This document shows positions 1-64,000 of a DNA stretch of 64,000 nucleotides, in pieces (positions within the stretch are counted from its first letter, which is position 1; each line of letters begins with the position of its first letter). Origin of the DNA: an uncultured Candidatus Saccharibacteria bacterium. GTDB lineage: Bacteria > Patescibacteriota > Minisyncoccia > UBA6257. The notes under the pieces are model-generated. The model saw only the letters and a program-made list of their open reading frames with translations, made no database searches and had not been told where the DNA came from. Location of the stretch: contig CAYZJA010000001.1 in the NCBI GenBank assembly GCA_964479005.1, positions 80,642 to 144,641 on the forward strand. Direction: 5' to 3'. The translations under genes were made by a program, and so were the position numbers.

Positions 1-1
1 G

Positions 2-844
2 GCTCCAACAGAGAGCCCAGAATTAAAAGAGCCTTCTTTTATAGTTTTATTTTCAGCTACTGAGCTTCAGCAAGGAAATACATTAATTATTATGGCAGAG
101 AATATTCCTGAGGGGGAAAAAATTACGGGAAAATTTAACGGTAAATCATTTGATTTTTTTCCAGTTAAACCAGAAGGAAAATGGAGAGCTCTTTTGGGAA
201 TTGATGCAAAAAAAGCTCCTGGAGAATATTCTTTATCAGTTTTTCTTTCTGATGAATCAGAAATCAAAGAAACAATAACAGTAAAAAAGAGCAACTTTCC
301 TGTAACCAAAATTGTAATAACGCCAGAACTGGAAGAAAAGGGTTTTACTGCATCAAATATAGCAGGAAATATTGCTACTAAAGACGGGGTTATTATTTAT
401 GGGGTTTTAGAAAAATATAGTTCTATGGCATATTTTAACCAGAGTTTTATTTATCCGTTTGAGGAAATAATAAACGTGGGCGCTTTTGGAAACATTAGAA
501 AAGACGGAAAGATTACAATTCAGCATTTGGGAGTGGATTTAGATGCTGTTGAGGGGACATCAGTTTATGCGATTAATAATGGTAGAGTAGTTTTTGTTGA
601 AGAATTAACAGTTTTTGGTAATACAATTATTATAGATCATGGCTTAGGAATTTATTCTTTATATTTACATCTTTCTGAATTTAAAGTTTTGGAAGGAGAA
701 ATACTGGAAAGGGGAGAATTAATTGGACTTTCTGGAAACACTGGTTGGTCAGTAGGGCCTCATTTACATCTTTCCATAAAAGTAAATGGAGCAAGCGTTG
801 ATCCTTTGGAGTTTATTAGAACGGTTGATGAATTTTTGAAATAG
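2..844 (+). CDS. M23/LytM-family metallopeptidase; reading frame is open back to position 2, so the 5' end is probably outside the window (first in-window ATG at 92)
   Basis: C-terminal IIDHGLGIYSLYLHLS...GNTGWSVGPHLHLSI matches the HxxxD / HxH zinc site of peptidase M23. Confidence 0.8.
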   Translation, partial: APTESPELKEPSFIVLFSATELQQGNTLIIMAENIPEGEKITGKFNGKSFDFFPVKPEGKWRALLGIDAKKAPGEYSLSVFLSDESEIKETITVKKSNFPVTKIVITPELEEKGFTASNIAGNIATKDGVIIYGVLEKYSSMAYFNQSFIYPFEEIINVGAFGNIRKDGKITIQHLGVDLDAVEGTSVYAINNGRVVFVEELTVFGNTIIIDHGLGIYSLYLHLSEFKVLEGEILERGELIGLSGNTGWSVGPHLHLSIKVNGASVDPLEFIRTVDEFLK

Positions 845-933
845 CGAAACAAAAGGTCGAAAATTAATCGAAAATGAAATCTGTTTGGAGGTTGGGCCTC
901 GCATTATTCTTTTTAAAATGATAATCTTAATAT

Positions 934-1545
934 ATGAGATTAGTTTTAAAAAATAAATACTTCTTACTAAGGCACGGAAAAACTATTCATCAAGCAGAGA
1001 AGGAGGATATTGTTTATTACCATCCTGATGATAATCCTGCTTGTGCTTTATTAGAGAAAGGAATAAAGGAAGCTCAGCTAGCTGGGGAAGCACTAAAAGA
1101 AAAAAACATCGATTTAATATTTTCATCAGATATTTTAAGAACAAAACAGACAGTTAAAATTGTTGCTGAATTAATTAACTATGATCTAGAGAAAGTAGTT
1201 TATGATGTAAGGTTAAGAGATGTTAATTGGGGAATATTTGGAGGAAAGAGTGAAGAAGAAGCTTGGTCATACTATAACAATGATATGATGAACAAGTTTG
1301 AATCAAGTGTTCCTCAAGGAGAGAGCTGGAATCAGTGCAGAGAAAGGATGGTTGAAGTTTTAAAGGAAATTGAAAATAATTTTGCAAATAAGAATATTTT
1401 AATAGTTTCTCATGGAGATCCTTTATGGCTTTTAGAAGGATATATTAAAGGAAAAAGTAATGAAGAATTGGTTTTTGGAAAGAATAGAAAAAAAGATATT
1501 AAAACCGGGGAAATAAGAGAAATTAATAATCAAACCAAAAAGTAA
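934..1545 (+). CDS. histidine phosphatase (phosphoglycerate-mutase-like) family protein
   Basis: N-terminal LLRHGKT catalytic RHG motif; SSDILRTKQT; VSHGDP near the C-terminus. Confidence 0.65.
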   Translation: MRLVLKNKYFLLRHGKTIHQAEKEDIVYYHPDDNPACALLEKGIKEAQLAGEALKEKNIDLIFSSDILRTKQTVKIVAELINYDLEKVVYDVRLRDVNWGIFGGKSEEEAWSYYNNDMMNKFESSVPQGESWNQCRERMVEVLKEIENNFANKNILIVSHGDPLWLLEGYIKGKSNEELVFGKNRKKDIKTGEIREINNQTKK

Positions 1546-1552
1546 GAATTAA

Positions 1553-1903
1553 TTGGGAAATAAAAATATGTCGAAAATGACTATAAAAGAAGCTCAAGAA
1601 ATTGTTGATAAATGGATTAACACAACCGGGGTGCGATATTTTTCTGAACTTACAAATTTAGCTCAATTGGTTGAGGAAGTAGGTGAGGTTGCTCGAGTTA
1701 TGTCCAGAACTTATGGTGATCAGAGTTTTAAGAAATCAGAAGAGGGTAAAAAATTAGCCGATGAATTGGCGGATGTACTTTTTGTACTTATATGTCTTGC
1801 CAACCAAACGGGTGTTGATTTGACAGAAGCACTTCAGGGGAATATTGAGAAAAAGACAAAAAGAGACAAAGATCGGCATCGAAATAATCCAAAATTAAAA
1901 TAA
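1553..1903 (+). CDS. MazG-like nucleoside triphosphate pyrophosphohydrolase domain protein
   Basis: EVGEVARVM...ELADVLFVLICLANQTGVDL resembles the EExxE / ExxD helices of the MazG fold. Confidence 0.55.
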   Translation: MGNKNMSKMTIKEAQEIVDKWINTTGVRYFSELTNLAQLVEEVGEVARVMSRTYGDQSFKKSEEGKKLADELADVLFVLICLANQTGVDLTEALQGNIEKKTKRDKDRHRNNPKLK

Positions 1904-1977
1904 AAAACGTCAAAAATTAATTGAAAATTAAAATGCCCAAGGATAAGCTTATCCTTGGGCGGTGATAGTGGGATTTA

Positions 1978-2214
1978 TTATTTCTTTTCATGATAAACTA
2001 CCATAAAGATTGCAAATATTGCTACGAGCAAATAAATAGTAAAATCCGAGCTCATTATACCAATATTTTTGACCGTTAATCTTTCTATTGAAGAAAACAT
2101 AATGATAATACAACAGACAAGAGATGTTACAATAGAAATTATAAGCAGAATTGTCAAAGACGCTAACACACGAGAGAAAATCTTCTCAATTTTAAAAGGA
2201 AAAAATTCTTTCAT
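1978..2214 (-). CDS. small hydrophobic membrane protein, unknown function
   Basis: 78 aa with two predicted TM helices; AAGGAGG RBS upstream on the minus strand; shares its upstream module with the gene at 2357-2560. Confidence 0.4.
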   Translation of the reverse strand: MKEFFPFKIEKIFSRVLASLTILLIISIVTSLVCCIIIMFSSIERLTVKNIGIMSSDFTIYLLVAIFAIFMVVYHEKK

Positions 2215-2356
2215 TGATCCCTTCCTCCTTCTTATTTATTAAATCTTTTATCAAAGATTTTAATATACTATTTGTACAAAATAATACCATAAACTATTGG
2301 TTAGAAAACTTAAAAGATTATGAAAGTAGGGACAAGGAGAGCTAGAGAACTGGCTA

Positions 2357-2560
2357 TTAGCCTCCTTGTCGCCCGTGAGTTATTAAAAGAATTTTTTGTT
2401 TTTCGATTTCTATTTCAATCGTATTTAGTCCACCGTGGGTACTATCTGAGTAACCCTTGCCAGATCCGCAAACTGGACACGCTCCATCTTTCCAAAGTTT
2501 ATGATGGGTTTTGTATAAGCAATGGCTGCATCTCCAGATCCTTTTAGGTACATTTTGCAT
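2357..2560 (-). CDS. small zinc-ribbon protein, unknown function
   Basis: CSHC...CPVC; two CxxC pairs about 15 aa apart. Preferred over the overlapping plus-strand ORF 2320-2547, which has no motif. Confidence 0.4.
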   Translation of the reverse strand: MQNVPKRIWRCSHCLYKTHHKLWKDGACPVCGSGKGYSDSTHGGLNTIEIEIEKQKILLITHGRQGG

Positions 2561-2781
2561 TTGCTTTCACTCCTTCTTTTTTCTCTTTTTATTAGATTTT
2601 AAGATGTCAATATGCTATTTGTATAAGATGATACCATTAATTATAATAAAGGTCAAGTTCGTAAAAGGTAAAAATTAATGGAATATAAAATAATAGTTAG
2701 ACTTTCTAATGTATTAGATTTTTGAAAAATCTGGTATAATTGAAAAGGTCGTTAACATTAATAAATAATTCTTAATAAATT

Positions 2782-3060
2782 ATGGCAGAAGTTATTAAAA
2801 AAAATGGAATGAAAGAACCATTTGATCCTGAAAAAATTAAAAAATCAATTGCTGGTGCTGCTCAACAGGCTGATGTCCCAGAAGAGAGAAAAGACGAAGT
2901 AGTATATGAAGTGGCAGGAACAGTAATCCCTATGTTTGAAGGTAAAGAGGAAATTGATACAAGTGATATTAAGAAAGCTATTCTTAGTGAGTTGGATAGG
3001 GTTGAACCGGCTGTAGCTAGTGCTTGGAGAAAATATGAGGAAGGTAAAAGGAAAGTTTAA
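2782..3060 (+). CDS. stand-alone ATP-cone domain protein
   Basis: VIKKNGMKEPFDPEKIKKSI... is the canonical start of ATP-cone domains (NrdR / RNR regulatory domain). Confidence 0.5.
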   Translation: MAEVIKKNGMKEPFDPEKIKKSIAGAAQQADVPEERKDEVVYEVAGTVIPMFEGKEEIDTSDIKKAILSELDRVEPAVASAWRKYEEGKRKV

Positions 3061-3257
3061 TAAAGAAGGATGAAAGGCGTCCCAATGGGGCGCTTTTCAA
3101 TTTAGGTAAAAAAGAAATTAAAGTAATCTTTATTATCTATTACTTTTTCTACTTTTTAATTCCTTTATTAGCTAAGATATTAATTATATTATATACTTAT
3201 ATATAATTTTAATAAACTAATCTTTATAAAAAGCTAAAAATTAAGGGAGAATTTATT

Positions 3258-3464
3258 ATGGAATGTCAAAAAGAAGAAAATTTAAAAAGTTGTCCTTGTA
3301 CTTATCCTGATTGTCCAAGAAAAGGCATTTGTTGTGAGTGTATAAAATATCATTTGGCGCGCAATGAATTGCCAGCTTGTTGTTTTTCAAAGGAAGCAGA
3401 AAAGACTTTTGATCGTTCCTTTGAAATGTTTATTAAAAATCAAAAAGGCAAATTGAAAGAATAG
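3258..3464 (+). CDS. Cys-rich small protein, putative metal-binding
   Basis: 10 Cys in 68 aa: CPCTYPDCPRKGICCECIKYH...ACC. Confidence 0.45.
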   Translation: MECQKEENLKSCPCTYPDCPRKGICCECIKYHLARNELPACCFSKEAEKTFDRSFEMFIKNQKGKLKE

Positions 3465-3533
3465 AGAAGATAATAAGCATTTTATGTTAAAATATATTAA
3501 AAGGTCGGAAATTAATTAAAGAAATTAAATACT

Positions 3534-3698
3534 ATGAAAAAAGAATTTCCTTATCAAATTCATATGGCCCTTGGACTCATTTGGCTTTTTGTTGGGGTAG
3601 TTTTTCATTCAGGAATTGAGTTAGCTATTTGGGTCGCTGGAGGATTAGTGATGGTAACAATTGGTTTTTTAAACAAAAAAGGCAAAGAAAATCATTAG
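3534..3698 (+). CDS. small membrane protein (54 aa), not in the supplied ORF track
   Basis: ATG at 3534 sits 33 nt downstream of an AAAAGGTCGG motif. Encodes MKKEFPYQIHMALGLIWLFVGVVFHSGIELAIWVAGGLVMVTIGF, two TM helices, stop TAG at 3696. Confidence 0.35.
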   Translation: MKKEFPYQIHMALGLIWLFVGVVFHSGIELAIWVAGGLVMVTIGFLNKKGKENH

Positions 3699-3721
3699 TA
3701 GGTAAAAATAGTAAAAATAAT

Positions 3722-3943
3722 ATGAATAATAAAATCTTAAAAGCCCTAAGAGAAGATTTAATTGGGGAATTAGGGGCTATTAATCAATATCAGGAGCATA
3801 TTGATGAAATTGATGATGAAGAGGCCAAAAAAGTATTAAGTCATATTAGAGATGATGAAAAAGAGCATGTCGCTGAGTTAATTAAGATAATTAGAAAATT
3901 AGATACTACACAGGAAGAAAAGTTCCAGAAAGAAGAGCTCTAA
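3722..3943 (+). CDS. ferritin-like / rubrerythrin-like four-helix-bundle small protein; start moved to internal ATG 3722
   Basis: ELGAINQYQEHID...DDEKEHVAELI gives paired E...ExxH helices typical of ferritin-like diiron folds. The upstream part of ORF 3629 overlaps the small membrane ORF. Confidence 0.35.
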   Translation: MNNKILKALREDLIGELGAINQYQEHIDEIDDEEAKKVLSHIRDDEKEHVAELIKIIRKLDTTQEEKFQKEEL

Positions 3944-3948
3944 ATCAT

Positions 3949-4239
3949 ATGGTAGGAAAATCTGAAAAATATTGGTCTAAAGAAGTTACTTTAAAGAGTC
4001 GCGCTTTAGTCTTAGAAGAGGGTGTTTTTACTTGGCAAGATCCAAAACATATTGCTCAATCGCTGAAAAAATCAGCTGAAGAAAGTACTGAGCGAAAGGG
4101 AACACCGCTTCAATCAGCGATGTCAATGCTTAATTTTTATATTAACCGCGCTGGTAAAAACCTTGATTCAAAGCAACGCAAGATTTTGGAACAAGCCAAA
4201 AAAGAATTGAGAATAGTTTTTGGAAAAAATAAAGAATAA
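3949..4239 (+). CDS. DUF3175-like small protein
   Basis: SAMSMLNFYINRAGKNLDSKQRKILEQAK resembles the conserved core of DUF3175, from memory. Confidence 0.4.
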   Translation: MVGKSEKYWSKEVTLKSRALVLEEGVFTWQDPKHIAQSLKKSAEESTERKGTPLQSAMSMLNFYINRAGKNLDSKQRKILEQAKKELRIVFGKNKE

Positions 4240-4251
4240 TTAATAAAAAAG

Positions 4252-5253
4252 ATGAAGAAAGGAAGTAATATTAATAAAGGCGAGATTGTTATTTATCGTC
4301 CCAAAAGTGGTGAAGTTGAAGTAAAAGTTAAATTGGAGAAAGAAACAATTTGGTTAACGCAAGCGCAAATTGCTTCACTTTTTGGTACAAAAAGACCAGC
4401 AATTACCAAGCACCTTAGTAATATTTTTAAAAGCGGGGAATTAGATAAAAATTCAGTATGTTCCATTTTGGAACATACTGCCGCTGATGGAAAAACGTAT
4501 AAAACCAAGTTTTATAATTTAGACATAATTATTTCTGTTGGCTATAGAGTGAATTCTAAAAGAGCGACACAGTTTAGGGTTTGGGCAACAAGAGTTTTAA
4601 AACAGCATATTCTTCAGGGTTACACCATTAATCAAAGGCGTTTATTAGAAACCAGGTCCAAGTTTAAAGAATTGCAGAATGCCATTGCTTTTTTACGGGA
4701 AAAATCAAGCAAGAAAACACTTAAAGGACAGGAAAAAGAGATATTAGATTTATTAGGTAATTATGCTAAAACACTGACTATTTTAAGGCAGTATGATAAA
4801 GGAAGAGTGCGGAAGTCAAAGGGTATGGAGGCTAAGTTTGTTTTAAGATATGATAATTGCAAGAATATTATCGTTGTATTAAAGAAAAATTTAATAGCAG
4901 AAAAAAAGGCTAGTGGTTTTTTTGGCGTTGAGACTGAAAGTAAATTTGAAGGTATAGCTAAAAATTTATACCAGACATTTGATAGAAAAATATTGTATAA
5001 AACTATTGAGGAAAAAGCAGCGCATTTACTTTACTTTACTATTAAAGATCATCCATTTGTAGATGGTAACAAGCGAATTGCTTCGTTTTTGTTTGTTTAT
5101 TTCTTAGATAAAAATGATTATCTTTATCGTAAGAATGGTGAGAAGAAAATAAATGATAATGCTTTAGTTGCTTTAGCTCTCTTGGTTGCAGTAAGTGATT
5201 CTAAAGAAAAAGATATTTTGATTAAAATAATCATAAATCTTATAAATACTTAA
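4252..5253 (+). CDS. RhuM-family virulence protein fused to a Fic/Doc domain
   Basis: N-terminus (IWLTQAQIASLFGTKRPAITKHL...YNLDIIISVGYRVNSKRATQFRVWATRVL) is RhuM-like. C-terminal HPFVDGNKRIASFL matches the Fic motif HPFx(D/E)GNGR. Confidence 0.75.
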   Translation: MKKGSNINKGEIVIYRPKSGEVEVKVKLEKETIWLTQAQIASLFGTKRPAITKHLSNIFKSGELDKNSVCSILEHTAADGKTYKTKFYNLDIIISVGYRVNSKRATQFRVWATRVLKQHILQGYTINQRRLLETRSKFKELQNAIAFLREKSSKKTLKGQEKEILDLLGNYAKTLTILRQYDKGRVRKSKGMEAKFVLRYDNCKNIIVVLKKNLIAEKKASGFFGVETESKFEGIAKNLYQTFDRKILYKTIEEKAAHLLYFTIKDHPFVDGNKRIASFLFVYFLDKNDYLYRKNGEKKINDNALVALALLVAVSDSKEKDILIKIIINLINT

Positions 5254-5285
5254 TTTTTAAATTTAAAAAGATAATTAATAAAAAT

Positions 5286-5999
5286 ATGAAATTAGATAAA
5301 AAAGTAGCTTTAGTAACAGGCGGTTCAAATGGCATTGGAAAAGCTATTGCCCAGAGATTTTTAGATGAAGGAGCAAAGGTTATAATCTTTGATATTGTAA
5401 AACCAGATTATGATGTGAATTTTTATAAAGTTGATATAAGTAAAGAGGAACAAATCAGAAAAGCGTTTGAGAAAATTGAAGAATTAGATATTGTTGTTAA
5501 TAACGCTGGAATTTATTTTCAAGCATCTGTTGAAGAAACATCAGGCGAACAATTAGACAAAATGATGGATGTAAACTTTAAAGGAGCATATTTGATTTCT
5601 AAATACGCGCTTCCTTTGGTTAGAAAAAACAAAGGAAATATTATCAATATTTCTTCTGCCATTGGAATTGCACCTGAGCCAGGATCTCCAGCTTATTGTT
5701 CATCTAAAGCAGCGATAATAATGCTTACTAAATGTATGGCTCAGGAATATGCTGCAGAAGGAATAAGAGTAAATGTGATATTACCAGGACCTATAGATAC
5801 TCCATTATTGAGAAGAGTTCTTTCTTCTGATGAAGCGATTCATAAGTATGCTGAGTTAAATCCCATGAGAAGAATTGGAAAACCTCAAGATGTTGCAAAT
5901 GTGGCAGTCTTTTTGGCTTCAGATGAAGCAGGTTATGTAACTGGTGGAATATATTCAGTGGATGGCGGAGAATCCAGTTCTAGCCGATATTCAAAATAA
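5286..5999 (+). CDS. short-chain dehydrogenase/reductase (SDR) family oxidoreductase
   Basis: TGGSNGIGKAIA Rossmann motif, NNAG, catalytic S...YCSSK. Confidence 0.85.
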   Translation: MKLDKKVALVTGGSNGIGKAIAQRFLDEGAKVIIFDIVKPDYDVNFYKVDISKEEQIRKAFEKIEELDIVVNNAGIYFQASVEETSGEQLDKMMDVNFKGAYLISKYALPLVRKNKGNIINISSAIGIAPEPGSPAYCSSKAAIIMLTKCMAQEYAAEGIRVNVILPGPIDTPLLRRVLSSDEAIHKYAELNPMRRIGKPQDVANVAVFLASDEAGYVTGGIYSVDGGESSSSRYSK

Positions 6000-6046
6000 G
6001 AACCTGCTTCGCAGAACCTTGTTTTTCATTTCATTCAAAATAACAA

Positions 6047-6424
6047 TTGAAAAATATTATGCTTAAATTAACAATTTTTGAAGCATTATTGATTACCCAC
6101 GTTCTAGTAGATTGGATATTTCAATGGAAGTGGGAGGCGATGAATAAATCTAAAAAATGGTTGCCTTTATTTTTTCATTGCGCAGTTTATACAATAGGTT
6201 TTATTCCAGTGTTTTTGATATATAAAATTAATTTAATTTGGTTAATTTTATTGTTTGTTTCTCATGTTGTTTTTGACAGACGGAAATTTGAGGTATGGTT
6301 GTTAGAAAGTTTTAAGGGAATCACCAAAAAAGACACACCCGAATCTCTTTGGAGGATATTGTTGATTGGAACTGACCAAATTTTACATATTGTAATTTTA
6401 ACATTGGTAGTTATATTTAATTAA
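6047..6424 (+). CDS. integral membrane protein (DUF3307-like)
   Basis: Four hydrophobic segments with conserved His/Asp (HVLVDWIFQ, FHCAVY, SHVVFD). Confidence 0.35.
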   Translation: MKNIMLKLTIFEALLITHVLVDWIFQWKWEAMNKSKKWLPLFFHCAVYTIGFIPVFLIYKINLIWLILLFVSHVVFDRRKFEVWLLESFKGITKKDTPESLWRILLIGTDQILHIVILTLVVIFN

Positions 6425-6577
6425 CAAAAAAATATGAAAAATGATTTTATAAAATATTTATTCTTGTTTATTATTGGAATGTTAGGAGTTTTTGTTGGTA
6501 GAAGGATGGCGATTAAAAGAATGATAAAAAAATCTTCGTCAGATAAGGAAGATATGGTATAGTAATAAAAGAAAGAT

Positions 6578-7363
6578 TTGTATATGTCCCAATATTACAA
6601 TTCACAAAGAACGCATGGATTATATGATTCTGCTTCAAAAGAGCCGTTTAAAATTTCGCGGTCAAAAATTGATTTGTTTTTGCAATGTCCGCGATGTTTT
6701 TATTTGGACAGAAAATTGGGAGTCGCGCGGCCGCCAGGATTTCCATTTGCTTTAAATAGCGCTGTTGATACTTTACTAAAACAGGAATTTGATATTTATC
6801 GCGCTAAAGGCGCAAAACATCCTTTTATGGAAACTTATAAGGTTGATGCTGTTCCTTTTAAACATGAAAAGCTTGAAGAATGGCGTGATGCAAGAACAAG
6901 GGGAATAACTTATCTCCACAAACCAACAGATTTATTAATTACTGGTGGCATTGATGATATTTGGGTAAATTCTAAAGGAGAATTAATTATTGTTGATTAC
7001 AAGGCAACATCAAAGAACGGAGAAGTGAGTTTAGACGCTGATTGGCAGATTAGCTATAAAAGACAAATGGAAATATATCAGTGGTTGTTTAGAAAAAACG
7101 GATTTAAAGTTTCTGATACTGGATATTTTGTTTATTGTAACGGTAAAACAGATGTAAAAGTTTTTGATAATAAATTGGAATTTGATGTCACTTTAATAGC
7201 ATATAAAGGTGATGATTCTTGGATAGAAAAAACTATTTCTGATATTCATAAATGTTTGAATAATGATAAAATTCCAAAAGCAGACGCTGATTGTGATTAT
7301 TGTAACTATGTTGAATCAGTAAAATCTAAAACAATAGAATCTAAAAACGGAACATTGTTTTAG
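6578..7363 (+). CDS. stand-alone Cas4/RecB-like PD-(D/E)XK nuclease with Fe-S cysteines
   Basis: N-terminal QCPRCFY plus C-terminal CDYCNY give four Cys. Motif II GGIDDIW, motif III IVDYKAT, Q-h-x-x-Y RQMEIYQW. No CRISPR array in the window. Confidence 0.6.
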   Translation: MYMSQYYNSQRTHGLYDSASKEPFKISRSKIDLFLQCPRCFYLDRKLGVARPPGFPFALNSAVDTLLKQEFDIYRAKGAKHPFMETYKVDAVPFKHEKLEEWRDARTRGITYLHKPTDLLITGGIDDIWVNSKGELIIVDYKATSKNGEVSLDADWQISYKRQMEIYQWLFRKNGFKVSDTGYFVYCNGKTDVKVFDNKLEFDVTLIAYKGDDSWIEKTISDIHKCLNNDKIPKADADCDYCNYVESVKSKTIESKNGTLF

Positions 7364-7368
7364 AAAAT

Positions 7369-7848
7369 ATGAAAAAACAAAATCTTTTAATTGGTTCAAT
7401 AGTTATTCTGATATTGGTCTTAGTAGGAGTTATTGGGTATTTTATTATTGGACAAGAAAAAACCATGACAGTAAAGATATTTTTTGGAAATATTAAAGAA
7501 GATCCAGAAGTTCTAAATTGCGAGAAAGTTTATTCTGTAGAAAGGCAGGTTCTTAAAAGCAAAGCAATAATTCAAGCATTAGAAGAACTTTTAAAAGGTC
7601 CAACTGTAGAGGAACAAGAAAAAGGATATTTAACTAATATTAATTCTGGCGTGAATATTAATAATTTGATTGTAAAAAATAATGTAGCTAGAGTTGATTT
7701 TGATGAACAATTAGAATTTCAAGTAGGAGGGTCTTGTCGGGTAATGGCTATTCGTTCTCAAATTACTGGAACTCTAGTACAATCTTCTGAAATTAATGAT
7801 GTTATAATTTCTATTAATGGTCGTATTGAAGATATTTTACAACCTTAA
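7369..7848 (+). CDS. GerMN-domain lipoprotein/membrane-anchored protein
   Basis: N-terminal TM segment then VKIFFGNIKEDPEVLNC...ALEELLKGPTVEEQEKGY, typical GerMN. Confidence 0.55.
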   Translation: MKKQNLLIGSIVILILVLVGVIGYFIIGQEKTMTVKIFFGNIKEDPEVLNCEKVYSVERQVLKSKAIIQALEELLKGPTVEEQEKGYLTNINSGVNINNLIVKNNVARVDFDEQLEFQVGGSCRVMAIRSQITGTLVQSSEINDVIISINGRIEDILQP

Positions 7849-7857
7849 ATATATCAA

Positions 7858-8085
7858 ATGCTAATTAAAGTTAAAGTTTTCTCGCATTCAAAGAAGCGAG
7901 GAATAATTAAAAAAACTGAAGATAGTTTTGAAGTAAGAGTAAAAGTAAAGCCATTGCAAGGTCAGGCAAATAAAGAAGCAATTAAAGTTCTGGCAGAATA
8001 TTTTGAAATTCCAGAATCAGATATAAGATTGATTAAAGGATTTAGGCACACAAATAAAGTTTTTACAATATCAGAAATTAAATAA
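7858..8085 (+). CDS. DUF167 / YggU-family protein
   Basis: 75 aa; VKVKPLQGQANKEAIKVLAEYF matches the UPF0235 core. Confidence 0.55.
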   Translation: MLIKVKVFSHSKKRGIIKKTEDSFEVRVKVKPLQGQANKEAIKVLAEYFEIPESDIRLIKGFRHTNKVFTISEIK

Positions 8086-8225
8086 ATTTATGAAAAAGGA
8101 GATTAAAATTAGAAGAAAAGTGCATACGCCGTTGCGCCGTCCGCCTCGTTTAAGTGGGAAAAGGCATAAATTTGGAATAAAGCCAATTAAGAAAAAAGCA
8201 AAAGGTCGGAAATAACAATTAAAAT

Positions 8226-9434
8226 ATGGATTTTGTAGATAAAAACAAGCCATTGGCTGATAGAATGAGACCAGACTCTCTGGGTGATTTTTTAGGTCAG
8301 GAAGAACTTGTTGGGGAAGGAAAACTATTAAGGCAGGCAATTGAATCTGATAAAGTCCCTTCAATGATTTTTTGGGGACCTCCAGGAAGTGGTAAAACCA
8401 CCTTGGCTTATATTATTGTCAAACAAACTAAATCTGAATTTAGACGGATGAGCGCTGTTTCCAGCGGAATAAAAGATTTAAGAGAAACTGTAAAACAGGC
8501 AGAAGAAAACAAAAAATTAGGAAAAAGGACAATTTTATTTATTGATGAAATTCATCGTTGGAATAAAGCTCAGCAGGACGCATTGCTTCCTCATATTGAA
8601 CAAGGATTGATAATACTTATTGGGGCTACAACAGAAAATCCCAGTTTTGAAGTTATAGGGGCATTACTTTCCCGTTGTAGGGTTTTTGTTTTAAAACAGC
8701 TCAATAAATCTCAGATTTCAGAGATTATTAAAAGAGCGCTGAAAGATAAGAAAAAAGGATTAGGCAAATTAGGCATAAAAATAGATAATGAAATAATTGA
8801 TACTATTTCAGAGATGAGCAATGGGGATGCTAGAATTGCTCTTAATGTTCTTGAATATGCGTCTTCTATTTCAAATGAAATCACATTAGATCTTGTAAAA
8901 GACGCTTTTCAGAAATCCAATTTGTTTTATGATAAAAATGGTGAAGAACATTATAATATAATTTCAGCATTACACAAATCAATGCGTGGATCTGATGCTA
9001 ATGCCGCTTTGTATTGGTTAGCAAGAATGTTGGAAGCAGGTGAGGACCCTTTGTATGTAGCTAGAAGAATTGTACGGTTTGCTTCAGAAGATATAGGTTT
9101 ATCTAATTCTCAGGCATTACAACAAGCTGTTACTGCTTATCAGGCTTGTCATTTTATAGGAATGCCAGAATGTAATGTTATATTAGCCCAGGCAGTTGTT
9201 TATATGGCTAAATGTAAAAAATCAAATGATTTATACGTTGCTTATAAAAAGGCCGCTGAAGATGTGAGGAAATATGGAAATTTGCCAGTGCCTTTGCATA
9301 TTCGTAATGCCCCGACAAAATTAATGGAGGATTTAAAATATGGTAAAGGATATAAATATAGCCCTGATTATGATTACAAAGAAAATCAAGAATATTTACC
9401 AAAAGAATTAAAAGATAAAAAGTATTTAAAATAA
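8226..9434 (+). CDS. rarA: replication-associated recombination protein A (AAA+ ATPase)
   Basis: MRPDSLGDFLGQEEL...MIFWGPPGSGKTTLA Walker A; DEIHRWNKAQQD; C-terminal MgsA domain. Confidence 0.9.
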   Translation: MDFVDKNKPLADRMRPDSLGDFLGQEELVGEGKLLRQAIESDKVPSMIFWGPPGSGKTTLAYIIVKQTKSEFRRMSAVSSGIKDLRETVKQAEENKKLGKRTILFIDEIHRWNKAQQDALLPHIEQGLIILIGATTENPSFEVIGALLSRCRVFVLKQLNKSQISEIIKRALKDKKKGLGKLGIKIDNEIIDTISEMSNGDARIALNVLEYASSISNEITLDLVKDAFQKSNLFYDKNGEEHYNIISALHKSMRGSDANAALYWLARMLEAGEDPLYVARRIVRFASEDIGLSNSQALQQAVTAYQACHFIGMPECNVILAQAVVYMAKCKKSNDLYVAYKKAAEDVRKYGNLPVPLHIRNAPTKLMEDLKYGKGYKYSPDYDYKENQEYLPKELKDKKYLK

Positions 9435-9472
9435 AAATCCTCTCATTCCTTTTTTGTAGAAATAAGAGGATT

Positions 9473-10189
9473 TTAAATTTTGTCTGCCATGTTTAAGAGT
9501 TCTTCAATTATGGCTTCTCTTGTTTCCTTTTTGCTTTCTTTATTATCAAGCATTTTTTCCAAATCCTCAAGAGAAATATGGTCACCAATTTTTACTTTAA
9601 TTCTTACTTTTCGGAGTAAGTAACCAATCCAATCCCCATCTGGTTTTCCATAAGGACCTTCCGCTTCAATTCTGAGAGGGAAAACAGCGATTTTTTGATT
9701 AGTTGTTTTTTCTGTTTGTTCGATAACCAGACTAACTAATCCCCCGACTCTTTTGTCTTTTGGGACTACTGTTCCCTCAGGGAAGATAACTATACTGACA
9801 CCCTGCTTTATAAGACTGATCATTTCTCTAATAGTGTCCCTTTTTGTATTTTTTTGATTGATAAAGATAATATAAGGGCTTAAACAAAGGCATTTGAAAA
9901 GCGTTCTTAAGTTATCTTTAGCAACATATCTTGTTGTGCTATACAGAAAGATATGTCGAAACTGAAGTTTCCAAAAAGCAGCTGCCAGAAAAACCGGATC
10001 CCAACAACCGAAGTGGCGAGCTACAAAAATAGAACCGAGATTATTCCGTTTTTGCCAGAGAGAGATTTTCTTTTGACCATATACCCGCACTCCGAAGAAA
10101 ATTAGAGAAAGTAAAAAGCACAATAATCCGTAGACTTGATAAATCCAAGCATAAACAATTTTCAAAGAGCTTGATTTCATTTCTATCAC
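9473..10189 (-). CDS. plsC: 1-acyl-sn-glycerol-3-phosphate acyltransferase (lysophospholipid acyltransferase)
   Basis: HFGCWD (HxxxxD) and FPEGT motifs; N-terminal TM segment. Confidence 0.75.
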   Translation of the reverse strand: MIEMKSSSLKIVYAWIYQVYGLLCFLLSLIFFGVRVYGQKKISLWQKRNNLGSIFVARHFGCWDPVFLAAAFWKLQFRHIFLYSTTRYVAKDNLRTLFKCLCLSPYIIFINQKNTKRDTIREMISLIKQGVSIVIFPEGTVVPKDKRVGGLVSLVIEQTEKTTNQKIAVFPLRIEAEGPYGKPDGDWIGYLLRKVRIKVKIGDHISLEDLEKMLDNKESKKETREAIIEELLNMADKI

Positions 10190-10344
10190 CTCCTAAAGTG
10201 ATTATTAATTATTTATAAAACTATACAATTAACCAAGATAGATGTCAACTGGCATGCTTTAGGAAAAATATCCTGAGATTCCAGTAATAACCGTTAGCCT
10301 AAAAGAAACTAAAAATTCAATAGAGAGGGGAATCTTAGAACTAC

Positions 10345-10373
10345 TTGACAAGAGCAAGGAACTATGCTAACAT
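10345..10373 (+). promoter_or_regulatory. sigma70-like promoter TTGACA-N17-TAACAT
   Basis: cttgacaagagcaaggaactatgctaacat. Confidence 0.4.
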
Positions 10374-10379
10374 AAATGT

Positions 10380-10629
10380 AGTACATTTTGAGAATAAATT
10401 GAGAATACAGAGAGTCCTTGGTTTTATTAAAAGCTCTAAGATAGAGTTTTATGAGATAATAGGGTTATCCAGATAACCTAAAGAAATATCTCAATATTGA
10501 TAAACTAGCTAGAATGTAGCAATTACCGCAACAATTAAATAAGTTGTAATTGAAGAAGCGAGGACTCTTAATTAATCGGCGGTGTCAGGTTAGTCAGGAA
10601 AAAGGAACTAATCTGATACCGCCTTTTTT
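10380..10629 (+). ncRNA. candidate ~250-nt structured non-coding RNA of unknown class, between the divergent plsC and CaCA genes
   Basis: Bounded by a promoter and a strong intrinsic terminator. No ORF. Long-range complementarity agagagtcct (10411-10420) / aggactctt (10561-10569). Internal hairpin gggttatccagataacc. Confidence 0.3.
10578..10629 (+). terminator. intrinsic terminator
   Basis: ggcggtgtcagg...cctgataccgcc followed by tttttt. Confidence 0.6.
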
Positions 10630-10676
10630 CTTTGTCAAAAAATTGATAAGATATAATAGATCTGAAAATATTAAAT

Positions 10677-11645
10677 ATGTTTATAATATATAGCTTAATT
10701 TTTATAACCTCTTGCGTTGCACTTTATTTTTCAGGCAATTGGCTCATTGATGGGTTAAAAAGAATTGGTAGATTTTTACGTTGGAGGGAATTTATCATTG
10801 CTTTTTTCGTTATGGCTTTTGCAGGGTCTTTGCCAAATCTTTTTGTAGGAATCAGTTCAGCTCTTCATAAAGTTCCGCAACTCTCTTTTGGTGATATTGT
10901 TGGAGGTAATTTAATTGATTTAACATTGGCTGTGGCTTTAGCTGTTTTAATTGGTGGCAATGCTATTCCTACCAAGGGCAAGATTTTAGAGAGAAGCGCT
11001 CTTTTTACGACTTTTGTCGCCATTTTACCCCTGCTTTTAATATGGGACGGCGTATTGGCAAGAGGTGATGGATTAATACTACTTTTCGTTTTTGTTTTTT
11101 ATATCTTTTGGCTCGTTTTAAATAAAGAAAGATTCAGAGAATTTTCCGGAGATGAAGAAAAACAAATGCCAAGTATTTTAAAAGAATTCAAGGTTTTTAT
11201 AAAAGATATTGGGTTAATTCTTTTGTCTTTTATTTTGCTTTTATTAGCAGCAGAGGGCATGGTACAAAGCGCTAAATTTTTTGCTGTGGCTTTGAATATT
11301 TCCTTGCCTATTATTGGGATTTTAATTGTAGGATTAGGTAATACTTTGCCGGAAATTCGTTTTGCTGTTGCGTCGGCTAAAGCTGGGAAAACAGAAATGA
11401 TTTTAGGAAATTTAATGGGCGCTGTTATTATGCCTGCTACTTTGGTTTTAGGCACAGTCGCTTTGATTAGTCCGATTGTAATTCCCAGTTTTACGCCTTT
11501 TGCTGTTGCAAGAGTTTTTTTGATAATTTCAGCAGTAACTTTTTATATCTTTACAAGAAGATATAGAAAGATTACAAAGAAAGAGGCGATAATTCTGCTT
11601 TTACTTTATGTTGCTTTTGTCGTAATTGAAATTTTAATAAGATAG
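10677..11645 (+). CDS. Ca2+/cation antiporter (CaCA, YrbG-like) membrane protein
   Basis: Two alpha-repeat motifs GNLIDLTL and GNTLPE; about 10 TM segments. Confidence 0.75.
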   Translation: MFIIYSLIFITSCVALYFSGNWLIDGLKRIGRFLRWREFIIAFFVMAFAGSLPNLFVGISSALHKVPQLSFGDIVGGNLIDLTLAVALAVLIGGNAIPTKGKILERSALFTTFVAILPLLLIWDGVLARGDGLILLFVFVFYIFWLVLNKERFREFSGDEEKQMPSILKEFKVFIKDIGLILLSFILLLLAAEGMVQSAKFFAVALNISLPIIGILIVGLGNTLPEIRFAVASAKAGKTEMILGNLMGAVIMPATLVLGTVALISPIVIPSFTPFAVARVFLIISAVTFYIFTRRYRKITKKEAIILLLLYVAFVVIEILIR

Positions 11646-11646
11646 C

Positions 11647-11675
11647 TTGACAAAACAAGGAAAAGGATATATAAT
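11647..11675 (+). promoter_or_regulatory. sigma70-like promoter TTGACA-N17-TATAAT
   Basis: ttgacaaaacaaggaaaaggatatataat. Confidence 0.55.
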
Positions 11676-11770
11676 CGGGGTAGTTATGGAGAAGATTGAG
11701 TTGCACCTTTACATTTTAAAAGATAAAAAAGATTAAAATATAAGAAAGATTAGAATATAAAAAGGAGGTA

Positions 11771-12361
11771 TTGAAAATGAAAAAGTTATTATTAATACTA
11801 ATGATGATTGTTTTGGTGGCTTTTGCTTTAATGATCCTTGTTTTTCCTGTAGAGAGTATGTATACTGCCCTAGATTCTGAACACGAGATACCTGAAACTA
11901 TTTTGATAAGTAAATTAGGCATAGAGGTATCATACCAATATTGGTATGATACAAAAGAGGGTATAATGAAAGTAGAATTTGTAACCTATATAGATGAGGA
12001 TGATCAAACATCGTGTGCGCAGATTGTTGATGCTGAGGTAGGAGATACCTTCACTGGGATTTCCGGAAGAACCTATGTACTACAAGAACAAACAACGCTT
12101 ACTCAGGCACAAATACAATATCTGACTCATAAGGATATTGTAGTTGTAGGTGAGTGGGTGCCGGTAGATGAAGCTAGTGATAGTGGAGGAAGTGAAGGTA
12201 CTAGTAGTATAGGTATTTCTACTCTGGGGCCATATTATTTTATAGAAGGTGGCGTCACATATAAATATTATATAGGATACATTCCGCCTCCACCTCCTAT
12301 TACTGAAGTTGATGAAGCTGTCGATGGAGGATGGATTGTAACATACTTTCAGCAGAATTAA
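11771..12361 (+). CDS. secreted or membrane-anchored hypothetical protein with PPPPP stretch
   Basis: N-terminal signal/TM segment, AAGGAGG RBS, no recognisable domain. Confidence 0.5.
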   Translation: MKMKKLLLILMMIVLVAFALMILVFPVESMYTALDSEHEIPETILISKLGIEVSYQYWYDTKEGIMKVEFVTYIDEDDQTSCAQIVDAEVGDTFTGISGRTYVLQEQTTLTQAQIQYLTHKDIVVVGEWVPVDEASDSGGSEGTSSIGISTLGPYYFIEGGVTYKYYIGYIPPPPPITEVDEAVDGGWIVTYFQQN

Positions 12362-12407
12362 AATGAAGATGAATGAAGATAAAATTGTCAACTTTTCAAT
12401 ATATAAA

Positions 12408-12440
12408 GAGGCGTTTGGTTTAGAACTGAACGTCTTTTTC
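12408..12440 (+). terminator. intrinsic terminator after 11771-12361
   Basis: ggcgtttggtttagaactgaacgtc followed by tttttc. Confidence 0.45.
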
Positions 12441-12493
12441 ATTAACAAGGACTAGCTTTACTAAATTTATGCCTTTGGCATTTGTCCTTATTT

Positions 12494-12521
12494 GGTGTGG
12501 GGGTTGACAAATTATTTTTCT
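12494..12521 (+). promoter_or_regulatory. sigma70-like promoter TTGACA-N16-TATACT (sRNA copy 1)
   Basis: ggggttgacaaattatttttctttgctatact; paralogous to the promoters at 54247 and 57847. Confidence 0.6.
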
Positions 12522-12527
12522 TTGCTA

Positions 12528-12596
12528 TACTAAAGATGCCGTTGTTTTGAGATATGTAGCTTGCTATATATCAATGGGCAGCGGCATTTTTTTTTG
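12528..12596 (+). ncRNA. small RNA / structured leader, copy 1 of a two-member family
   Basis: AAGATGCCGTTGTTTTGAGATATGTAGCTTGCTATATATCAATGGGCAGCGGCAT then U9. The 5' ATGCCG pairs with the 3' CGGCAT. Homologous to 54281-54342 with a compensatory C-G to U-A change in that stem. Confidence 0.5.
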
Positions 12597-12656
12597 CGCT
12601 TTTTGATGGTATAATAAAATATAGAAATAATTAAAAAAGATAAAGTATTAATTAAT

Positions 12657-13319
12657 ATGATTAGTTTAAATCAAGTTAAAAAGAATCCGCAGATATTAGA
12701 ATTTATCAAACAGTCAGATGAAGCTTTAGCGGCAGTAGGTTATACAGAGCATAGTTTGTCTCATGCCAAGATTGTTGCTACTCGAGCGAGAACAATTGCT
12801 AAAGAACTTGGTTTTTCAAAACAAAAGCAAGAAATAGCAGCTATTGCCGGTTTTTGTCATGATATGGGGAATTTTTTAAGCAGAAGCCATCATCATTATT
12901 TTGGAGCTTTATTATTCCATCAGACTTTTAATCAGGATTTTACTCCAGAGGAATTAGCAATAATCATGAATGCAATTTCCAATCATGATAAAGACGAAAT
13001 GAATTTTTCCAACATTATTACTGCGATACTTGTTTTAGCTGATAAAACAGATGTGCGCCGTTCAAGGGTGGTTAATAAAAAACCTAAGAAAATAAAAAAG
13101 GATATACATGATAGGGTTAATTTTGCCACAAAAATATCAAGAGTAAGAATTAACAAAAAGAAAAAATTAATTACTTTAATTCTTAAAATTGATACTGGCT
13201 TTGTACCAATAATTGAATACTTTGAAATTTTTACAGATAGAATGGTTTATTGTCGAAAAGCGGCAAAGTTTTTAGGCTATAAATTTGGTTTAATAATTAA
13301 TAACTTTAAATTACTTTAA
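12657..13319 (+). CDS. HD-domain phosphohydrolase
   Basis: H...CHDMGN (HD motif)...NHDKDE. Confidence 0.65.
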   Translation: MISLNQVKKNPQILEFIKQSDEALAAVGYTEHSLSHAKIVATRARTIAKELGFSKQKQEIAAIAGFCHDMGNFLSRSHHHYFGALLFHQTFNQDFTPEELAIIMNAISNHDKDEMNFSNIITAILVLADKTDVRRSRVVNKKPKKIKKDIHDRVNFATKISRVRINKKKKLITLILKIDTGFVPIIEYFEIFTDRMVYCRKAAKFLGYKFGLIINNFKLL

Positions 13320-13331
13320 AATTAAAACAAA

Positions 13332-14009
13332 ATGGCAAATTTATTTATTGTTGCCACGCCGATAGGGAATTTAGAAGATATTTCTTTGCGAGCGCTTCGT
13401 ATCTTGAAAGAAGTTGATATAATATTATGCGAGGATACGAGAGTAACAAGGAAGTTATTATTGCGTTATGATATCAAAACTCCAGTTTTAAGTTATCATC
13501 AACATTCGCAATTAAAAAAAGTAAATCATATAGCAGATTTATTAGAAGAAGGAAAGAACTTAGCATTAGTTTCTGATTCTGGTACTCCTGGGATTTCTGA
13601 TCCGGGAAATAAATTAATAGATTTTCTTGTTAAGAAAAATATTAATTTAACAATTATTCCAATACCTGGCTGTTCAGCTTTAATAACTGCTGCCTCTATT
13701 TCCGGTTTTCCAATGGATAGATTCACTTTTTTAGGATTTCCTCCACATAAGAAAAAAAGAAATAAATTCTTTGAAGAATTATTAAAAATAAAACACCCAG
13801 TTGTTTTCTATGAATCACCTCATAGAATTATTAAAACATTAGAAGAGATTGGTAATAAATCTCAAAAACTTAATCTTAATTTACAAGTAATCGCTTGTCG
13901 GGAATTAACTAAAAAATTTGAGACGATTTACAGAGGAACGATTAATGAAGTGATAAAAAAGGTAAAAGATGATAAAATAAAAGGAGAATTTACAGTAATA
14001 ATAAATTAA
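13332..14009 (+). CDS. rsmI: 16S rRNA (cytidine1402-2'-O)-methyltransferase
   Basis: LFIVATPIGNLEDISLRALRILKEVDIILCEDTRVTRKLL, tetrapyrrole-methylase fold typical of RsmI. Confidence 0.85.
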   Translation: MANLFIVATPIGNLEDISLRALRILKEVDIILCEDTRVTRKLLLRYDIKTPVLSYHQHSQLKKVNHIADLLEEGKNLALVSDSGTPGISDPGNKLIDFLVKKNINLTIIPIPGCSALITAASISGFPMDRFTFLGFPPHKKKRNKFFEELLKIKHPVVFYESPHRIIKTLEEIGNKSQKLNLNLQVIACRELTKKFETIYRGTINEVIKKVKDDKIKGEFTVIIN

Positions 14010-14013
14010 AATC

Positions 14014-14334
14014 ATGTATAATTTGAAGCAATTATATAAACTTAAGCAAAAAGTAAGGACATTAGAGGATGAAAAAAACAGAGTAGAAAGAGATCTGAGA
14101 AAGATAACAGTAGGCTATATTATTGCAGCCTTTGGTTTTGTGGCTGGTTTAGCTTGGAGGGATTTATCCATAGCCTTGGTAGAATATTTATTCCCGATGA
14201 GTAAAGACACTATTTTAGCTAAGTTTATTTACGCAATTTTGGTAAGCGTTGCATTAGCTTTTGCTAGTATCTATGTGCTGAGATTTATAGGTAAAACAAA
14301 GAAGAAAAAAGGCCTTGAAGATATACAACGATAG
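14014..14334 (+). CDS. small membrane protein, unknown function
   Basis: Coiled-coil N-terminus and two TM helices. Confidence 0.4.
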   Translation: MYNLKQLYKLKQKVRTLEDEKNRVERDLRKITVGYIIAAFGFVAGLAWRDLSIALVEYLFPMSKDTILAKFIYAILVSVALAFASIYVLRFIGKTKKKKGLEDIQR

Positions 14335-14359
14335 ATTATTTAAATAGAATTCTATATTT

Positions 14360-15247
14360 ATGGAAAATTTGGTAATAGGAGATGAGTTAGCTAAAAAATT
14401 AGCCAGGCAACTGAACTTAGATTTCATTTTAATAGAAGACAGGGTTTTTCCTGATGGTGAAGTACAGCCCCGTTTAGAAAAAGAGAAAAAAGCTAATAAA
14501 GCTATTTTAATTTTTCAGAAAAAACAAAACGAAGACATTAATACTTATTTAATTAAGTATTTTTTATTATTAAGAAAGCTAAAAGATCTTGCGCAAGAAA
14601 TAATATGTATCATGCCTTATTTTCCTTATGCTCGCCAAGATTCTATTTTCCAAGAAGGTGAATCTCTTTCCTCTTTGTACATTTCTGAATTAATAGAAAA
14701 AAATGCAGATGTTTTTATTACATGTAATATGCATGAACATAGAAAAAAAATTGGAGATTTATTTAAAATTTCAAGCCACAACGTCTTTCTTTTTCAGGAT
14801 TTGGCAGAAGAATTTGAAGATTTTTCCCCTTCTAATTCAGTGGTTATAGGCCCAGATAAAGAGTCTGAAGCATTTGTTAATGATTTCTGTAAAAGATTTT
14901 CCGCGCAAAAAGTGATTTTTCAGAAAACAAGAGATATTAAGACAGGAAAGATAGATTTTTCTTATGATAAAAATTGTGACTTCACAAATAAAGATGTTAT
15001 TATCGTAGACGATATTGTTTCAACTGGCAGAACTATTTTACAAGCGGCCGAGATAGCGAAAGAACTTAAAGCCAAAACAATTAGCTTTGCCTTTATTCAT
15101 TCCATATTTGGGGACAAAGCAATAGAACAATTGAGTAAAATAAATCCTAAGAAGATTGTATTTACAAATACTTTAGAAAACTCTTGTTTTTCAGTTGATA
15201 TTACCAAGCCGATAGCAAAATATATTTTAGAAAATAAATTAGTTTAA
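14360..15247 (+). CDS. prs: ribose-phosphate pyrophosphokinase (PRPP synthetase)
   Basis: FPDGEV in the N-terminal domain; PRPP-binding loop VIIVDDIVSTGRT. Confidence 0.7.
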   Translation: MENLVIGDELAKKLARQLNLDFILIEDRVFPDGEVQPRLEKEKKANKAILIFQKKQNEDINTYLIKYFLLLRKLKDLAQEIICIMPYFPYARQDSIFQEGESLSSLYISELIEKNADVFITCNMHEHRKKIGDLFKISSHNVFLFQDLAEEFEDFSPSNSVVIGPDKESEAFVNDFCKRFSAQKVIFQKTRDIKTGKIDFSYDKNCDFTNKDVIIVDDIVSTGRTILQAAEIAKELKAKTISFAFIHSIFGDKAIEQLSKINPKKIVFTNTLENSCFSVDITKPIAKYILENKLV

Positions 15248-15252
15248 AAAAG

Positions 15253-16788
15253 ATGAAAAAGAAAAACAATTCTAAAAATTCAAAAACAAACGGTATTTTT
15301 TTTCTCAAAGTTAAATATTTAGATATTAAAACAGGGCATCCTTGGATTGTTATTATTAATGAAAAAGATGGTCGGCGTTTTGGCATTAGGCCAGGCGATG
15401 AATTAGTTGTTAAATGGGAAGAAAAGCAAACAGAAATCGCAGTAGATACTACAGAATCTTTGGTAAAAAAGGGAGAAATTGGAGTTTTTCGAGATATAAC
15501 AAACAGGTACAAAATTAAACAAGGGGAATTTTTGGAATTAAAACTCGCAGGCCATGCGCCTTCTCTTAAAATTATTCACAAAAAGCTAAATAGAAAGAAA
15601 TTGTCTTATAAGGAAATGCATTCCTTGGTTTCAGATATAGCTAAGCATAGAATTAATGATTTAGAATTATCTTTTTTTATTGCTTCTGCTTTTGATGAAA
15701 AAAACTTTTCAAAAGAGGAGATTTATTATTTAACCAAAGCTATTAGTGAAACAGGGGAAATGATGAAATTTGGAAAAGTTGCGGCTGATAAACATTCTAT
15801 CGGAGGAATTCCAGGTAATCGCGTAAGCCCCATAATAGTTGCCATTGTGGCAAGTCATGGAATTACAATCCCAAAGACTTCTTCCAGAGCAATAACTTCC
15901 GCAGCAGGGACGGCAGATACAATGGAAGTGTTGGCGCCAGTGAGTTTTTCTTTAGATAAAATAAAAAAGATTGTTAAAAAAACGAATGCTTGTTTAATTT
16001 GGGGAGGGGCTTTAAAATTAGCTCCTGCTGATGATAGGTTTATTAAAATTACTCGTCGATTAGGATTAGAACCTTATTCTAAAATGGTTGCTAGTATTAT
16101 GTCTAAACAAGTAGCCACTGGAATTAATCATTTGGTTATAGATATGCCGATTGGCCCCACCGCAAAAATTTCAAGTGTAAAAGATATTCAGTTTGTTAAA
16201 AATTTATTCTTGTATTTAGCAAAAAGATTTAATATTAAAATTAAAATTGTTTCTCAAAAAACGATGGGCCCTATAGGAAAAGGTGTTGGTCCTTGTTTGG
16301 AAGCAAGAGATGTATTGAGAGTTTTGCAACAAAAAGAAAACAGGCCAAAAGATTTAGAGAAAAAGGCCATATTATTATCAGGATATTTATTAGAATTAGT
16401 TGGGAAAGCAAAAAAAAGAAATGGGAAAAAATTAGCCGAGGAGAGTTTGCGATCAAAGAATGCTTTTAAAAAAATGCAAGAGATTATAAAAGAACAGGGA
16501 GGGAATTCAAATATTGATTCTGAAGAGCTTCCTTTGGGTAAAGTCACTTATGAATTGAAATCTTCTCAAAATGGTTTAGTTAAGTCTATTCATAATAAAA
16601 ATCTGAACAAGATTTGTGGATTATTAGGTACGCCTTTGACTCAAGAGGCAGGGATTTATTTAAATAAATCTATTGGAGAAAAAGTAAAAAAGAAAGATAC
16701 TCTTTGTATTTTTTATACTGATAGCGAACAAAGGTTAATTTTAGCTAAGCACGCTTTGCAAAAATTGGAATTGTATAACATATCATAA
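15253..16788 (+). CDS. AMP phosphorylase (archaeal-type thymidine-phosphorylase-family enzyme with N-terminal extension)
   Basis: 511 aa. Glycosyltransferase family 3 core (SIGGIPGNRVSPIIVAIVASHGITIPKTSSRAITSAAGTADTMEVL) preceded by ~90-aa N-terminal domain (LKVKYLDIKTGHPWIVIINEKD...GIRPGDELVV) as in AMPpase. Confidence 0.65.
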   Translation: MKKKNNSKNSKTNGIFFLKVKYLDIKTGHPWIVIINEKDGRRFGIRPGDELVVKWEEKQTEIAVDTTESLVKKGEIGVFRDITNRYKIKQGEFLELKLAGHAPSLKIIHKKLNRKKLSYKEMHSLVSDIAKHRINDLELSFFIASAFDEKNFSKEEIYYLTKAISETGEMMKFGKVAADKHSIGGIPGNRVSPIIVAIVASHGITIPKTSSRAITSAAGTADTMEVLAPVSFSLDKIKKIVKKTNACLIWGGALKLAPADDRFIKITRRLGLEPYSKMVASIMSKQVATGINHLVIDMPIGPTAKISSVKDIQFVKNLFLYLAKRFNIKIKIVSQKTMGPIGKGVGPCLEARDVLRVLQQKENRPKDLEKKAILLSGYLLELVGKAKKRNGKKLAEESLRSKNAFKKMQEIIKEQGGNSNIDSEELPLGKVTYELKSSQNGLVKSIHNKNLNKICGLLGTPLTQEAGIYLNKSIGEKVKKKDTLCIFYTDSEQRLILAKHALQKLELYNIS

Positions 16789-16837
16789 GGTAGTATAATA
16801 ATATATAGAAGGTCGATAATTTTAAAAAAATAAAAAT

Positions 16838-17203
16838 ATGATTTGGATACTTTATTTTCTTGTGGCTGTATGGGGAATTTTTGGGATTCTTATGCTTTTT
16901 GCTCCTAGAAAAGCAATAGGTTTAGCCTTAAAGTTTACTCATAGCGGTCCTTATTGGGTATGGGGAATAATAGCTCTAATAATTGCTGTTTTGCTTTGGC
17001 AGTCTGCGAATTCACTAAGCACTCCTTTACCTATTCAGATTTTAGCAGTTTGGGCAGGTATTAAAGGATTATTTACGTTACTTTTGCCAAAAAGCAAAAT
17101 GAATCGCATGTTAAATTATTTCACTAGTATCTCAGATGTTTTTTTAAGAGTATTTGGTGTAGTTTTGTTGGTTTTAACTTACTACATCTTCATGCTGATT
17201 TAG
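16838..17203 (+). CDS. membrane protein, unknown function
   Basis: 121 aa, four TM helices; AAGGTCG motif 28 nt upstream. Confidence 0.45.
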   Translation: MIWILYFLVAVWGIFGILMLFAPRKAIGLALKFTHSGPYWVWGIIALIIAVLLWQSANSLSTPLPIQILAVWAGIKGLFTLLLPKSKMNRMLNYFTSISDVFLRVFGVVLLVLTYYIFMLI

Positions 17204-17230
17204 GAAATTAATCATTAATAGAAATAAAGA

Positions 17231-17265
17231 TAGCAGGTATGTTTATCATGCCTGCTATTGTTTTT
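17231..17265 (+). terminator. intrinsic terminator
   Basis: agcaggtatgtttatcatgcctgct followed by attgttttt. Confidence 0.55.
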
Positions 17266-17319
17266 AAAAAAGATAAAAGAATGATACAATAAAATAAGTA
17301 TATTTTAATTATTAAATTT

Positions 17320-17940
17320 ATGTTTGCAGAAGTTCCTTTGATTTTTCAGCTTATAATTCTTTTATTTTCTGTTGTTGTTCATGAAGTTTCTCATGGATTG
17401 GCTGCTTTACGTTTGGGCGACGACACAGCAGAAAAAATGGGACGTTTAACATTAAACCCATTAAAACATTTAGATCCGATTGGGTCTGTTCTTGTTCCTT
17501 TGATGCTAGTTTTAATGAAATCAGGATTTATATTTGGTTGGGCTAAACCTGTTCCTTATAATCCATTGAATCTTAAAATGCCGCGTCGTGATTCAGCTAT
17601 ATTGGCTTTTGCCGGACCAATGTCCAATTTTTGCTTGGCTCTTATTTTTGGATTGATTATTAGAATAATAATTATAACTTCTTCGTTTGTATCGCTTTTG
17701 CCGTTTTTGATAGTTATAGTAAAGATTAATTTAATTTTAGGTATATTTAATTTACTACCGATCCCTCCATTAGATGGTTCAAAAATATTATTTTATTTTT
17801 TTCCATCCCGTGAATTAGAAATCTTTCTTCACCGATATGGCATCATTGTTTTGTTTCTTTTTATTATGTTTGCAGGGGCGATTATCTTTCCCATTATTAA
17901 GTTATTATTCTTGATTTTAACTGGAATCCCATTGGGCTGA
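17320..17940 (+). CDS. site-2 protease family (M50) membrane metalloprotease
   Basis: HEVSHG (HExxH) in a TM helix; LLPIPPLDGSKI second zinc ligand motif. Confidence 0.75.
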   Translation: MFAEVPLIFQLIILLFSVVVHEVSHGLAALRLGDDTAEKMGRLTLNPLKHLDPIGSVLVPLMLVLMKSGFIFGWAKPVPYNPLNLKMPRRDSAILAFAGPMSNFCLALIFGLIIRIIIITSSFVSLLPFLIVIVKINLILGIFNLLPIPPLDGSKILFYFFPSRELEIFLHRYGIIVLFLFIMFAGAIIFPIIKLLFLILTGIPLG

Positions 17941-17969
17941 TTGACATAAAATGCCTTATTTGCTAAACT
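17941..17969 (+). promoter_or_regulatory. sigma70-like promoter TTGACA-N17-TAAACT upstream of rpsL
   Basis: ttgacataaaatgccttatttgctaaact. Confidence 0.5.
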
Positions 17970-17979
17970 ATTTTTTGTT

Positions 17980-18393
17980 ATGCCTACTTTACATCAATTA
18001 ATTAAAAAAGGGAGAAAATCAATTGTGAAGAAGAGCAAATCAGTTGCTCTGTCTTTTTCTTTTGATACTATAAAAAATAGGCCAAGCAATCATCCATCTT
18101 CTTTTAAAAAAGGTGTTTGCTTAAAAGTTTTTACAGCAACTCCAAAAAAGCCAAACTCCGCTTTACGAAAAGTAGCTAGAGTGAAATTAAGCAATGGCAT
18201 GGAAGTTACCGCATATATTCCAGGAATAGGGCATAATTTACAGGAGCACTCAATAGTCTTAGTAAGAGGTGGAAGAGTAAAAGATTTGCCAGGAGTTCGT
18301 TATCATGTAGTTCGTGGCAAACATGATATTTCTGGAGTAGATGGAAGAAAACAGCAAAGAAGTAAATATGGAACAAAAAAAGCAAAAGAATAA
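17980..18393 (+). CDS. rpsL: 30S ribosomal protein S12, with ~13-aa internal insertion
   Basis: [12 protein letters not shown]...[60 protein letters not shown]. Confidence 0.97.
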
Positions 18394-18402
18394 GCATCTA
18401 TT

Positions 18403-18870
18403 ATGAGGAGAAAACATAGACAAGAAAAAGAATATGAACCAGATTTAATTTATAAAAGCGCTTTAGCGACGCGTTTTATTAATTATTTAATGAAAGATGG
18501 AAAAAAGTCAGTGGCGCAGAGAGTTCTTTATAACACAATGGAAAATATTAAAAAACAAACTAAGCAAGATCCATTGAGTATTTTTGATTTAGCTATTAAA
18601 AATGTTTCACCAGAATTAGAAGTTAAAAGCAGAAGAATAGGAGGCGCTAATTATCAAGTTCCTCAAGCGGTTCCTGAATATAGAAAAACCACATTAGCTT
18701 GCCGTTGGATTATTAATATGGCCCGGGCTAAAAAAGGAAAAACAATGGCAGAAAGATTAGCAGAAGAATTAATTCTGGCTTCGAAAAACGAGGGAGCAGC
18801 TATAAAGAAAAAATTAGATATTCATCGTATGGCTGAGGCAAATCGCGCTTTTGCTCGTTTTCGTTTCTAA
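18403..18870 (+). CDS. rpsG: 30S ribosomal protein S7
   Basis: [27 protein letters not shown]...[17 protein letters not shown]. Confidence 0.95.
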
Positions 18871-18880
18871 ATTTAATATC

Positions 18881-20989
18881 ATGACTAAAATATATCCTAT
18901 AGATAAAATAAGGGACATTGGTTTTATAGCTCACATTGACGCTGGTAAGACTACCACTACTGAGCGCGTTTTATTTTATACTGGAATATCCCATAAAATA
19001 GGAAATATAGATGACGGAGATACTGTGATGGATTGGATGGACCAAGAGAGAGAAAGAGGCATTACCATTACTTCTGCCGCCACTACTTGTTTTTGGATTC
19101 CTTCATATAGAAATCAAGATTCTAATTATGAACATCGAATAAATATTATTGATACTCCAGGGCATATTGATTTTACTGCTGAAGTGCAGCGATCTTTAAG
19201 GGTGCTTGATGGCGCAGTAGTCATTTTTGATGGAGTAGCTGGTGTGGAATCTCAATCTGAAACAGTTTGGCATCAAGCTGATAAATATAATGTTCCGAGG
19301 ATGTGTTTTATTAATAAAATGGATAGAATAGGCGCTGATTTTTATAAAGGACTAAAATCTATTTATGAAAGATTAACTCCAAATGCCCAACCAATTAATA
19401 TACCTATTGGAGCTGAAGATAAATTTGAAGGGATTGCTGATTTAATTACAATGAAAGCTGTGTATTTTGAAGGTGAAAAAGGTGAGAATATAATCACAAA
19501 AGAAATCCCTTCAGATTTACTGGATAAAGCCAAAGAATATAGAAAATTATTGATAGAAAAAGTAGTGGAGCAGGACGAAAAATTATTAGGCGAATATTTA
19601 GAAGGCAAAGAGCCAACAGAGGAAAAGATAAGAGAGATATTGAGAAAGATTACTATTAAAGGGGATATAGTTCCTGTTCTTTGCGGCGCTTCTTTTAAAA
19701 ACAAAGGAGTGCAGCTTCTTATTGACGCGATTGTAGAATATTTGCCTTCTCCTAAAGATGTTCCAGCTGTTGAAGGAATTCATCCTAAAACCGGAGAAAA
19801 AGTCATTTGTCCTCCAGATGATAAAAAACCTTTTGCTGCTTTGGTATTTAAGGTAGCGAATGATCCTTATGTTGGTACATTAAGTTTTTTCCGGGTTTAT
19901 TCTGGAGTGTTTAAAAAAGGCAATTATGTTCTTAATGCCACTAAATCAAGCCAAGAAAGGATTGGAAGATTATTGCAAATGCATTCTAATCGCCGTGAAG
20001 AATTAGATGTGATACGAGCAGGTGACATAGCGGCTACAGTTGGATTAAAAGATACAGGAACAGGTGACACTTTGTGTGATATTAATTCACCTGTCATTTT
20101 AGAAAAGATTTTTTTCCCAGAACCTGTTATTTCAATAAAAGTAGAGCCACAGACAAAATCTGACCAGGAAAAAATGTCTTTGGTATTAAAAAAATTAGCT
20201 GAAGAAGATCCAACTTTTCAAGTAAAAACTGATGAAGAAACTTCAGAAACAATCATATCGGGAATGGGTGAACTTCATTTGGAAATCTTGGTAGATAGAA
20301 TGAAAAGAGAGTTTAATCTTAAAGTGGACACTGGAAAGCCTCAAGTGGCTTATAGAGAAACAATTAAGAAAATTGTTGAAAGTGAAGGTAAGTATATTCG
20401 GCAATCTGGGGGACGCGGCCAATATGGCCATGTTGTATTGAGATTAGAGCCATTAGAAAGAGGAAAGGGGTTTGAATTTGTTGATAGTATTAAAGGTGGA
20501 GATATTCCTAAAGAATTTATTCCTGCAGTACGAAAGGGAATAGAACAAGCTTTGGAAAAAGGTATTTTAGCGGGTTATCCAATGTCTGATGTAAGAGTTG
20601 CGCTTTATGATGGATCTTTCCATGATGTGGATTCTTCAGATTTTGCTTTCAAGATTGCTGGTTCTATGGCTTTTCAAGATGGAGCAAAAAGAGCTAATCC
20701 CGTTCTTTTAGAGCCAATAATGAAATTAGAAGTTGTGGTGCCTGAAAAATTCTTAGGTGATGTTGTGGGTGATTTGAGTTCTAAAAGAGGCCTTGTAGAA
20801 AGCATGCATGATAGAGGGGTCATGAAAGTAATTGACGCTAAAGTTCCTTTAGCTGAAATGTTTGGTTTTGCTACAAAATTACGTTCTATGACTGAAGGCA
20901 GAGGTACGTTTACCATGGAGTTCTTCTGCTATAAAGAAGTTCCTTCTAATATAACCGAGGAGATAATGGGTAAACAGTCTGCGGCTTGA
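18881..20989 (+). CDS. fusA: elongation factor G; start placed at ATG 18881 because ORF 18851 overlaps rpsG
   Basis: [26 protein letters not shown]...[12 protein letters not shown]...NKMDR. Confidence 0.97.
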
Positions 20990-21108
20990 CAATGAATTAG
21001 TTATGCCTTAATATTGTAGATACAAAGGTAATCCGCCATTTACCAGTCAGTGAAGGCGGAGAAAAATAAAAAAAACAATAAAAATAATAAAAATTAAAAT
21101 TAAAAAAC

Positions 21109-22308
21109 ATGGCAGAAAAAGAGAAATTTGTTCGTGGAAAAACACATATGAATGTAGGAACCATTGGTCATATTGATCATGGTAAAACTACCTTAACAGC
21201 AGCTATTTCACATGCGCTTCACCTGAAAGGTTTAGCGAAGAAGGCCCTTAATGTTGCTGAAATTGATAAGGCTCCTGAAGAAAAAGCCCGTGGTATTACC
21301 ATTAACGTTCATCATTCCGAGTATGAAACTGAAAAAAGGCATTATGCTCATATCGATTGTCCAGGACATATTGATTATATTAAAAATATGGTCACTGGAT
21401 CAGCGCAAATGGATGGCGCCATCCTAGTAGTTTCTGCTCCTGATGGCCCTATGCCGCAAACATTTGAGCATATTCTTTTAGCTCGTCAAGTTGGAGTTCC
21501 TGCAATGGTAGTCTTTTTGAATAAAACAGACATGGTTCAGGATAAAGAATTATTGGAATTAGTGGAAACTGAGATAAGGGAACTTTTAACTAAGAATGGT
21601 TATCCTGGAAATGATGTTCCTATAATAAAGGGATCATCTTTAAAAGCATTGGATGCTAAATCTGTTGATGATACTGAAATAAAGCCAATATTTGAATTAA
21701 TAGATGCGCTTGATTCTTATTTCCCTGATCCAGTAAGGGATACAGATAAACCATTTCTTATGCCTATTGAAGATATATTCTCTATAGAAGGACGTGGTAC
21801 TGTAGCTACTGGAAGAGTTGAAAGAGGAAGAATTAATATCAATGATGAAGTAGAAATTATAGGATATCATCCAACAGTAAAAACTGTTGTGACTGGCCTT
21901 GAAATGTTTAATAAATCTCTTGATGAAAGCCAAGCTGGAGATAACGTAGGCGTTCTATTAAGAGGAACTAAGAAAGAAGAAATAAGGAGAGGCCAAGTAT
22001 TAGCTAAGCCAGGTTCTATTACTCCTCATACAGAGTTTGAAGCAGAGGTTTATATCTTAGCCAAAGAAGAAGGCGGAAGGCATACGCCGTTCTTTAGTGG
22101 CTATAAGCCCCAATTCTTTATTCGCACAGCTGATGTTACAGGAGAAGTTACTCTTCCTGAAGGAGTAGAAATGGTTATGCCTGGCGATAATGTAAAGTTT
22201 AAAGTTAAATTAATTGCTCCAGTTGCGTTAGACGATACTTCTCGTTTTGCCATTAGAGAAGGTGGACGAACTGTAGGTGCTGGAGTTGTTACAAAAATTA
22301 TAAAGTAA
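21109..22308 (+). CDS. tuf: elongation factor Tu
   Basis: [17 protein letters not shown]...[12 protein letters not shown]...NKTDM. Confidence 0.98.
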
Positions 22309-22318
22309 AGAATTTATC

Positions 22319-22645
22319 GTGCCTACTTCTAAGACCGAGATTCAACAGAAGATTAGAATTAAAATAAAGGGCTATGATCATCGGATCCTTGACAACTCTT
22401 GTCAGCAAATTATTGAGACTGTAATGAGATATGGCAGCGAAGCTATTGGTCCAATCCCTTTGCCAACCGAAATTCATCGTTATACAGTGAATAGGGCTAC
22501 TTTTGTTAAAAAGGATGCCAGGGAGCAGTTTGAAATCAGGATTCATAAAAGATTGATAGAAATTCCTAATCCTAATCAGAAAATTATTGAAGCCCTTACA
22601 AGTTTAGATTTGCCGGCAGGAGTAGATATAGAAATAAAGATGTAA
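22319..22645 (+). CDS. rpsJ: 30S ribosomal protein S10 (GTG start)
   Basis: [73 protein letters not shown]. Confidence 0.95.
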
Positions 22646-22682
22646 AATCAGCACAGCTAGTCTATAGCGGTAACCTTGAGGA

Positions 22683-22707
22683 AAACTGGGCTAGTGCCCA
22701 GTTTTTC
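22683..22707 (+). terminator. terminator-like hairpin (possible attenuator) between rpsJ and rplC
   Basis: aaactgggc-tagt-gcccagttttt: 9-bp perfect stem running into a U-tract. Confidence 0.4.
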
Positions 22708-22719
22708 AATGTCAAATTT

Positions 22720-23319
22720 ATGAAATTTATATTAGCTAAAAAATTGAAAATGTCGCAGGTTTTTGATAGCGAAGAAAAAGTTATTCCAGTAACTATTTTA
22801 GAGGCTGGTCCTGTTAAAATTACACAAATAAAAACCGAAGATAAAGATGGTTATGAAGCTATTCAGATTGGCTATGGGCATAAAAAAAATCAAACAAAAG
22901 CTTTGGCCGGGCACTTAAAGGATTTAGGAAAGTTTTCTTGGCTAGCAGAAATTCATGGAAAGGTTTCTGATTACAAAGTTGGTGATGAAATTAAGGTAGA
23001 TATTTTTAAAGAAGGGGATAAAGTAATAGTAATAGGAAAAAGTAAGGGAAAGGGCTTTCAGGGCGTGGTTAAAAGACATGGATTTAGAGGTTCTCCTGCA
23101 AGCCACGGAACAAAAGATAGATTGAGAGCGCCTGGATCAATTGGCGCTACTGGGCTTCATCGTGTAGTAAAGGGCAAAAAAATGGCGGGCAGAATGGGCC
23201 AGGATCAGTTGACATTAAAAAAAATAGAGGTTATAAAAGTTGATTCAGAAAAAGGTCTTCTTTATTTGAAAGGAGCTATTCCCGGCAGAAGAGGTTCATT
23301 AATAAAAGTTATGGGATAA
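22720..23319 (+). CDS. rplC: 50S ribosomal protein L3
   Basis: KKLKMSQVFDSEEKVIPVTILEAGPVKITQIKT...GKGFQGVVKRHGF. Confidence 0.95.
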   Translation: MKFILAKKLKMSQVFDSEEKVIPVTILEAGPVKITQIKTEDKDGYEAIQIGYGHKKNQTKALAGHLKDLGKFSWLAEIHGKVSDYKVGDEIKVDIFKEGDKVIVIGKSKGKGFQGVVKRHGFRGSPASHGTKDRLRAPGSIGATGLHRVVKGKKMAGRMGQDQLTLKKIEVIKVDSEKGLLYLKGAIPGRRGSLIKVMG

Positions 23320-23324
23320 AAGAT

Positions 23325-23957
23325 ATGAAAGCGCCTATTTACAATTTAAAAGGAAAGACATTAAAAAAGATTGAGTTATCTGAGGATATTTTTGGTAAGA
23401 AGATTAATAATAATCTTGTTCACCAGGTTTATACAAGCCTTTTAAGCAATCGACGAAAACCATTAGCTTTTAGTAAAGACAGGTCAGAAGTGAGAGGTGG
23501 AGGAAAAAAGCCATGGAGGCAAAAAGGGACAGGAAGGGCCAGGCATGGCTCTATTCGTTCTCCTTTATGGAAAGGAGGTGGGGTGACATTTGGTCCGAGA
23601 GCAAAAGAAAGAGATTTTAAAAAGAAGATAAATAAAAAGATAAAAAAGGACGCTATTAAAATGGTTCTTTCCCAGAAGTTTAGAGATGGGGAGATTAAAA
23701 TAATTGAGGATATCGATTTAAAGGAACATAAAACCAGCCAAATGGATAAATTTTTTAGAAGCCTTTTAAAAATAGAAAAGAAATTTCCAAAAGTTTTGTT
23801 TTTAATTGACTCAAAAAATGAGGTATTACGAAAGAGTGCGAAAAATCTACCCTATATTAAAATTATGAATGCTGAGAATATTGATTTGATAGAAATATTA
23901 AATAATAAATATTTGGTGATATCAAAAAATATTTTGCCAATGATAGAGATTAAGTAA
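23325..23957 (+). CDS. rplD: 50S ribosomal protein L4
   Basis: VRGGGKKPWRQKGTGRARHGSIRSPLWKGGGVTFGP. Confidence 0.95.
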   Translation: MKAPIYNLKGKTLKKIELSEDIFGKKINNNLVHQVYTSLLSNRRKPLAFSKDRSEVRGGGKKPWRQKGTGRARHGSIRSPLWKGGGVTFGPRAKERDFKKKINKKIKKDAIKMVLSQKFRDGEIKIIEDIDLKEHKTSQMDKFFRSLLKIEKKFPKVLFLIDSKNEVLRKSAKNLPYIKIMNAENIDLIEILNNKYLVISKNILPMIEIK

Positions 23958-23965
23958 ATAAATTT

Positions 23966-24424
23966 ATGGGTATTTTGAATATTTTTAAAAATAAGAACCT
24001 TTTTCGTTCTACTCAAAAGAACCTTGTTTCTCGTGATGCTCGAAATAAGAAAATCGAAGAAAAAAAGGTTGAGAAAGAGAAAACCAAAAAGCCAGTAGCA
24101 GAAGAAAAGAAAGTTGAAATAAAAGGGAAGATTGTTTTAGAAGGATCCTCTTCGGCATTGTTGATTAATCCTTATTTGAGCGAAAAGTCTACTAGTTTAA
24201 GAGAGCAAGAAAATAAATATATTTTTAAAGTTAGCCCTAGAGCGACAAAAAACGAAATAAAAAAACTTTTAGAAAATATTTACAATGTGGAGGTAACCAA
24301 GATTAATGTAATAAATACCCCTGCTAAGCCTAAAAGATGGAGACAGAAAAAAAGATATTTTAACAGGAGTAAAAAAATGATGGTTACCATAAAGAAAGGC
24401 CAAAAAATAGAATTAGGAATATGA
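23966..24424 (+). CDS. rplW: 50S ribosomal protein L23 with ~60-aa K/E-rich N-terminal extension that contains AAGAACCTT repeat copies
   Basis: C-terminal YIFKVSPRATKNEIKKLLENIYNVEVTKINVINTP is L23. Confidence 0.85.
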   Translation: MGILNIFKNKNLFRSTQKNLVSRDARNKKIEEKKVEKEKTKKPVAEEKKVEIKGKIVLEGSSSALLINPYLSEKSTSLREQENKYIFKVSPRATKNEIKKLLENIYNVEVTKINVINTPAKPKRWRQKKRYFNRSKKMMVTIKKGQKIELGI

Positions 24425-25257
24425 TAAAAAGATATAAACCAACAACACCATCTCGTCGCCACTATACTGTTTCTGATTATTCAGTTTTAACTAGTGAAAA
24501 GCCTTTTAAAAGACTAACTTCTTCTAAAAAAAGAAGCGTTGGGAGATCTAAAGGAAGAATAACGGTTCGGCATAAAGGTGGCGGCAACAAGAAACTGCAT
24601 AGAGAGATTGTTTTTGGCGAGCAAAAAAAAGGAGTTCCGGGAATAATAAAGACCATAGAATATGATCCTTACCGCTCTGCATTTATCTCATTGGTATCTT
24701 ATAAAGACGGCGATTGGCGCTATATTTTATCTCCACATAATTTGAAAGTTGGGGATGAAATTATTTGTGATGAAAAAACGCCTTTTAAGAAAGGAAATAG
24801 ATTGCAATTAAAAAATATTCCAGTCGGAAGCTTGATACATAATATAGAAATTAGAGTAGGCGCTGGAGGAAGACTAGCTAAGTCAGCAGGATCTTCTGCG
24901 CAAGTTATAACCCAAGATGGAAAACATACCCATCTTAAAATGCCTTCATCAGAAATAAGGAAGATATTGGATGTTTGCTATGCGTCAATTGGGCAACTTT
25001 CTAATGTTGAACATGGAATGGTAAGCATTGGAAAAGCAGGAAGGGCGCGTCATATGGGAAGAAGGCCCAAAGTAAGAGGAACGGCAATGAATCCTGTAGA
25101 TCATCCATATGGTGGCGGAGAAGGAAAAACGCAAAGAGGAACAAAAAGGCCAAAAAGCATTTATGGTAAAGTTACTGGTGGCGTAAAAACAAGAAAGAAG
25201 AAAAAATATTCTAATAAGTTTATTATAAAAAAGCGAAAGAAAAAACGTAAAAAATAA
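24421..25257 (+). CDS. rplB: 50S ribosomal protein L2 with lysine-rich C-terminal tail
   Basis: [18 protein letters not shown]...[29 protein letters not shown]. Confidence 0.97.
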
Positions 25258-25261
25258 TATT

Positions 25262-25591
25262 ATGTCTCGTTCACTAAAAAAAGGCCCATACGTTCATCCA
25301 AAATTGTTAAAGAAACTCTCCAAGATAAAGATAGGAGATAAAACTCCTATTAAAACTTGGTCTAGAGATTCAATAATTACACCAGAAATGGTTGGTTTTG
25401 TTTTCGCCGTGCATAATGGTAAAGATTTTATTGAGGTAGAAACAAGAGAAGAAATGGTTGGGCATCATTTAGGGGAATTTTCTTTAACAAGAAAGTTTTT
25501 TAAACATGGTGGAAAAATGCAAAAAGAATTGGAAGCAAAAGCAAGGGTTTCAGAAAAAACATCAGCGTCTGCGCAAAGTGAAAAAAAATAA
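25262..25591 (+). CDS. rpsS: 30S ribosomal protein S19
   Basis: [18 protein letters not shown]...[26 protein letters not shown]. Confidence 0.95.
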
Positions 25592-25610
25592 ATATTTAGC
25601 AGAATAAATT

Positions 25611-26123
25611 ATGGAAGTTAAAGCCTCTTTAAAATATTTAAGAATTAGTCCTCGGAAAGTCCGATTACTCACAAATTTAATAAAAGGGCTATCTGTTAAA
25701 AGCGCAGAAGCTAATTTGCTTCATATTTCTAAGAAAAGCAGCAAGCCTTTGTTAAAATTATTAAGATCTGCTATAGCTAATGCTAAACATAATTTTGATT
25801 TAGATAAAGACAATCTTTTTATTAGGGCTATTAGAGTAGATGAAGGGCCGGCTTTTAAGAGGTTCCGTCCTAGAGCGCGTGGAGCAGCTTATCCAATAAG
25901 AAAAAGAACCTCACATATCTTTCTTACCTTAAAGGAAATAAAAGAAAAGGAAACTAAAACAAAAAAAGAAGTTAAAGATGTTAAACATGAGAAGGAGATA
26001 AAAGAGAAAAAAGCTCGAGTAAAAAGTTCCGCTTTTGTAAAAAAACCAGAGTTTAAAAAAGAAGAAAAAATAATAAAGAGATCTGCTCAAAAACAAAGAA
26101 TATTTCGTCGTAAAGCAATTTAA
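25611..26123 (+). CDS. rplV: 50S ribosomal protein L22 with K/E-rich C-terminal extension
   Basis: KASLKYLRISPRKVRLLTNLIKG...IRAIRVDEGPAFKRFRPRARGAAYPIRKRTSHI. Confidence 0.9.
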   Translation: MEVKASLKYLRISPRKVRLLTNLIKGLSVKSAEANLLHISKKSSKPLLKLLRSAIANAKHNFDLDKDNLFIRAIRVDEGPAFKRFRPRARGAAYPIRKRTSHIFLTLKEIKEKETKTKKEVKDVKHEKEIKEKKARVKSSAFVKKPEFKKEEKIIKRSAQKQRIFRRKAI

Positions 26124-26131
26124 ATATTGAT

Positions 26132-26779
26132 ATGGGTCAAAAAATTAATCCAAAATCTTTTAGGATAGGTATTAACAAGGGATGGCATTCCCGTTGGTTT
26201 AATTTAAAAGAATCCCCAAAATTATTGGAACAGGATTATAAAATTCGTGAATTTATTTATAAAAAAGCTAAAACATGCAGGATAGAAAGCGTGGATATTG
26301 AAAGAAAAGCCGGTGATATTAAAATTATTATTAAAACTGCTCGTCCCGGATTATTGATTGGCCGTCAGGGTAAAGGCATAGAAGATATTCAAAAAGGATT
26401 AGCAAAGTTATTAAAGATCAAATCGCGTATTGATATTTCAATTGAAGAAGTTAAACATCCGGAAATATCTGGGGAGATTGTAGCTCAAAGCATTGCTGAA
26501 GATATAGAAAAGAGAATGCCATACAGAAGAGTCCTAAAGCAATATATAACCAAAGTAATACAGCGTAAAGAGGTCTTGGGTGTGAAAATTATGCTTTCAG
26601 GCAGGTTAGACGGAACAGAGATTGCACGTAATGAATGGCTAAAAGAAGGAAAATTGCCCTTATCAACTATTAGGGCAGATATTGATTATGGTTTTACTGA
26701 AGCGCGTTGTACTTATGGAACAATAGGAATAAAAGTATGGATTTATAAAGGAGAAAAGTTTTCAGATATTAATAAATAG
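26132..26779 (+). CDS. rpsC: 30S ribosomal protein S3
   Basis: MGQKINPKSFRIGINKGWHSRWF...PGLLIGRQGKGIEDI (KH domain). Confidence 0.97.
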   Translation: MGQKINPKSFRIGINKGWHSRWFNLKESPKLLEQDYKIREFIYKKAKTCRIESVDIERKAGDIKIIIKTARPGLLIGRQGKGIEDIQKGLAKLLKIKSRIDISIEEVKHPEISGEIVAQSIAEDIEKRMPYRRVLKQYITKVIQRKEVLGVKIMLSGRLDGTEIARNEWLKEGKLPLSTIRADIDYGFTEARCTYGTIGIKVWIYKGEKFSDINK

Positions 26780-26787
26780 TAATTCTT

Positions 26788-27201
26788 ATGTTATTGCCAA
26801 AAAAAGTAAAACATAGAAAAATGCATAAAGGTCGGAAGAGATTTCGCCAAGTAGAAACCAGGGGAATTGAACTTTCTTTTGGTAGTTTTGGATTAAAGGC
26901 CATGGAAGAATCCTGGTTAACATCCCAACAGATTGAATCAGCTTATCGGGCAATAGCCCGTTCCTTGCGAAAAGAAGGAAAAATCTGGATGAGGGTATTT
27001 CCTGATAAACCTATTACTAAAAAAGCGGCAGAAACTAAAATGGGCAAAGGAAAGGGTTCTGTGGATCATTACGTTTTTCCAGTAAGGCCCGGAAGAATTC
27101 TTTTTGAATTAGACGGAATCTCTTATGAAAAAGTGAAAGAAGCTTTTCGTTTGGCTAATTCAAAATTACCAATTAAAACTTTAATTATTAGAAAACAATA
27201 A
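26788..27201 (+). CDS. rplP: 50S ribosomal protein L16
   Basis: MLLPKKVKHRKMHKGR...AIARSLRKEGKIWMRVFPDKPITKKAAETKMGKGKG. Confidence 0.97.
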   Translation: MLLPKKVKHRKMHKGRKRFRQVETRGIELSFGSFGLKAMEESWLTSQQIESAYRAIARSLRKEGKIWMRVFPDKPITKKAAETKMGKGKGSVDHYVFPVRPGRILFELDGISYEKVKEAFRLANSKLPIKTLIIRKQ

Positions 27202-27203
27202 TT

Positions 27204-27404
27204 ATGGTAAAAGCAAAAGAATTACGATTAAAACCCGAAGAGGAATTAAATCAATTACTGTCTGAATCCCAAAAGAAATTACGGGAATTGAGGTTTAATT
27301 TGGCTAGCGGAAAAGTTAAAAACGTACGCACCATTCGTGTTTTGAAAAAGAACATTGCGAGAATTTTAACTATTTTAAATGAAGAAAATGAAAATCAACT
27401 CTAA
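27204..27404 (+). CDS. rpmC: 50S ribosomal protein L29
   Basis: MVKAKELRLKPEEELNQLL...LRFNLASGKVKNVRTIRVLKKNIARI. Confidence 0.9.
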   Translation: MVKAKELRLKPEEELNQLLSESQKKLRELRFNLASGKVKNVRTIRVLKKNIARILTILNEENENQL

Positions 27405-27528
27405 TTATGAGCCAAAGGCGAATAACAAGGTTCTTATTATGAGCAAAGCAAATAACAAGGTTCTTATTATGAGCCAAAGGCGAATAACAAGGTTCTTATT
27501 ATGAGCAAAGCAAATAACAAGGTTCTTA
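27405..27528. repeat. 2 x 62-bp tandem repeat filling the rpmC-rpsQ spacer; member of the AAGAACCTTG repeat family in inverted orientation
   Basis: ttatgagccaaaggcgaataacaaggttctta + ttatgagcaaagcaaataacaaggttctta, duplicated. Each half carries a micro-ORF (atgagccaaaggcgaataacaaggttcttattatga = [11 protein letters not shown]). Confidence 0.9.
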
Positions 27529-27529
27529 T

Positions 27530-27838
27530 ATGGAAAAACAAATTAAAAAACAAAAAAGGATATTAAAAGGAGAAGTTATATCAGACAAGATGGATAAAAC
27601 TGTTGTAGTTAAGGTTTCCAGATTGAAAGTGCATCCGAAATATAAGAAGCGCTATAAAATTACCAAGCGTTTTAAAGCCCATGATGAGAAGAATGAGTGT
27701 CGTGTAGGCGATAAAGTAATGATTGAAGAAACAAGGCCTCTATCTAAAGGGAAAAGATGGAAAGTGAAACATAAAGAACAAATAACAAATAATAAGAAAG
27801 AAGATGATTCAACCGCAGACAATATTAAAAGTAATTGA
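27530..27838 (+). CDS. rpsQ: 30S ribosomal protein S17 with C-terminal extension overlapping rplN
   Basis: [64 protein letters not shown]. Confidence 0.9.
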
Positions 27839-28172
27839 TAATAGTGGCGCGAAAGTAATCCGTTGTTTTCGAGTATTAGGCGGAACGAAAAGAAGATATG
27901 CTGAGATTGGCGATATTGTTGTTGCTTCTGTTCAAATAGCTGAGCCTCGTAGAGAAGTGAAGAAAAAAGCGGTAGTAAAAGCCATAATCGTGCGTCAGAA
28001 AAAGGCTTTTAGGAGAAAAGACGGAAGCTATATTCGTTTTAATGAAAACGCTGCGGTTCTTGTTAATGATAAAAAAGAACCTTTGGGTAATCGTATTTTT
28101 GGTCCTGTGCCGCGCGAAATAAAAGAAAGAGGGTATAGTAAAATAGCGGGTTTAGCCCCAGAATTAGTATAA
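27804..28172 (+). CDS. rplN: 50S ribosomal protein L14
   Basis: [27 protein letters not shown]...[26 protein letters not shown]. Confidence 0.97.
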
Positions 28173-28181
28173 TTTATATTT

Positions 28182-28490
28182 ATGAATATTAAAAAAGGCG
28201 ATACAGTTTTAATGAAAAAAGGCAAAGATAAAGGAAAGACAGGTAAAGTGATAAAGGTTTTGCCAAAAGATGGCAAGGTGGTTGTTGAAGCTTTAAATTT
28301 AATAAAAAAGATTCAAAAAGCCAAAAAGGCAGGTGAAAAAGGGCAAATGATTTCAGTTCCGAGACCTGTTTATAGAGCTAATGTTATGCTAATTTGTCCT
28401 AATTGTAAGCGACCTACAAGAATTAGTTATACTAAAGATGATGGCGCTAAATACAGAGTTTGTAAAAAATGCGGTTCAAAGATTTCCTAA
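28182..28490 (+). CDS. rplX: 50S ribosomal protein L24 with C4 zinc-ribbon C-terminus
   Basis: IKKGDTVLMKKGKDKGKTGKVIKVLPKDGKVVVEALNL (KOW); C-terminal CPNCKRP...CKKCGS. Confidence 0.9.
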   Translation: MNIKKGDTVLMKKGKDKGKTGKVIKVLPKDGKVVVEALNLIKKIQKAKKAGEKGQMISVPRPVYRANVMLICPNCKRPTRISYTKDDGAKYRVCKKCGSKIS

Positions 28491-28496
28491 GTATTA

Positions 28497-29069
28497 ATGA
28501 CGTTTATGAAATTTTCTTACAAAGAACAATTTAAAAAAATAGTAATTCCAGAAATGAAAAAAGAATATCATATTGATAATGATTTGAGAGTACCAAGAAT
28601 TATAAAGGTGGTGGTTAATATAGGCATAGGTCGATTAACTACTGGTTCTAAGAATAACAAAGAATTAATTAAAAGGGTTTCAGATGCTTTGGCAATAATT
28701 ACCGGCCAAAAACCATCTGTAAGGGCGGCAAAAAAATCTATTGCAAGCTTTAAAACAAGAGAAGGAATGCCGATTGGTTTGAAAGTTACTTTAAGAGGCA
28801 AGAGGATGGAGGATTTTATTTATAAATTTGTTAGTTTGACCATTCCAAGGATTAGAGATTTTTGGGGAATCCCTTTAAAGAATATTGACGAGACTGGAAA
28901 TTTAAATTATGGTATTAAAGAATGTAATGTTTTTCCGGAGACAGAAAGCATACAAAATATTCCTTCATTTGGCTTGGAAATTACCTTTGTTACAAGCACA
29001 AAAAATAGAGAGCAGTCAATGAAATTATATAAACTATTAGGTTTTCCTTTATGGCAAAAAAATCAGTAA
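28497..29069 (+). CDS. rplE: 50S ribosomal protein L5
   Basis: [38 protein letters not shown]...[26 protein letters not shown]. Confidence 0.95.
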
Positions 29070-29236
29070 TAGCAAGATCTAAAAAGAAACCCAAGTTCTC
29101 TTCACGAATAGTGCGGCGTTGTTGGCGTTGCGGAAGAAAAAAAGGCTATATTAGAGATTTTGGCCTTTGCCGTATATGTTTTAGGGAGTTAGCTTCAGAA
29201 GGAAAAATACCTGGAATAAAAAAAGCAAGCTGGTAA
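29051..29236 (+). CDS. rpsN: 30S ribosomal protein S14, zinc-binding type Z
   Basis: 61 aa; [38 protein letters not shown]. Confidence 0.95.
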
Positions 29237-29290
29237 AAGGTAAATAACAAATAACAATAAACAATAGAACAATTTAGTAATTTATATCTT

Positions 29291-29683
29291 ATGACCGATC
29301 CTATAGCAGACATGTTAACAAGAATACGTAATGCTCAAGCAGTTAAAAAAGAAACCGTTGTTTTCCCTTATTCAAAAATAAAATGGGAGATTTTAAATGT
29401 TTTATCAAAAAGTGATTATATCAAGGGGTTAGATAAAACAAACAAAAAAAATAAAAAGTTTATTGAAATAATTCTAAAATATGATGAAGAGAAAACTCCA
29501 AAGATTTCTGAATTAAAGAGAGTTTCTAAGCCATCAAGACGCGTATATGTTCACGCAAAAGATATTTGGTTTTTTAAAAAAGGTTTAGGCATAAAAGTTT
29601 TGTCAACTCCAAAAGGAGTTCTTTCTGATAAAGAATCAAAGAAATTAAATGTCGGCGGGGAGATTTTATTAGAAATATGGTAA
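29291..29683 (+). CDS. rpsH: 30S ribosomal protein S8
   Basis: MTDPIADMLTRIRNAQAVKKETV...PSRRVYVHAKDI...GGEILLEIW. Confidence 0.95.
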   Translation: MTDPIADMLTRIRNAQAVKKETVVFPYSKIKWEILNVLSKSDYIKGLDKTNKKNKKFIEIILKYDEEKTPKISELKRVSKPSRRVYVHAKDIWFFKKGLGIKVLSTPKGVLSDKESKKLNVGGEILLEIW

Positions 29684-29693
29684 TTTATATATT

Positions 29694-30236
29694 ATGTCTC
29701 GTATAGGTAAAAAAGAAATTAATATTCCAGATTCAGTTGAAGTAGTATTGGAAGAAAACAAATTAAAAGCCAAGGGTCCTAAGGGTGAGGATTTTTTAAT
29801 TATCAAAAATGGTTTTAAAATTAATATTAAAGATAATGCCTTATTAGTTATTCCTTTAGAGCAAAAAAAAGATACTTCTGCCCAATGGGGGACTTTAAGA
29901 GCATTAATTAATAATCTTATAATAGGGGTAGATAAAGGATTTGAAAAACAATTGGAGATTAATGGAGTAGGTTATCGCGCTGATATGGATGGAGCTAATT
30001 TGAATCTTAAATTAGGATATAGTCATCCAATTATACTTTCTGTTCCCGAAGGACTGGATGTAAAAGTGGAAAAAAATATAATCACTATTAATGGTATTTC
30101 AAAAGAAAAAGTTGGACAATTTGCCGCGCTAATAAAGTTTCAAAGGCCTGTGGAACCTTATAAAGGAAAAGGTGTTCGTTATGTTGGGGAAAAAGTTTTA
30201 CGAAAAGCGGGTAAGAAGGTGGTAACCACTGCTTAA
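29694..30236 (+). CDS. rplF: 50S ribosomal protein L6
   Basis: MSRIGKKEINIPDSVEV...GVGYRADMDGANLNLKLGYSHPI...PYKGKGVRYVGEKV. Confidence 0.95.
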   Translation: MSRIGKKEINIPDSVEVVLEENKLKAKGPKGEDFLIIKNGFKINIKDNALLVIPLEQKKDTSAQWGTLRALINNLIIGVDKGFEKQLEINGVGYRADMDGANLNLKLGYSHPIILSVPEGLDVKVEKNIITINGISKEKVGQFAALIKFQRPVEPYKGKGVRYVGEKVLRKAGKKVVTTA

Positions 30237-30253
30237 ATTAATTAAAAGAGTAA

Positions 30254-30658
30254 ATGAATAAAAATAGCAAAAGAGAGCAAAGAGAAAAAAGGCATAGAAG
30301 AGTAAGGGCAAAGATCCATGGAACAAAAGATAGGCCCCGTCTTTGTATTTTTAAATCCAATAAGCATATTTACGCTCAAATTATTAATGATGATAAGGGA
30401 TTTACACTCGTTTTTGCTTCAGATTTAGAAATCAAAGATTCAAAAAAAGATAAGAACCTTGCTTCGCAAGAACCTTGTTATTCGCCTTTGGCTCATAATA
30501 AAAAAATTAATTTAGCTCAAAAAGTTGGGGAATTAATAGCTAAGAGGGCAAAAGATAAAAAAATAACGAAAATTCTTTTTGACAGAGGTGGATTTAAATA
30601 TCACGGTCAAGTGAAAACTTTAGCTGATGAAGCCAGAAAACACGGATTACAGTTTTAA
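30254..30658 (+). CDS. rplR: 50S ribosomal protein L18 carrying a ~15-aa in-frame insertion encoded by an AAGAACCTTG-family repeat copy
   Basis: [21 protein letters not shown]...[45 protein letters not shown]. The insert [14 protein letters not shown] is encoded by 30452-30497. Confidence 0.9.
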
Positions 30659-30671
30659 TTTTTAAACCATT

Positions 30672-31226
30672 ATGGCTTTTAATAGAAGATCGAAGGTAAA
30701 TAAAAGTGAATTTGAAGAGAGTCTTTTAGATATTGCGCGTGTAACTCGAGTAGTAGCAGGAGGAAAACGTTTAAGTTTTCGAGCTACGTTGGTAATTGGC
30801 AATAAATCCAAGCATCAAGTTGGTGTCGGGATAAGTAAAGGAAAAGATGTGGCTCAGGCGATTCAAAAAGCAAATAATAATGCAAAAAAGAATCTCATTA
30901 TTGTTCCAATTATTAATGAAACAATTCCACATGAAGTAAAAGCGAAATATAAAGCCTCAAGAGTAATCATAAAGCCAGCCAAAAAAGGAAGAGGAATAAG
31001 AGCTGGCGGAGCAGTGCGAACTGTATTAAAATTAGCTAATGTCCCAAATGCTAATGCTAAAATTTTAAGTTCCAGCACTAATGCTATTAATAATGCCAGA
31101 GTAACTATTCTTGCTCTTTCTAAATTAAAGAGTTTTGTCAGTAAAGAAAAATCTAATGAAGAAAAATCCATTGATAAAAAACAACAAACAAAGAATTATG
31201 CAAATTCATCAGATAAGATCAAATAA
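30672..31226 (+). CDS. rpsE: 30S ribosomal protein S5 with C-terminal extension. No rpmD (L30) gene lies between rpsE and rplO
   Basis: LLDIARVTRVVAGGKRLSFRATLVIGNKSKHQVGVGISKGKDVAQAIQKA. Confidence 0.93.
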   Translation: MAFNRRSKVNKSEFEESLLDIARVTRVVAGGKRLSFRATLVIGNKSKHQVGVGISKGKDVAQAIQKANNNAKKNLIIVPIINETIPHEVKAKYKASRVIIKPAKKGRGIRAGGAVRTVLKLANVPNANAKILSSSTNAINNARVTILALSKLKSFVSKEKSNEEKSIDKKQQTKNYANSSDKIK

Positions 31227-31641
31227 TAAATCATCAAAAAAAAGGAAAGTCGGCAGAGGCGGTAAGAGAGGGACTTATTCTGGGCGAGGAATTAAAGGTC
31301 AGAAATCCCGGGCTGGATCAAAGATAAAACCTCAAATAAGAGAGATGATATTAAGGTTTCCTAAAAGACGCGGGGTGTCTTTTAATCCTTTAAAAAAGAA
31401 ATCTTTAGCCATAAAATTGAATGATATAGTAAAAGCTTTTCCTGAAGGTGGCGTTATTAACCTTAATAAATTAAAGAAAGCAGGCTTGATAAAAAAAATA
31501 AAAGGTGAAATTCGTCCAATTAAAATTTTAGGTGCAATACCTTTATCCAAAAAATATATTATTAAAAATTGTTTAGTTTCTGAAAAAGTAAAGGAGGTAA
31601 TTATAAAAGCCGGAGGAAAAATAGATTTTAAAATTAAATAA
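31198..31641 (+). CDS. rplO: 50S ribosomal protein L15; start moved to ATG 31198 because ORF 31135 overlaps rpsE
   Basis: KRKVGRGGKRGTYSGRGIKGQKSRAGSK. Confidence 0.9.
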   Translation: MQIHQIRSNNKSSKKRKVGRGGKRGTYSGRGIKGQKSRAGSKIKPQIREMILRFPKRRGVSFNPLKKKSLAIKLNDIVKAFPEGGVINLNKLKKAGLIKKIKGEIRPIKILGAIPLSKKYIIKNCLVSEKVKEVIIKAGGKIDFKIK

Positions 31642-31648
31642 ATTTAAT

Positions 31649-32920
31649 ATGTTCAAAAATCTTTTAGCTCTATTACGAACGCCTGATTTAAGAAAAAAAG
31701 TAATTATAATTTTACTGCTCTTGGTGATTTTTCGGATAATGGCTACCATTCCATTGCCTAATGTTGACAGAGAGCAATTACAGGTTTTCCTCAGCGCTAA
31801 TCAGATATTCGGGCTTTTTAACGTTTTTACAGGAGGCGCTTTTAAAAATATTTCAATTGCTTTACTCGGTGTCGGGCCTTTTATTACAGCTTCTATTATA
31901 ATGCAGCTTCTTACCATGGTTTTTCCTGCCTTAAAAGAGATGCTTAGCCAAGGTACTGATAAAGAAAGAGCAAAATTTATGCAATATTCCCGTTTATTGA
32001 CGATTCCTTTAGCTGCTTTGCAGGGATTTGGTTTTTTAAATTTATTAAGCAGGCAGGGTGTTATTGTTTTTGCTAATCCTATTGATTTGATAAGAAGTGT
32101 TATTATAGTTACTACGGCTTCAATATTTTTGATGTGGATTGGTGAATTGATAACAGAACAAAAATTGGGAAATGGAATTTCTTTAATAATTTTTACAGGT
32201 ATTGTTATAGGTTTTCCACGTGAAATTATGCAAACAATAATAAGCACAGACCCAACAAGGCTTCCTAATATGATAGCGTTTTTTGCTATTGCGCTTTTGA
32301 TGATTGTAGGAGTGGTATTTATTTCAAGGGGAGAAAGAAGGATTCCTGTGAGTTATGCAAAGCAAGTGCGTGGAACAAAAATTTATGGGGGGGCTTCTAC
32401 ATATTTACCATTGAAAATCAATCAAGCTGGCGTAATTCCTATTATTTTTGCTCTTTCTATTTTAATGTTTCCTCAAATGATTAGTCAGTTTTTAGCAAAT
32501 TCACAAAGTCCGTTTATGCTTAAAATGGCTCTCTTTTTGCAAGGATTTAATCAACAATCATTAATTTATCTTGCTTGTTATTTTGGTTTGGTTGTTCTAT
32601 TTACGTTTTTTTATACAACCATTACTTTTAATCCTGAAACTATTGCTGAAAACTTACAAAAAAGAGGCGGTTTTGTTCCTGGTTATCGGCCTGGCAAAAT
32701 AACTTCACAATACCTTGTCAACACCAGCCATAAGGTTACTTTTTTTGGAGCTATATTCTTGGGCATGATCGCTATTCTTCCAATAATTATGCAGCAGACT
32801 ACCGGTGTTACCACTTTTGCTATTGGAGGTACTTCAATCTTAATTATGGTAAGTGTAGCTATAGAAGTCATGGATACAATAGAAGCTCAATTAATAATGC
32901 GTGAATATGAAATCTCATAA
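31649..32920 (+). CDS. secY: preprotein translocase subunit SecY
   Basis: 10-TM protein; ALLGVGPFITASIIMQLL, IFTGIVIGFP, plug/hinge regions. Confidence 0.97.
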   Translation: MFKNLLALLRTPDLRKKVIIILLLLVIFRIMATIPLPNVDREQLQVFLSANQIFGLFNVFTGGAFKNISIALLGVGPFITASIIMQLLTMVFPALKEMLSQGTDKERAKFMQYSRLLTIPLAALQGFGFLNLLSRQGVIVFANPIDLIRSVIIVTTASIFLMWIGELITEQKLGNGISLIIFTGIVIGFPREIMQTIISTDPTRLPNMIAFFAIALLMIVGVVFISRGERRIPVSYAKQVRGTKIYGGASTYLPLKINQAGVIPIIFALSILMFPQMISQFLANSQSPFMLKMALFLQGFNQQSLIYLACYFGLVVLFTFFYTTITFNPETIAENLQKRGGFVPGYRPGKITSQYLVNTSHKVTFFGAIFLGMIAILPIIMQQTTGVTTFAIGGTSILIMVSVAIEVMDTIEAQLIMREYEIS

Positions 32921-33551
32921 TATCATTTTTTTAGGACGCTCTGGTTCGGGAAAAGGCACACAGGCAGAATTATTAATGAAAAAATTCGCCTTAGTGAATA
33001 TAGATACAGGTGATATTTTAAGAAAGTTGGCAAGAAGAAAAGATAAATTTGGAAAAACGATTTTAGAAATCATGGACCAGGGGAAATTAGTTCCAATTTG
33101 GTTAGTACTTTATTGTTGGGTGGATAAACTTCTTAAAATTTCTTCCAAAAAAGGAATAATGATGGAAGGAAATCCTCGTCAGCTGGAAGAGGCAAAGATT
33201 TTAGAGGAAGTCTTTTCCTGGCTTGGGCGTGAAAATTTTAAAGTAGTTTATTTACGAACATCAGCAAAAGAAGTGATGCAGAGATTATTAATGAGGCGAA
33301 TTTGTTCTAAATGCGGCAGAGAATTTTCTTTGAATTTCACTCCAAATTTAAAAGAATGTTCTCATTGTAAAGGAAAATTGATTCGGCGATCTGATGATTA
33401 TCCAAAAGCTATCAAAAATAGAATGTTATTTTTTCAAAAAAAGATTTTACCTGTAATTAATTATTTTCGAAAGAAAAAAATTGTAATTGAGGTTAATGGA
33501 GAGGGTTCTATTGAAGAAATCCATAAAGGGATTCTTAAAAAATTATTGTGA
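32901..33551 (+). CDS. adk: adenylate kinase with Zn-binding LID (CxxC...CxxC)
   Basis: IIFLGRSGSGKGTQAELL P-loop; CSKCGREF...CSHCKGKLIRRSDD. Confidence 0.9.
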   Translation: MNMKSHNIIFLGRSGSGKGTQAELLMKKFALVNIDTGDILRKLARRKDKFGKTILEIMDQGKLVPIWLVLYCWVDKLLKISSKKGIMMEGNPRQLEEAKILEEVFSWLGRENFKVVYLRTSAKEVMQRLLMRRICSKCGREFSLNFTPNLKECSHCKGKLIRRSDDYPKAIKNRMLFFQKKILPVINYFRKKKIVIEVNGEGSIEEIHKGILKKLL

Positions 33552-34309
33552 TATATTTTAAAACTTCTCAAGATATCAGTATTCTACGTGAAGGCGGAAA
33601 AAAATTGGCATTAGTTTTAAAAAAAGTAACGCAGGCTGTTCAGCCAGGAATATCTACTGCTGATTTGGATAAATTGGCTTTTAATCTTATTTGTGAATAC
33701 GGGGGTAAACCCTCGTTTTTAAATTATCAACCAAGTTTTGCTAATAAGCCATTTCCATCAAGTTTATGTACTTCAATAAATGAAACTGTGGTTCATGGCC
33801 TTCCTTCAGAGAAAAAGATCTTAAAGCAAGGTGATGTGATTTCATTAGATTTAGGAATGGAGTATAAAGGATTATTTACTGATATGGCAGCAACAGTAGG
33901 CGTAGGAGAAATAAAGCCAATATATGAAAAATTGATAAAAATAACGAATGAGTCTTTATTACAAGCAATAAAAACGTCAAAGGTAGATAATACTTTGGGT
34001 GATATAGGTTATGCTATTCAAAAATGTGTAGAAAAAGAGGGATTTGTTGTTGTAAAAGGTTTAGTGGGGCATGGAGTTGGTTATTCTCCGCATGAAGATC
34101 CTGTTGTTTTTAATTATGGAACCCCGCATCAGGGGTTAAAATTGGAAGAGGGTATGGTTATAGCAATAGAGCCAATGGTGACTTTTGATGATGGAACTGT
34201 AAAAGAAGAAAAAGATGGCAGTTTTGTGACTCTCAATGGAAGAGTATCGGGTCATTTTGAACATACAGTGGCTATTACAAAAAAGGGACCAATAGTAATT
34301 ACGGAGTAA
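33548..34309 (+). CDS. map: type I methionine aminopeptidase
   Basis: Pita-bread fold metal ligands (D...D...HGVGYSPHEDP...E...E), typical MetAP. Confidence 0.93.
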   Translation: MIYFKTSQDISILREGGKKLALVLKKVTQAVQPGISTADLDKLAFNLICEYGGKPSFLNYQPSFANKPFPSSLCTSINETVVHGLPSEKKILKQGDVISLDLGMEYKGLFTDMAATVGVGEIKPIYEKLIKITNESLLQAIKTSKVDNTLGDIGYAIQKCVEKEGFVVVKGLVGHGVGYSPHEDPVVFNYGTPHQGLKLEEGMVIAIEPMVTFDDGTVKEEKDGSFVTLNGRVSGHFEHTVAITKKGPIVITE

Positions 34310-34330
34310 CAAAGGCGAGGAGATATATAA

Positions 34331-34525
34331 GCAAGTATTTCTCTTTCACTCCTACATTCCAGCAGAGACAAACAATACTCACTCACTCGGGAACACCTTC
34401 CGAAATTCCGCTTCGCCACGTTAAACGTGGCTTCGCTCCAGTTTCGGCTTTCCTTTTCGTTCGTTTCATTTGTTTGTATCTCTGCTTCCATTAATGTCGT
34501 TCAGGAGCAAATACTTGCTTTAATA
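34331..34525. repeat. ~195-bp imperfect palindromic element with 11-bp terminal inverted repeats (MITE-like, or a long RNA hairpin)
   Basis: agcaagtattt (34331-34341) vs aaatacttgct (34515-34525). Arms share agcagaga-caaacaa. Centre cgccacgttaaacgtggc. GC content is higher than the surrounding sequence. Confidence 0.5.
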
Positions 34526-34681
34526 TTTTTTCAACAGCCTCTTCTTGCATTAAACTTTTATACATTCACACTTTGTTAATTGTTATTTGTTTTTTGTTTA
34601 TATCCTGGAGGTTGACCTTCGAGCAATAATGTGGTAGCATATAAATGTCCAAAAATGGACATTGTTTTTTTGACAAAAGAA

Positions 34682-34808
34682 TAAAAATATAGAAAATAAA
34701 AATATAGAAATTATAGAAAAGGAGATTAAGAAATGAAAAAAAAGAAAGGAAAAAAGGAAAAAAGAATCAAAGAATCAAAGAATCAAAGAATCAAAGAAAA
34801 TGATACCG
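34682..34808. repeat. low-complexity tandem repeats
   Basis: (ataaaaatatagaaa) x2, then (gaatcaaa) x4.5 inside an A/G-rich stretch. Confidence 0.7.
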
Positions 34809-34964
34809 TCTGATGAGGAGATTGGAAAAATGCTGGATATGTCTGAGTTTGTACAAGTAATGTATATCGATTGGGGAAATCCACTGGGCACAAAGCCCAT
34901 CAAATCAAAGTCAAAATAAAAGCCAGAGGAGATAAAAAAATATAGAAAAAGGAGGTGAAATGTA

Positions 34965-35225
34965 ATGTTAAAAGTTGTAATAAAGGTTTTGTCTTTATTT
35001 GTTTTTATAGTTTTATGTTCATTATTTGCTGATAAAGCTTTATCTCAAATGATAAGTCTTTATGATAAATTTGGAACGAGATATATCATTGCAATTAATG
35101 GATTTGAATTTCTGAGTTTTATCTTTTGGACGGGGTTTATAGTCATGACTTTAATTATATTAAAGATAATTATATTGGTTGCTACAGAAAAGAAAGAAGA
35201 AAAGCAAGAAGAAGTAGAAGAATAA
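34965..35225 (+). CDS. small membrane protein, unknown function
   Basis: GGAGGTG RBS; two TM helices; K/E-rich C-terminus. Confidence 0.5.
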   Translation: MLKVVIKVLSLFVFIVLCSLFADKALSQMISLYDKFGTRYIIAINGFEFLSFIFWTGFIVMTLIILKIIILVATEKKEEKQEEVEE

Positions 35226-35230
35226 AAAAT

Positions 35231-35270
35231 GACCCTCGCATCTATGGAGAGATAGGTGTGAGGGTTTTTT
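35231..35270 (+). terminator. intrinsic terminator
   Basis: accctcgcatctatggagagataggtgtgagggt followed by tttttt. Confidence 0.55.
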
Positions 35271-35310
35271 ATTTTCTTAAATTTTTGGTATACTACAGTA
35301 TATATAGAAG

Positions 35311-35769
35311 ATGAATGAACTTTGGACTATTATTATTGCTGGTTCTCCGATAGTTGAATTGCGAGGGGCGATTCCTGTGGCTATGGGAATTTTTAATTTT
35401 GCTTGGCCTAAAGCGTTAATTTTAAGTTTAATTGGGAATATTTTACCAATTATTCCTATAATTTGGTTTTTAGACAAATTATCTGATTATTTGAGTAAAC
35501 AATTTGATATTTTTAATCGTTTTTTTAATTGGCTTTTTGAAAGAACTAGGAAAAAGACAGAAAACAGCTTTAATAAATGGGGAAAATGGGCCTTAGTGGC
35601 ATTTGTTGCGATTCCTTTGCCTTTTACAGGGGTTTGGACTGGTTCAATAGCGGCATTTTTGTTTGGTGTTAAGTACAGAAACGCTTTTTGGCTTATTAGT
35701 TTGGGAGCGCTTTTTGCCGGGATATTAGTTACGATTTTAACTCTTTTAGGCACAAATATATTTTCATGA
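35311..35769 (+). CDS. small membrane protein, COG2426 / Sm_multidrug_ex-like
   Basis: PIVELRGAIPVAMG motif and four TM helices. Confidence 0.4.
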   Translation: MNELWTIIIAGSPIVELRGAIPVAMGIFNFAWPKALILSLIGNILPIIPIIWFLDKLSDYLSKQFDIFNRFFNWLFERTRKKTENSFNKWGKWALVAFVAIPLPFTGVWTGSIAAFLFGVKYRNAFWLISLGALFAGILVTILTLLGTNIFS

Positions 35770-36542
35770 ATAAATTTATTGTTTTTAATTTTAAAATGGC
35801 CCCAGCATCTCTTGTAGAAGCAAAAGAAATTTTTCAAATTTTTAAAAAGTTTGCGCAAAAAACTAAGCCGAACAAAATAATTATAGCGCCGCCTTCTATC
35901 TATTTAGCAGAAGCGTCAGATGTTTTTCAAAAAGAATGCATCTTAGGGGCTCAAGATGTTTTTTGGTTTAATCGTAATTCTGCTACGGGAGAGATTTCAC
36001 CTAAGATGTTAAAATCATTGGGTGTAGAATATATTATTGTTGGGCATTCTGAAAGACGAGAATATTTTAATGAAACTAACGAAATAATTAATTCTAAAAT
36101 AAAAGCCTGTCTAAGTAATGATTTAACTCCGATTCTCTGTATTGGAGAAAAAGAGAGAAAAAAAGGGGATTGTTCTTTATCTTTCCGGATAAAAAAGATT
36201 CTTTTTGAACAATTAAATTATGCTCTAAGAGGCATTATTCTCGAGAAATCCACAGATTTAGTCATTACTTATGAGCCAGTTTGGGCTATTAGCGCTAATC
36301 AACCAAAAGAATTGGAAGATCCAGAAGAAATTGAAAAAACAATTAGTCTTATTCGTTTTTGGCTTGCCAGACGATTTTCAGAAAATATAGCAAAAAATAT
36401 ACATATTCTTTATGGCGGTTCAGTAGACTCACAGAATATTTCTTCTTTTTTGTCTTTGAAAGAAATTAACGGAGTTTTAGTTGGTCGAATGAGTACAAAT
36501 AAAATAGGCCTTAAAAAACTTTTTAAAAAAATAATAAAATAA
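35766..36542 (+). CDS. tpiA: triosephosphate isomerase
   Basis: IIAPPSIYL...GAQDV...GEISPKMLKSLGVEYIIVGHSERR...YEPVWAI...GGSV. Confidence 0.9.
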   Translation: MNKFIVFNFKMAPASLVEAKEIFQIFKKFAQKTKPNKIIIAPPSIYLAEASDVFQKECILGAQDVFWFNRNSATGEISPKMLKSLGVEYIIVGHSERREYFNETNEIINSKIKACLSNDLTPILCIGEKERKKGDCSLSFRIKKILFEQLNYALRGIILEKSTDLVITYEPVWAISANQPKELEDPEEIEKTISLIRFWLARRFSENIAKNIHILYGGSVDSQNISSFLSLKEINGVLVGRMSTNKIGLKKLFKKIIK

Positions 36543-36550
36543 ATAAAATT

Positions 36551-37120
36551 ATGGATAAGAAGTATATTATAATTATAGCTATCTTAATTATTGTTAGTGG
36601 AATTTTTGCTTCGCTTATGATTTATGAAAAATTGACAGGAGTAAACAAAATTGAACCATTAGGGATAGCATCGGAAAATATTATAGTGGCAGGAGATGAA
36701 GAAGAAATAGTTCAGGTTATTACGCCAGCGACTGTAGATCAGGAGATAGAATTAGCAGCTAATTGTGATGCTTTTCCTGATATGTTAACATCTTGTACAA
36801 AATATAAATGTCAATTTATTCATCCATTTACTGGCGAGGATATGAAGAGAGAAATTTTGGGAATAATTGATGGAAAATGTAATTATATTGAGCAGATGCC
36901 TAATAGTGGGCAAATGGAATGTAAATATACAGAAAGTTTTAGAAAAGTTGTCGCTCAATATTATAGGGATATTGAATATGCAGAATCTATTGGATTTGAA
37001 ATAGATATAGATTTAGGAAGTGAAGAGCAAGTAACAAAATATACTATAGACGGCAAAGAGGTAGCAAATCCTCTGCAAGAAGCGACAGACACTGGAATTT
37101 GTATTATCTCAGGCTATTAA
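36551..37120 (+). CDS. membrane-anchored extracytoplasmic hypothetical protein
   Basis: N-terminal TM anchor; Cys-containing, acidic. Confidence 0.45.
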   Translation: MDKKYIIIIAILIIVSGIFASLMIYEKLTGVNKIEPLGIASENIIVAGDEEEIVQVITPATVDQEIELAANCDAFPDMLTSCTKYKCQFIHPFTGEDMKREILGIIDGKCNYIEQMPNSGQMECKYTESFRKVVAQYYRDIEYAESIGFEIDIDLGSEEQVTKYTIDGKEVANPLQEATDTGICIISGY

Positions 37121-37222
37121 AGGATAAATTTTGACCAGATATATTTTGAGAGCAAGTGATATTAATAAAATCCATAGAAGTTAAAAATAATAAAACAAAA
37201 ATATAATAAAATAAATAAAATT

Positions 37223-38005
37223 ATGAATGAAAAAAAACAAAAACAGTTAATTGATACTTTAATAGTCTTCTTGGTAATTTTAGGTTTAGGTGTTTTGAGC
37301 TGGGGTTATTATAATTATCATCAAGCGCAAAGTATTATCAATGAAGGCGAGCATACGATTTCTTTTACTGCCGAGGGAAAAGTTTTGGCTAAACCTGATA
37401 TTGCGAAAATTACTTTTTATGTAATAAATCAAGGAGAAAAAGCTGAAACAGTGCAGAAAGAGAATAATGAAAGGATGCAAGAAGCTGTTACTTTTGTTAA
37501 AAATCAAGGAGTTGAAGATGACGATATTAGAACAGTTAGGTATAATTTAAACCCTGAATATGATTATACCTGGTGTAAAAAACCTGGTGAAAAACCTTAT
37601 CCCTCTTGTCCTCCAAAAATTATTGGTTATAAATTAGATCAGGGTGTAGAAGTTAAAATTAGAGATTTTGATAAAATTGATACAATTGTAGGAGGATTGT
37701 CTGAAAAAGGAGTGAATCAGATTTCCAATGTGAGTTTTGTTATTGATGATACTGAAAACTACAAAAATGAGGCTCGTATTTTGGCATTGGACAAGGTAGA
37801 AAAAAGAGCTAAATTATTAGCGCAAAAAAGCTCAATTAAATTAGGAAAGATTATTGATATTTCAGAAGGACAGGGCATTTACCCTGTTTATAGGGCTGCA
37901 ACAATGGAAGCAGTGCCTGGTTCTTCCGATGAAATAACAGCTCCAATTGAACCTGGCACAGAGGAAATTACTGTAACATTGACTGTTACCTACAAACTAC
38001 GTTAA
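37223..38005 (+). CDS. SIMPL-domain (DUF541, BP26/OMP28-like) protein
   Basis: TM anchor then ISFTAEGKVLAKPDIAKITFYV...KENNERMQEAVTFVKNQGVEDDDIRT. Confidence 0.55.
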   Translation: MNEKKQKQLIDTLIVFLVILGLGVLSWGYYNYHQAQSIINEGEHTISFTAEGKVLAKPDIAKITFYVINQGEKAETVQKENNERMQEAVTFVKNQGVEDDDIRTVRYNLNPEYDYTWCKKPGEKPYPSCPPKIIGYKLDQGVEVKIRDFDKIDTIVGGLSEKGVNQISNVSFVIDDTENYKNEARILALDKVEKRAKLLAQKSSIKLGKIIDISEGQGIYPVYRAATMEAVPGSSDEITAPIEPGTEEITVTLTVTYKLR

Positions 38006-38010
38006 GGGCA

Positions 38011-39195
38011 TTGAAGATATTTATGAAGTCCATTAGATCTGCAAATATTTTGGGTCAGCTTGTTTTAATGAGAGTGGATTTTAATATTCCTGTTAAAAAT
38101 GGCAAGGTTTTAGATGATTTTCGTATTCAGCGCGTTTTACCGACCATTCAATTCTTAAGAGATAAAAAAGCGAAAAAGATTATCTTAATTTCTCATTTAG
38201 GTCAGCCAGATGCTAAAGACAGAGATAAACCAGAATTTAGTTTAGCTCCAATCGCGAGTCATTTAGAAAAATTAATTGGGGAAAGTGTATATTTTACAGC
38301 AATGTTAATTGGAAAAGGTCTAAAACAAGAAATTGAAAATCTACCAGATGGTTCCATAATTCTTTTAGAGAACATTCGCTTTTATAAAGAAGAGAATCAG
38401 AATAATAAAAATTTTGCTAAACAATTAGCAAAAATAGCTGATATTTTTATTAATGAAGCTTTTTCAGTTTGTCATCGCAAGATAGCTTCTTTATGCGCAA
38501 TAACAGAGTTCCTGCCTTCTTATGCAGGAATTTTGCTTGGAGAAGAGTTGGTTAATTTAAATAAACTTATTCAAAAACCGCAACATCCTTTAGTTGTAAT
38601 TTTGGGCGGAGTTAAAATAAAAGACAAAATATCTGTTATAGAGAAATTTAAGAATAAAGCTGATTTCATTTTATTAGGCGGAGTTATGGCTAATACGTTT
38701 TTAAAGGCAAATGATTTTTCTATTGGTAAGTCACTTCATGATGAAGAATCTTTTACACAAGTGAAAGATTTAAACATTGGAAAAACAGAGTTGATTTTAC
38801 CTGGTGACTTTGTGGTTTTAGATAAAAATAATCAAAAACAAATAAGAGAATTGGGGAAAATAGCTGAAAATGATAAAATTCTTGATATTGGGCCAATAGC
38901 TTGTGATACTTTTTCTAAAATTATTTCTAAAGCAAAAACAGTATTTTTTAATGGTCCTATGGGGAAATTTGAAGATAAAAGATTTTCTGATGGAACCAAT
39001 AAGATTATTAATGCAGTTATTGAAAATAAATTAGCTTTTTCAGCAATAGGCGGAGGAGAAACTATTGCCTGTTTTAGATTTTTTAATTCCAAATTCCAAA
39101 TTCCAAATTCTATATTCTTATCAACGGGCGGTGGGGCAATGCTTAAATATCTTGCTGGCGAATCTTTACCCGGCTTAGTAGCACTAAATAAATAA
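38011..39195 (+). CDS. pgk: phosphoglycerate kinase
   Basis: LMRVDFNIPVKNGKVLDDFRIQ...LENIRFY...VMANTFL...GGGA. Confidence 0.9.
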   Translation: MKIFMKSIRSANILGQLVLMRVDFNIPVKNGKVLDDFRIQRVLPTIQFLRDKKAKKIILISHLGQPDAKDRDKPEFSLAPIASHLEKLIGESVYFTAMLIGKGLKQEIENLPDGSIILLENIRFYKEENQNNKNFAKQLAKIADIFINEAFSVCHRKIASLCAITEFLPSYAGILLGEELVNLNKLIQKPQHPLVVILGGVKIKDKISVIEKFKNKADFILLGGVMANTFLKANDFSIGKSLHDEESFTQVKDLNIGKTELILPGDFVVLDKNNQKQIRELGKIAENDKILDIGPIACDTFSKIISKAKTVFFNGPMGKFEDKRFSDGTNKIINAVIENKLAFSAIGGGETIACFRFFNSKFQIPNSIFLSTGGGAMLKYLAGESLPGLVALNK

Positions 39196-39203
39196 CAATA
39201 AAA

Positions 39204-40043
39204 ATGTCTGATATTATAGTTTTTTATCATAAAAATTGTCAAGATGGACTTGCTTCTGCTTGGGTGGCTTGGAAAAAATTTAAAAATAAAGCAGAATACA
39301 TAGCATTAAATTATCAAGATCCTTTTGATTATAATGTTAAAGGAAAAAAGATTTATTTTCTGGATGTAATTCCGAATAGAAAGATTTTAGAAAAACTGAA
39401 AAAAAGTGGTTGTGAAATTGTTATTATAGATCATCATTTAAGCGCTAAAAAGAACTTAGATTTAGCATCTCCTGGTTCGTTTATTATTAGGCTTGATATG
39501 AGGCGTTCGGCAGCGGTTTTAACTTGGAAATACTTCTTTCCAAGGAAGAAAATTCCGAAGATATTGCTTTATGTAGAAGATATGGATTTATGGAACAATA
39601 AAAAGCGATTTAGCCGTGAAATTGTAGCATCTATAAGTTTATCAGACTTTGATTCTAAAAAGTGGGATAAATTAGTTGATGATATTGAGGATAATAAAAA
39701 AAGAAAAAAATACATATTAAGAGGAAAAGAGATTGTTAAACATGAAGATGAAATGATAAAAGAGATTGTGCAAAAGGCAAAAAAGATTAAAATGGGGAAA
39801 ATAAAAACCTTAGTCGTTAATTCTTCAGTCTTAATTTCTCAGATAGGGGGTGTTTTAATAAAACAATTGCCTCCAATGGCAATAATATGGTTTGAGGCAG
39901 GAGATTTTAAAAGAATATCTTTGCGCTCTAATGGGGAGGTCGATGTTTCAAAAATAGCAGAAAAATATGGCGGCGGAGGGCATAAACGTGCAGCAGGTTT
40001 TGCTATTAAATCAAAAGATCCTTTTCCGTGGGAAAAGAATTAA
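39204..40043 (+). CDS. DHH-family phosphoesterase (NrnA-like oligoribonuclease / pAp phosphatase)
   Basis: DHH motif VIIDHH; DHHA1 GGGHKRAAGF. Confidence 0.7.
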   Translation: MSDIIVFYHKNCQDGLASAWVAWKKFKNKAEYIALNYQDPFDYNVKGKKIYFLDVIPNRKILEKLKKSGCEIVIIDHHLSAKKNLDLASPGSFIIRLDMRRSAAVLTWKYFFPRKKIPKILLYVEDMDLWNNKKRFSREIVASISLSDFDSKKWDKLVDDIEDNKKRKKYILRGKEIVKHEDEMIKEIVQKAKKIKMGKIKTLVVNSSVLISQIGGVLIKQLPPMAIIWFEAGDFKRISLRSNGEVDVSKIAEKYGGGGHKRAAGFAIKSKDPFPWEKN

Positions 40044-40047
40044 TTTT

Positions 40048-40485
40048 ATGAAAGAAAAAATAGATAATAAATTGGAAGTTTATACTGATGGAGGAGCAAG
40101 AAATAATCCCGGACCAGCAGGAATCGGGGTTGTTATTGGTGATAAAGAATACGCTGAATATATAGGCAAAGCGACTAATAATATAGCTGAGTATAAGGCG
40201 GTTATTTTTGCTTTAAAAAAAACCAAACATTTATTAGGAAAATCAAAGCTTAAAAACACCGAGGTAATTGTTAATATTGATTCGTTATTAGTAGTAAACC
40301 AACTAAATGGGGAATATAAGATTTTAGAAAAAGAACTTCAACTGCTTTTTATGGAAATATGGAATTTAAAATTTAATTTCCCCTATTTAAGATTCAATTA
40401 TATACCAAGAGAAGAAAACAAAAAGGCTGATCATTTAGTTAATCAGGCTATTGATACACGCAGCCAAAACACATTAAATTTGTAA
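40048..40485 (+). CDS. rnhA: ribonuclease HI; start moved to ATG 40048 because ORF 39967 overlaps the DHH gene
   Basis: LEVYTDGGARNNPGPAGIGVVI...E...D...HLVNQ catalytic DEDD pattern. Confidence 0.8.
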   Translation: MKEKIDNKLEVYTDGGARNNPGPAGIGVVIGDKEYAEYIGKATNNIAEYKAVIFALKKTKHLLGKSKLKNTEVIVNIDSLLVVNQLNGEYKILEKELQLLFMEIWNLKFNFPYLRFNYIPREENKKADHLVNQAIDTRSQNTLNL

Positions 40486-40489
40486 AAAA

Positions 40490-40518
40490 AATCGTCCCGT
40501 TTAGCGAGACGATTTTTA
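40490..40518 (+). terminator. intrinsic terminator after rnhA
   Basis: aatcgtcccgtttagcgagacgattttt. Confidence 0.55.
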
Positions 40519-40526
40519 TCTATTGA

Positions 40527-40943
40527 CGATTGAACCTATAAGCCGAATTCTGTATCCTGTTAAACAGGACGATAGTCATTTATCTAGCCCTGAAATTACT
40601 CTCAGGGTCAAGCGGCCACTTTCTGACAAATGTCAGAACACGAGCCTTGCACCCAGTAAGGATTTAGCCGTTTCATTCTTGAAATTGCTTTCAAGACTCA
40701 CCCTAATTAAAAAATAATTAGGGTGTTTTGAACTTTTCAGTTCAAAACGTCTCTGTTCGCACCTCTATTCCAGTTGTAAATCCGTCATTAGCGTTACCGC
40801 TAAGAGGCAAAAACTGGAGCGATAGCTGTTAGCTATTACCTTTTACCAACTTTGTTTTAGGCAAAATTGGTGGTGTTCGGACTTTCCTCCCCGCCTAAGT
40901 TTTGCGAACAAAATTTTGGCGGGGTAACTACCCAGTTCAATCG
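40527..40943 (-). ncRNA. rnpB: RNase P RNA (bacterial type A-like)
   Basis: Minus strand reads CGAUUGAAC (P1)...UUACCCCGCC-loop-GGCGGGG (P3)...AGGAAAGUCCGAACACC (P4 5' strand)...AGGGUGA...ACAGAAUUCGGCUUAUAGG (P4 3' strand)...GUUCAAUCG (P1). Confidence 0.85.
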
Positions 40944-41011
40944 AGAATTATTATACACCTTTTTTTTGATTAATTCAAGGATTTATAGTAAGATAAAAAA
41001 AACAAGGAATA

Positions 41012-42703
41012 ATGATGAAAAATAAAAAAGTTCTGTTTATTTTTATATTAAGCTTATCACTTGTAGGTTTAATTTTTTTTGCCGGGCAGAAAATAGTTAA
41101 ATATAACAATACCAGTAAACAAATTATCAGTTTTTTAAGAGAAAATAATCTAGAAAAAGCAGTTAATTTAATTAACAATAAACCAGTTCTTAATGAAAAC
41201 TTTTCTTTTTTGCCTGTAATTGGGCAGGGGATTGAATTAAGACGATGCTTAGAAAGGATTGATAATAATTTAAAAGAAATAAATAGCGGATTTTTACTTG
41301 CTTCAATGTTCCAACAAGATAAAGATTCATTGTTTTTTCTGCAAGGAATCTATAAAGATTTAGATTATTTGAATAGATACAATATAGATTATATAAACAA
41401 CCAAAAACACTATTTAGAAAATTGGCTTTTGTTTTTTGGAGATAATAAGCCAAAGAATTATCTTGTTTTATTTCAGGAAACAGCGATACCAAGGCCTACA
41501 GGTGGTTTCATTGGGGCTTATGTGATTTTATCTTTTAATGAAGGAAAGATAGAATTTTCAGGAAATAATATTTTTGCTTTGGAGGAAACTTTTTTAGAGA
41601 AGATTATTCCGCCTGACCCCTTGCAATCTATTAGTGATAAATGGTTTTTTCATGACAGCAATTGGTTTTTTGATTATCCTTCCAGCGGACAAAAAATATT
41701 AAATTTTTATTCAAATACAGGAAATAAGCCCTTATTGGACGGAGTGATAGTTGTTAATTCTTCTGTCTTAAACAATCTTTTAGAAGTTATTGGACCAATA
41801 AGAGTTGATAATTACGATTCAATTATTGATCAAAGTAATTTTTATTCTTTTTTTAAAGACCAAATTCAAGAAGGAGCTAAACCTGCTCCTATGCGCGAAC
41901 AATCGGAGTTTTTTTCAGTATTTTTTCAAGCTTTGCAAACAAAATTGAGAAAGGTTTCTCCTCAAGTGCTTTCCCAGATTCCAGATATTTTAACAAATAA
42001 TTTTACAAAAAAGGAGATTCAACTTTATGTTATTGATGACAAATTGGAATATTTTTTCGATTCTTTAAATTGGACGGGGAAAATAGAAGAAAGCAAAGAT
42101 GATTACCTGGGAGTTTCTTTTAATCTTCTTAATCAGAATTTTTCTGAGGATATAAGAGGCAAAACAATAGAGTTAAAAACCGAGTTTGTTTCTAATGGGC
42201 AAATAATAAATACTTTAATAATCGATGTTCCTTCCCATTATTCTATGGATAGAACTCAGGAAACTTATCTAAAAATTTATCTTCCTAAAGGAATAATAAT
42301 TGAAAAGGCAGAAAACGGTTATTTAAAAAATAATAAAGATATTTCCTCGTATTATAAAAAATTAGGATACAAAGAGGACGATGATTTGTTTTTAATAGAG
42401 AAAACGAAAATAAGAAATGATAGTCTCGGAATTGAAATTTATGAGGAAGGAGGAAAAACAGTGGTTGGTACTTGGACAAAATTATCAATAAAACCTTTTA
42501 GGCTGGTTTATAAATTGCCTTTTGATTGGACTGATTTTTCGTCATGGGAATTAAAAATCCAAAAACAAAGTGGGCAGAATGTAAAATTTTCTTATCAATT
42601 TGCTATGCCTGATAATGTGAAAATTATTCCCACCCTTTTCCCTTTTAATAAATTTGTTTCATTGGAAAAAGATATGGTTCTTGAATTTGAAAGAGAATAT
42701 TAA
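41012..42703 (+). CDS. membrane-anchored extracytoplasmic protein (DUF4012-like), unknown function
   Basis: N-terminal TM; 563 aa; weak recollection of the DUF4012 RPTGGF region. Confidence 0.35.
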   Translation: MMKNKKVLFIFILSLSLVGLIFFAGQKIVKYNNTSKQIISFLRENNLEKAVNLINNKPVLNENFSFLPVIGQGIELRRCLERIDNNLKEINSGFLLASMFQQDKDSLFFLQGIYKDLDYLNRYNIDYINNQKHYLENWLLFFGDNKPKNYLVLFQETAIPRPTGGFIGAYVILSFNEGKIEFSGNNIFALEETFLEKIIPPDPLQSISDKWFFHDSNWFFDYPSSGQKILNFYSNTGNKPLLDGVIVVNSSVLNNLLEVIGPIRVDNYDSIIDQSNFYSFFKDQIQEGAKPAPMREQSEFFSVFFQALQTKLRKVSPQVLSQIPDILTNNFTKKEIQLYVIDDKLEYFFDSLNWTGKIEESKDDYLGVSFNLLNQNFSEDIRGKTIELKTEFVSNGQIINTLIIDVPSHYSMDRTQETYLKIYLPKGIIIEKAENGYLKNNKDISSYYKKLGYKEDDDLFLIEKTKIRNDSLGIEIYEEGGKTVVGTWTKLSIKPFRLVYKLPFDWTDFSSWELKIQKQSGQNVKFSYQFAMPDNVKIIPTLFPFNKFVSLEKDMVLEFEREY

Positions 42704-42714
42704 TTAAATTTACA

Positions 42715-44310
42715 ATGGCTAGTTTTAGAAAAATATTAAACCATAAATCTGAAACAATTTTTGGTGCTGCAATGCTAATGAGCAGTTTGACATTGTTTGG
42801 CGCTTTTTTGGGTATTTTGAGAAACGCACTTTTGGCTAGCCGCTTTGGAGCTTCTGGAAATTTAGATATCTATTATGCTTCTTTCCGTTTGCCTGATATG
42901 ATCTATAATATTTTTATTATGGGCGCTATTTCTGCTGCTTTCATTCCTGTTTTTAGCCAGTACTGGGCAAAAGATGAAAAAAAAGCATGGCAATTTTCTA
43001 ATGCCATCCTTTTAATTATTGGTTCTTTTGTTGGGACATTAGCTCTATTAGTCGCGATATTTACAAAGCCTCTTTTATCCCGCCTTTTAGTGGGCTTTAG
43101 TCCTGATCAATTAGCAATAGCTGTTACCTTGACAAGAATTATGATGATTCAGCCTATCTTAATGGGAATTTCTTCTGTTGCTGCGAGTATTTTAAAAATA
43201 TTTAAATTATTTTTAGCCAGCGCCTTGGCGCCCTTAGTTTATAATTTAGGAATAATAATCGGCATTCTTTTTTTAGTTCCATCAATGGGCTTAAAAGGAT
43301 TAGCATGGGGAGTGGTTTTAGGGGCTTTATTGCATGTTTTAGTCCAAATTCCAGTCCTTTTTGGAACAGGTTATAAATTTACTTTTAATTTCTCTATTTT
43401 TAGGGAGTTAGATAATGGTCTAAAAAAAGTGGTTTTAATGATGGTTCCTCGTTCCTTAGGGATTATTGCTTATCAGGTTTTTCTTTTGGGTATTACTGCC
43501 ATAGCCAGTATGTTAAGAGAGGGAAGTATTGCTGTATTTAATTTTGCTAACGATATTCAGAATTTGCCTCAAACAGTTTTTGCATTGTCTTTTGCTGTTG
43601 CCGCTTTTCCAAGTTTATCAAAGTTAAACGTTGAAAAAAGATATAAAGATTTTGTTAAAACTTCTTTTGATACTCTTCTACAAATTTTCTTTTTCCTTAT
43701 CCCTATAGCTGTTTGGTTTTTCATTTTCCGCGAACCTATTATTCGATTTTTATTGGGGTATGGAAAATTTGATTGGACTTCTACGGTGAAAACGATACAA
43801 GTTTTTTCGGTTCTTTCTTTTGGAATGATTTTTCAAGGTGTTAACGCTTTTCTCTTGAGAGTATTTTTTGCAAAAGGAGATGCTTTAAAGCCATTTATTG
43901 CCAGTGTGATTTCTTATTCAACAGGATTCTTTTTGTGCTATAAATTAGGAATATCTTTTGGAGTAGTTGGTCTAGCCATTGCAGTAGCAATTACCTATCT
44001 TTTTTATTTTCTTATTCTTTTTCTTTTATTAAAAGCATATGTTCCTATTTCTTTATTGAAAAAGTTTTATTATTCTTTAGGGAAAATAACCATTGTTTCT
44101 CTATCAAGCGGAATAGTGGCTTATTTATTCTTTGCTTTTCTTAAGGGAATCTTTTCTATAGATAAAGTAATCAATTTGGCATTGTGCGCTTGCGTCGCTT
44201 TTATAATTTCTTTTGCCGTGTTTGTAGTTCTTTGTAATTGGTTTAAGATTAAAGAAATAGATGAATTAAAAAGAGTTGTTCTTCAAAAAATATATGGAGC
44301 AAAAGAATAA
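42715..44310 (+). CDS. murJ: lipid II flippase MurJ (MviN)
   Basis: LGILRNALLASRFGASGNLDIYYASFRLPDMIYNIF; 14 TM. Confidence 0.9.
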   Translation: MASFRKILNHKSETIFGAAMLMSSLTLFGAFLGILRNALLASRFGASGNLDIYYASFRLPDMIYNIFIMGAISAAFIPVFSQYWAKDEKKAWQFSNAILLIIGSFVGTLALLVAIFTKPLLSRLLVGFSPDQLAIAVTLTRIMMIQPILMGISSVAASILKIFKLFLASALAPLVYNLGIIIGILFLVPSMGLKGLAWGVVLGALLHVLVQIPVLFGTGYKFTFNFSIFRELDNGLKKVVLMMVPRSLGIIAYQVFLLGITAIASMLREGSIAVFNFANDIQNLPQTVFALSFAVAAFPSLSKLNVEKRYKDFVKTSFDTLLQIFFFLIPIAVWFFIFREPIIRFLLGYGKFDWTSTVKTIQVFSVLSFGMIFQGVNAFLLRVFFAKGDALKPFIASVISYSTGFFLCYKLGISFGVVGLAIAVAITYLFYFLILFLLLKAYVPISLLKKFYYSLGKITIVSLSSGIVAYLFFAFLKGIFSIDKVINLALCACVAFIISFAVFVVLCNWFKIKEIDELKRVVLQKIYGAKE

Positions 44311-46081
44311 GAATATTAGAAATTTTGTTATAATTGCGCATATAGATCATGGTAAGTCTACTTTGGCTGATAGATTTTTGGAAATAACAAATACTATTTC
44401 CCAGAATAAACTAACACCACAATACTTGGATGGGATGGCTTTAGAAAAAGAACACGGGATTACTATTAAAATGCATCCTGTTCAGATGAATTATAATGGT
44501 TTTATTTTAAATCTTATCGATACTCCCGGTCATGTAGATTTTACTTATGAAGTTTCCCGCGCTTTAGCTGCTGTAGAAGGGGCTATATTATTAGTTGATG
44601 GTATTCAAGGGATTCAAGCGCAGACACTTTCTAATCTCCAATTAGCTAAGGAGCAAAAATTGAAAATTATTGGCGCTATTAATAAGATTGATTTAGATAT
44701 TCATGATTTAGAAAACAGGAAAAAAGAACTAGCAGATTTATTAAATATAACAAGTGATGATATTATTCTTGTTTCTGCTAAGACAGGTGAAAATGTGGAT
44801 TTATTATTGAAAAAAATCATTTCTGAGATTCCTGAACCAGTTATTAATGAAAAATTACCTTTTCGCGCTTTAATTTTTGATTCCCATTATGATTATTATA
44901 AAGGAGTAATAGCTTATGTTCGCGTTGTAGAAGGTGAAATTAAAAAAAGGGAAAAGATTATTTTTGCTGCAAGTAAAACAAAAGGTGATATTGTAGATTT
45001 GGGTTATTTTGCTCCAGAATTAAGACCAAAGGAAAGCTTGAAATCTGGAGAAATAGGATGGATAGCCACTGGTTTAAAAAATCCAGGATTAGTGAGAGTG
45101 GGTGATACAATAACCAAAAAACTGCCAATAGAGATTTTGCCAGGATATAAAGAACCAAAACCAATGGTATTTGCCGGTTTCTATTTGGCTAAAGGTGGTC
45201 AGGATTTTGAGAATTTTCGTTATTCTTTATCCCAATTAAAATTAAATGATTCTGCTATCTATTTTATTCCCGAAAATTCGGAAGTATTGGGAAGAGGTTA
45301 TCGTTTAGGATTTTTAGGAATGTTGCACTTAAAAATTACACAAGAGCGGCTTAAAGATGAATATGGGTTAGATTTGATTATTACTCATCCCACTGTACCG
45401 TACAAAGTTTTGTTAAAAGGCGATAAGGCGCCAAAGATTATTACTAATCCAAGTAAATGGCCACTTTCAGATGAAATTCTTTATTGTGAAGAACCTTGGG
45501 CAAAAATGGAAATTATCACACCTTTAGAATATTTATCAGTAATTTTGAAACTTATTAACGACTCTCGTGGTCAGGATATAAATACGCTTAGTCTTTCAGA
45601 TAGGCTGATAATTACTTGCCAGATTCCTTTAGAAGAGGTCATCAAAGATTTTTATGATAATTTAAAATCTATCTCTTCGGGATATGCTTCTTTAAATTAT
45701 GAAATATCTGGATATAAAAAGACTCAATTAGAAAAATTGGAAGTAATTTTAGCGGGAAAAACATTCCAAAGTTTGTCTAGAATAATTTTTGAAAAAAAGG
45801 CAGAAAAGGAAGCTAGGAGTTTGGCCTTAAAACTTAAAAAGATTCTATTACGCCAGAATTATCCAGTTTCTATTCAGGTAAGAGCGTTTGGGAGAATTGT
45901 TGCCAGGGAAACTTTATCAGCGTTAAAAAAGGATGTGACGGCAGGCCTTTATGGAGGCGATAGAACAAGAAAGATAAAAGTTTTGAAAAGACAACAAAAA
46001 GGAAAAAAAAGATTGTTGGATAAAGCTAATCTTCAGGTTCCCCCAGAAGTTTTTCTTAAGATTTTTTCTAAATCCGATTAA
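44294..46081 (+). CDS. lepA: elongation factor 4 (LepA)
   Basis: IRNFVIIAHIDHGKSTLADRFLEIT...DTPGHVDFTYEV...NKIDL; LepA C-terminal domain. Confidence 0.95.
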   Translation: MEQKNKNIRNFVIIAHIDHGKSTLADRFLEITNTISQNKLTPQYLDGMALEKEHGITIKMHPVQMNYNGFILNLIDTPGHVDFTYEVSRALAAVEGAILLVDGIQGIQAQTLSNLQLAKEQKLKIIGAINKIDLDIHDLENRKKELADLLNITSDDIILVSAKTGENVDLLLKKIISEIPEPVINEKLPFRALIFDSHYDYYKGVIAYVRVVEGEIKKREKIIFAASKTKGDIVDLGYFAPELRPKESLKSGEIGWIATGLKNPGLVRVGDTITKKLPIEILPGYKEPKPMVFAGFYLAKGGQDFENFRYSLSQLKLNDSAIYFIPENSEVLGRGYRLGFLGMLHLKITQERLKDEYGLDLIITHPTVPYKVLLKGDKAPKIITNPSKWPLSDEILYCEEPWAKMEIITPLEYLSVILKLINDSRGQDINTLSLSDRLIITCQIPLEEVIKDFYDNLKSISSGYASLNYEISGYKKTQLEKLEVILAGKTFQSLSRIIFEKKAEKEARSLALKLKKILLRQNYPVSIQVRAFGRIVARETLSALKKDVTAGLYGGDRTRKIKVLKRQQKGKKRLLDKANLQVPPEVFLKIFSKSD

Positions 46082-46090
46082 AATTAAAAT

Positions 46091-46483
46091 ATGAAAAAAT
46101 TATTATTGATTATAATTAGTTTAGCTCTTATTCTTCTCTTTTCATCAAGGATTAGGGAGGATTTGCAGACATATCGATTATTAACTGATGAAGTAAAAAG
46201 CCTAGAGCAAACAAAAGGCAATATTGAAAAAGAGAGGGAAAAGACTGAGCAACTTTTGGAAAAGGAAAAGCAAGAAGAGACACTTGAGCAGGCAGCGCGT
46301 TTAATGTTAGGACTTAAAAAAAGCGGGGAAGAAGTTATAATGATTTTACCTCCTAAAAATTCTTCTGATTCCGAACTTCAAATTAGTACTTCTTCTGATG
46401 TTTTACCTGAAAAATCTTTTAATTCCTTTTTTTCCAAAATTTCTCAAATTTGGTATAATTTAATAAGAAAATTAAAAAAATAG
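46091..46483 (+). CDS. FtsB/DivIC-like septum formation initiator (TM + coiled coil)
   Basis: TM anchor, coiled coil, then EQAARLMLGLKKSGEEVIMI like the FtsB C-terminal motif. Confidence 0.4.
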   Translation: MKKLLLIIISLALILLFSSRIREDLQTYRLLTDEVKSLEQTKGNIEKEREKTEQLLEKEKQEETLEQAARLMLGLKKSGEEVIMILPPKNSSDSELQISTSSDVLPEKSFNSFFSKISQIWYNLIRKLKK

Positions 46484-46488
46484 ACGTT

Positions 46489-46695
46489 GCGGGCATCGTA
46501 TAGTGGCAGTACGTAACCTTCCCAAGCCCCCACACCAAACGAGTATCATTGCGAGATTAGTATAGTGGTAGTACATCACCTTCCCAAGGTGAAGGTGCCG
46601 GTCCGATTCCGGTATCTCGCTCCGTTTAAAATTTAAAATACTCGTTGTGGTGTGGGGGCAAGGTTAAAGTGTGGGTTCGATTCCCATTGTCCGCT
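46489..46695 (+). tRNA. tRNA-Gly(CCC) gene interrupted in the anticodon loop by a 136-nt insert (5' half 46489-46525, 3' half 46662-46695)
   Basis: GCGGGCA-TC-GTAT-AGTGGCA-GTAC-G-TAACC-TTCCCAA // GGTTA-AAGT-GTGGG-TTCGATT-CCCAT-TGTCCGC-T. All stems pair. The junction is ambiguous across a 3-nt AAG direct repeat. Confidence 0.6.
46551..46621 (+). tRNA. second tRNA-Gly(CCC)-like gene nested inside the insert; atypical T-loop TCCGATT
   Basis: GCGAGAT-TA-GTAT-AGTGGTA-GTAC-A-TCACC-TTCCCAA-GGTGA-AGGT-GCCGG-TCCGATT-CCGGT-ATCTCGC-T. Flanked by 20-bp inverted repeats at 46527-46546 and 46638-46658. Confidence 0.6.
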
Positions 46696-46778
46696 CAAAT
46701 TATTTTTTCGTTACTATCCAAAAAGATTGACGAAGTTTCAAGTGCAATATGGTTTTGTATAATCTTTTTACATTGCTC

Positions 46779-46807
46779 TTGACAAATAGTTTTACATCGC
46801 ATATACT
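46779..46807 (+). promoter_or_regulatory. sigma70-like promoter TTGACA-N17-TATACT, with a second TGTATAAT -10 at 46757-46764, for the accessory operon
   Basis: cttgacaaatagttttacatcgcatatact. Confidence 0.55.
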
Positions 46808-46848
46808 GGAGTTAGGTCGTAATAATTAACTATTTCATCACCAAAGCT

Positions 46849-47136
46849 ATGGCTACAAAAAAATTTAGTCCAACAAGAACAATAACGCAAAAAAACCTCG
46901 AAAATGTACCTGGCGACAAGCCAGGTGTCTATCGCATCAAAAACGCGTCAAATGATATTCTTTACATAGGTAAAGCAAAAGGAGGTAGATTAGATGACAG
47001 AATCGCTGAACATAAAGGACAATTCCAAGGTGGAACGAAATTCCAGTATAGATTAACTCACAGCAAAGATGCCGCCGAGCGATTAGAGCGTAAAGAAATT
47101 CGTGAATGGAAACCGCCTAGAAATAAAGATAAATAA
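46849..47136 (+). CDS. small stand-alone GIY-YIG nuclease-domain protein
   Basis: KPGVYRIKNASNDILYIGKAKGGRLDDRIAEH...ERKEIREWKPPRN has GIY/YIG, Arg and Glu positions. Confidence 0.6.
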   Translation: MATKKFSPTRTITQKNLENVPGDKPGVYRIKNASNDILYIGKAKGGRLDDRIAEHKGQFQGGTKFQYRLTHSKDAAERLERKEIREWKPPRNKDK

Positions 47137-47139
47137 TTT

Positions 47140-47625
47140 ATGCCCTCTTCGTTAAAAACATACGCGAGCATAGAAGACATCAATAGAATTTATATGAGGG
47201 CTAATGCGCATAGTCTTACCGAAAGAATTAATAAGGATAGTGGTCTTGAACAAGATGTTTTATACATAGAAGCCTTTTTATTGCAAGCAACGTTATTGGA
47301 AGGCGTTCTTGTTAATCTTGGTCTAAGATTATTAGAAAGCAAAAAAGAATTAACTGGGCTTAAAGGTAAAAGATACGTTAAATATGGTTATGATAATGCG
47401 ATCAATGATTTATATTTAATGAATGCGATAAAAACAAAAGAGTTTAATTTATTAGAGAAATATAAATCAAAAAGAAATAAGTATATTCATAATCTATTGT
47501 CAAAAAATACGGAGTGTATAGAAAATGAGGTTTTGGATATTCATAATCAGTATAAAGATTTTGTTTGGAAAATGATAAAAAAATTGGGGAGATTAGAGAA
47601 AAAAAGATTAAGTAAAAAAAAATAA
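47140..47625 (+). CDS. HEPN-like hypothetical protein (RNxxxH motif)
   Basis: KRNKYIHNLL matches Rx4H in a helical context; no other homology recognised. Confidence 0.3.
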   Translation: MPSSLKTYASIEDINRIYMRANAHSLTERINKDSGLEQDVLYIEAFLLQATLLEGVLVNLGLRLLESKKELTGLKGKRYVKYGYDNAINDLYLMNAIKTKEFNLLEKYKSKRNKYIHNLLSKNTECIENEVLDIHNQYKDFVWKMIKKLGRLEKKRLSKKK

Positions 47626-47629
47626 AACT

Positions 47630-48406
47630 GTGCTTACAAAATTTATTCAAAAATTGCGAAAAAAGAATAATATGACGCAGGAATTTTTGGCGTCCGAGTT
47701 GAATATCTCTCGTCCTACTTATGTTCAAATAGAACAAGGCGAACGGGATTTAACTATCACCGAAGCGGAAAAACTAGCTTCTATTTTTGGAATTTCTTTT
47801 GAAGATTTTAGACATGGAAAAGATTCTTCAATTACCGCAAAAATTGAAAAGAATAAAATCAAACCAAAAATAGGAAAACAAGAGATAAGAATTAACGTCC
47901 CGCAAAAAAATCTTAAAAAATTTAAGGAAGTTTTACTTTATGTTTTGTCAAAAGTCGGCGGTAAATCAAATGTCGGCGAAGCGGTATTATATAAACTGCT
48001 TTATTTTATTGATTTTGATTTTTACGAAAAATTTGAGGAACAATTGATTGGCGCGACATATATTAAAAATCATTATGGGCCAACTCCTGTTGAGTTTAAA
48101 GCTATTATTGGCAATATGATTCAAAACGATGAAGTCGTAAAAGTTGAGGGAAAATATTTTAATTATCCACAAAGAAAATATCTGCCAGTTAGACGGCCAG
48201 ATCTTAATGTTTTATCTGGACGAGAGATAGAACATATTGATGATGTTTTGGCGCGTCTTGCTGATAAAAATGCTAAAGAAATGGAAAATTACTCCCATGA
48301 AGATATTCCGTGGAAAACGGCGGAAAATGGCAAACCACTTTCCTACGAAAGTGTTTTTTATCGTGACGAACGTTATTCTGTAAGAAATTATGAAGACGAA
48401 CTTTAA
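47630..48406 (+). CDS. XRE-family HTH fused to a Panacea (DUF4065) domain; putative antitoxin
   Basis: N-terminal MTQEFLASELNISRPTYVQIEQGERDLTITEAEKLASIFG (HTH_XRE). C-terminal AVLYKLLYFIDFDFYEKFEEQLIGATYIKNHYGPTPVEF matches the Panacea core. Confidence 0.55.
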   Translation: MLTKFIQKLRKKNNMTQEFLASELNISRPTYVQIEQGERDLTITEAEKLASIFGISFEDFRHGKDSSITAKIEKNKIKPKIGKQEIRINVPQKNLKKFKEVLLYVLSKVGGKSNVGEAVLYKLLYFIDFDFYEKFEEQLIGATYIKNHYGPTPVEFKAIIGNMIQNDEVVKVEGKYFNYPQRKYLPVRRPDLNVLSGREIEHIDDVLARLADKNAKEMENYSHEDIPWKTAENGKPLSYESVFYRDERYSVRNYEDEL

Positions 48407-48725
48407 TGAACTATCTGAATTTTCTAAGGAATTTAAGCGGTTTTCAAAAAAATATAAATCGTTATATGATGACTTAGAAGAGTTTAAGCGCATCGTTGAT
48501 GTTGTACCATTAGGAAATAGCAAGCATTTTAATATTATTACACAAAACGAGCAATGCACCGTTATTAAGGCTCGTTTCTTTTGTCGTTATTTAAAACACT
48601 CTTCTTTAAGGATTATCTACGCTTTTTACAGCCAAAATTGTAAAATTGAGTTTATTGAGATATATTTTAAAGGCGAAAAAAATAATGAGGATCGCGAGAG
48701 AATCAAAGATTACTTGAAAGATTAA
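48390..48725 (+). CDS. RelE/ParE-superfamily type II toxin-like protein
   Basis: 111 aa, overlaps the upstream gene by 17 nt. ...RIIYAFYSQNCKIEFIEIYFKGEK resembles the RelE/YafQ C-terminal beta-strands. Confidence 0.45.
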   Translation: MKTNFNELSEFSKEFKRFSKKYKSLYDDLEEFKRIVDVVPLGNSKHFNIITQNEQCTVIKARFFCRYLKHSSLRIIYAFYSQNCKIEFIEIYFKGEKNNEDRERIKDYLKD

Positions 48726-48734
48726 AAATAGATT

Positions 48735-49202
48735 TTGTTATTCTCTCACAGAAAATTTATGGATAAAAGAATAATCAGGGAAAAATTGGATTTAATCAGA
48801 GGAGAAGTTATCTCATCCGCCACAAGAGTTGAGTTCGTTCTCGGCTATCGCTTAAGAAGGTATTTTTTTCCTAAAAGTAATAATAAAGCAACAATTCTTT
48901 TTTGGAATGTTATGAATACTCCTTACCTTACTTTTGATAATAAAATTAGTATTTATGAATCAATACCTTATTTTAAAAAATTGAAAGGTTATCCTACTAT
49001 TAAAAAATCTTTGAGATTTGTTCAGAGGTTGAGAAATACAATGGCTCATTGGGATTTAGATGAAAAGAAAAGCGATCTTAAAAATATTTTTATGTTCACA
49101 TTAGTTGGGAAATATAGAAAAATAACAATTAACGATAACTTGATTGAAAATTATAGAAAACAGATTACTTTTCTTCTAAAAAAATTTGGTTATAGTAGAT
49201 GA
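48735..49202 (+). CDS. short Abi_2 (AbiD/AbiF)-like HEPN protein
   Basis: VQRLRNTMAHWD matches the RNxxAH HEPN motif of Abi_2 family proteins. Confidence 0.4.
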   Translation: MLFSHRKFMDKRIIREKLDLIRGEVISSATRVEFVLGYRLRRYFFPKSNNKATILFWNVMNTPYLTFDNKISIYESIPYFKKLKGYPTIKKSLRFVQRLRNTMAHWDLDEKKSDLKNIFMFTLVGKYRKITINDNLIENYRKQITFLLKKFGYSR

Positions 49203-49276
49203 AGCTTGACGAGGGATTATCTATTTAGATGAAATCTTTTTTGTTTTCTCACTCTTATCTTAAAAAGATAATATAC

Positions 49277-50359
49277 TCAAATTATTCTTCCGCCGCCTAA
49301 GCATTTATCCTTTTGATAAAATACAGCAAATTGACCTGGGCAGGGAGCAAAGACGCCTTTTTTAAAGATAATCTTTAATTTTCTTTTTTCTGGAATTAAA
49401 CAAGCTTGCGATAGTTTTTGTTGATAGCGGGTTTTAACTTGCGCATGAATAGATTTTATCATTCTTTTTCCTGAAATCAAATGATATGGAAAAACAAACA
49501 GCTCTTTTTTATAAAGAGTTTTCTTATTTTTAGTAACAAAAAGTGTGTTTTTATTCTTATCCCAGCCTGCTACAAAATATGGACCCCCAGATAATTTTAT
49601 ACCTTTTCGTTGGCCTAAAGTAAAAAAATGTAGCCCTTGATGTTTAGTCAGTATATTTCCTTTTAAATCTAAAACTGGTCCTTGTTTTTCACCAACCTTT
49701 TCTTTAAGAAAGGGACAAACTGATTGGCCAGCAACAAAGCAGAAATCTTGGCTTTGTTTTTTCTTAATAAAAAATTTGAAACCTTGCTTTTTAGCAATTT
49801 TATATATGTCTTTTTTTATATAATTTGCTAATGGAAAAATAATATGAGCAAGATATTTTTGTGGTAATAAGCATAAATTATATGATTGGTCTTTATTTTT
49901 ATCTCGCGCTTTTAAAAGCTCATATTTTTTGGTTCTATTGTTTAATCTGAGTCGCGCATAGTGGCCAGTGGCGATATATTGAATCTTGTGTTTTCTTGCC
50001 CATTGCAATAACTGTTTAAATTTAAAATTAGGGTTACAAATAACGCAGGGGTTTGGAGTTCTTAGATTTTTCCATTCGGAAATAAAATAATCAACAACTT
50101 CTTTTTGAAAATCTTTTCTGGCATCTATAATATAGTAGGGGACATCTAGTTTTTTGCAAATGTTCTTGGCGATTTTCAAAGACTCCTTAGTGCAAAAAGG
50201 GTTTTCTTTAAAAGGATTTAATTTGTTTTGCCAGATAGGTAGTTTTAAAGAAACGCCAATTGGGTTCCACCCTTGCTTTTTTAATAATATTAAAGCCATG
50301 GAAGAATCTATTCCACCTGACATTCCAACAACAATTTTTTTACCCTTACCTAATTCCAT
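49277..50359 (-). CDS. mnmA: tRNA-specific 2-thiouridylase
   Basis: KKIVVGMSGGIDSSMA PP-loop; catalytic Cys region. Confidence 0.9.
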   Translation of the reverse strand: MELGKGKKIVVGMSGGIDSSMALILLKKQGWNPIGVSLKLPIWQNKLNPFKENPFCTKESLKIAKNICKKLDVPYYIIDARKDFQKEVVDYFISEWKNLRTPNPCVICNPNFKFKQLLQWARKHKIQYIATGHYARLRLNNRTKKYELLKARDKNKDQSYNLCLLPQKYLAHIIFPLANYIKKDIYKIAKKQGFKFFIKKKQSQDFCFVAGQSVCPFLKEKVGEKQGPVLDLKGNILTKHQGLHFFTLGQRKGIKLSGGPYFVAGWDKNKNTLFVTKNKKTLYKKELFVFPYHLISGKRMIKSIHAQVKTRYQQKLSQACLIPEKRKLKIIFKKGVFAPCPGQFAVFYQKDKCLGGGRII

Positions 50360-50829
50360 TCCTTATACTTTTCTTCAATTATCTTTTTTTCTTTTTCTAC
50401 TCTTTTATGATGTTTTTCCAATTCTTCTGATATTTCAATTTTGTTTTTTAAAAAATAATTATAAATCGCCTCTTTTAGGGAATCGGCAGCTAAAATCGAA
50501 CAATGGAGCTTAAAAGGTGGCAAAGGTTTACCCAATTTGTTTATTAAGTCTTCTTTTGCTATCTTTAATACTTTTTCAATTTTCTTGCCCTTTACTAAGG
50601 TAGTAAGTAAACTGGTATTGGCGATAGCAACAACGCAACCTAAGGTTTCGAATTTTATATCTTTGATAATCTTTCCGCCTTTTTTATTTTCTCCGATTTT
50701 CAAATAAATATTCATTATATCACCACAAAGAAAATTACCAGCACTACCTGCGCCGTCGGGATTTTTAATTTTACCCACATTCCTCGGTTTTTTAAAATGT
50801 TTAATTATTTCTTTTGAATAAATTGCCAT
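50350..50829 (-). CDS. iscU: Fe-S cluster assembly scaffold (IscU/NifU N-terminal domain)
   Basis: NPDGAGSAGNFLCGDIMNIY...ETLGCVVAIA...HCSILAADSLKEAI, three conserved Cys. Confidence 0.85.
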   Translation of the reverse strand: MAIYSKEIIKHFKKPRNVGKIKNPDGAGSAGNFLCGDIMNIYLKIGENKKGGKIIKDIKFETLGCVVAIANTSLLTTLVKGKKIEKVLKIAKEDLINKLGKPLPPFKLHCSILAADSLKEAIYNYFLKNKIEISEELEKHHKRVEKEKKIIEEKYKEWN

Positions 50830-50833
50830 GAAT

Positions 50834-52000
50834 TTATTTTTTAAATGGAGATATTTTTCTTAATTTTTTTATGGCTTTTGACAGTATTTTAAGCAGATAA
50901 TTAATATCTTGTTCTGTAGTCCATCTTCCTATTGTTAATCTCAAAGAACTATGTGCTTGTTCTGGTCGTAATCCGCATGCCAAAAGAATATGGCTAGGTT
51001 CTAATTTTTCAGAAGAACAGGCAGAACCAGTAGAAGCGGCAATTCCATAGGAGTTTAAATTCATTACAATAGATTCACCTTCAACATAAGAAAACCAAAA
51101 ATTAGCATTATTAGGCAATCGTTTTTTGCCATGGCCATTAAGATGAGAATCTGGTATTTTCTTCAAAACTTCATTAATTAGCTTATCTCTTAACTTGATT
51201 TGTCTTTTTGATTCTTTTTTCATTTCTTTTTCACAGATTTCTATTGCTTTTCCAAACCCTACAATTGCCGGAACATTAACAGTTGATGCTCTTAATCCAA
51301 ATTCATGGCCTCCGCCGTGAATTAATGGTTCTATTTTTGTTCCTTTTTTAACATATAACAAAGCCGCGCCTTTTGGCCCATAGATTTTATGTGAAGAAGC
51401 AGTTAATAAATTAACTTTCATTTTCTGTACATCAAGAGGCATTTTTCCAAAACTTTGGACTGCGTCAGTATGAAAATATACTTTTTTCTTTTCACAGATT
51501 TTTCCTATTTTTTCAATTGGTTCAATAGTTCCTATCTCATTGCTCCCATGAATAATTGATACTAATATTGTATCTTTTCTTATGGCTTTTTCTATTTCTT
51601 TTGGATCGATCATGCCATATTTATTGACTTTTATTTTTGTAAGCTCAAAACCTTGTTTTTCTAACCATTCAGCGCTGTTTAAAACGCAGCTATGTTCAAT
51701 AGAGGAAATAATAATGTGTTTGCCCTTGTTTTGGTTAGCAAAAGCTATTCCCTTAATAGCAAGATTATTACTTTCTGTTGCTGAGCTTGTAAAGATTATT
51801 TCATTTTTATTTTTCGCATTAAGGACTTTTGACATTATTGAGCGGCTTTTTTCCAGAGCTTTTTTTGCTTCTTCACCAAAACTATGCAAAGAAACAGAAT
51901 TCCCAAATTTTTCTGTAAAATAAGGAAGCATCGCCTTTAATACGCGAGAATCAACAGGAGTAGTAGCAGCATAATCCAAATATGTTTTTGTAATTTTCAT
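50834..52000 (-). CDS. iscS: cysteine desulfurase (class V aminotransferase)
   Basis: YLDYAATTP...SSHKIYGPKGAALLYV...SACSS. Confidence 0.9.
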   Translation of the reverse strand: MKITKTYLDYAATTPVDSRVLKAMLPYFTEKFGNSVSLHSFGEEAKKALEKSRSIMSKVLNAKNKNEIIFTSSATESNNLAIKGIAFANQNKGKHIIISSIEHSCVLNSAEWLEKQGFELTKIKVNKYGMIDPKEIEKAIRKDTILVSIIHGSNEIGTIEPIEKIGKICEKKKVYFHTDAVQSFGKMPLDVQKMKVNLLTASSHKIYGPKGAALLYVKKGTKIEPLIHGGGHEFGLRASTVNVPAIVGFGKAIEICEKEMKKESKRQIKLRDKLINEVLKKIPDSHLNGHGKKRLPNNANFWFSYVEGESIVMNLNSYGIAASTGSACSSEKLEPSHILLACGLRPEQAHSSLRLTIGRWTTEQDINYLLKILSKAIKKLRKISPFKK

Positions 52001-52070
52001 AATTCAATCAATTTTAGCACAAAGAAAATGAGTTTACAATTCTTATAATTTCTGTTAATTTATATAAAGA

Positions 52071-52144
52071 ACGCCGGGGTAACTCAGTGGTAGAGTAGCT
52101 GTTTCGTAAACAGCAAGTCGCGAGTTCGAATCTCGCCTCCGGCT
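52071..52144 (+). tRNA. tRNA-Thr(CGT)
   Basis: GCCGGGG-TA-ACTC-AGTGGTA-GAGT-A-GCTGT-TTCGTAA-ACAGC-AAGTC-GCGAG-TTCGAAT-CTCGC-CTCCGGC-T-CA. Confidence 0.9.
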
Positions 52145-52163
52145 CAGTAATTTTTATTCCTTG

Positions 52164-52192
52164 ACTTGATTTTACTTTGCTCTATAATTATG
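52164..52192 (+). promoter_or_regulatory. sigma70-like promoter TTGACT-N17-TATAAT
   Basis: ccttgacttgattttactttgctctataat. Confidence 0.5.
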
Positions 52193-52229
52193 CATTAGGG
52201 TAATGGCAGGAAAAAAGGAGGTGTTTGTT

Positions 52230-52571
52230 ATGAGAATTAAAAGAACAATCTCTGGACCAAAAAGAAACACCCCCTCTACTTATGGACAGGAACTTTCTAT
52301 GGCCAAAAACGTTGTGGAAAGTACATTAAGTAGTAAAAATAAGCAACTGATAGAATATATTTTATCAGTTGCTAAATTGAAAATTAGAGGCGATAATTTT
52401 TTCGCTACTAAGATAAAAAAACTTTCAGATAGGGTAATGATAAACGGGGGTGTTTTAATGAAAAAAACCAGGAGAATCAATCTTTACATTTACAACATGG
52501 ATTTAAGGTCAACGCAAGAATTGATTGATAAAGCCCGAAGTATTTTAGAGGTAAATAAAAATGCAGCTTAA
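52230..52571 (+). CDS. hypothetical protein; start moved to ATG 52230, which follows a strong AAAAGGAGGTG RBS
   Basis: Basic, no recognisable motif. Confidence 0.4.
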   Translation: MRIKRTISGPKRNTPSTYGQELSMAKNVVESTLSSKNKQLIEYILSVAKLKIRGDNFFATKIKKLSDRVMINGGVLMKKTRRINLYIYNMDLRSTQELIDKARSILEVNKNAA

Positions 52572-52626
52572 TAAATTAACAAACAAAGTAAAACAATACA
52601 TCCTGCCATTGCCTTACCCTACTTAC

Positions 52627-52654
52627 TTGACAAAAAAATTAGATTCTATATACT
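52627..52654 (+). promoter_or_regulatory. sigma70-like promoter TTGACA-N16-TATACT, followed by a ~110-nt leader upstream of rplJ (possible L10 autoregulatory leader)
   Basis: cttgacaaaaaaattagattctatatact; leader gtttcccaagacatcaggcagcgattaagcataaggcctggtaagg. Confidence 0.45.
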
Positions 52655-52769
52655 TAAGTAAAGTTTCCCAAGACATCAGGCAGCGATTAAGCATAAGGCC
52701 TGGTAAGGAATAAATTTAATGTTTTTATATTCTATCTGTGGGAAACCACAGATTTTTAATTATTTTTTT

Positions 52770-53288
52770 ATGATTTCTAAAGAAAAAAAGGAACAAATTA
52801 TTAAAGAATTATCAGAACAGATAAAAAAAGCCAAGGCAATTTATTTTGCCAAATTTTTAGGACTAAAAGTTTCTGAAATGAATGAATTACGCCAAGAATT
52901 GAAAAAAGATAATGCTAAAGCGAGAGTAGTAAAAAAGAACCTGGCTAAAATTGTTTTTTCTCAGAAAGGTTATAAAGACGAGATTTCTAATGATGAAGCA
53001 AATTCTTTTATGGTTAATTTTGCTTTTGATGATCCGATTAGCACAGCTAAAGTACTTTGGAATTTTTCCAAAAAGAATGATAAATTTCAAATTTTGGGAG
53101 GAGTAACAGACGGAGTGTTCTTAGACGCAGAAAAAGTAATAAGATTAGCAAAGATACCATCAAAAGATATACTTTTAGGTCGATTAGTTGGTTCAATAGC
53201 TTCTCCAATACAACGATTATTATATGTCTTAAATGGAAATATTCAGAAATTAGTTGTGGTATTGGAAGGCATAAAAGCAACAAAATAA
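52770..53288 (+). CDS. rplJ: 50S ribosomal protein L10; start at ATG 52770
   Basis: MISKEKKEQIIKELSEQIKKAKAIYFAKFLGLKVSEMNELRQELKKDNAKARVVKKNLAKI. Confidence 0.9.
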   Translation: MISKEKKEQIIKELSEQIKKAKAIYFAKFLGLKVSEMNELRQELKKDNAKARVVKKNLAKIVFSQKGYKDEISNDEANSFMVNFAFDDPISTAKVLWNFSKKNDKFQILGGVTDGVFLDAEKVIRLAKIPSKDILLGRLVGSIASPIQRLLYVLNGNIQKLVVVLEGIKATK

Positions 53289-53318
53289 TTCATTTAATAA
53301 TTTAGTAATATAATTATC

Positions 53319-53753
53319 ATGGCAGAAAAAAAAGAAGAAAAAAAAGAGGAAAAGAAAGAAAAAAAAGTTTCTGAAAAATTACAGGAAATAATGAAAAAAG
53401 TTGAGGAATTGACCGTTATAGAATTGGCAGATTTAGTTAAGGCATTAGAAGATAAATTCGGTGTTTCTGCTGCTCCTCAAGCAGTAGCCTCAGCTGGCGC
53501 AGCTGGCGTTGGCGAAGGTGAAGAGAGAGCTGAAGAAAAAAAAGAAACAGTTTCTGTAATTCTTAAAGATGCTGGTCAGGCAAAAGTGCAAATAATCAAG
53601 GAAATAAAGGAAATTATGGGTTTGGGGCTGAAAGAAGCAAAAGATTTAGTAGATGCTGCTCCAAAAGCGTTAAAAGAGAATATTTCTGTGTCTGAAGCAG
53701 AAGAAATTAAGAAAAAATTAGAAGAAGCTGGCGCTACAGTAGAGATAAAATAA
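53319..53753 (+). CDS. rplL: 50S ribosomal protein L7/L12 with K/E-rich N-terminal extension
   Basis: [24 protein letters not shown]...[64 protein letters not shown]. Confidence 0.95.
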
Positions 53754-53777
53754 TACGAAAGTGTAAAAGCGAAAAGT

Positions 53778-53851
53778 GCGCGTGTAGCTCAGTTGGTTAG
53801 AGCGTACGATTCACATTCGTAAGGTCTCTGGTTCGAATCCAGACACGCGCA
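53778..53851 (+). tRNA. tRNA-Val(CAC)
   Basis: GCGCGTG-TA-GCTC-AGTTGGTTA-GAGC-G-TACGA-TTCACAT-TCGTA-AGGTC-TCTGG-TTCGAAT-CCAGA-CACGCGC-A. Confidence 0.9.
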
Positions 53852-53969
53852 CTGGTAATTTCAAGTTCTTGACTAATAGTTAAAGGTTGTTATACTTTAA
53901 ATGTAGAAGAAAATTAAATAAAAAAGGTCGATAAAACTTTAAAATAATTATAATTGGAATTTTAAAAAT

Positions 53970-54170
53970 ATGAATAAAACCTGGTTAATCATAGCACTTG
54001 CAGTATTAGTAGTGGTTATTATTATGATCGTTCGTAGTGCAGGAGCGCCAACTGATGTTCCTGAAACAACAACTACTACTGAGGCAGTTGTAGATGAAGT
54101 TTTGCCTTTAGAAGGTGAAACAGTCGAAGATGAAGTTTCAGAAGATGAAGCAGTGGTTCCTGTTGAATAG
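53970..54170 (+). CDS. small membrane-anchored protein with acidic T/E/V-rich tail
   Basis: N-terminal TM helix; AAAAAAGGTCGAT motif 43 nt upstream. Confidence 0.45.
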   Translation: MNKTWLIIALAVLVVVIIMIVRSAGAPTDVPETTTTTEAVVDEVLPLEGETVEDEVSEDEAVVPVE

Positions 54171-54192
54171 ACGATTTTTAAAAAGACCTGTT

Positions 54193-54227
54193 ATATTTGA
54201 TATAGCAGGTCTTTTTCTTTATACATA
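54193..54227 (+). terminator. intrinsic terminator
   Basis: aagacctgttatatttgatatagcaggtctttttc. Confidence 0.65.
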
Positions 54228-54246
54228 AAGTTATCCACAATGGGAC

Positions 54247-54274
54247 TTGACAAGATTTAAATGTTTGCTATACT
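54247..54274 (+). promoter_or_regulatory. sigma70-like promoter TTGACA-N16-TATACT (sRNA copy 2)
   Basis: gggacttgacaagatttaaatgtttgctatact. Confidence 0.6.
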
Positions 54275-54280
54275 ACGGAT

Positions 54281-54342
54281 GCTGTCGTTTGGAAGTATTT
54301 GTTAGCTTGCTAATGGATATGGAAGAGTGGCAGCATTTTTTT
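54281..54342 (+). ncRNA. small RNA / structured leader, copy 2
   Basis: ACGGATGCTGTCGTTTGGAAGTATTTGTTAGCTTGCTAATGGATATGGAAGAGTGGCAGCAT then U7. Conserved core GTAGCTTGCTA; terminal stem ATGCTG / CAGCAT. Confidence 0.5.
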
Positions 54343-54366
54343 ATACTTACATAATAACAAAAGATA

Positions 54367-54427
54367 CGAAGAATTGTCCTTCATATTTTTGATTGACTTT
54401 ATTAATAAGACGTGATATAGTAAAAAT
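54367..54427 (+). promoter_or_regulatory. TTGACT-N17-TATAGT promoter followed immediately by a hairpin and U-tract
   Basis: ttgactttattaataagacgtgatatagt then aaaaatgctcttaattgagcattttttt. Confidence 0.3.
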
Positions 54428-54571
54428 GCTCTTAATTGAGCATTTTTTTGTACTTTGACATTTAAAATATATAGCCGTAACAGGGAAAATTCTTTGTTAT
54501 TGGAGATAAAAGATAGATTATTAAATGATTTGATTAGTAAAAAATAAATTTAAATAAAGGAGGAAAGAAAG

Positions 54572-55285
54572 ATGAAAAGGAAGTTAGTTATAGTTTTTGT
54601 TTTGTTTATTTTAGTGCTGAGTTTTACTCCAATTTTGAAACACTGGTCTTCAGAATGGGAATTGAATGCCCCAGTGTTATTGGATAGCGTTCAATTATCG
54701 AATGATTGCCGTATATTGTTGGGATCGTATTATTCAAGCGGGGTGATTTATCAGGATAATTCTTTTGAATTTATTACTCATTCATCTGATGTGTTTTCTG
54801 ATGTAAATGGTTTTAGGCCCTATCCTTGGGGAGGAGAAGTGTTTTCAGGAGAAATATCTTTTTTATGTTCCCTTGATAATTATACAGGATTCAGATCATT
54901 TATGATCCAGGGGAAACAGAAAGATGATCATGGCGCCATTGCTGTTCCTGGTTTACTGTCAAAACCAAATGTAGAATCAGGAGAATTATATTATCTATCG
55001 TTTTGGGTGAAATATGATATTCAAGAAGGAGGATTTAGGCTTACACAACAATTCTTTCGTAAGCAAGACAGCGAATATCCTCATTATGCTTGCTATGGTT
55101 CTTTGATTAAAGGTAATAGTAATAAACGCTGGGAGTATGTAGGTTTAATTGTTCAGGCACCAATTGATGCTTGGAAAGGAGATCCAGTATTAGAATTGAA
55201 AGGCAAGGGATTTGTTTTAGTTGATGATGTTTATTTCGGAAAGATAGAAATAATAAAGGAGGTGAATAAAGGTGAGATTCTTTAG
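54572..55285 (+). CDS. secreted hypothetical protein
   Basis: GGAGG RBS; signal peptide / TM anchor; aromatic-rich. Confidence 0.5.
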   Translation: MKRKLVIVFVLFILVLSFTPILKHWSSEWELNAPVLLDSVQLSNDCRILLGSYYSSGVIYQDNSFEFITHSSDVFSDVNGFRPYPWGGEVFSGEISFLCSLDNYTGFRSFMIQGKQKDDHGAIAVPGLLSKPNVESGELYYLSFWVKYDIQEGGFRLTQQFFRKQDSEYPHYACYGSLIKGNSNKRWEYVGLIVQAPIDAWKGDPVLELKGKGFVLVDDVYFGKIEIIKEVNKGEIL

Positions 55286-56555
55286 AAAATTAGGTATTTT
55301 TTCTTTTGAGGATTTTGTCTATGCCGGTTCTACTTTTGTGCTCGCGATGTATGTCATTTGTATTCTTGTAATTACTCTTTTCCAAATAACAGGGCAATCA
55401 GTAATTTTTAGCAGCCGTTTTTCACTCTGTTCTTTGGACATTCAATTTCCTTTTTTCTTAATTATTTGCATCATCCTGATGTATTTGAGTATGTTTATCT
55501 GGATTTTTATGGGATTTGCAGGTATATTTTATAGAAAAAAGGTAGATTTGAAGCAAGAAGATGATTCTACTCTAATATCAGTTCTTATCCCTGCGCATAA
55601 TGAAGAAGATGTTATAGAAGGTATTTTGGGAGATTTAGTAGCGCAAGAATATAAGAACTTAGAGATTATCGTATTAGCTCATAATTGTACTGATTCCACA
55701 ATATCCAGAGCGCAATCAGTAGATGATTCAAGGATTCAAATATTGGATATAAGAACTCGTAAGTCAGGAAAAGCATTAGCCCTTAACAGAGGATTAGAAG
55801 AAGTAAAAGGAGAAATTATTGCTCTATTTGATACTGACAACAGGATAAAAGATAAAAAATTCTTTAATCGAGCAATAGTATATTTCAGAGACGAAACCAT
55901 TGATGCTATCCAAACCGAACTTGCTACAAGTAACAGATCTGCTTCTTTGTTGACTTTTCTTCAGGAAGTAGAATATGATACTTTCTCTTCAATATCCTGG
56001 CGTGGTAGGGATGTTCTAGGTCTTCCTTGTTTTTTAGCAGGAACAGGTATTTTTATCCGAACAAAAACCTTAAGAGAGATGGGTGGATGGAAAAATTCCT
56101 TGGTGGAAGATTTTGAACTTTTTACTAGATTGACTTTGGAAAAGAAGAAGATAGTTTTTGCTGATAATCTTGTTGTTTATGATGAAAAACCGCCATCTTG
56201 GAGTGGAATAATGAAACAAAGATCACGTTGGATAAAAGGTCATTTGAAGGTTACTTGGGATAATCTAGATAAGTTTGGAAATTGGTTGGACTATATTTAT
56301 CGCTTGACTCCTTTAGCTGTTTTTGCATGGTGGGCATCAAATTTCCTATACTGGTTTTACTATCTAACTGGCCAAATTTCTATTTTTAATGTAACAGGAT
56401 GGATTTGGTTAAGTTGGACTTTTGCCTTCTTTGCTCTTCCTACTTATAATAGTATAAAAAAACGCAGTTGGAAAGGGGTTTTATTTTTGCCTGTTTATTG
56501 GTTCTTTGTTTTTCACTTGCTGTGGGCAAGTTTATACAGTTTAGGAGTGAAATGA
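55272..56555 (+). CDS. membrane-embedded family-2 glycosyltransferase (processive synthase type, PgaC/CelA-like)
   Basis: N-terminal TM region; VLIPAHNEE; FDTDN (DxD); VEDFELF; QRSRW (QxxRW); C-terminal TM helices. Confidence 0.7.
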   Translation: MRFFRKLGIFSFEDFVYAGSTFVLAMYVICILVITLFQITGQSVIFSSRFSLCSLDIQFPFFLIICIILMYLSMFIWIFMGFAGIFYRKKVDLKQEDDSTLISVLIPAHNEEDVIEGILGDLVAQEYKNLEIIVLAHNCTDSTISRAQSVDDSRIQILDIRTRKSGKALALNRGLEEVKGEIIALFDTDNRIKDKKFFNRAIVYFRDETIDAIQTELATSNRSASLLTFLQEVEYDTFSSISWRGRDVLGLPCFLAGTGIFIRTKTLREMGGWKNSLVEDFELFTRLTLEKKKIVFADNLVVYDEKPPSWSGIMKQRSRWIKGHLKVTWDNLDKFGNWLDYIYRLTPLAVFAWWASNFLYWFYYLTGQISIFNVTGWIWLSWTFAFFALPTYNSIKKRSWKGVLFLPVYWFFVFHLLWASLYSLGVK

Positions 56556-57712
56556 AACTTAGTAGGGAAATTGTAATAACGATTATAATTTTAATCTTTT
56601 TATTGGTATCTTTATCCGAATTTGGAGCAACTTTTTATTCTTCTATATCTCAAAAGCAGAAAAGTAGTAATTATATTTACGATGAGAAAATTATAGTTAT
56701 AGATGAGAAAGTTATAGAAGATGAAAGACAGGAGATAGAGAATATTCAAATCAGTTTTAGAGGAATAGATTTCTATCCTGATCCTTATCCTTATTCTACT
56801 TCAGAAGCTTTTGATGCCTTAGAACAGCTCCTTAATTTTCAGGGAATGAATTATGTCCAATTACGTTTTTTCCTAACTCAAGATTCTCTTACTTCCAACA
56901 AAGTGGTTTATGATGAAAAACAAGATATTACTCTAGAAAGCATGATTGTTATGATTCATCAAGCAGGAAAGAGAGTATCATTACTGCCTGATATTATCAT
57001 TAAAACAGGGGATTATGTAGCTAGTCTTAGTCCTGAAGATATTGAACAATGGTTTGCTTCTTATTATGATGCTTTAATGCACTATGCTATTTTGGCGCAG
57101 ACATATGATGTAGAATTATACTGTATCGGTAATGAGCTTCATTCTTTATGGATAGAGGATCAAAAATGGAGATACATTATTGATAAACTGAGAGAGCAAT
57201 ACAAAGGTTTAGTCACTACTAAACTTAACTGTTGGTGGCAGGAAAAAACATTCCAAAAAGTATTAACTTATGGTTGGCTGGAAAAACTTGATTATATTGC
57301 CATTGCTCCATATTTTGATCTAACGTGGGAAAATGATCTTTCTTTAGAAGAAATAAAGAGCAGCTGGCAGAATAGTCGTCATGGACTTAATATAGTAGCA
57401 GAATTGGAAGAAATCGCTAAAAAATATAAAAAAAAGATGATTTTTTCAGAGATTGGTTATAGAAGCATTGATGGAACTACTATTGAACCTTGGAATAGTG
57501 ATTCTATAGTACCTCGTTCAGGAGGAAGTGGTAAGATTGATTTAGAAGAACAATCCTTAGCTACTCAAGCTTTATTTGATGTTTTCAAAGATAAAGATTG
57601 GTGGGGAGGAGTATTCTGGTTCTATTGGCCGACTGTTAAACCAAATGAACAAGATAAAACATGGGCTATATGGAATAAACCAGTACAGCTGGTTATTCAA
57701 AATAATTTTTGA
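56552..57712 (+). CDS. putative clan GH-A (TIM-barrel) glycoside hydrolase; start at ATG 56552 overlapping the GT2 stop
   Basis: TM anchor; IGNELH (NE acid/base) and FSEIGY (nucleophile Glu) spaced like GH5/GH26-type enzymes. Confidence 0.4.
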   Translation: MKLSREIVITIIILIFLLVSLSEFGATFYSSISQKQKSSNYIYDEKIIVIDEKVIEDERQEIENIQISFRGIDFYPDPYPYSTSEAFDALEQLLNFQGMNYVQLRFFLTQDSLTSNKVVYDEKQDITLESMIVMIHQAGKRVSLLPDIIIKTGDYVASLSPEDIEQWFASYYDALMHYAILAQTYDVELYCIGNELHSLWIEDQKWRYIIDKLREQYKGLVTTKLNCWWQEKTFQKVLTYGWLEKLDYIAIAPYFDLTWENDLSLEEIKSSWQNSRHGLNIVAELEEIAKKYKKKMIFSEIGYRSIDGTTIEPWNSDSIVPRSGGSGKIDLEEQSLATQALFDVFKDKDWWGGVFWFYWPTVKPNEQDKTWAIWNKPVQLVIQNNF

Positions 57713-57846
57713 AACAAAGGGGAAGATTAATCTTCCCCTTTTATTTTTTATAAATATAAAATATTTTTATCATTTAATTTATAAAGCCAATGAAAGAGTT
57801 GGCAAATCATTATTAATATCATATTTTACTTAATTAAGAGTGGACT

Positions 57847-57875
57847 TGACAAGAAAAAAAAAGTTTGCTATTGTG
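57847..57875 (+). promoter_or_regulatory. sigma70-like promoter TTGACA-N17-TATTGT, paralogous to the sRNA promoters
   Basis: gtggacttgacaagaaaaaaaaagtttgctattgt vs gggacttgacaagatttaaatgtttgctatact. Confidence 0.5.
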
Positions 57876-57877
57876 TT

Positions 57878-58036
57878 TTCACGGTGGGGCTTTTATTTTA
57901 GCCCCGCAGTGGGGCTTATGAATAATATTCAAAAAAGGGGATTTCATAATTTAAACAAAATTTCTTTTCGATTTCTTGCGTTTAGTAAAATTGAAAAAGA
58001 AGTTTTTTGAGGTTGGCGTTTTTGCGCCAACTTTTT
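57878..58036 (+). ncRNA. candidate ~155-nt short transcript (sRNA, or mRNA for a 30-aa peptide) bounded by a promoter and a terminator
   Basis: Hairpin ggggcttttattttagcccc; possible micro-ORF MNNIQKRGFHNLNKISFRFLAFSKIEKEVF; terminator gttggcgtttttgcgccaac followed by ttttt at 58012-58036. Confidence 0.3.
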
Positions 58037-58094
58037 AATATTAAAATTAATAAAAAAAATAAATAAAAAAATAAAAATTAATAAAATAAAAAAA

Positions 58095-59357
58095 ATGAAA
58101 AAAATAATAACAATTTTAAGTACTTCCCTTTTGATGTTTGCTTTTGTAACTTCAGTTTCCGCAGCAGCTCCGAATTGGAATGTCAGTGGAACATGGATGG
58201 CAGAGCATGAGTTCGGGGGGAATACTTACTCTCATGTAAACAACATTGTTCAAGCACTAGACGGTTCCCTGACGGGGACCGGAGGATGGGATGGTACGCA
58301 AAACGGCATCCCCGTTGGTACTCCTAATACATGGGAGATAACCAACGGTTCGGTTTCTGGTAACAACATTCAATTTAACTACCAATACAATACCGTCGAG
58401 TTATGCGCCAAGGATGGAGGTATTGATGCAGTAATTAATGCTGACGGTTCTATGACTGGAACATGGCATGATGATTGTGGTACTGGACGAACTGGCGCAT
58501 GGACAGTCCCAGCAGGTTCCGCAGTCTATTTAAGAACTGCAGAAATTACTTCTCCAACATCAGGAGAAGAAGTTTCGGGAATGGTTTCATTTGATGCAAT
58601 ACTAACTGACAAAGATGGTGATGATAGTGTTCAATGGGCAGTTCGTCAGGGTACTTGCACTGCAGGAATAGGAACAGTGTTTGGTAATGTAGATGGTAAA
58701 TCAGATATCTACACTTGGGATCATGTCAATTTCCATGCATCAGCCGATACTTCTTCCTGGGCTCCTGGAAATTACTGTTTTGTCTTTAATCCCACAGAGA
58801 GTGCTGGAGATATAGCTATTAGAGAGACACGAGAGTTTATCCTAAAAGACACTGTAGCACCATTGGTAACGATAGAAAGTCCTAGTGAGGGTGATGTTGT
58901 TTCTGGTACAGTTGAAATTTATGGAACTGTTGTAGAATACTATATGCTAAGTCACTACAATATCTCGGTTTATCCAGGTGATGCCGACTTTAATGATTTC
59001 AGCAAAAGAATAGCTCAAGCAACTATTTATCGCACTACGGGTTTTAGTAATGAATTAATTTTCGCATGGGATTCAACTGGATTTGAAGATGGCGAGTATC
59101 TAATTAGATTAGCTGCTAGAGACGCTGCTGGTAATCGTAGTTATGATGGCGATGCATATCTAGGTGGTGATGATTCACAGCATGTGATTAGAGTAACTGT
59201 GAATAATATACCAGACCTAATTGGTCCACCGATTAATAAAGATCAATGTAAAAAAGATGGTTGGAAGATATTTGATAATCCAAGTTTTAAGAATCAGGGA
59301 GATTGTGTAAGTTATGTCCAGAGTAATGAAAATGCAAAAGGAAATAAAAATAAATAA
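58095..59357 (+). CDS. secreted hypothetical protein
   Basis: Signal peptide ...VSAAAP; G/T/D-rich; no known motif. Confidence 0.5.
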   Translation: MKKIITILSTSLLMFAFVTSVSAAAPNWNVSGTWMAEHEFGGNTYSHVNNIVQALDGSLTGTGGWDGTQNGIPVGTPNTWEITNGSVSGNNIQFNYQYNTVELCAKDGGIDAVINADGSMTGTWHDDCGTGRTGAWTVPAGSAVYLRTAEITSPTSGEEVSGMVSFDAILTDKDGDDSVQWAVRQGTCTAGIGTVFGNVDGKSDIYTWDHVNFHASADTSSWAPGNYCFVFNPTESAGDIAIRETREFILKDTVAPLVTIESPSEGDVVSGTVEIYGTVVEYYMLSHYNISVYPGDADFNDFSKRIAQATIYRTTGFSNELIFAWDSTGFEDGEYLIRLAARDAAGNRSYDGDAYLGGDDSQHVIRVTVNNIPDLIGPPINKDQCKKDGWKIFDNPSFKNQGDCVSYVQSNENAKGNKNK

Positions 59358-59382
59358 AAAATAAATAAAAAAAATAAAAAAT

Positions 59383-61131
59383 ATGAATAAACAATTATTC
59401 TCTAAAACGATTTCACTTTTCTTAGTTTTTTCTTTGGTGTTCGTAGGTGTTTCAATATTTTCACCAAATAATATTGAAGCTAAAGGACAGAAACCAAATA
59501 ACAAAATATCAATTTGTCATAGAACTAGTTCTGCTACTAATCCTTGGAATGTAATTAATGTTAGTGTTAATGCTCAAGATGCTCACTTAGCTCATGGAGA
59601 TTTTCTTTATGAAGGTAGTTATCCAGTGAATTCTAAAGAAGCAGAGGAATGGTGTGGCATGACTAGATATACTTGTAATGAAAGTACTTGGCAATGTGTA
59701 ATTGATAACCAAGGTCAATATTCAAGTTATGATGATTGTTCAACTGTTTGTCAGGAACCAATGGCAACTGTAACAATTTGTAAATATGACGAAGAAAGGA
59801 ATCCTTTAAGTGGATGGAAAATGATTTTGAAAGGGGATTTGCAAGACCAAGTAACTGTTTTTCCTGATGGGTCAGCATATTTGTCAGGAGATTTACCATT
59901 AGAAGATTATTTATTAATGGCTTCTGGTCAATATGTTTATAGGCCTGGAACTTTAGGGGCTGAATATTCTGATGCTGGCTATACTAAGAGGAATTGTCCA
60001 GGAGATGCTACTTATTTATGTAGTGGTCCCTATACCCCATGGTTTAATGTTTTTGATATTATAGGTATTCATAAAGGATGGTTGGGGATTATGGTTAATG
60101 ACGCCGCAACTAATTGGGGTTCTTACTTTAACTCTGCTCATACTTATGCTCTGGGATATCCTAATTATAGTGGTTCATTATCTTTTACAATTAAAGATGA
60201 TGTGTATAGTGATAATTCAGGACAATTAAATGTTGATATTTATAAAGGATATACTGGGGAGACAGATGAAAATGGTTGTATAACCTTTAATGATGTTCCT
60301 TTGGAAACTTATTCTCTTGAGGAAATTCTTAAAGATGGATGGCAAAATGTTAGTGGTTTAGGACAGATTGTTATTGATGAATCTCAAGAAACTTTTGATG
60401 TGATTAATAGTGAAATTAAAAGCGAAAAAGAACTAGCATGCATAAATTCAGGTGGCACAGTTGGAACAGGTATATGCTGCAAAAGTGTAGAAGGTTTTCC
60501 AAATGATTGTGCTACAGGAGCCTGCGGTTGTTCTGCAGGAGATAGCCATGAAGTTCAGGTTTGTAATTGTCCAGCAGGCAAATGTTTTGATGGAAATTCC
60601 TGCGTAACAAAATGTGAAGAAGGAATTAATCTTCTTAAAAACGGTAGTTTCGAATATCCGGAAGTAACTAATACAAGCAAATGGCAGTTATTTCCATCAG
60701 GGACAGCTCTACTTGAATGGGTAGTTGGATGGGTTAGCGCTGCTCCATCAGACCCTCCAACAATTGAAATACAGAAAGGCGTAGTAGTTTCTCCTAGTAA
60801 TGGACTTCAAAGCATTGAATTAGATTCAGAAGCTCCAACCTATATTTCTCAAGCAGTTAATACAGAATCTGGCTATGGATATAAATTAAGCTTTGATTTT
60901 GCAGCCAGGCCTAATACTTCAGAAGAAGATAATAAATTAGAGGTTTGGGCTGATAGTATTCTTAAAGATAGTATTAGCAGCAATACATCTTGGCAAACAA
61001 AAACATATAATTTTAATGCTACTTCTAACCTTACGGAAATCAAATTCGTGGATATAGGAATTCCTAATACCGATTCAATGGGTACATTATTAGATAATGT
61101 TAAATTAGAATGTGTTCCGCCGGTTCTGTAA
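59383..61131 (+). CDS. secreted Cys-rich surface protein with a C-terminal jelly-roll-like module (NGSFE...LDNV), paralogous to the next gene
   Basis: Signal peptide; 30+ Cys; segments ICKYDEERNPLSGWKMILKGD and EYSDAGYTKRNCPGDA recur in the downstream ORF. C-terminal NGSFEYPEV...IELDSE...YKLSFDFAARP...LLDNVKLECV. Confidence 0.55.
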   Translation: MNKQLFSKTISLFLVFSLVFVGVSIFSPNNIEAKGQKPNNKISICHRTSSATNPWNVINVSVNAQDAHLAHGDFLYEGSYPVNSKEAEEWCGMTRYTCNESTWQCVIDNQGQYSSYDDCSTVCQEPMATVTICKYDEERNPLSGWKMILKGDLQDQVTVFPDGSAYLSGDLPLEDYLLMASGQYVYRPGTLGAEYSDAGYTKRNCPGDATYLCSGPYTPWFNVFDIIGIHKGWLGIMVNDAATNWGSYFNSAHTYALGYPNYSGSLSFTIKDDVYSDNSGQLNVDIYKGYTGETDENGCITFNDVPLETYSLEEILKDGWQNVSGLGQIVIDESQETFDVINSEIKSEKELACINSGGTVGTGICCKSVEGFPNDCATGACGCSAGDSHEVQVCNCPAGKCFDGNSCVTKCEEGINLLKNGSFEYPEVTNTSKWQLFPSGTALLEWVVGWVSAAPSDPPTIEIQKGVVVSPSNGLQSIELDSEAPTYISQAVNTESGYGYKLSFDFAARPNTSEEDNKLEVWADSILKDSISSNTSWQTKTYNFNATSNLTEIKFVDIGIPNTDSMGTLLDNVKLECVPPVL

Positions 61132-61237
61132 GTTATAAATAATATCCGGCAATTACAAAAGAAAAAGTTGATAGGATTTAATGGCGAATTAACCGTTCAT
61201 TTTAAATAAAAGATTAAAAAGTTAAATATATAAAAAA

Positions 61238-64000
61238 ATGAAAAAACAATTTTTCTCTAAAACATTTTCAATTTTCTTGGCACTTTCTTTTGTACTTTCT
61301 AATAGCGCAATGTTAGTGCCATTACAAGCTGAAGCTTGTGAGGAAGAAATATGCGAAGACGTTATTGTGGTAAGTAATATAGAAGATAAGGTTTTTGATA
61401 TTGCAGAAACTCTTCCCGGTGAAGCAGCTGTTCTTGCTTGGGATGATCATCCGGCATGGACAGCGTATATTGAAGGCGCAAATTGGATTTGGAAGACAGA
61501 ATATGTAGAAAATCCTGATCAAGACGAAACATATATATTTAAAAAAGATTTTGATATTGTTGGCATTCCAGATTCTGCAACATTAAAAGTTGCAACTGAT
61601 AATTCGTATAGTGTTTGGGTTAACAATGTTTTGATTGGAGAAGTTATAACTGAAGATAATCACAGTTCAACAACCCAAGATCAATATAATAATATCGTTG
61701 ACTTTCATACCGGTTCAAATGAAATTAAATTTGAAGTTAAAAACTGGGCAGGAAATGCGTCACCGAAATTAAATCCTGCAGGTCTTTTGTATAGACTTGA
61801 GATTGTAAGATCTTCTTGTGAACCTCAATGTATACCTCAATCTTCTATAGAAACAGACTGTACTAATGGTTTAGATGATGACTGCGATGGTTTTATTGAT
61901 AGTGAAGATTCTGATTGTCAGATGTTAATAATGGCTTCTAAAGTAATTTGTGATAATGAATCAGATTTACCTAATTGGGGGACAGGATCTGGAGTTGACT
62001 ATCCTTCATATAACATTGATCAAAACACAGCTTCGGATTATGTAGCTGAACATTCTGGTTGTTATTTAGCTTCTAATTGGTTTTTTCAATGGGGACAACA
62101 AGGTTCTGATGATTTTGGAAAAGACTTTTATGGAGAAGCTGGCAATGGCTACACTACTTTTGGGCCAACAAATGAAAATGGAGTAGCTAGTACAACAGTG
62201 GATTCTGTTACCGGTAGTTATTTGGAATTAAGGGAAGTTCTGCAGCAAGGTTATATTCCTTTTACGTATGACCAATCACATAAATCTAATGATAATAATA
62301 TTTCTGCAGAATTTTATTGCCACAATGATATTCTCAATTATGATAACTGGGATTATATAAAAAATCCTCAATTAGGAATTACTCATTATTGCGTTGGATT
62401 TAATGCATTAATCGAACAAGAAGAACCAGAACCTGTTTGTGGAAATGAAATTATAGAAACTGGTGAACAATGTGATCCACCTTCAACCACTGCTCCTAAT
62501 TCTACTGATGAATATTTCTGTGACCAAAATTGTAATTTAGTTCCTATCTATCATTCTCTGGATGGTTGTCCAAAAAATCAAATCCTAGAATTTATTCAGT
62601 CTTATCAAATTCATTCAACTAGTACGACAGAAGTTATTATTCCTGTGAGTGGTAGCGATACATATAAGTTTGAAGTTAAAGGAACTTTTTATCCTACTCA
62701 AAATGGAAAAAATGAGAATTTCCTATCAGATGCCGCCTATACGACTGAAGATGGCTGGGTTTCAACTTCTACAAAATACGGAATTAAAGGCATACCACCT
62801 GATTATGCTGCCCATGCTTTATTAGGTGATTTAGGATTAGGGGCTGGAGTAATTAATTGGGGAGATTATGATTCTTCTCATGAATATGATTTCTCTTACA
62901 CAATTCCTTCAGGCGCTACTTCTACTCAATTTGTGATAGGTGATAGATGGGATAATTGGTTTATACCAGATGATATTAGTTGGAATAATCAAGGCGGAAT
63001 GAAAGATAATCTTGGAAATTTGACTTTAGATGTTTATGAGTGTAAGCCAATCCAAGCTAGATGTGATCCTAAGTTAGAATTAGTTATGAATGGCGATTTT
63101 GAGAGTCCTGAAGTGACTGATCTAGTAAAAAAATGGGGTATTTTTCCATCAGGGACAACCGATTTAGAATGGTTAATTAATTGGAGAGAAATTTGGCCTT
63201 CAGCACCAAAAATAGCAAATCTTGAAATTCAGAAAAGTTATTATACTCCAGTAATAGCTCCTGTAGTTCCTGGAGATCCAGATCAATATGCTGAGTTAGA
63301 TACTGATTGGCATGGTCCAGGTGGACCTTCTGGTGAACCAGCCTCAGTAGCTATTTCTCAAGATATTCCAACAATTATAGGGGAAACTTATAGATTAAGT
63401 TTTGATTTTTCACCACGACCATATACTGATTTAGAACAGAATCATTTAAAGGGTTTTGTTGATAGCGCTGAATTATTTGATATTTCTGCTGATGGTTCTG
63501 GTTTAACAGATACTTTATGGAATCAATATTCTGATAATTTTGTTGCTACAAGTTCAATAACAAACATTAAATTTACTGATTATGGTACACCAGACTCTTT
63601 AGGCACTTTCTTAGATAATGTTAGCGTAAGATGTGTTCCTCAGGACGAACCTACTATGTATCATTGTAATGAGGAATGGCAATGTATAGCAGATCCTGAA
63701 GGTGAATATAATACTGATAATTGTGACAATCAATGTATTAAACCTGGAACATCCACAGTTACTATTTGTAAATATAATGAACAAGAAGAACCTTTAAGAG
63801 GTTGGAAGATGATACTTAAAGGTGATAGGTATGATACAGTGCCTGTTTTTCCAGATGGGCAAAATTATTCTTCAAATCCTTTGCTATTAGGTGATTACTT
63901 AATTCAGGCTTCTGGTCAATATTTATATAGACCAGGAACACCTGGCGCTGAGTATTCTGATGCTGGCTATACTAAGAGGAATTGTCCAGGAGATGCTGAT
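61238..64000 (+). CDS. giant secreted Cys-rich surface protein, 3' partial (runs off the window), with at least two NG(D/S)FE...LDNV modules
   Basis: Open frame from ATG 61238 to the window end. Signal peptide. Repeats the ICKYNEQEEPLRGWKMILKGD and AEYSDAGYTKRNCPGDA blocks; the latter is nucleotide-identical to 59960-60010. Confidence 0.55.
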   Translation, partial: MKKQFFSKTFSIFLALSFVLSNSAMLVPLQAEACEEEICEDVIVVSNIEDKVFDIAETLPGEAAVLAWDDHPAWTAYIEGANWIWKTEYVENPDQDETYIFKKDFDIVGIPDSATLKVATDNSYSVWVNNVLIGEVITEDNHSSTTQDQYNNIVDFHTGSNEIKFEVKNWAGNASPKLNPAGLLYRLEIVRSSCEPQCIPQSSIETDCTNGLDDDCDGFIDSEDSDCQMLIMASKVICDNESDLPNWGTGSGVDYPSYNIDQNTASDYVAEHSGCYLASNWFFQWGQQGSDDFGKDFYGEAGNGYTTFGPTNENGVASTTVDSVTGSYLELREVLQQGYIPFTYDQSHKSNDNNISAEFYCHNDILNYDNWDYIKNPQLGITHYCVGFNALIEQEEPEPVCGNEIIETGEQCDPPSTTAPNSTDEYFCDQNCNLVPIYHSLDGCPKNQILEFIQSYQIHSTSTTEVIIPVSGSDTYKFEVKGTFYPTQNGKNENFLSDAAYTTEDGWVSTSTKYGIKGIPPDYAAHALLGDLGLGAGVINWGDYDSSHEYDFSYTIPSGATSTQFVIGDRWDNWFIPDDISWNNQGGMKDNLGNLTLDVYECKPIQARCDPKLELVMNGDFESPEVTDLVKKWGIFPSGTTDLEWLINWREIWPSAPKIANLEIQKSYYTPVIAPVVPGDPDQYAELDTDWHGPGGPSGEPASVAISQDIPTIIGETYRLSFDFSPRPYTDLEQNHLKGFVDSAELFDISADGSGLTDTLWNQYSDNFVATSSITNIKFTDYGTPDSLGTFLDNVSVRCVPQDEPTMYHCNEEWQCIADPEGEYNTDNCDNQCIKPGTSTVTICKYNEQEEPLRGWKMILKGDRYDTVPVFPDGQNYSSNPLLLGDYLIQASGQYLYRPGTPGAEYSDAGYTKRNCPGDAD

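What the first reader, a model, noticed from the sequence alone, without database searches (positions are those of the whole stretch)
34310..34964. Ribosomal mega-operon ends after map in a 650-bp non-coding island with a ~195-bp palindromic element and low-complexity repeats
In almost all bacteria map/secY/adk is followed by infA-rpmJ-rpsM-rpsK-rpsD-rpoA-rplQ. Here the block stops and is replaced by:
- (i) a GC-richer imperfect palindrome (34331-34525) with 11-bp terminal inverted repeats (agcaagtattt / aaatacttgct), arm-to-arm similarity (agcagaga-caaacaa) and a central cgccacgttaaacgtggc core; this is MITE-like or a long RNA hairpin;
- (ii) a promoter-like TTGACC-N17-TAGCAT followed by a small hairpin and U-tract;
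- (iii) tandem repeats (ataaaaatatagaaa x2, gaatcaaa x4.5) with a possible 39-aa ORF (MIPSDEEIGKMLDMSEFVQVMYIDWGNPLGTKPIKSKSK).

This could be a rearrangement scar left by a mobile element, or an unrecognised structured RNA.
Basis: partly seen in the sequence, partly recalled or inferred. Interest (0 to 1): 0.55.

Follow-up and report, generated by a model that had tools for sequence, protein, structure and literature searches.

The report
Conserved hairpin element behind ribosomal operon
The 195-base palindrome after the ribosomal-protein operon is real and belongs to a previously uncatalogued family of conserved, low-copy hairpin elements that turn up at different spots between genes in related tiny (CPR/Paceibacteria) bacteria, while the 'broken' operon is simply normal for this group.

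Summary
The interpretation needs splitting.

1. **Operon end.** The stop after map is clade-wide. No Patescibacteria-labelled locus among 55 without the block has infA-rplQ within about 6 kb of map. The nearest GTDB relative has the same map→Sm_multidrug_ex-TIM-PGK junction with only 10 nt between. It is not a recent scar.

2. **The palindrome (E, 34329-34521).** It belongs to a family of 175-215-nt rod-like hairpins, with 12 distinct sequences from metagenomes.
   - 9-10 base pairs show compensatory changes.
   - The internal loops are nearly invariant and the apex varies in length.
   - There is no Rfam 15 match, no coding potential and no phage or plasmid match.
   - I found one copy per contig, including contigs of 150-300 kb.
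   - It lies in six different intergenic contexts, usually 0-20 nt after a stop codon.
   - Orthologous sites in relatives are empty or carry decayed remnants.
   - Its similarity does not track host phylogeny.
   - It travels with, or sits nested in, a second palindrome (M).

Best reading (confidence 0.45): a dispensable, relocating palindromic element of the REPIN/ERIC/MITE kind, kept as a single-strand hairpin. Main rival (0.28): a stand-alone structured sRNA.

3. **Promoter and small hairpin.** Both are conserved in relatives.

4. **The 39-aa ORF.** It is not conserved.

The parts
33548..34309 (+). map (methionine aminopeptidase), the last gene of the ribosomal-protein/secY/adk/map operon
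   Evidence: Pfam Peptidase_M24, E = 1.6e-42. The gene order S19...L15-SecY-ADK-M24 is annotated in the identical JGI contig L006.
34311..34325 (+). Left half of the outer 'M' palindrome (AAAGGCGAGGAGATA, Shine-Dalgarno-like)
   Evidence: This is the only match in the window. The same motif flanks E in L105, L112/L114, L116 and L113. It pairs with 34526-34546 in the extended fold.
34329..34521 (.). Element E: a 193-nt imperfect palindrome forming a rod-like hairpin, member of a conserved family. The strand that functions is unresolved (pairing statistics lean to the - strand).
   Evidence: Folds. The covariance-model hit 34327-34525 scores 228 bits and is the only copy in the window. Homologues and covariation.
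34329..34346 (.). E basal stem, 5' arm. It pairs with 34504-34521.
   Evidence: 7 of 15 pairs in this helix show changes on both sides across the family, GCAAGTATTT/AAATACTTGC versus CTGAATATTCC/GGAATATTCAG.
34360..34375 (.). E middle stem, 5' arm (CAGCAGAGACAAACAA). It pairs with 34470-34485.
   Evidence: It is invariant in the family, but this arm contains the 21-mer used to fish the family out.
34376..34388 (.). E central internal loop, 5' side (TACTCACTCACTC). It faces 34454-34469 (TTTTCGTTCGTTTCAT).
   Evidence: It is unpaired in the + strand fold and nearly invariant in 12 sequences. On the - strand the same bases can form C-G/G.A/A.G/A-U tandem G.A motifs (my reading of the sequence).
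34410..34436 (.). E apex: the palindrome CACGTTAAACGTG (34417-34429) flanked by the direct repeat GCTTCGC (34410-34416 and 34430-34436)
   Evidence: Short family members carry a single GCTTCGC and no insert. Others carry 13-, 26- or 32-nt palindromic inserts between two GCTTCGC copies.
34470..34521 (.). E 3' arm (middle and basal stems). It contains the positions where short-read assemblies break (34474/34475 and 34486/34487).
34526..34546 (-). Right half of the outer M palindrome (TTTTTTCAACAGCCTCTTCTT; on the - strand AAGAAGAGGCTGTTGAAAAAA)
   Evidence: It aligns with the M motif in L095/L107 and L102 and pairs with 34311-34325.
34572..34598 (+). A 7-nt tandem repeat, (TTTGTTA) x3.9
   Evidence: TRF. 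Similar TTGTTAn runs lie to the right of E in L115 and L108.
34612..34640 (+). Sigma-70-type promoter TTGACC-N17-TGgTAGCAT for the small-ORF unit downstream
   Evidence: Promoter scan. It is conserved in L095, L100, L102 and L103.
34644..34671 (+). 8-bp hairpin plus T-run. It is probably the intrinsic terminator of the ribosomal operon, and it overlaps the start of the new transcript.
   Evidence: Terminator scan. It is conserved, with a C-G→U-A compensatory change. In L100 and L103 it follows map almost directly.
34680..34798 (+). Low-complexity tandem repeats (15-nt x2.1, 8-nt x4.8) occupying the place where relatives have ORF-A
   Evidence: TRF. Relatives have a 53-55-aa ORF-A at this position.
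34800..34919 (+). 39-aa ORF, probably not a gene
   Evidence: No Pfam match. No similarity to ORF-A of relatives.
34965..35225 (+). 86-aa small membrane protein with an acidic tail (ORF-B), a real conserved gene
   Evidence: 39% identity to ORF-B of L103, E = 2e-12. It is followed by a strong terminator at 35231-35266.
35311..35769 (+). Sm_multidrug_ex gene, the ancestral right-hand neighbour of map
   Evidence: Pfam E = 1.1e-37. It lies 10 nt after map in L011.

Best explanation
The palindrome (E) is one copy of a family of dispensable, relocating palindromic elements of Paceibacteria, the same general kind as REPIN, ERIC, Correia and MITE elements.

It is a 175-215-nt module that sits between genes, usually directly behind a stop codon. 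It lies beside or inside a second palindrome (M). It is lost or decays easily, and it appears at different intergenic sites in related genomes.

Selection keeps it foldable as one long hairpin in a single strand. That strand could be RNA, because E lies in transcribed spacers, or single-stranded DNA during mobilisation. The conserved internal loops are the likely recognition surface for whatever protein moves or binds it.

In this window it was added to a pre-existing variable spacer between map and a conserved promoter. It has nothing to do with the operon ending there.

- **Shown:** family membership, hairpin covariation, presence/absence, decay, different locations, nesting with M, and incongruence with host genes.
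- **Inferred:** that it moves, rather than being repeatedly lost from many ancestral sites; the enzyme involved; and the strand and molecule that folds.
For: **Family and hairpin**
- An exact 21-mer from the left arm recovers 13 metagenome loci holding 11 further distinct copies.
- All copies fold as one rod.
- On the + strand 96.9% of cells are paired, and 9 pairs change on both sides. On the - strand 98.4% are paired, and 10 pairs change on both sides. Both exceed the shuffled and slid controls.

**Sporadic distribution at the map site**
- Among relatives with 86-91% Map identity, only L095 has E.
- L100 and L103 have none. L102 keeps only M. L096 keeps M plus a 33-nt remnant of E's right end.

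**Relocation**
- In L111 (83-85% aa identity to the window), E, M and a third palindrome fill 344 nt behind prs.
- The window's orthologous spacer is 5 nt.

**The hrcA-corA spacer occurs in four states**
- Empty (L126, 122 nt).
- M only (L122).
- M plus a 41-nt mini-E made of the two termini (L129).
- Full E plus M, in both orientations (L105 and L116 versus L114 and L117).

**Contexts and conservation**
- There are six contexts in all, with neighbours confirmed by Pfam.
- E identity is 84-99% whatever the host distance, and it contradicts CorA relationships. L105-L113: CorA 63% aa, E 93%. L113-L114: CorA 76% aa, E 87%.

**Nesting, as described for REPIN clusters**
- E lies inside M in the window.
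- Palindromic inserts flanked by GCTTCGC repeats lie inside E's apex.
- M is found only beside E or its remnants.

**Termination does not need E**
- The small hairpin plus T-run is present in relatives that lack E.
Against: - **Copy number.** Only one copy per contig was seen: the 64-kb window, 765 kb of loci, and contigs of 152, 199 and 300 kb. A non-autonomous repeat family normally has many copies.
- **No insertion footprint or enzyme.** I could not define a target-site duplication. No transposase or RAYT is encoded in the window.
- **Conservation pattern.** It is the reverse of a TIR-driven MITE. The termini are the most variable part (they covary) and the internal loops are the most conserved, which is what a functional RNA looks like.
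- **Strand asymmetry.** One-sided substitutions are tolerated as G.U mainly on one strand. That asymmetry points to a single-stranded functional form.
- **Sampling bias.** All family members were found with one exact 21-mer, so apparent conservation is inflated and breadth is unknown.
Confidence: 0.45

Rival explanations
1. E is a stand-alone gene for a structured small RNA, a rod-shaped RNA of about 190 nt. One possibility is a 6S-like RNA that mimics open promoter DNA. Another is a protein-binding RNA whose conserved purine-rich internal loops (tandem G.A on the - strand) are the binding sites. On this reading it happens to lie after map in this lineage.
For: - Single copy per contig.
- The length, the closing stem, the 13 x 16-nt central internal loop and the variable terminal stem resemble the 6S layout (the 6S layout is from my own knowledge).
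- Stems covary, while loops are almost invariant and the apex varies.
- One-sided changes give G.U at 15 pair positions against 8 mismatched on the - strand, versus 5 against 14 on the + strand (my count).
- The - strand MFE is lower in 12 of 12 sequences and its z-score is lower in 9 of 12.
- GC is 0.42 in a genome of about 0.32.
Against: - No match to 6S or any other Rfam family, even at E <= 10, in three family members.
- E is absent, deleted down to its termini, or reduced to a fragment in close relatives at the same site.
- It lies at different loci in genomes with 83-85% aa identity.
- E similarity is incongruent with CorA/HrcA similarity and far higher than 6S-type RNAs usually keep at 63% protein identity (the comparison with 6S is from my own knowledge).
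- No promoter travels with E in either orientation.
- In 4 of 4 co-directional contexts the better-pairing - strand is antisense to the flanking genes.
Confidence: 0.28
2. E works in cis as part of the mRNA of the upstream gene. It would be a very long 3' stem-loop that terminates transcription or protects the 3' end of the ribosomal-operon transcript from exonucleases.
For: - E starts 0-20 nt after the stop codon of a co-directional gene in five independent contexts: map, rplS, prs, a CAP-domain gene and a 129-aa ORF.
- In the window and L095 it is followed by a T-rich run, TTTAATATTTTTT and TTTATTTTTTTT.
- Its orientation is the same in 4 of 4 co-directional contexts.
Against: - Relatives without E terminate with the conserved small hairpin plus T-run, which the window also has.
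- The T-run after E is missing in most other contexts.
- In hrcA-corA spacers E lies between divergent genes, in either orientation, where it cannot be a 3' UTR.
- The terminator scan does not call E.
- Conserved internal loops are not needed for a terminator.
Confidence: 0.1
3. E acts as DNA. It could be a hairpin in single-stranded DNA, such as a priming or single-strand-origin-like signal or a site for a hairpin-binding recombinase. Alternatively it could be a duplex carrying short iterated motifs, (CACT)3 and (CGTT/TGTT)n, bound by a protein.
For: - It folds as DNA at -30.1 kcal/mol, z = -6.1.
- It works in either orientation relative to its neighbours in the hrcA-corA spacer.
- Tetranucleotide periodicity in the conserved 'loops' and TTGTTAn repeats lie next to E.
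- Assemblies break at E.
Against: - No replication-related landmark. Cumulative GC skew rises steadily through the region.
- The better-pairing strand is the leading-strand template in co-directional contexts, not the exposed lagging-strand template (inference).
- No associated recombinase or replication gene lies nearby.
Confidence: 0.1
4. The island is a scar of the rearrangement that separated infA-rpmJ-rpsM-rpsK-rpsD-rpoA-rplQ from map.
For: The block is missing from the window. It follows map in all 25 retrieved loci that carry it, all from other phyla.
Against: - No Patescibacteria-labelled locus has the block within about 6 kb of map.
- L011 (57% Map identity) has the same junction with a 10-nt spacer.
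- L100 and L103 have the junction without E or M.
- The break is therefore much older than the island.
Confidence: 0.03

Closest known systems
[quoted passage not shown]
   Same: - Intergenic position.
- Two conserved inverted units that fold into one long hairpin in ssDNA or mRNA.
- Compensatory changes across the hairpin.
- A less conserved spacer at the tip.
- Clusters formed by insertion of one element into or next to another (PMC3116915, read). This compares with E inside M and the inserts inside E's apex.
   Different: - REPINs occur in tens to hundreds of copies and lie near a RAYT transposase gene. E was seen once per contig, and no RAYT/Y1 gene is in the window.
- E is about twice as long.
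- Its conserved core includes non-complementary loop sequences.
ERIC/IRU elements of enterobacteria, and Correia and RUP-type MITEs (from my own knowledge)
   Same: - Imperfect palindromes of roughly 100-200 bp in transcribed intergenic regions, often just behind stop codons.
- High sequence conservation across species.
- Size variants caused by internal insertions and deletions.
- Presence/absence between strains.
   Different: - No sequence similarity.
- A different phylum.
- Low or single copy.
- No TA or other target duplication found.
- The termini are the variable part rather than the conserved part.
6S RNA (Rfam RF00013)
   Same: - About 185-nt rod with a closing stem, a large central internal loop and a variable terminal stem.
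- Single copy.
- Often processed from a longer transcript (from my own knowledge).
   Different: - No covariance-model match, even at E <= 10.
- Sporadic and decaying in close relatives.
- Loop sequences are far more conserved than in 6S families.
- No promoter of its own was found.
Integron attC sites (from my own knowledge)
   Same: - Imperfect palindromes right behind ORFs that act as folded single strands.
- A variable terminal structure and strand asymmetry.
   Different: - No R'/R'' GTTRRRY boxes.
- No array of cassettes.
- No integrase nearby.
- E is highly conserved in sequence, whereas attC sites are not.

Membership tests
Any Rfam 15 family (including 6S RF00013, SRP RNA, known hairpin motifs) | Covariance-model score at or near the family's gathering threshold | tested here: not met
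   - At the gathering threshold the window gives only RNase P RNA and 3 tRNAs.
- At E <= 10 over 34200-35350, L107:4640-4900 and L113:4120-4345, the only hits are chance-level ones to unrelated families.
- Twelve family loci scanned at the gathering threshold give only tRNAs.
6S RNA | Rod of about 185 nt with a closing stem, a large central bubble and a terminal stem | tested here: inconclusive
   The + strand fold has a 13 x 16-nt internal loop between long stems. On the - strand the same region is predicted to be largely paired through G.A and G.U.
6S RNA | Present as a stable gene in essentially all members of a lineage | tested here: inconclusive
   E is missing or decayed at the orthologous site in L096, L098, L100, L102, L103, L122, L126 and L129. 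The rest of those genomes could not be searched.
6S RNA | Binds RNA polymerase holoenzyme and templates pRNA | not testable with these tools
   Needs biochemistry.
MITE | Terminal inverted repeats | tested here: met
   11-18-bp terminal inverted repeats. However, the whole element is one palindrome, and the termini are its most variable part.
MITE | Target-site duplication flanking the element | tested here: inconclusive
   No consistent direct repeat flanks the 11 copies. The filled versus empty prs site differs by a composite 344-nt block, so the junctions are ambiguous.
MITE | Many copies per genome | tested here: not met
   There is one copy in the 64-kb window and none elsewhere in 765 kb of related loci. 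The 21-mer gives one match in each contig of 152, 199 and 300 kb. Whole genomes were not available.
MITE | Presence/absence at orthologous sites | tested here: met
   The map site, the prs site and the hrcA-corA site.
MITE / REPIN | A cognate transposase (DDE, or Y1/RAYT) in the genome | tested here: inconclusive
   None was found among the window's ORFs scanned with Pfam. About 490 kb of the source genome could not be examined.
REPIN | Two inverted conserved units forming a hairpin, with compensatory changes and a less conserved tip | tested here: met
   The definition comes from PMC3116915.
Intrinsic terminator | Short GC-rich stem-loop immediately followed by a U-tract | tested here: not met
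   E is not called by the scan. The scan calls 34644-34663 and 35231-35266 instead. The T-run after E is present only in the window and L095.
Protein-coding gene or pseudogene | An open reading frame conserved among homologues | tested here: not met
   - Length differences among copies (175, 177, 196, 200, 209, 210, 215 nt) break every frame.
- A chimeric six-frame peptide query found nothing among 5.8 billion proteins.
- The 79-aa antisense ORF has no Pfam match.

The most novel reading that the evidence does not exclude
E is a new class of rod-shaped functional RNA of CPR bacteria, probably transcribed from the - strand. Its invariant purine-rich internal loops (tandem G.A motifs, several GGA) would bind a conserved protein such as RNA polymerase, an RNA chaperone or a ribosomal factor. 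Its gene would itself be mobile between intergenic sites. That would make it a small RNA gene behaving like a selfish cassette, something not described for any bacterial sRNA.
Probability: 0.25. Interest if true: 0.75.

Novelty: new variant of a known kind. Interest (0 to 1): 0.5.

Why it matters
CPR/Patescibacteria genomes are tiny and tightly packed, and almost nothing is known about their non-coding or selfish DNA. I found no paper on MITE-like elements or structured RNAs of this kind in them.

A 190-nt element that is better conserved than the neighbouring protein genes, kept as a hairpin, nested with other palindromes and hopping between spacers would be one of two things:
- the first palindromic mobile-element system described in this radiation, which raises the question of which enzyme moves it in a 0.5-Mb genome; or
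- a new structured RNA.

There is also a practical point. These hairpins are places where short-read assemblies of CPR genomes break.

The negative result is useful as well. An operon that stops after map is the normal state in this group and should not be flagged as an anomaly.

Tried and rejected
- **Rfam.** Gathering and E <= 10 scans of the window and of family members gave no match.
- **18-nt core in viral contigs.** Four hits share only the 18-19-mer with no flank similarity, so I count them as chance. The family 21-mer in viral contigs gave 0 hits.
- **blastn of E against phage and plasmid records.** No match.
- **blastn of the whole island against 80 map loci from GTDB species.** Only AT-rich noise.
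- **Chimeric six-frame peptide search.** I hoped to find contigs where gene callers had called spurious ORFs across E. 1932 candidates were retrieved and none was significant, so that search was wasted.
- **Coding hypothesis** for the 79-aa antisense ORF and the 50-aa sense ORF. Rejected, because indels among homologues break the frames.
- **Promoter travelling with E.** I looked in both orientations and found nothing convincing or conserved.
- **M as the start of a small ORF (MLLKKPSRRP...).** Rejected. The reading frame ends after 5-61 codons at different places, and M occurs in both orientations.
- **Inversion of the segment between the arms as the cause of the Logan contig breaks.** The predicted breakpoints (after 34367 and 34477) do not fit the observed ones (34374, 34474, 34487), so this is left unexplained.
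- **K-turn reading of the G.A motifs.** The strand order of stem, bulge and G.A does not fit. This is my own reasoning and was not tested.
- **Transposase in the window.** None was found.
Full report
**1. What is there**

The window is a low-GC (about 0.32) genome segment. It is identical, around the finding, to JGI contig Ga0309839_1000001 (551,616 bp) and to contigs from several other samples. Its relatives are labelled Paceibacterota/Patescibacteria, that is, CPR bacteria.

The ribosomal-protein cluster runs through secY (31649-32920) and adk (32901-33551) to map (33548-34309). A 655-nt stretch without a credible gene follows. Next come an 86-aa ORF (34965-35225) and Sm_multidrug_ex (35311-35769). 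After these lie TIM, a hypothetical gene, SIMPL, PGK, a DHH protein and RNase H, with RNase P RNA on the opposite strand.

- The 11-nt terminal repeats are at 34330-34340 and 34509-34519. This is the only match in the window, against 0 in 100 shuffles.
- The inner arms are at 34364-34375 and 34470-34481.
- The core is at 34414-34431.
- The promoter-like site is at 34612-34640, with a TG extension.
- The hairpin plus T-run is at 34644-34663.
- The tandem repeats are confirmed.
- The 39-aa ORF is confirmed.

The palindrome folds far better than shuffles on both strands: + strand -63.9 kcal/mol (z = -8.6), - strand -67.5 kcal/mol (z = -6.6).

**2. The operon end is not an anomaly of this genome**

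infA, rpmJ, rpsM, rpsK, rpsD, rpoA and rplQ are nowhere in the 64 kb.

I retrieved 80 loci from GTDB species that carry a Map homologue.
- 25 loci have infA (or rpmJ) through rplQ directly after map. All are from other phyla, such as Acidobacteriota and Clostridia.
- 55 loci have none of these genes within about 6 kb. This group includes every locus labelled Patescibacteria, Paceibacterota, Saccharibacteria, Nomurabacteria and similar.

The closest GTDB species is L011 (57% Map identity). It has map, a 10-nt spacer, then Sm_multidrug_ex-TIM-SIMPL-PGK-DHH-RNase H, the same junction as here. The break is therefore old and clade-wide, and the island was added later to an existing junction.

**3. 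The spacer is a variable region in close relatives**

A protein search with Map gave a graded series of relatives, and I fetched their contigs. All of them have map ... Sm_multidrug_ex-TIM. The space between ranges from 620 to 2008 nt.

Most of them share a conserved module:
- the promoter TTGACy-N17-TGGTAGCAT;
- a hairpin AUGUCy...rGACAU, which shows a C-G to U-A compensatory change;
- a T-run.

In L100, L102, L103 and L095 a pair of small genes follows. ORF-A is 53-55 aa. ORF-B is 92-105 aa, a membrane protein with an acidic tail.

The window keeps ORF-B, as the 86-aa ORF, at 39% identity and E = 2e-12. Where ORF-A should be, it has tandem repeats and the 39-aa ORF, which is unrelated to ORF-A.

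The palindrome itself is present only in L095 (90% Map identity). There it starts right at the map stop codon and carries a 13-nt insertion at the tip that simply lengthens the apical stem. It folds at -65.6 kcal/mol, z = -8.6.
- L100 and L103 go from map straight into the promoter.
- L102 keeps only part of the outer palindrome M.
- L096 keeps a complete M hairpin plus a 33-nt remnant of the palindrome's right end.

**4. The palindrome belongs to a family**

A 21-mer that is identical in the window and L095 (GCAGAGACAAACAATACTCAC) has 13 exact matches in JGI metagenome contigs. It has none in viral contigs. Together with the window, these give 12 distinct sequences of 175-215 nt. All fold into a single rod.

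Evidence for selection on pairing:
- On the + strand, 46 consensus pairs are 96.9% paired, and 9 pairs change on both sides.
- On the - strand, 51 pairs are 98.4% paired, and 10 pairs change on both sides.
- In the cell-based measures (percentage paired, cells changed on both sides, covariation score), 0 of 500 column shuffles reach the observed values.
- For the number of pairs changed on both sides, 1 shuffle reaches it on the + strand and 4 on the - strand.
- Sliding the 3' partner by 1-3 columns drops pairing to 35-51%.

Where the variation lies:
- The basal stem exists in two forms, GCAAGUAUUU/AAAUACUUGC and CUGAAUAUUCC/GGAAUAUUCAG.
- An inner stem has three states: CCGAAA/UUUCGG, CCGGAA/UUCCGG and CCAGAA/UUCUGG.
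- The apex is either absent, leaving a single GCTTCGC, or carries palindromic inserts of 13, 26 or 32 nt between two GCTTCGC copies.
- The two sides of the central internal loop, TACTCACTCACTC and TTTTCGTTCGTTTCGT, are almost invariant. The left side was partly fixed by the search word, but the right side was not.

What the element is not:
- It is not a known RNA family.
- The length differences break all reading frames.
- A six-frame peptide query finds nothing.
- Nothing similar exists in phage or plasmid records.

**5. Which strand?**

The evidence conflicts.

For the - strand:
- Its MFE is lower in 12 of 12 sequences.
- Its z-score is lower in 9 of 12.
- Its consensus energy is -52.4 against -37.1 kcal/mol.
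- One-sided substitutions keep pairing as G.U at 15 pair positions against 8 mismatched. The + strand figures are 5 against 14. This is my count, over partly different pair sets.
- The conserved 'loops' can form C-G/G.A/A.G/A-U motifs on this strand.

For the + strand:
- In all four contexts where both neighbours point the same way, E's + strand is the sense strand.
- In five independent contexts E begins 0-20 nt after a stop codon.

I leave the strand open.

**6. Distribution argues for a dispensable, relocating element**

I found one copy per contig. This holds for the window, for 765 kb of loci searched with model R1, and for contigs of 152, 199 and 300 kb.

There are six contexts:
- after map (window, L095/L106/L107, L104);
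- after rplS and before a tRNA (L109);
- after prs (L111);
- between a CAP-domain gene and a sortase gene (L108/L110);
- between a 129-aa ORF and a convergent PD-(D/E)XK nuclease gene (L115);
- in the corA upstream spacer (L105, L116 and L112/L114/L117 with hrcA; L113 with rplU).

Orthologous sites can be empty:
- The window's prs (14360-15247) is followed after 5 nt by the next gene. L111 is 83-85% identical in three flanking proteins, yet it has 344 nt there, made of E, M and a third GC-rich palindrome.
- The hrcA-corA spacer is 122 nt and empty in L126.
- It holds M and the third palindrome but no E in L122.
- It holds M plus a 41-nt mini-E consisting of only the two termini in L129.
- It holds full E plus M in L105, L116 and L114/L117. 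The E-M block is inverted between the last two arrangements.

E is 84-99% identical in all pairs. The adjacent genes are only 72-88% identical at the DNA level. E similarity also contradicts CorA similarity:
- L105-L113: CorA 63% aa, E 93%.
- L113-L114: CorA 76% aa, E 87%.

**7. Nesting with other palindromes**

The motif M (AAAGGCGAGGAGATGTTGTTGAAAAAA; Shine-Dalgarno-like on one arm, anti-Shine-Dalgarno-like on the other) occurs in my data only next to E or next to its remnants.
- On its own it forms a hairpin of about 70 nt (L096, L116).
- In the window its two halves (34311-34325 and 34526-34546) flank E, so E sits in the M loop.
- In L105, L111, L114 and L122 another GC-rich palindrome sits in the M loop.

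Insertion of one palindromic element into or next to another, hairpins in ssDNA or mRNA, and compensatory changes are what has been described for REPIN clusters (PMC3116915).

**8. Interpretation**

The best-supported reading is that E is a selfish or at least dispensable palindromic element of the REPIN/ERIC/MITE kind. It relocates among intergenic sites and is maintained as a single-strand hairpin. It was added to an already variable spacer behind map (confidence 0.45).

Features that do not fit a textbook MITE or REPIN:
- single copy;
- no target duplication;
- no transposase in the window;
- termini that vary while the loops are conserved.

These same features keep alive the rival that E is a small structured RNA gene, 6S-like in shape (0.28). 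Against that rival stand its sporadic and decaying distribution, its incongruent similarity, and the lack of a promoter of its own.

A pure terminator role is unlikely (0.10), because the small conserved hairpin plus T-run does that job in relatives without E. A DNA-level role remains possible (0.10). The 'rearrangement scar' is refuted (0.03).

**9. Caveats**

- All family members were fished out with one exact 21-mer, so conservation is overestimated and breadth is unknown.
'One copy per genome' is therefore an extrapolation from contigs.
- No expression data were available.
- Short-read assemblies repeatedly break inside or next to E. Logan contigs end at 34474 or 34374 and restart at 34487, and corA contigs start in the E-M cluster. 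I could not tell whether this reflects hairpin-related coverage loss or real population variants.

Noticed in passing
window 34374/34375, 34474/34475, 34486/34487; L117-L121 starts: Short-read (Logan, MEGAHIT) contigs from at least five samples stop inside the palindrome and restart 12 nt later, while JGI assemblies run through it. Contigs carrying corA in other organisms likewise begin inside or beside the E-M palindrome cluster. The cause could be coverage loss at hairpins or population variants. An inversion model did not fit the breakpoints.
   Followed up: partly
window 34311-34325 and 34526-34546; L096:3950-4018; L116:9140-9215; L129:1276-1345; L122:2180-2345: A second palindrome (M) has one Shine-Dalgarno-like arm (AAAGGCGAGGAGAT) and one anti-Shine-Dalgarno-like arm. 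It is found only beside E or its remnants. A third GC-rich palindrome (GTCGCGCAGGCCGA...) is nested in its loop in several genomes. Function unknown.
   Followed up: partly
window 34612-34671; L095, L100, L102, L103 downstream of map: A conserved promoter (TTGACy-N17-TGGTAGCAT) is followed directly by a conserved 8-9-bp hairpin plus T-run. The hairpin lies at the predicted transcription start. It may therefore terminate the ribosomal operon while transcripts that start inside it escape termination. The escape idea is speculative.
   Followed up: partly
window 34680-34919 versus L095:5208-5375, L100:4890-5051, L103:3874-4035: Relatives have a conserved 53-55-aa ORF-A (M..I.IF..E.PY...KLKF.FKEVK) overlapping the start of ORF-B. 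In the window ORF-A is replaced by lysine-rich tandem repeats and an unrelated 39-aa ORF. Neither ORF-A nor ORF-B matches any Pfam family above its gathering score.
   Followed up: partly
L096:4183-5811 and L098:4920-6490: In two relatives the same spacer holds five small ORFs, including two cysteine-rich paralogues (CP..W/Q.....PCSYP...CG....LC.YR..EIG...C) and an internal 194-nt duplication at 98% identity. The map-Sm_multidrug_ex spacer appears to be a hotspot for small accessory genes.
   Followed up: no
window 36551-37120: A 189-aa ORF with no Pfam match lies between TIM and SIMPL. It is absent from L011, L095, L096, L098 and L100, so it is another lineage-specific insertion in the same gene row.
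   Followed up: no
window 46551-49202: After tRNA-Gly there is a small islet containing three things. The first is a 95-aa GIY-YIG/DUF7508 ORF. The second is an HTH plus SocA/Panacea antitoxin-like protein (47630-48406). The third is a set of three ORFs with no Pfam match. The islet looks like a mobile or defence-related insertion.
   Followed up: no
window 4252-5253 and 6578-7363: A RhuM plus Fic/DOC protein and a Cas4-like PD-(D/E)XK nuclease lie close together. No CRISPR array or cas genes were seen nearby.
   Followed up: no
window 40523-40943 (- strand): RNase P RNA (class A, 110 bits, just above the gathering score of 100) is encoded antisense to the general gene direction, between the RNase H gene and a DUF4012 gene.
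   Followed up: no
L098:3360-4004: adk is split into two ORFs (60 and 129 aa) in this relative. This is either a frameshift or an assembly error.
   Followed up: no
L114 (reverse strand) next to E; L116; L122:2157-2183; L126:2401-2427: The CIRCE operator (TTAGCACTC-N9-GAGTGCTAA-like) is present upstream of hrcA-grpE-dnaK in these Paceibacteria, immediately beside the E-M cluster where that cluster is present.
   Followed up: no

What the first reader, a model, noticed from the sequence alone, without database searches (positions are those of the whole stretch)
46489..47136. tRNA-Gly split by a palindrome-flanked 136-nt insert that carries a second tRNA-Gly, next to a GIY-YIG gene
Seen directly in the sequence:
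- 46489-46525 is a textbook 5' half of a tRNA: acceptor GCGGGCA, D-arm, anticodon stem TAACC, loop TTCCCAA (anticodon CCC).
- 46662-46695 is its exact 3' complement: GGTTA, canonical T-arm GTGGG-TTCGATT-CCCAT, and acceptor TGTCCGC pairing with the 5' strand.
- The 136 nt between them are a 20-bp inverted repeat (cccccacaccaaacgagtat / atactcgttgtggtgtggggg) bracketing a second complete tRNA-Gly(CCC)-like gene. That inner gene has an unusual TCCGATT T-loop.
- The insertion point is flanked by a 3-nt direct repeat (AAG), reminiscent of a target-site duplication.

Why it is odd:
- 136 nt is far too short for a group I intron.
- Bacteria lack the archaeal BHB splicing endonuclease.
- RNase P/Z processing of the inner tRNA would cut the outer precursor in two.

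Possible explanations: (i) a novel tRNA-targeting insertion element that brings its own replacement tRNA; (ii) a previously undescribed small tRNA intron; (iii) a split-tRNA-like arrangement. A small GIY-YIG nuclease gene (a family typical of homing endonucleases) starts about 150 bp downstream.
Basis: seen in the sequence. Interest (0 to 1): 0.85.

Follow-up and report, generated by a model that had tools for sequence, protein, structure and literature searches.

The report
tRNA gene nested inside tRNA gene
A glycine tRNA gene in this candidate-phyla-radiation bacterium has been cut in two by a 136-base hairpin-flanked cassette carrying a complete replacement glycine tRNA; the same arrangement recurs, sometimes three layers deep, in many related uncultivated bacteria, and I found no published description of it.

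Summary
Window 46489-46695 is a tRNA-Gly(CCC) gene interrupted after A38 by 136 nt: a 21/22-nt stem enclosing a second complete tRNA-Gly(CCC). Seven independent assemblies carry the identical 208-nt locus. The closest relatives have an uninterrupted tRNA identical to the joined outer halves (an empty site).

It is one member of a family. One metagenome scan returned 26 nested Gly-in-Gly loci in Patescibacteria, all with the junctions ...CCCAA|GCC...GGC|AAGG.... Stem sequences differ between families but stay complementary.

The inner tRNA is intact in 26 of 26 evaluable loci. The outer gene is intact in only 11 of 25; it is chimeric or decayed in 8 and has lost its 3' half in 6. Some loci keep relics of a third layer. 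tRNA-Thr(CGT) shows similar nesting.

Best reading: a non-autonomous, site-specific DNA cassette that destroys the resident gene and supplies its replacement. Because it carries its own target, it can be invaded again. It is probably not a spliced intron. The mobilising enzyme is unknown.

The GIY-YIG gene belongs to an unrelated toxin-antitoxin/defence island. I found no description of such cassettes in the searched literature.

The parts
46431..46459 (+). Promoter-like site (TTTCCA-17 nt-TATAAT with TG extension), about 30 nt upstream of the outer tRNA. It is the only plausible promoter for the whole nested transcript.
   Evidence: The GGTATAAT motif is conserved upstream of the uninterrupted tRNA in relatives. 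No promoter-like site lies between the outer 5' half and the inner tRNA on the + strand.
46489..46525 (+). Outer (resident) tRNA-Gly(CCC), 5' half, nt 1-38, ending with the whole anticodon loop TTCCCAA.
   Evidence: Identical to nt 1-38 of the uninterrupted tRNA in L005/L024.
46523..46526 (+). Left copy of the 4-nt direct repeat CAAG. The right copy is 46659-46662. A37-A38 is the part outside the helix.
   Evidence: The same ...CCCAA|GCC...GGC|AAGG... junctions occur in the other nested loci.
46526..46546 (+). Left arm of the cassette (GCCCCCACACCAAACGAGTAT).
   Evidence: The 20 nt after G46526 are identical in L026. The core GCCCCCACACC is shared by L043, L046, L050, L051, L027/L059.
46547..46550 (+). 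4-nt spacer (CATT) between the left arm and the inner tRNA.
46551..46621 (+). Inner (cargo) tRNA-Gly(CCC), complete, with discriminator U. No CCA is encoded. The T-loop is TCCGATT (C55).
   Evidence: ARAGORN; Rfam, 64.6 bits; all stems fully paired. L026 carries the same tRNA with a canonical TTCGATT loop.
46622..46637 (+). 16-nt A/T-rich trailer between the inner tRNA and the right arm.
46638..46659 (+). Right arm (ATACTCGTTGTGGTGTGGGGGC). It pairs with the left arm; G46647 is bulged.
46660..46661 (+). Duplicated AA (a second copy of A37-A38). In the RNA fold it pairs with U32-U33 and extends the outer anticodon stem to 7 bp.
   Evidence: Universal in the family.
46662..46695 (+). Outer tRNA-Gly(CCC), 3' half, nt 39-73.
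   Evidence: Identical to the 3' part of the uninterrupted tRNA in L005/L024.

Best explanation
Window 46526-46661 is a small, non-autonomous DNA cassette: two complementary G+C-rich arms enclosing a complete tRNA-Gly(CCC). It has inserted into the anticodon loop of the resident tRNA-Gly(CCC) gene.

How it works:
1. The insertion lies between A38 and G39, or at an equivalent register within the CAAG repeat. It splits the resident gene and so inactivates it.
2. The cargo tRNA is in the same orientation and has no promoter of its own. It is transcribed from the resident promoter.
3. The cargo tRNA is released by the ordinary tRNA end-processing enzymes: RNase P at the 5' end and a 3' endo/exonuclease. 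RNase III may cut the ~21-bp stem first. The cargo then takes over decoding.
4. The outer halves and the arms become dispensable. They decay, recombine or are deleted.
5. The cassette carries an intact copy of its own target (CCTTCCCAA|GG). The new gene can therefore be invaded again, which produces Russian-doll loci and a trail of orphan tRNA halves.

Shown:
- insertion relative to an empty site;
- patchy distribution among close relatives;
- a conserved junction;
- an intact inner gene against a decaying outer gene;
- multilayer relics.

Inferred:
- the expression route;
- that movement is catalysed in trans by a site-specific enzyme recognising the GCC...GGC hairpin or terminal inverted repeat. 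Candidates are a DDE transposase making a 2-bp duplication, a bridge-RNA (IS110-type) or serine recombinase with an AA core, or an HUH enzyme acting on single-stranded hairpins. No such enzyme was identified.
For: 1. Empty site. L005/L024 have an uninterrupted tRNA identical (72/72) to the joined outer halves. L023, L001-3, L090-99 and L103-115 are also uninterrupted.

2. Patchy distribution. On a LepA+DivIC tree (2198 columns), {window, L005, L024} has 100% bootstrap support. The other occupied relative, L026, lies outside that clade. This needs at least two gains or several precise losses. Each lineage's outer half matches its own clade's native tRNA: GCGGGCA in the window, GCGGACA in L026 and L103.

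3. A family. 26 nested Gly-in-Gly loci came from more than 15 metagenomes. The junction CCCAA|GCC...GGC|AAGG is shared.

4. Helix base. Cells are 98.5% paired; 3 of 6 pairs show changes on both sides; 0 of 500 shuffles reach the observed score; slid controls pair at 18-53%.

5. Fate of the two genes. The inner tRNA has all acceptor, anticodon and T stems paired in 26 of 26 loci. The outer is intact in 11, mismatched or decayed in 8, and has lost its 3' half in 6.

6. L026. Same cassette as the window, but the right arm and the outer 3' half are deleted and the inner tRNA joins the normal downstream flank.

7. L035 versus L053 (same insertion). The inner tRNAs are identical over the 72 shared nt, while the arms differ at 4 of 30 positions and the stem is lost.

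8. Third-layer relics in L055, L040, L033 and L041.

9. Role swap. The window's inner type is the outer gene in L050/L100-102, and the window's outer type is their cargo.

10. tRNA-Thr(CGT) cassettes nested in tRNA-Thr(CGT) in L028, L043 and L027.

11. The only promoter-like site on the + strand upstream of the inner tRNA is the resident one.
Against: - No transposase, recombinase or nuclease with these ends was found, either in the window or next to other nested loci.
- No autonomous element with the same arms was found.
- The window has only one copy plus one doubtful relic.
- Arm family does not predict cargo similarity: within-family 74.8% against between-family 75.0%, p = 0.51. Arms and cargo therefore reassort, which a simple 'arms + cargo move together' model does not explain without extra recombination steps.
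- The scan pattern required CCTTCCCAA upstream and the same orientation. The constancy of the 5' site and of the orientation is therefore partly built in.
- The Thr cassettes sit at other positions and show no clear target duplication.
- Complementary arms are expected equally for an RNA helix, a DNA hairpin or terminal inverted repeats.
- No expression data exist.
Confidence: 0.65

Rival explanations
1. The insert is a genuine intron. The pre-tRNA folds so that the GCC/GGC helix and the CCCAA bulge mark the splice sites. An unknown bacterial endonuclease plus an RNA ligase (for example RtcB- or LigT-like) removes the stem and the inner tRNA and joins the outer halves. One transcript would then yield two tRNA-Gly(CCC). 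Mobility could be by reverse splicing.
For: - The junction geometry is conserved in all complete members: 7-bp extended anticodon stem, 5-nt bulge holding the anticodon, and a helix starting G-C, C-G, C-G.
- 11 outer genes are perfectly intact, including the window's.
- The window's inner tRNA has an unusual C55.
- Patescibacteria are unusually rich in tRNA introns (PMC13011429).
Against: - The outer gene is chimeric, decayed or truncated in 14 of 25 loci, while the inner is always intact.
- L026 deleted the right arm and the 3' exon.
- Arms decay while the inner is conserved (L035/L053).
- There is one bulge only, so no bulge-helix-bulge motif.
- No intron or ribozyme family matches.
- No EndA or RtcB gene was seen in the window.
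- C55 also occurs in inner tRNAs whose outer gene is dead (L035/L053), so C55 does not mark a pseudogene.
Confidence: 0.12
2. There is no dedicated mobility. The nested arrangement arose rarely, by illegitimate recombination of foreign tRNA-bearing DNA. It spreads between related populations only by DNA uptake and homologous recombination through the conserved tRNA halves and flanking genes. The arms are a passenger or an RNA-folding insulator.
For: - Synteny around the locus (LepA-DivIC-tRNA-Gly) is conserved, which gives long homology.
- The neighbouring island is 89-91% identical between the window and L050, although DivIC is only 78% identical. This shows recent exchange at this locus.
- Chimeric outer halves and arm/cargo reassortment show that homologous recombination is active here.
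Against: - The same arm families and the same junction are found inside many different outer tRNAs and hosts.
- In the window and L026 the outer halves keep their own clade's sequence to within 33 nt of the junction. Conversion tracts would have to be extremely short.
- The invariant GCC/GGC ends and the AA duplication across unrelated arm families look like a recognition or cleavage signature.
Confidence: 0.15
3. Collaborative homing. The adjacent free-standing GIY-YIG nuclease cuts uninterrupted tRNA-Gly(CCC) genes. The cassette protects the host copy and is co-inherited with the nuclease gene.
For: - A GIY-YIG gene starts 153 nt downstream of the outer tRNA.
- Precedents known from the literature (my own knowledge, not checked here): T4 SegB at the tRNA gene region, and F-CphI with the psbA intron.
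Against: - No GIY-YIG homologue is present in any other nested locus, including L026 and L050.
- The gene lies in a separate island bounded by its own 11-bp repeat.
- Homologues (70-92% identity) always head a GIY-YIG / HTH-Panacea antitoxin operon in unrelated contexts, not beside tRNAs.
- The protein is 95 aa, a bare catalytic domain with no DNA-binding domain.
- The inner tRNA still carries the putative target.
Confidence: 0.03
4. Assembly or chimera artefact.
For: One Logan contig (L016) breaks inside the inner tRNA, as expected at a repeated 11-mer.
Against: Seven independent assemblies are identical over the 208 nt, and 26 other loci have the same architecture.
Confidence: 0.01

Closest known systems
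Miniature inverted-repeat transposable elements (MITEs), i.e. non-autonomous DNA transposons
   Same: Small size (134-136 nt). No ORF. Complementary terminal arms. A short direct repeat at the insertion site (AA/CAAG). Presence/absence polymorphism between close relatives.
   Different: - It carries a functional gene, a tRNA.
- It is found at one specific position of the cognate tRNA gene.
- It is single-copy in the 64-kb window.
- No autonomous partner with the same ends is known.
- Unrelated arm families share only GCC...GGC.
Integrase-driven genomic islands and prophages that integrate into tRNA genes (anticodon-loop or T-loop sublocations) and rebuild the gene from an element-borne copy of its 3' part
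   Same: The target is a tRNA gene, often the symmetric anticodon stem-loop. The element compensates for the damage it causes by bringing tRNA sequence.
   Different: - Those elements are kilobases long and encode a tyrosine integrase.
- They restore the same gene by a direct repeat of its 3' part.
- Here a whole, different tRNA is nested, the resident gene is left split, and no integrase is present.
Group I introns in tRNA anticodon loops of Patescibacteria and other bacteria (PMC13011429)
   Same: The same phylum and the same kind of target (anticodon loop). Patchy distribution. They escape standard tRNA annotation.
   Different: - Group I introns are at least ~200 nt, self-splice, and match Rfam RF00028.
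- This insert is 136 nt, half of it a tRNA, and matches no intron model.
- Its host exons decay.
Archaeal disrupted tRNA genes: bulge-helix-bulge introns, Nanoarchaeum split tRNAs, the Caldivirga tri-split tRNA-Gly, and the Caldiarchaeum tRNA-Thr 5' fragment + recombinase element + complete tRNA-Thr (PMC3293823)
   Same: - tRNA halves followed or preceded by complementary G+C-rich sequences that pair.
- Orphan 5' fragments lie next to a complete replacement tRNA. L026 here, and Thr in L051, resemble the Caldiarchaeum case.
   Different: - Those are archaeal systems that depend on the EndA splicing endonuclease and a bulge-helix-bulge motif, and the halves are functional.
- Here the organism is bacterial, the motif is a single bulge, and the halves are relics.
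Hairpin-forming non-autonomous elements moved by single-strand (HUH/Y1) transposases (IS200/IS605 PATEs, REPINs/RAYTs), and IS110-type bridge-RNA recombinases
   Same: - The whole element can fold into one long hairpin.
- On the bottom strand the element lies 3' of CTTG and itself ends in CTTG.
- A 2-nt 'core' repeat (AA) flanks it, as after IS110-type recombination.
- IS110-family transposases occur in related genomes.
   Different: No tnpA, RAYT or IS110 gene is linked to any nested locus. The end architecture (one hairpin formed by both ends) differs from the separate left and right hairpins of IS200/IS605. Nothing was tested.

Membership tests
tRNA (Rfam RF00005) - inner gene | Cloverleaf with paired acceptor, D, anticodon and T stems and conserved loops, scoring above the family threshold | tested here: met
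   64.6 bits against a 29-bit gathering score. ARAGORN calls Gly(ccc). Stems pair 7/7, 5/5 and 5/5. One deviation: C55.
tRNA - outer gene after in-silico joining | The joined halves form a canonical cloverleaf | tested here: met
   ARAGORN calls Gly(ccc), 72 nt. The sequence is identical to the uninterrupted tRNA of L005/L024. Not scored with Infernal, because only stored sequences can be searched.
Group I intron | Conserved P3-P9 catalytic core (Rfam RF00028), usually at least 200 nt | tested here: not met
   No match at the gathering threshold or at E <= 5 on 46440-46760. The insert is 136 nt, of which 71 nt is a tRNA.
Archaeal/eukaryal-type tRNA intron | Bulge-helix-bulge motif: two 3-nt bulges separated by 4 bp at the splice sites | tested here: not met
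   The minimum-energy and centroid folds show one 5-nt bulge (CCCAA) on the 5' strand and no bulge on the 3' strand. The alternative pairing of UUCC with GGGG would break the long helix.
Archaeal/eukaryal-type tRNA intron | A splicing endonuclease (EndA) and an RNA ligase encoded by the organism | not testable with these tools
   Only 64 kb of a ~0.55-Mb genome is available. None was seen among the window ORFs scanned.
Any spliced intron | Exons remain under selection as a functional gene | tested here: not met
   The outer gene is intact in 11 of 25 evaluable loci, against 26 of 26 for the inner. The 3' exon is deleted in L026.
MITE / non-autonomous TIR transposon | Terminal inverted repeats | tested here: met
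   21/22-nt complementary arms. Family-wide, 98.5% of cells pair at the base of the helix.
MITE / non-autonomous TIR transposon | Target-site duplication of fixed length | tested here: inconclusive
   AA (or CAAG, counting the closing G-C pair) flanks every complete Gly member. The Thr cassette in L028 shows none.
MITE / non-autonomous TIR transposon | Multiple dispersed copies, and an autonomous element with the same ends | tested here: not met
   Within the sequence available, there is one copy plus one doubtful relic in the 64-kb window. Arms occur only at nested tRNA sites in the loci held. No transposase is adjacent. Whole genomes could not be searched.
Integrase-mediated tRNA-targeting island | A tyrosine or serine integrase gene, and a direct repeat of the tRNA 3' segment at the far end | tested here: not met
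   The insert has no ORF. It is flanked by the two halves of one gene, not by a repeated 3' segment.
Homing-endonuclease-associated element | A nuclease gene inside, or consistently beside, the mobile insert | tested here: not met
   GIY-YIG is absent from all other nested loci. Its homologues sit in toxin-antitoxin/defence operons elsewhere.

The most novel reading that the evidence does not exclude
The stem-flanked tRNA is a new kind of bacterial tRNA intron. In young insertions such as the window's, an unknown protein endonuclease recognises the GCC/GGC helix next to the CCCAA bulge, and a ligase rejoins the outer halves. One transcript would then give two tRNA-Gly(CCC). Reverse splicing into the anticodon loop of cognate tRNAs would explain both the fixed 38/39 site and the cognate-in-cognate rule. 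That would be a protein-dependent tRNA splicing pathway in Bacteria.
Probability: 0.1. Interest if true: 0.97.

Novelty: categorically new. Interest (0 to 1): 0.88.

Why it matters
If the main reading holds, this is a mobile element with a previously unrecorded strategy. It destroys a translation gene and pays for the damage with a working copy of the same gene. Because that copy is also its own target, invasions can nest.

Consequences:
- It would explain why orthologous tRNA-Gly(CCC) genes in closely related Patescibacteria are only about 78% identical: the genes are replaced by foreign copies rather than diverging slowly.
- It would explain why orphan tRNA halves accumulate at these loci.
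- It would explain why annotation tools report only the inner gene.
- It would give a bacterial, DNA-level model for how split and fragmented tRNA genes arise, a long-debated question in archaeal tRNA evolution.
- It would point to an undiscovered enzyme that recognises a tRNA anticodon stem-loop in DNA together with a G+C-rich hairpin.

Practically, tRNA surveys of reduced genomes should look for nested and relic genes.

Tried and rejected
- **Viral contigs.** The nested-anticodon pattern and both arm-junction patterns returned only chance hits in coding repeats or high-GC phage genes.
- **Other copies in the window.** The only other hit is a 13-nt match to the arm core at 12492-12504 (-) with its own short hairpin. 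Similarity of the upstream sequence to a tRNA-Gly 5' half is not significant (p 0.07-0.09), and Rfam finds no tRNA there.
- **General hairpin-element family in the window.** None was found.
- **Ribozymes or introns in the insert.** None was found.
- **Recombinase, transposase, EndA or RtcB** near nested loci or in the window. None was found. Neighbours are LepA, DivIC, MnmA, PrfB, FtsE, FtsX.
- **HNH-like ORF next to nested loci L051/L041.** It belongs to a separate event in the adjacent tRNA-Thr gene, and Pfam gave no hit.
- **Molecular-clock test of independent insertion** in the window and L026. Underpowered: arm + spacer 25/26 identical against flanks 89-90%. Tree topology was used instead.
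- **Arms and cargo as one co-evolving unit.** Rejected: arm family does not predict cargo similarity.
- **Literature.** Nine searches found nothing on tRNA nested in tRNA in bacteria.
Full report
**Setting**

The window is 32% G+C bacterial chromosome. It carries MurJ, LepA, a DivIC-like gene, MnmA, a DUF4012 protein and a class-A RNase P RNA at 40523-40943. Close relatives in the genome collection are Patescibacteria (CPR) MAGs labelled Paceibacterota or Saccharibacteria. The finding lies between the DivIC-like gene (46091-46483) and a GIY-YIG gene (46849-47136).

**1.

- 46489-46525 is nt 1-38 of a tRNA-Gly(CCC). 46662-46695 is nt 39-73.
- Joined in silico, they give a 72-nt sequence that ARAGORN calls tRNA-Gly(ccc) with every stem paired.
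- Between them lie 136 nt:
  - left arm 46526-46546;
  - spacer CATT;
  - a complete tRNA-Gly(CCC) at 46551-46621 (ARAGORN; Rfam 64.6 bits);
  - a 16-nt trailer;
  - right arm 46638-46659, with one bulged G;
  - a second copy of A37-A38 (46660-46661).
- Counting the closing G-C pair, the direct repeat is CAAG (46523-46526 and 46659-46662).
- As RNA the region folds into outer cloverleaf + 7-bp extended anticodon stem + 5-nt CCCAA bulge + ~21-bp helix + inner cloverleaf. dG is -86 kcal/mol, z = -6.0.
- ARAGORN with intron detection reports only the inner gene.
- The 208-nt locus is identical in seven independent assemblies from three JGI samples and four sequencing runs. It is not a chimera.

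**2. It is an insertion, and an empty site exists**

- L005, L024 and L025 carry, at the same place after DivIC, an uninterrupted tRNA-Gly(CCC) that is 72/72 identical to the joined outer halves. L023 differs at two positions.
- Alignment of the window with L005, L002 and L003 shows two extra pieces in the window. One is the 136-nt insert. The other is a separate 2.57-kb island (46705-49275) bounded by the 11-bp repeat CTCAAATTATT.
- On a LepA+DivIC tree (2198 columns, 300 bootstraps), {window, L005, L024} is supported at 100% and window+L024 at 92%.
- The only other occupied relative in this clade, L026, lies outside that group. The occupied state therefore needs at least two gains or several precise losses.
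- The outer half in each lineage matches its own clade's native tRNA: GCGGGCA in the window, GCGGACA in L026 and L103.

**3. It is one member of a widespread family**

A single metagenome scan looked for two Gly-CCC anticodon loops 36-63 nt apart, followed by a T-loop. It returned 33 loci, of which 26 are true nested tRNA-Gly(CCC)-in-tRNA-Gly(CCC) genes from more than 15 metagenomes. Most lie in the same synteny: LepA-DivIC-tRNA-Gly-(MnmA)-tRNA-Thr-PrfB-FtsE-FtsX.

Features the scan did not demand are nonetheless shared:
- the insert begins GCC immediately after CCCAA;
- it ends GGC immediately before AAGG;
- the two ends pair.

Arm sequences fall into unrelated families:
- GCCCCCACACC... (as in the window);
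- GCCGGGNAGTGAAARTGCGA...;
- GCCCCG...;
- GCCCTCCC....

All remain complementary. At the six basal pairs, 98.5% of cells pair and three pairs show changes on both sides. 0 of 500 shuffles reach the observed score, and slid controls pair at 18-53%. Complementarity by itself does not distinguish an RNA helix, a DNA hairpin or transposon-type terminal inverted repeats.

**4. The inner gene is the working one; the outer is a relic**

| Gene | Result |
|---|---|
| Inner tRNA | acceptor 7/7, anticodon 5/5 and T stem 5/5 paired in all 26 evaluable loci |
| Outer, fully intact | 11 loci: window, L028, L037, L039, L047, L048, L049, L050, L054, L055, L058 |
| Outer, halves mismatched or decayed | 8 loci: L031, L033, L035, L041, L043, L051, L053, L059 |
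| Outer, 3' half lost | 6 loci: L026, L027, L029, L034, L040, L042 |

- L026 carries the window's cassette: the 20 nt of the left arm after G46526 are identical, and the inner tRNA differs at two positions. It has lost the right arm and the outer 3' half, so the inner tRNA now abuts the normal downstream flank.
- L035 and L053 share one insertion. Their inner tRNAs are identical over the 72 shared nt, but the arms differ at 4 of 30 positions and no longer pair well.
- The arms and outer halves are therefore dispensable after insertion. This argues against splicing of the outer gene.
- The only promoter-like site on the + strand upstream of the inner tRNA is the resident one (46431-46459, TG-extended -10), and it is conserved in relatives. 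The cargo is always co-oriented with the outer gene, although the scan required that.

**5. Serial invasion**

- L055 has an intact middle gene containing an intact inner gene. It is itself flanked by a decayed outermost 5' half with a degenerate left arm upstream, and by a right-arm remnant plus a third 3' half downstream.
- L040, L033 and L041 show similar extra fragments.
- The window's inner tRNA type is the outer gene in L050/L100-102, whose cargo is the window's outer type. Relatives of L050 at 93-97% DivIC identity have a third, uninterrupted type.
- 'Native' tRNA-Gly(CCC) genes of lineages only ~15% apart in LepA differ by ~22%. This fits repeated replacement.
- Arm family does not predict cargo similarity: within-family 74.8% against between-family 75.0%, permutation p = 0.51. 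For example, L033 and L059 have 93%-identical cargo in unalignable arms.
- I explain this, and the chimeric outer genes, by recombination between the homologous halves of nested layers. That is an inference.

**6. Not only glycine**

In the loci held, tRNA-Thr(CGT) genes are also interrupted by arm-flanked tRNA-Thr(CGT) genes:
- L028, at 35/36; the outer halves join to the intact tRNA seen in L029/L047;
- L043, where the cassette replaces the anticodon arm;
- L027, in the D-loop.

In L051 a Thr 5' fragment ending at C34 is followed by an HNH-like ORF and a complete tRNA-Thr. L041 carries a homologous ORF between its tRNA-Gly and tRNA-Thr genes. In every case the cargo is cognate with the target.

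**7. The GIY-YIG gene is unrelated**

- No other nested locus has a homologue. L050 shares the island's HTH-Panacea gene (91%) and the next ORF (89%) but not GIY-YIG. L026 has no island.
- The 95-aa protein is 70-92% identical across many Patescibacteria.
- In 20 sampled contexts it is always the first gene of an operon: GIY-YIG, an optional ~104-161-aa ORF (absent in some), an HTH + SocA/Panacea antitoxin, and a small ORF. The operon often lies beside IS110-family transposases or defence genes, not beside tRNAs.
- It is best read as part of a mobile toxin-antitoxin/defence module that landed at the tRNA's 3' end.

**8. Mechanism**

Shown: a DNA insertion at a fixed site of the cognate gene, gained or lost among close relatives, followed by decay of the host gene while the cargo is kept.

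Inferred:
- transcription from the resident promoter;
- release of the cargo by RNase P and 3' processing, possibly after RNase III cleavage of the stem;
- movement by a trans-acting enzyme that recognises the invariant GCC/GGC ends and the target CCTTCCCAA|GG.

The AA (CAAG) repeat fits three kinds of enzyme:
- a DDE transposase making a 2-bp target duplication;
- a recombinase with a 2-nt crossover core (serine or IS110-type; IS110 genes exist in related genomes);
- a single-strand HUH enzyme, since on the bottom strand the element lies 3' of CTTG and ends in CTTG.

None could be tested. No candidate gene lies in the window or beside other nested loci. No other copy of the arms was found, apart from a doubtful relic at 12492-12504.

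**9. Comparison with known systems and novelty**

- It resembles a MITE in anatomy.
- It resembles integrase-driven tRNA-targeting islands in 'repairing' its target.
- It resembles bacterial group I tRNA introns in location.
- It resembles archaeal split or fragmented tRNA genes in appearance. The Caldiarchaeum case (PMC3293823) is the closest in outcome.
- It fails the defining tests of group I introns, bulge-helix-bulge introns, integrase islands and nuclease-linked homing. It meets only part of the MITE definition.
- The most recent systematic survey of tRNA introns in Patescibacteria starts from group I covariance hits and does not mention glycine or nested genes (PMC13011429).
- Nine full-text searches found no description of a tRNA nested in a tRNA in bacteria. 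The library does not cover all journals, so prior description cannot be excluded.

**Caveats**

- The scan pattern fixes the 5' junction and the orientation.
- Only 64 kb of the genome is available.
- There are no expression data.
- Whether tRNA-Gly(CCC) is essential in these organisms is unknown. The intact inner gene in 26 of 26 loci argues that one copy is under selection.

Noticed in passing
window 46705-49275 (repeat copies at 46694-46704 and 49276-49286): A 2.57-kb island, absent from L005/L002/L003 and bounded by the 11-bp direct repeat CTCAAATTATT. The repeat includes the last bases of the tRNA. Contents: a strong promoter-like site (46779-46807), GIY-YIG (46849-47136), ORF161, HTH + SocA/Panacea antitoxin (47630-48406), ORF111 and ORF155. 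The GIY-YIG / Panacea operon recurs in many Patescibacteria, often beside IS110 transposases and defence genes.
   Followed up: yes
window 12440-12504 (- strand): ACCCCCACACCAAATAAGGAC...GTCCTTGTT. It is a 13-nt identical match to the cassette arm core, followed by its own short hairpin, in an intergenic region. It has no tRNA and no right outer arm. It may be a relic or a cargo-less relative of the cassette. Similarity of the upstream sequence to a tRNA-Gly half is not significant.
   Followed up: partly
L028 2400-2620; L043 2430-2580; L027 3560-3930 (- strand): tRNA-Thr(CGT) genes are also interrupted by arm-flanked complete tRNA-Thr(CGT) genes: at 35/36 (L028), replacing the whole anticodon arm (L043), and in the D-loop (L027). 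L028 has both its Gly and its Thr genes nested, plus a cargo-less hairpin (CTCCGATATTTT...AAAATATCGAGAG) beside the Thr cassette.
   Followed up: partly
L051 1263-1870; L041 (homologous ORF between its tRNA-Gly and tRNA-Thr genes): In L051 a 34-nt 5' fragment of tRNA-Thr ending at C34 is followed by a promoter-like site, a 159-aa ORF with an HNH-like motif (DHIDG..NN...CPNCD; no Pfam hit) and then a complete, different tRNA-Thr(CGT). L041 carries a homologous ORF at the corresponding position; its Thr 5' fragment was not examined. No group I intron model matches. It looks like nuclease-associated tRNA replacement.
   Followed up: partly
window 46605 (inner tRNA position 55); inner tRNAs of L035/L053 and L054; outer 3' half of L047: T-loops reading TCCGAT (C55 instead of the near-universal U55) recur in several unrelated tRNA-Gly(CCC) sequences. 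These include inner genes whose outer gene is dead. The same cargo in L026 has the canonical TTCGATT. Unexplained.
   Followed up: no
L027 (- strand), immediately 3' of the inner tRNA-Gly: A second, different palindromic insertion (CCACCAGAATGGCAAT...ATTGCCATTCAGGTGGTGG, ~150 nt) lies at the 3' end of the inner tRNA and duplicates CCCGCTC. It is absent from the sister locus L059.
   Followed up: no
L053, L035 and L041: outer 3' halves: The relic outer 3' halves contain a further ~40-100-nt insert inside the T-arm region (for example GCGGG[CTTGTCATATAGTGAGTCACCGAAGGTGGCTCTACTACTGGG]ATTCGATTCTCGT in L053).
   Followed up: no
L110-L115, ~185 nt downstream of DivIC: A 216-aa 2H-phosphoesterase / '2'-5' RNA ligase' (LigT-like, PF13563) gene is inserted between the uninterrupted tRNA-Gly(CCC) and MnmA. 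This is the same hot spot as the window's island.
   Followed up: no
window 40523-40943 (- strand): A class-A RNase P RNA (110 bits) lies a few kilobases upstream of the nested tRNA. A mechanical ORF call (40523-40717, +) overlaps it and is unlikely to be a gene.
   Followed up: no

Follow-up and report, generated by a model that had tools for sequence, protein, structure and literature searches.

The locus analysed here raises the question of whether five open reading frames (g1–g5), all on the same strand within positions 46849–49202 of the window (the whole 64,000-nt stretch, from a contig of an uncultured Candidatus Saccharibacteria bacterium), constitute one composite abortive-infection/toxin–antitoxin system, as a first-pass annotation had suggested, or several units set end to end. 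The close packing of these ORFs and the 17-nt overlap between g3 and g4 are real, but the spacings reported earlier were coordinate differences, and the intergenic gaps are in fact 3 nt (g1/g2), 4 nt (g2/g3) and 9 nt (g4 to the ORF called at 48735–49202). Both the strong promoter noted upstream, TTGACA-N17-TATACT at 46779–46807, and the adjoining tRNA gene proved to be genuine, the former being the best promoter site of the region in a promoter scan (11/12 matches) and the latter a tRNA-Gly(CCC) at 46551–46623, just upstream of the block. As the comparison sample for gene neighbourhoods we used approx. 110 related loci (111 carrying g4 or g2 homologues), and the arrangement goes beyond chance, with the g1–g4 order recurring across dozens of independent contigs. 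From these sequence comparisons we conclude that the block is three separate units, namely a PanA–toxin pair (g3–g4), a small-nuclease pair (g1–g2) and a stand-alone HEPN gene (g5), and therefore that it is a variation on a known type of defence module and no new five-gene system. The features of the locus are collected in Table 1.

Table 1. Positions of the genes and sequence elements of the locus, numbered from the first letter of the window
Feature	Position	Strand	Basis or remark
Left copy of 17-nt direct repeat, CTCAAATTATTTTTTCG, possible insertion boundary	46694..46710	.	Starts in last 4 nt of split tRNA-Gly 3′ half
Conserved operator-promoter	46756..46807	+	Promoter scan; architecture common to related loci
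TGTATAAT box	46756-46763	+	
TTTTTACAT box 1	46765-46773	+	
-35 TTGACA	46779-46784	+	
TTTTACAT box 2	46790-46797	+	
-10 TATACT	46802-46807	+	
g1, minimal GIY-YIG nuclease domain, 95 aa	46849..47136	+	PF01541 and PF24348 (DUF7508) matches
g2, minimal HEPN-fold protein, putative RNase, 161 aa	47140..47625	+	Predicted fold and motif
g3 (panA), XRE-type HTH fused to Panacea (DUF4065) antitoxin domain	47630..48406	+	Pfam
Hairpin CACTTTC-CTAC-GAAAGTG and T-run, candidate attenuator or partial terminator	48336..48359	+	panA 3′ end
g4, cognate PanA partner, presumed toxin (PanT), 111 aa	48390..48725	+	Position, conservation
g5, stand-alone HEPN-superfamily gene, independent of g1–g4, 147 aa	48759..49202	+	Homologue length, DNA homology limits
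Right copy of 17-nt direct repeat, CTCAAATTATTCTTCCG	49276..49292	.	Covers mnmA stop codon, minus strand

Panacea antitoxins are noted for pairing with many unrelated toxins, and g3 clearly belongs with them, passing the Pfam thresholds for both HTH_3 (E 2.7e-15, 56.6 bits) and SocA_Panacea (PF13274; E 1.7e-17, 64.8 bits against a cut-off of 25.7, residues 120–229), in agreement with its first description as an HTH–Panacea fusion. The overlap between the end of panA and the start of g4 is 17 nt in this locus and 13–17 nt in others, and the two genes lie next to each other and overlap in 78 of 80 species-level loci, spread over more than 12 phyla, with hosts that include Patescibacteria, Brocadiales, Elusimicrobiota, Actinomycetota and Omnitrophota as well as Gamma- and Deltaproteobacteria, Nitrospirales and others. 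The proposal that these two genes form a type II toxin–antitoxin-like core is thereby upheld, as is the conserved two-gene architecture expected of PanAT systems, with a partner gene within 100 nt in at least two species. We therefore assign g3–g4 as a putative type II toxin–antitoxin pair of the Panacea (PanAT) kind, in which g4 would be toxic and PanA would both neutralize it and repress the operon.

The label ‘toxin’ is given to g4 on its position and conservation, because it has no recognizable toxin domain and its predicted model is poor (pLDDT 54, from a shallow alignment), such that fold searches with it were uninformative. None of its 1115 homologues carries a Pfam domain, g4 itself had no match in Pfam or NCBIfam at E values up to 1, and PDB searches by sequence and by profile returned chance matches only; the sole match in scans of PADLOC, PHROG, Pfam and NCBIfam was an unnamed PHROG. 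Among 21 diverse members of the family we obtained only single faint matches (YafQ, 0.012; ParE-like, 0.013), and an hhalign comparison of the family with approximate reference sequences gave probabilities of 17–23% for HigB2 and 1–2% for RelE, which is a lead only. Two JGI homologues and one UniRef homologue are named RelE. The RelE/ParE-like identity first given to g4 is thus unproven, as neither Pfam, NCBIfam, PDB profiles, hhalign nor fold searches verified it. Four basic residues (K60, R74, K94 and R104) are invariant in the family, and no relatives of g4 were found in plasmid and phage collections or in IMG/VR viral contigs. In the PADLOC models, g2, g4 and g5 were without a match and g3 was matched solely in its HTH region.

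Upstream of this pair, g1 exceeded the PF01541 threshold (E 6.6e-6, 26.8 bits against a cut-off of 22.6) and scored 26.0 bits with PF24348 (DUF7508), at the cut-off of that profile. Its conserved features over 22 distinct homologues are GVYRI, LY[IV]G.AK, R47, EH55, E80/E83 and N92, with Y28, Y39, H55 and E83 invariant and R47, E80 and N92 nearly so; those that we take to be catalytic were picked by the UvrC/I-TevI pattern. The threshold match and these conserved predicted catalytic residues bear out its identification as a GIY-YIG protein. Likewise, the HEPN-like character first ascribed to g2 from its motif is backed by structure comparison, which shows a helical-bundle HEPN fold, and by R112-N113-x3-H117, which is invariant in 35 sequences and satisfies the Rx4-6H motif. 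Direct scans of g2 and g5 against Pfam, NCBIfam, PADLOC and PHROG yielded nothing useful, their PDB sequence and profile searches gave chance matches only, and no relatives of either were found in IMG/VR viral contigs. Both g1 and g2 are predicted nucleases.

The linkage of this pair is strict, as g1 immediately precedes g2 in every one of the 27 loci with sequence upstream and g3 immediately follows g2 in 28 of 30, and the g1-g2-g3-g4 order is kept in four other independent flanking contexts at 34–78% identity, so that the supposed coupling of the GIY-YIG gene and the first HEPN gene to the toxin–antitoxin core holds. In the opposite direction g3–g4 usually occurs without g1–g2, the cargo pair accompanying it in just three of the 78 g3–g4 loci from the genome scan. 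An operator-promoter of common architecture, TGTATAAc-N-TTTACAT-N5-TTGACAA-N-TTTACAT-N4-TAtAcT, precedes g1 in 18 four-gene loci and stands immediately before panA in 51 two-gene loci, its distance to panA being approx. 800 nt in the former and 3–60 nt in the latter. The g1–g2 pair sits between this element (TTTACAT boxes around TTGACA) and panA in 28 of 30 loci, where g2 is spaced 4–50 nt from panA. In other genomes this slot has no cargo, or else contains an HNH gene (70 aa, PF01844, E 1e-5), a DUF2188 gene (E 1.4e-20), another GIY-like gene (encoding 100 aa), a gene for a 108-aa unannotated protein, or remnants of g2. Genuine DUF2188 cargo is limited to L028, L039 and L040; its presence in every Brocadia locus was considered and rejected, the ‘MANYHVS...’ sequence being a longer PanA N-terminus in L047, L052, L053, L055, L087 and L091.

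In the reading that we prefer, and hold with slightly better than even confidence, the locus is a modular stack of a PanAT core (g3–g4), a leader cargo (g1–g2) and an independent rider (g5). The HTH–Panacea protein would neutralize g4 and repress the operon through the two TTTACAT boxes around the -35 element, the predicted binding sites of its HTH domain, while the hairpin and T-run at the end of panA would probably trim read-through into the toxin gene and so leave the antitoxin in excess. From their position in the slot between the operator-promoter and panA, g1 and g2 would be transcribed only once PanA repression is lifted. Were PanA to be titrated, degraded or triggered, as might happen through phage infection, the toxin would be freed and the de-repressed promoter would add a burst of DNA- and RNA-cutting enzymes, leading to growth arrest or abortive infection. 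The g5 gene would have settled behind this operon, at its 3′ end, just as it follows restriction-modification, TIR and AbiE operons in other contexts. Any role of g1–g5 in defence is predicted from sequence.

The hairpin lies 30 nt before the toxin start codon and, with its T-run, is the sole terminator-like site in positions 46000–50000. An equivalent hairpin and T-run is found in 60 of 84 non-redundant loci (71%), compared with frequencies of 11.5% in synonymous-codon randomizations and 2.7% in plain shuffles. There is also a compensating change, in which Leu-Ser becomes Ile/Leu-Asp with the Ser codon of the other arm going from AGY to TCG, and pairing is kept. These data are consistent with a role in attenuation, and the panA RNA hairpin may set the toxin-to-antitoxin ratio.

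The leader slot also lends itself to a reading that we consider unlikely, namely that g1–g2 and the HNH and GIY-like genes are selfish or hitch-hiking nucleases which find in the PanAT leader a safe and expressed place to land, have no toxin–antitoxin role and might even drive the spread of the cassette. HNH and GIY-YIG are two classic families of free-standing homing endonucleases, and most loci lack the cargo, which also decays often: the promoter is joined to the 3′ end of g2 in L027, L078 and L045, and g2 is frameshifted in L109, L132, L133 and L136, a pattern that would fit dispensable or selfish genes as well. In addition, the cassette acts as a mobile unit, with flanking target duplications of 17–197 bp in some cases and no recombinase. 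Against this, the proteins are just 70–100 aa in length and have none of the DNA-binding domains on which the site specificity of homing enzymes depends; g1 is tied strictly to a HEPN partner, for which a homing enzyme has no need, and is the best-conserved protein of the cassette (63–92% identity); and the DUF2188 cargo is no nuclease.

The closest structures to g2 in fold searches were the HEPN toxins of HEPN–MNT systems, whose antitoxin gene is also directly upstream, and this resemblance raises the rather unlikely alternative that g1–g2 is a self-contained second toxin–antitoxin-like pair (a HEPN toxin with a GIY-YIG-fold neutralizer or modifier) stacked in tandem with PanAT. The absolute linkage of g1 and g2 would suit such a pair, as would its occurrence without PanAT in two loci (L130 and L134), from which g1–g2 may be able to function alone. 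However, the 28 loci in which the pair is downstream of a PanA-type promoter, immediately before panA, argue against independence, and the full set of GIY-YIG catalytic residues in g1 would be unexpected in a mere binder. The partner upstream of g2 is moreover a GIY-YIG protein and not a nucleotidyltransferase, the possibility that g1 is a mislabelled nucleotidyltransferase in the HEPN–MNT style having been rejected because of its GIY-YIG match with catalytic residues. The g2 motif reads RNKYIHNL, with the Tyr missing at H+2, so the HepT signature RX4HXY is absent, and g2 has no detectable sequence similarity to these proteins.

The remaining gene, g5, bears directly on whether all five genes belong together. 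Its start is most likely the ATG at 48759, 33 nt after g4, because its homologues among the 120 matches listed are all approx. 147 aa long and because DNA homology begins exactly at this ATG, and ends at the stop codon, over five unrelated contexts. The family has 182 homologues from several phyla with 72–100% identity and an invariant R-N-x-M-A/S-H-W motif; among 56 diverse relatives R92 and H97 never vary, and N93 is kept in at least 90%. Distant relatives weakly match HEPN_RiboL-PSP (seven of the 56), HEPN_MAE_28990 (four), Abi_2 (three, best E 1.1e-3), and pEK499_p136, Csm6_HEPN and others (one or two each), with a best E value of 2e-4, and through these weak matches we regard g5 as a putative HEPN protein at the superfamily level only. 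Of the earlier description of a 155-aa Abi_2-like HEPN protein, the RNxxAH motif there ascribed to Abi_2 (AbiD/AbiF) stands, but the length is most likely 147 aa and g5 itself had no match with Abi_2 (PF07751) at E values up to 1, belonging instead to its own highly conserved family. Abi_2 proteins are about double its size. When the g5 and g2 families were compared profile to profile, nothing but the RN..H motif aligned, with a probability of 1.2%, which indicates that the two are distinct HEPN families.

Tight packing, one strong promoter, the lack of any detected internal terminator bar the panA hairpin, and an imperfect 17-nt direct repeat that brackets all five genes would suit a single integrated composite system acquired as a unit. 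We nevertheless consider this highly improbable, as the neighbourhood data largely refute it: g5 is in none of the 111 loci with a g4 or g2 homologue, its homology extends no further than its own start and stop codons, it elsewhere tails RM/Vsr, TIR, AbiEii, ABC-transporter and MTase operons, and g3–g4 stands alone in most genomes. The first-pass coupling of five genes is thus retained for g1–g2 with g3–g4 and given up for g5, which is evolutionarily independent of g1–g4. In the modular stack that we prefer, g5 is probably expressed by read-through, co-transcription being assumed since the scan showed neither a promoter nor a terminator in the g4–g5 interval. Stand-alone HEPN genes on restriction-modification and Abi operons are known (Anantharaman et al. 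2013, PMC3710099), and g5 resembles them in being small, in its HEPN motif and in ending RM, TIR and AbiE operons.

Among known systems, the PanAT survey (Kurata et al. 2022, PMC8832971) describes PanA antitoxins that pair with many unrelated toxins, many with an N-terminal HTH, and notes accessory third genes including nucleases; Panacea has in addition been proposed to serve as a sensor (Ernits et al. 2023, PMC10440598). The g3–g4 pair is alike in its Panacea antitoxin with an N-terminal HTH, its tight bicistronic pairing with a small unrelated partner and its patchy, horizontally spread distribution. It differs in that the g4 partner family lacks any annotated domain, and none of the accessions of this family turned up in the available supplements of PMC8832971; a term search of PMC8832971 and PMC10440598 likewise found no leader cargo slot, TTTACAT operator-promoter or intragenic hairpin. 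The survey left out operons longer than three genes, and the four-gene GIY-YIG+HEPN form would therefore escape scoring (PMC8832971). Three-component toxin–antitoxin systems (paaR-paaA-parE, TA-chaperone and mazEF-mazG) similarly combine a TA pair and a conserved accessory gene in one operon, whereas here a pair of nuclease genes upstream of the antitoxin takes the accessory place, can be swapped for other small genes and is missing from most members.

The locus offers a concrete architecture for how Panacea modules may gain functions and move between genomes, with a conserved operator-promoter, a swappable small-nuclease leader slot and, in the absence of a recombinase, target duplications at the flanks. 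Three families that had no annotation are also defined, namely the presumed toxin, the HEPN protein that accompanies GIY-YIG and the stand-alone HEPN protein of 147 aa; they come mostly from uncultured CPR and groundwater phyla, whose defence systems have been little explored. Only if the cargo nucleases turn out to act as effectors or in mobility would the basic picture of toxin–antitoxin biology change. A bolder proposal, which we regard as distinctly improbable, is that the PanA–toxin pair is the chassis of a recombinase-free mobile cassette with insertion often beside tRNA genes, target duplications of variable length and an exchangeable mini-nuclease slot (GIY-YIG+HEPN, HNH or GIY-like). 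If true, the slot nucleases could be extra effectors freed on Panacea sensing, making a multi-effector abortive-infection system, or alternatively could make the breaks by which the cassette spreads.

In the window itself, the two copies of the 17-nt repeat (family D7) are identical at 15 of 17 positions and together bracket the promoter and all five genes, a level of identity that is not significant alone, since 15/17 was reached in five of 144 control pairs. The siting beside a tRNA gene pointed out in the first-pass annotation does recur for the cassette family, which is enriched 3.3-fold near tRNA genes (P ~0.002).

The five open reading frames between 46849 and 49202 lie packed on one strand, as the first-pass annotation had described, although of the spacings that it gave (4, 5, −17 and 10 nt) only the 17 nt overlap of g3 and g4 stood, the gaps really being 3 nt (g1–g2), 4 nt (g2–g3) and 9 nt (g4–g5). 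The proposed promoter was also borne out, as the top σ70-like site within 46000-50000. A 551,616-bp JGI metagenome contig matches the window, with lepA/divIC on one side of the five genes and mnmA/nifU/nifS on the other, and no sharp anomaly in base composition was seen at the locus. The first-pass annotation was largely right in what it observed, but its reading of all five genes as a single abortive-infection/toxin–antitoxin module is only partly right: g3–g4 and g1–g4 are co-conserved, but g5 is not part of this association, and the block consists of three evolutionary units, namely g3–g4, g1–g2 and g5.

Coordinates of features in the window and in related loci (L-numbers)
Feature	Position	Size or sequence	Remark
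g1	46849-47136	95 aa	same strand as g2-g5
g2	47140-47625	161 aa	same strand as g1, g3-g5
g3 (panA)	47630-48406	258 aa	same strand as other four
g4	48390-48725	111 aa	same strand as other four
g5	48735-49202	155 aa as ORF	same strand as g1-g4
Promoter	46779-46807	TTGACA-N17-TATACT	
Hairpin, T-run	48336-48359	CACTTTC-CTAC-GAAAGTG then TTTTTT	within panA end, 30 nt 5' of g4 start
tRNA-Gly(CCC), intact	46551-46623		upstream of g1
Split tRNA-Gly(CCC)-like gene	46487-46697	insert about 130 nt	5' half about 46489-46526; 3' half about 46657-46697
17-mer pair	46694-46710 / 49276-49292	15/17 identical	encloses all five genes
RNase P class A RNA (bacterial)	40523-40943		minus strand; 110 bits, gathering score 100; unrelated to finding
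L093 direct repeat	4884-5080 / 6395-6591	197 bp	
L059 direct repeat	5041-5087 / 6369-6415	47 bp	5' end of downstream gene
L051 direct repeat		24 bp	
L078 direct repeat		19 bp	
L058 direct repeat		17 bp	3' end of tRNA-Asn
L083 PanA–toxin copies	2645-3764; 5250-6333		1.5 kb apart

The core of the block is the pair g3–g4. As had been annotated, g3 combines an XRE-type HTH with a Panacea domain, matching HTH_3 and SocA_Panacea each far over threshold. A scan for the g4 family with one genome per species gave 80 loci from Patescibacteria, Brocadiales, Elusimicrobiota, Actinomycetota, Omnitrophota, Gamma- and Deltaproteobacteria, Nitrospirales, Spirochaetota and others, in which tblastn with all five window proteins placed an overlapping g3 homologue immediately 5' of g4 in 78, g1–g2 upstream of the pair in just three (L046, L060 and L071) and g5 in none. 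HTH–Panacea antitoxins are partnered with dozens of unrelated toxins (PMC8832971, PMC10440598) and Panacea has been proposed as a sensor (PMC10440598); accessory third genes, including nucleases, are recorded in these papers, and operons of more than three genes were left out (PMC8832971). In the accessible part of the supplements to the 2022 paper (PMC8832971), GIY-YIG, HEPN and four g4-family accession numbers do not appear. The g3–g4 core belongs to the PanAT kind already described, its putative toxin being of an unannotated family. The earlier RelE-like label for g4 is unproven: its 1115 homologues carry no Pfam domain, and Pfam, NCBIfam and PDB sequence and profile searches, together with scans of 21 diverse members, returned only faint single matches (YafQ, ParE-like). 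Both fold searches ran on a poor structure model (pLDDT 54) and so carry no information; the predicted order of two helices, five strands and one helix is compatible with a RelE fold, and RelE occurs in the names of two JGI homologues and one from UniRef, which together we regard as a lead.

Degraded copies of the pair, with the toxin gene truncated or split, were found in L099, L103, L104 and L105 (residues 1-68 only in L104 and 39-76 in L105; panA partial in L103), which suggests that it decays often. The Patescibacteria contig L083 holds two divergent copies (53% and 60% identity to the window for g3, 33% and 63% for g4), with tRNA-Ser immediately upstream of the first.

The hairpin in panA is the sole terminator-like site in the 46000-50000 region. 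A hairpin with a T-run stands at the equivalent position in 60/84 non-redundant loci, and arises in 11.5% of panA sequences after synonymous-codon randomization, drawing on the codon usage of each gene itself, and in 2.7% after plain shuffling. Where Ile/Leu-Asp replaces Leu-Ser in the encoded peptide, the opposite arm has its Ser codon switched from AGY to TCG, thereby restoring the pairing. We infer that the hairpin may act as an attenuator limiting read-through into the putative toxin gene.

The GIY-YIG label for g1 held, as g1 passes the Pfam threshold (also matching DUF7508, which is not mentioned in the literature searched) and 22 distinct homologues retain GVY / LY[IV]G / R / EH / E / N, the pattern that an active GIY-YIG core would be expected to show. 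A metagenome scan with the family of g2, the minimal HEPN-fold gene, gave 31 loci, with g1 directly 5' in all 27 having upstream sequence and g3 (plus g4 where sequence allows) directly 3' in 28/30. The exceptions, L130 and L134, have an intact g1–g2 or g2 beside unrelated genes without PanA–toxin. On contigs of more distant g2 homologues the order g1–g2–g3–g4 is kept in at least four flanking contexts (GmrSD, a HATPase/DUF4325 neighbourhood in L014, UvrB and a type III-like RM system), at identities of 63-78% (g1), 46-53% (g2), 59-72% (g3) and 34-51% (g4). The promoter region, TGTATAAT-N-TTTTTACAT-N5-TTGACAA-N5-TTTTACAT-N4-TATACT with putative operator boxes, has an architecture that 18 distinct four-gene loci conserve 5' of g1 and that most two-gene loci show 3-60 nt 5' of panA; g1–g2 therefore sit between a PanA-type promoter and panA. 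Elsewhere this slot holds a 70-aa HNH protein (PF01844, E 1e-5; L026, L048, L098) or HNH remnants (L044, L049, L079), a DUF2188 protein (E 1.4e-20; L028, L039, L040), a 100-aa protein that faintly matches GIY-YIG (L048, L084; incomplete in L068) or a 108-aa protein of no assigned family (L070). In L027, L078 and L045 the last 12-30 codons of g2 are fused to the promoter, so some two-gene loci are four-gene loci after deletion, and g2 is frameshifted in L109, L132, L133 and L136. From the varied contents, remnants and frameshifts it follows that the cargo is optional, exchangeable and often lost. The GIY-YIG+HEPN pair is a real, conserved, optional cargo in the leader slot, and may represent extra effectors, a stacked toxin–antitoxin pair or selfish nucleases.

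In L130 (5707-6432) the pair adjoins a 137-aa Cys-rich protein, and upstream of the pair, on the opposite strand, is a LexA-like/methyltransferase fusion; in L134 (2-310) a 235-aa protein of no known family adjoins the pair or its HEPN gene.

The remaining gene, g5, is a rider unrelated to g1–g4. Its homologues, 72-100% identical across phyla, lie 3' of AbiEii with an SMC-like ATPase, of controller/Dcm/R.HinP1I/Vsr genes followed by TIR, of TIR-TIR adjoining a Gabija-like locus, of a 235-aa protein of no known family, of an ABC transporter in a T4SS region, and of HATPase_c_3/methyltransferase/ResIII. Its DNA, aligned over five contexts and across unrelated phyla, is ~80% identical from the ATG at 48759 to the stop codon with unrelated flanks, which sets the start at 48759 (147 aa). 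R-N-x-M-A/S-H-W is invariant in the g5 family. An exhaustive profile search gave only 74 cluster representatives; among 56 of these that were scanned, a diverse set in which R92 and H97 are invariant, weak matches (best E 2e-4) were to HEPN_RiboL-PSP (7), HEPN_MAE_28990 (4), Abi_2 (3), pEK499_p136 (2) and Csm6_HEPN, Cthe2314, Apea and DUF4145 (1 each). Motif invariance and these matches support placing g5 tentatively in the HEPN superfamily; the more specific Abi_2 assignment, weakly matched by those three relatives, is unsupported. The 2013 HEPN survey (PMC3710099) describes RM operons that contain stand-alone HEPN genes, and it counts DUF4145 as a HEPN family; the terms GIY-YIG and DUF4065 are absent from it.

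In the window (48759-49202), L005, L137, L140, L143, L147 and L155 alike, the position is always 3' of another operon; in L137 the homologue has a 16 nt overlap with Vsr, and in L143 it follows a TIR gene after 4 nt. In the Zixibacteria-type contigs L007 (89-238) and L008 (106-255) a 49-aa ORF, without equivalent in the window, overlaps its start by 4 nt.

With regard to mobility, g4 relatives were absent from plasmid and phage collections, and IMG/VR held no relatives of g4, g5 or g2. In 9/95 non-redundant loci the ends of the PanA–toxin cassette have a tRNA gene no farther than about 300-430 nt away, a density 3.3 times that of farther flanks (Poisson P about 0.002). The two flanks of one locus share at least 16/17 nt in 5/72 loci compared with 0/144 mismatched pairs; the extended matches are direct repeats duplicating the target, between which lie only the promoter and two genes, and no recombinase in L093, L059, L051, L078 or L058. 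The window's own 17-mer pair, which alone is not significant, extends from the split-tRNA end to the mnmA stop codon.

That second tRNA-Gly(CCC)-like gene is interrupted in the anticodon loop by an insert that encloses the intact tRNA-Gly(CCC) and whose ends make up an inverted repeat of 19-20 nt (cccccacaccaaacgagta / tactcgttgtggtgtggggg). At this locus Rfam detects only the inner tRNA; when joined in silico, the split halves form a cloverleaf that ARAGORN calls as tRNA-Gly(CCC).
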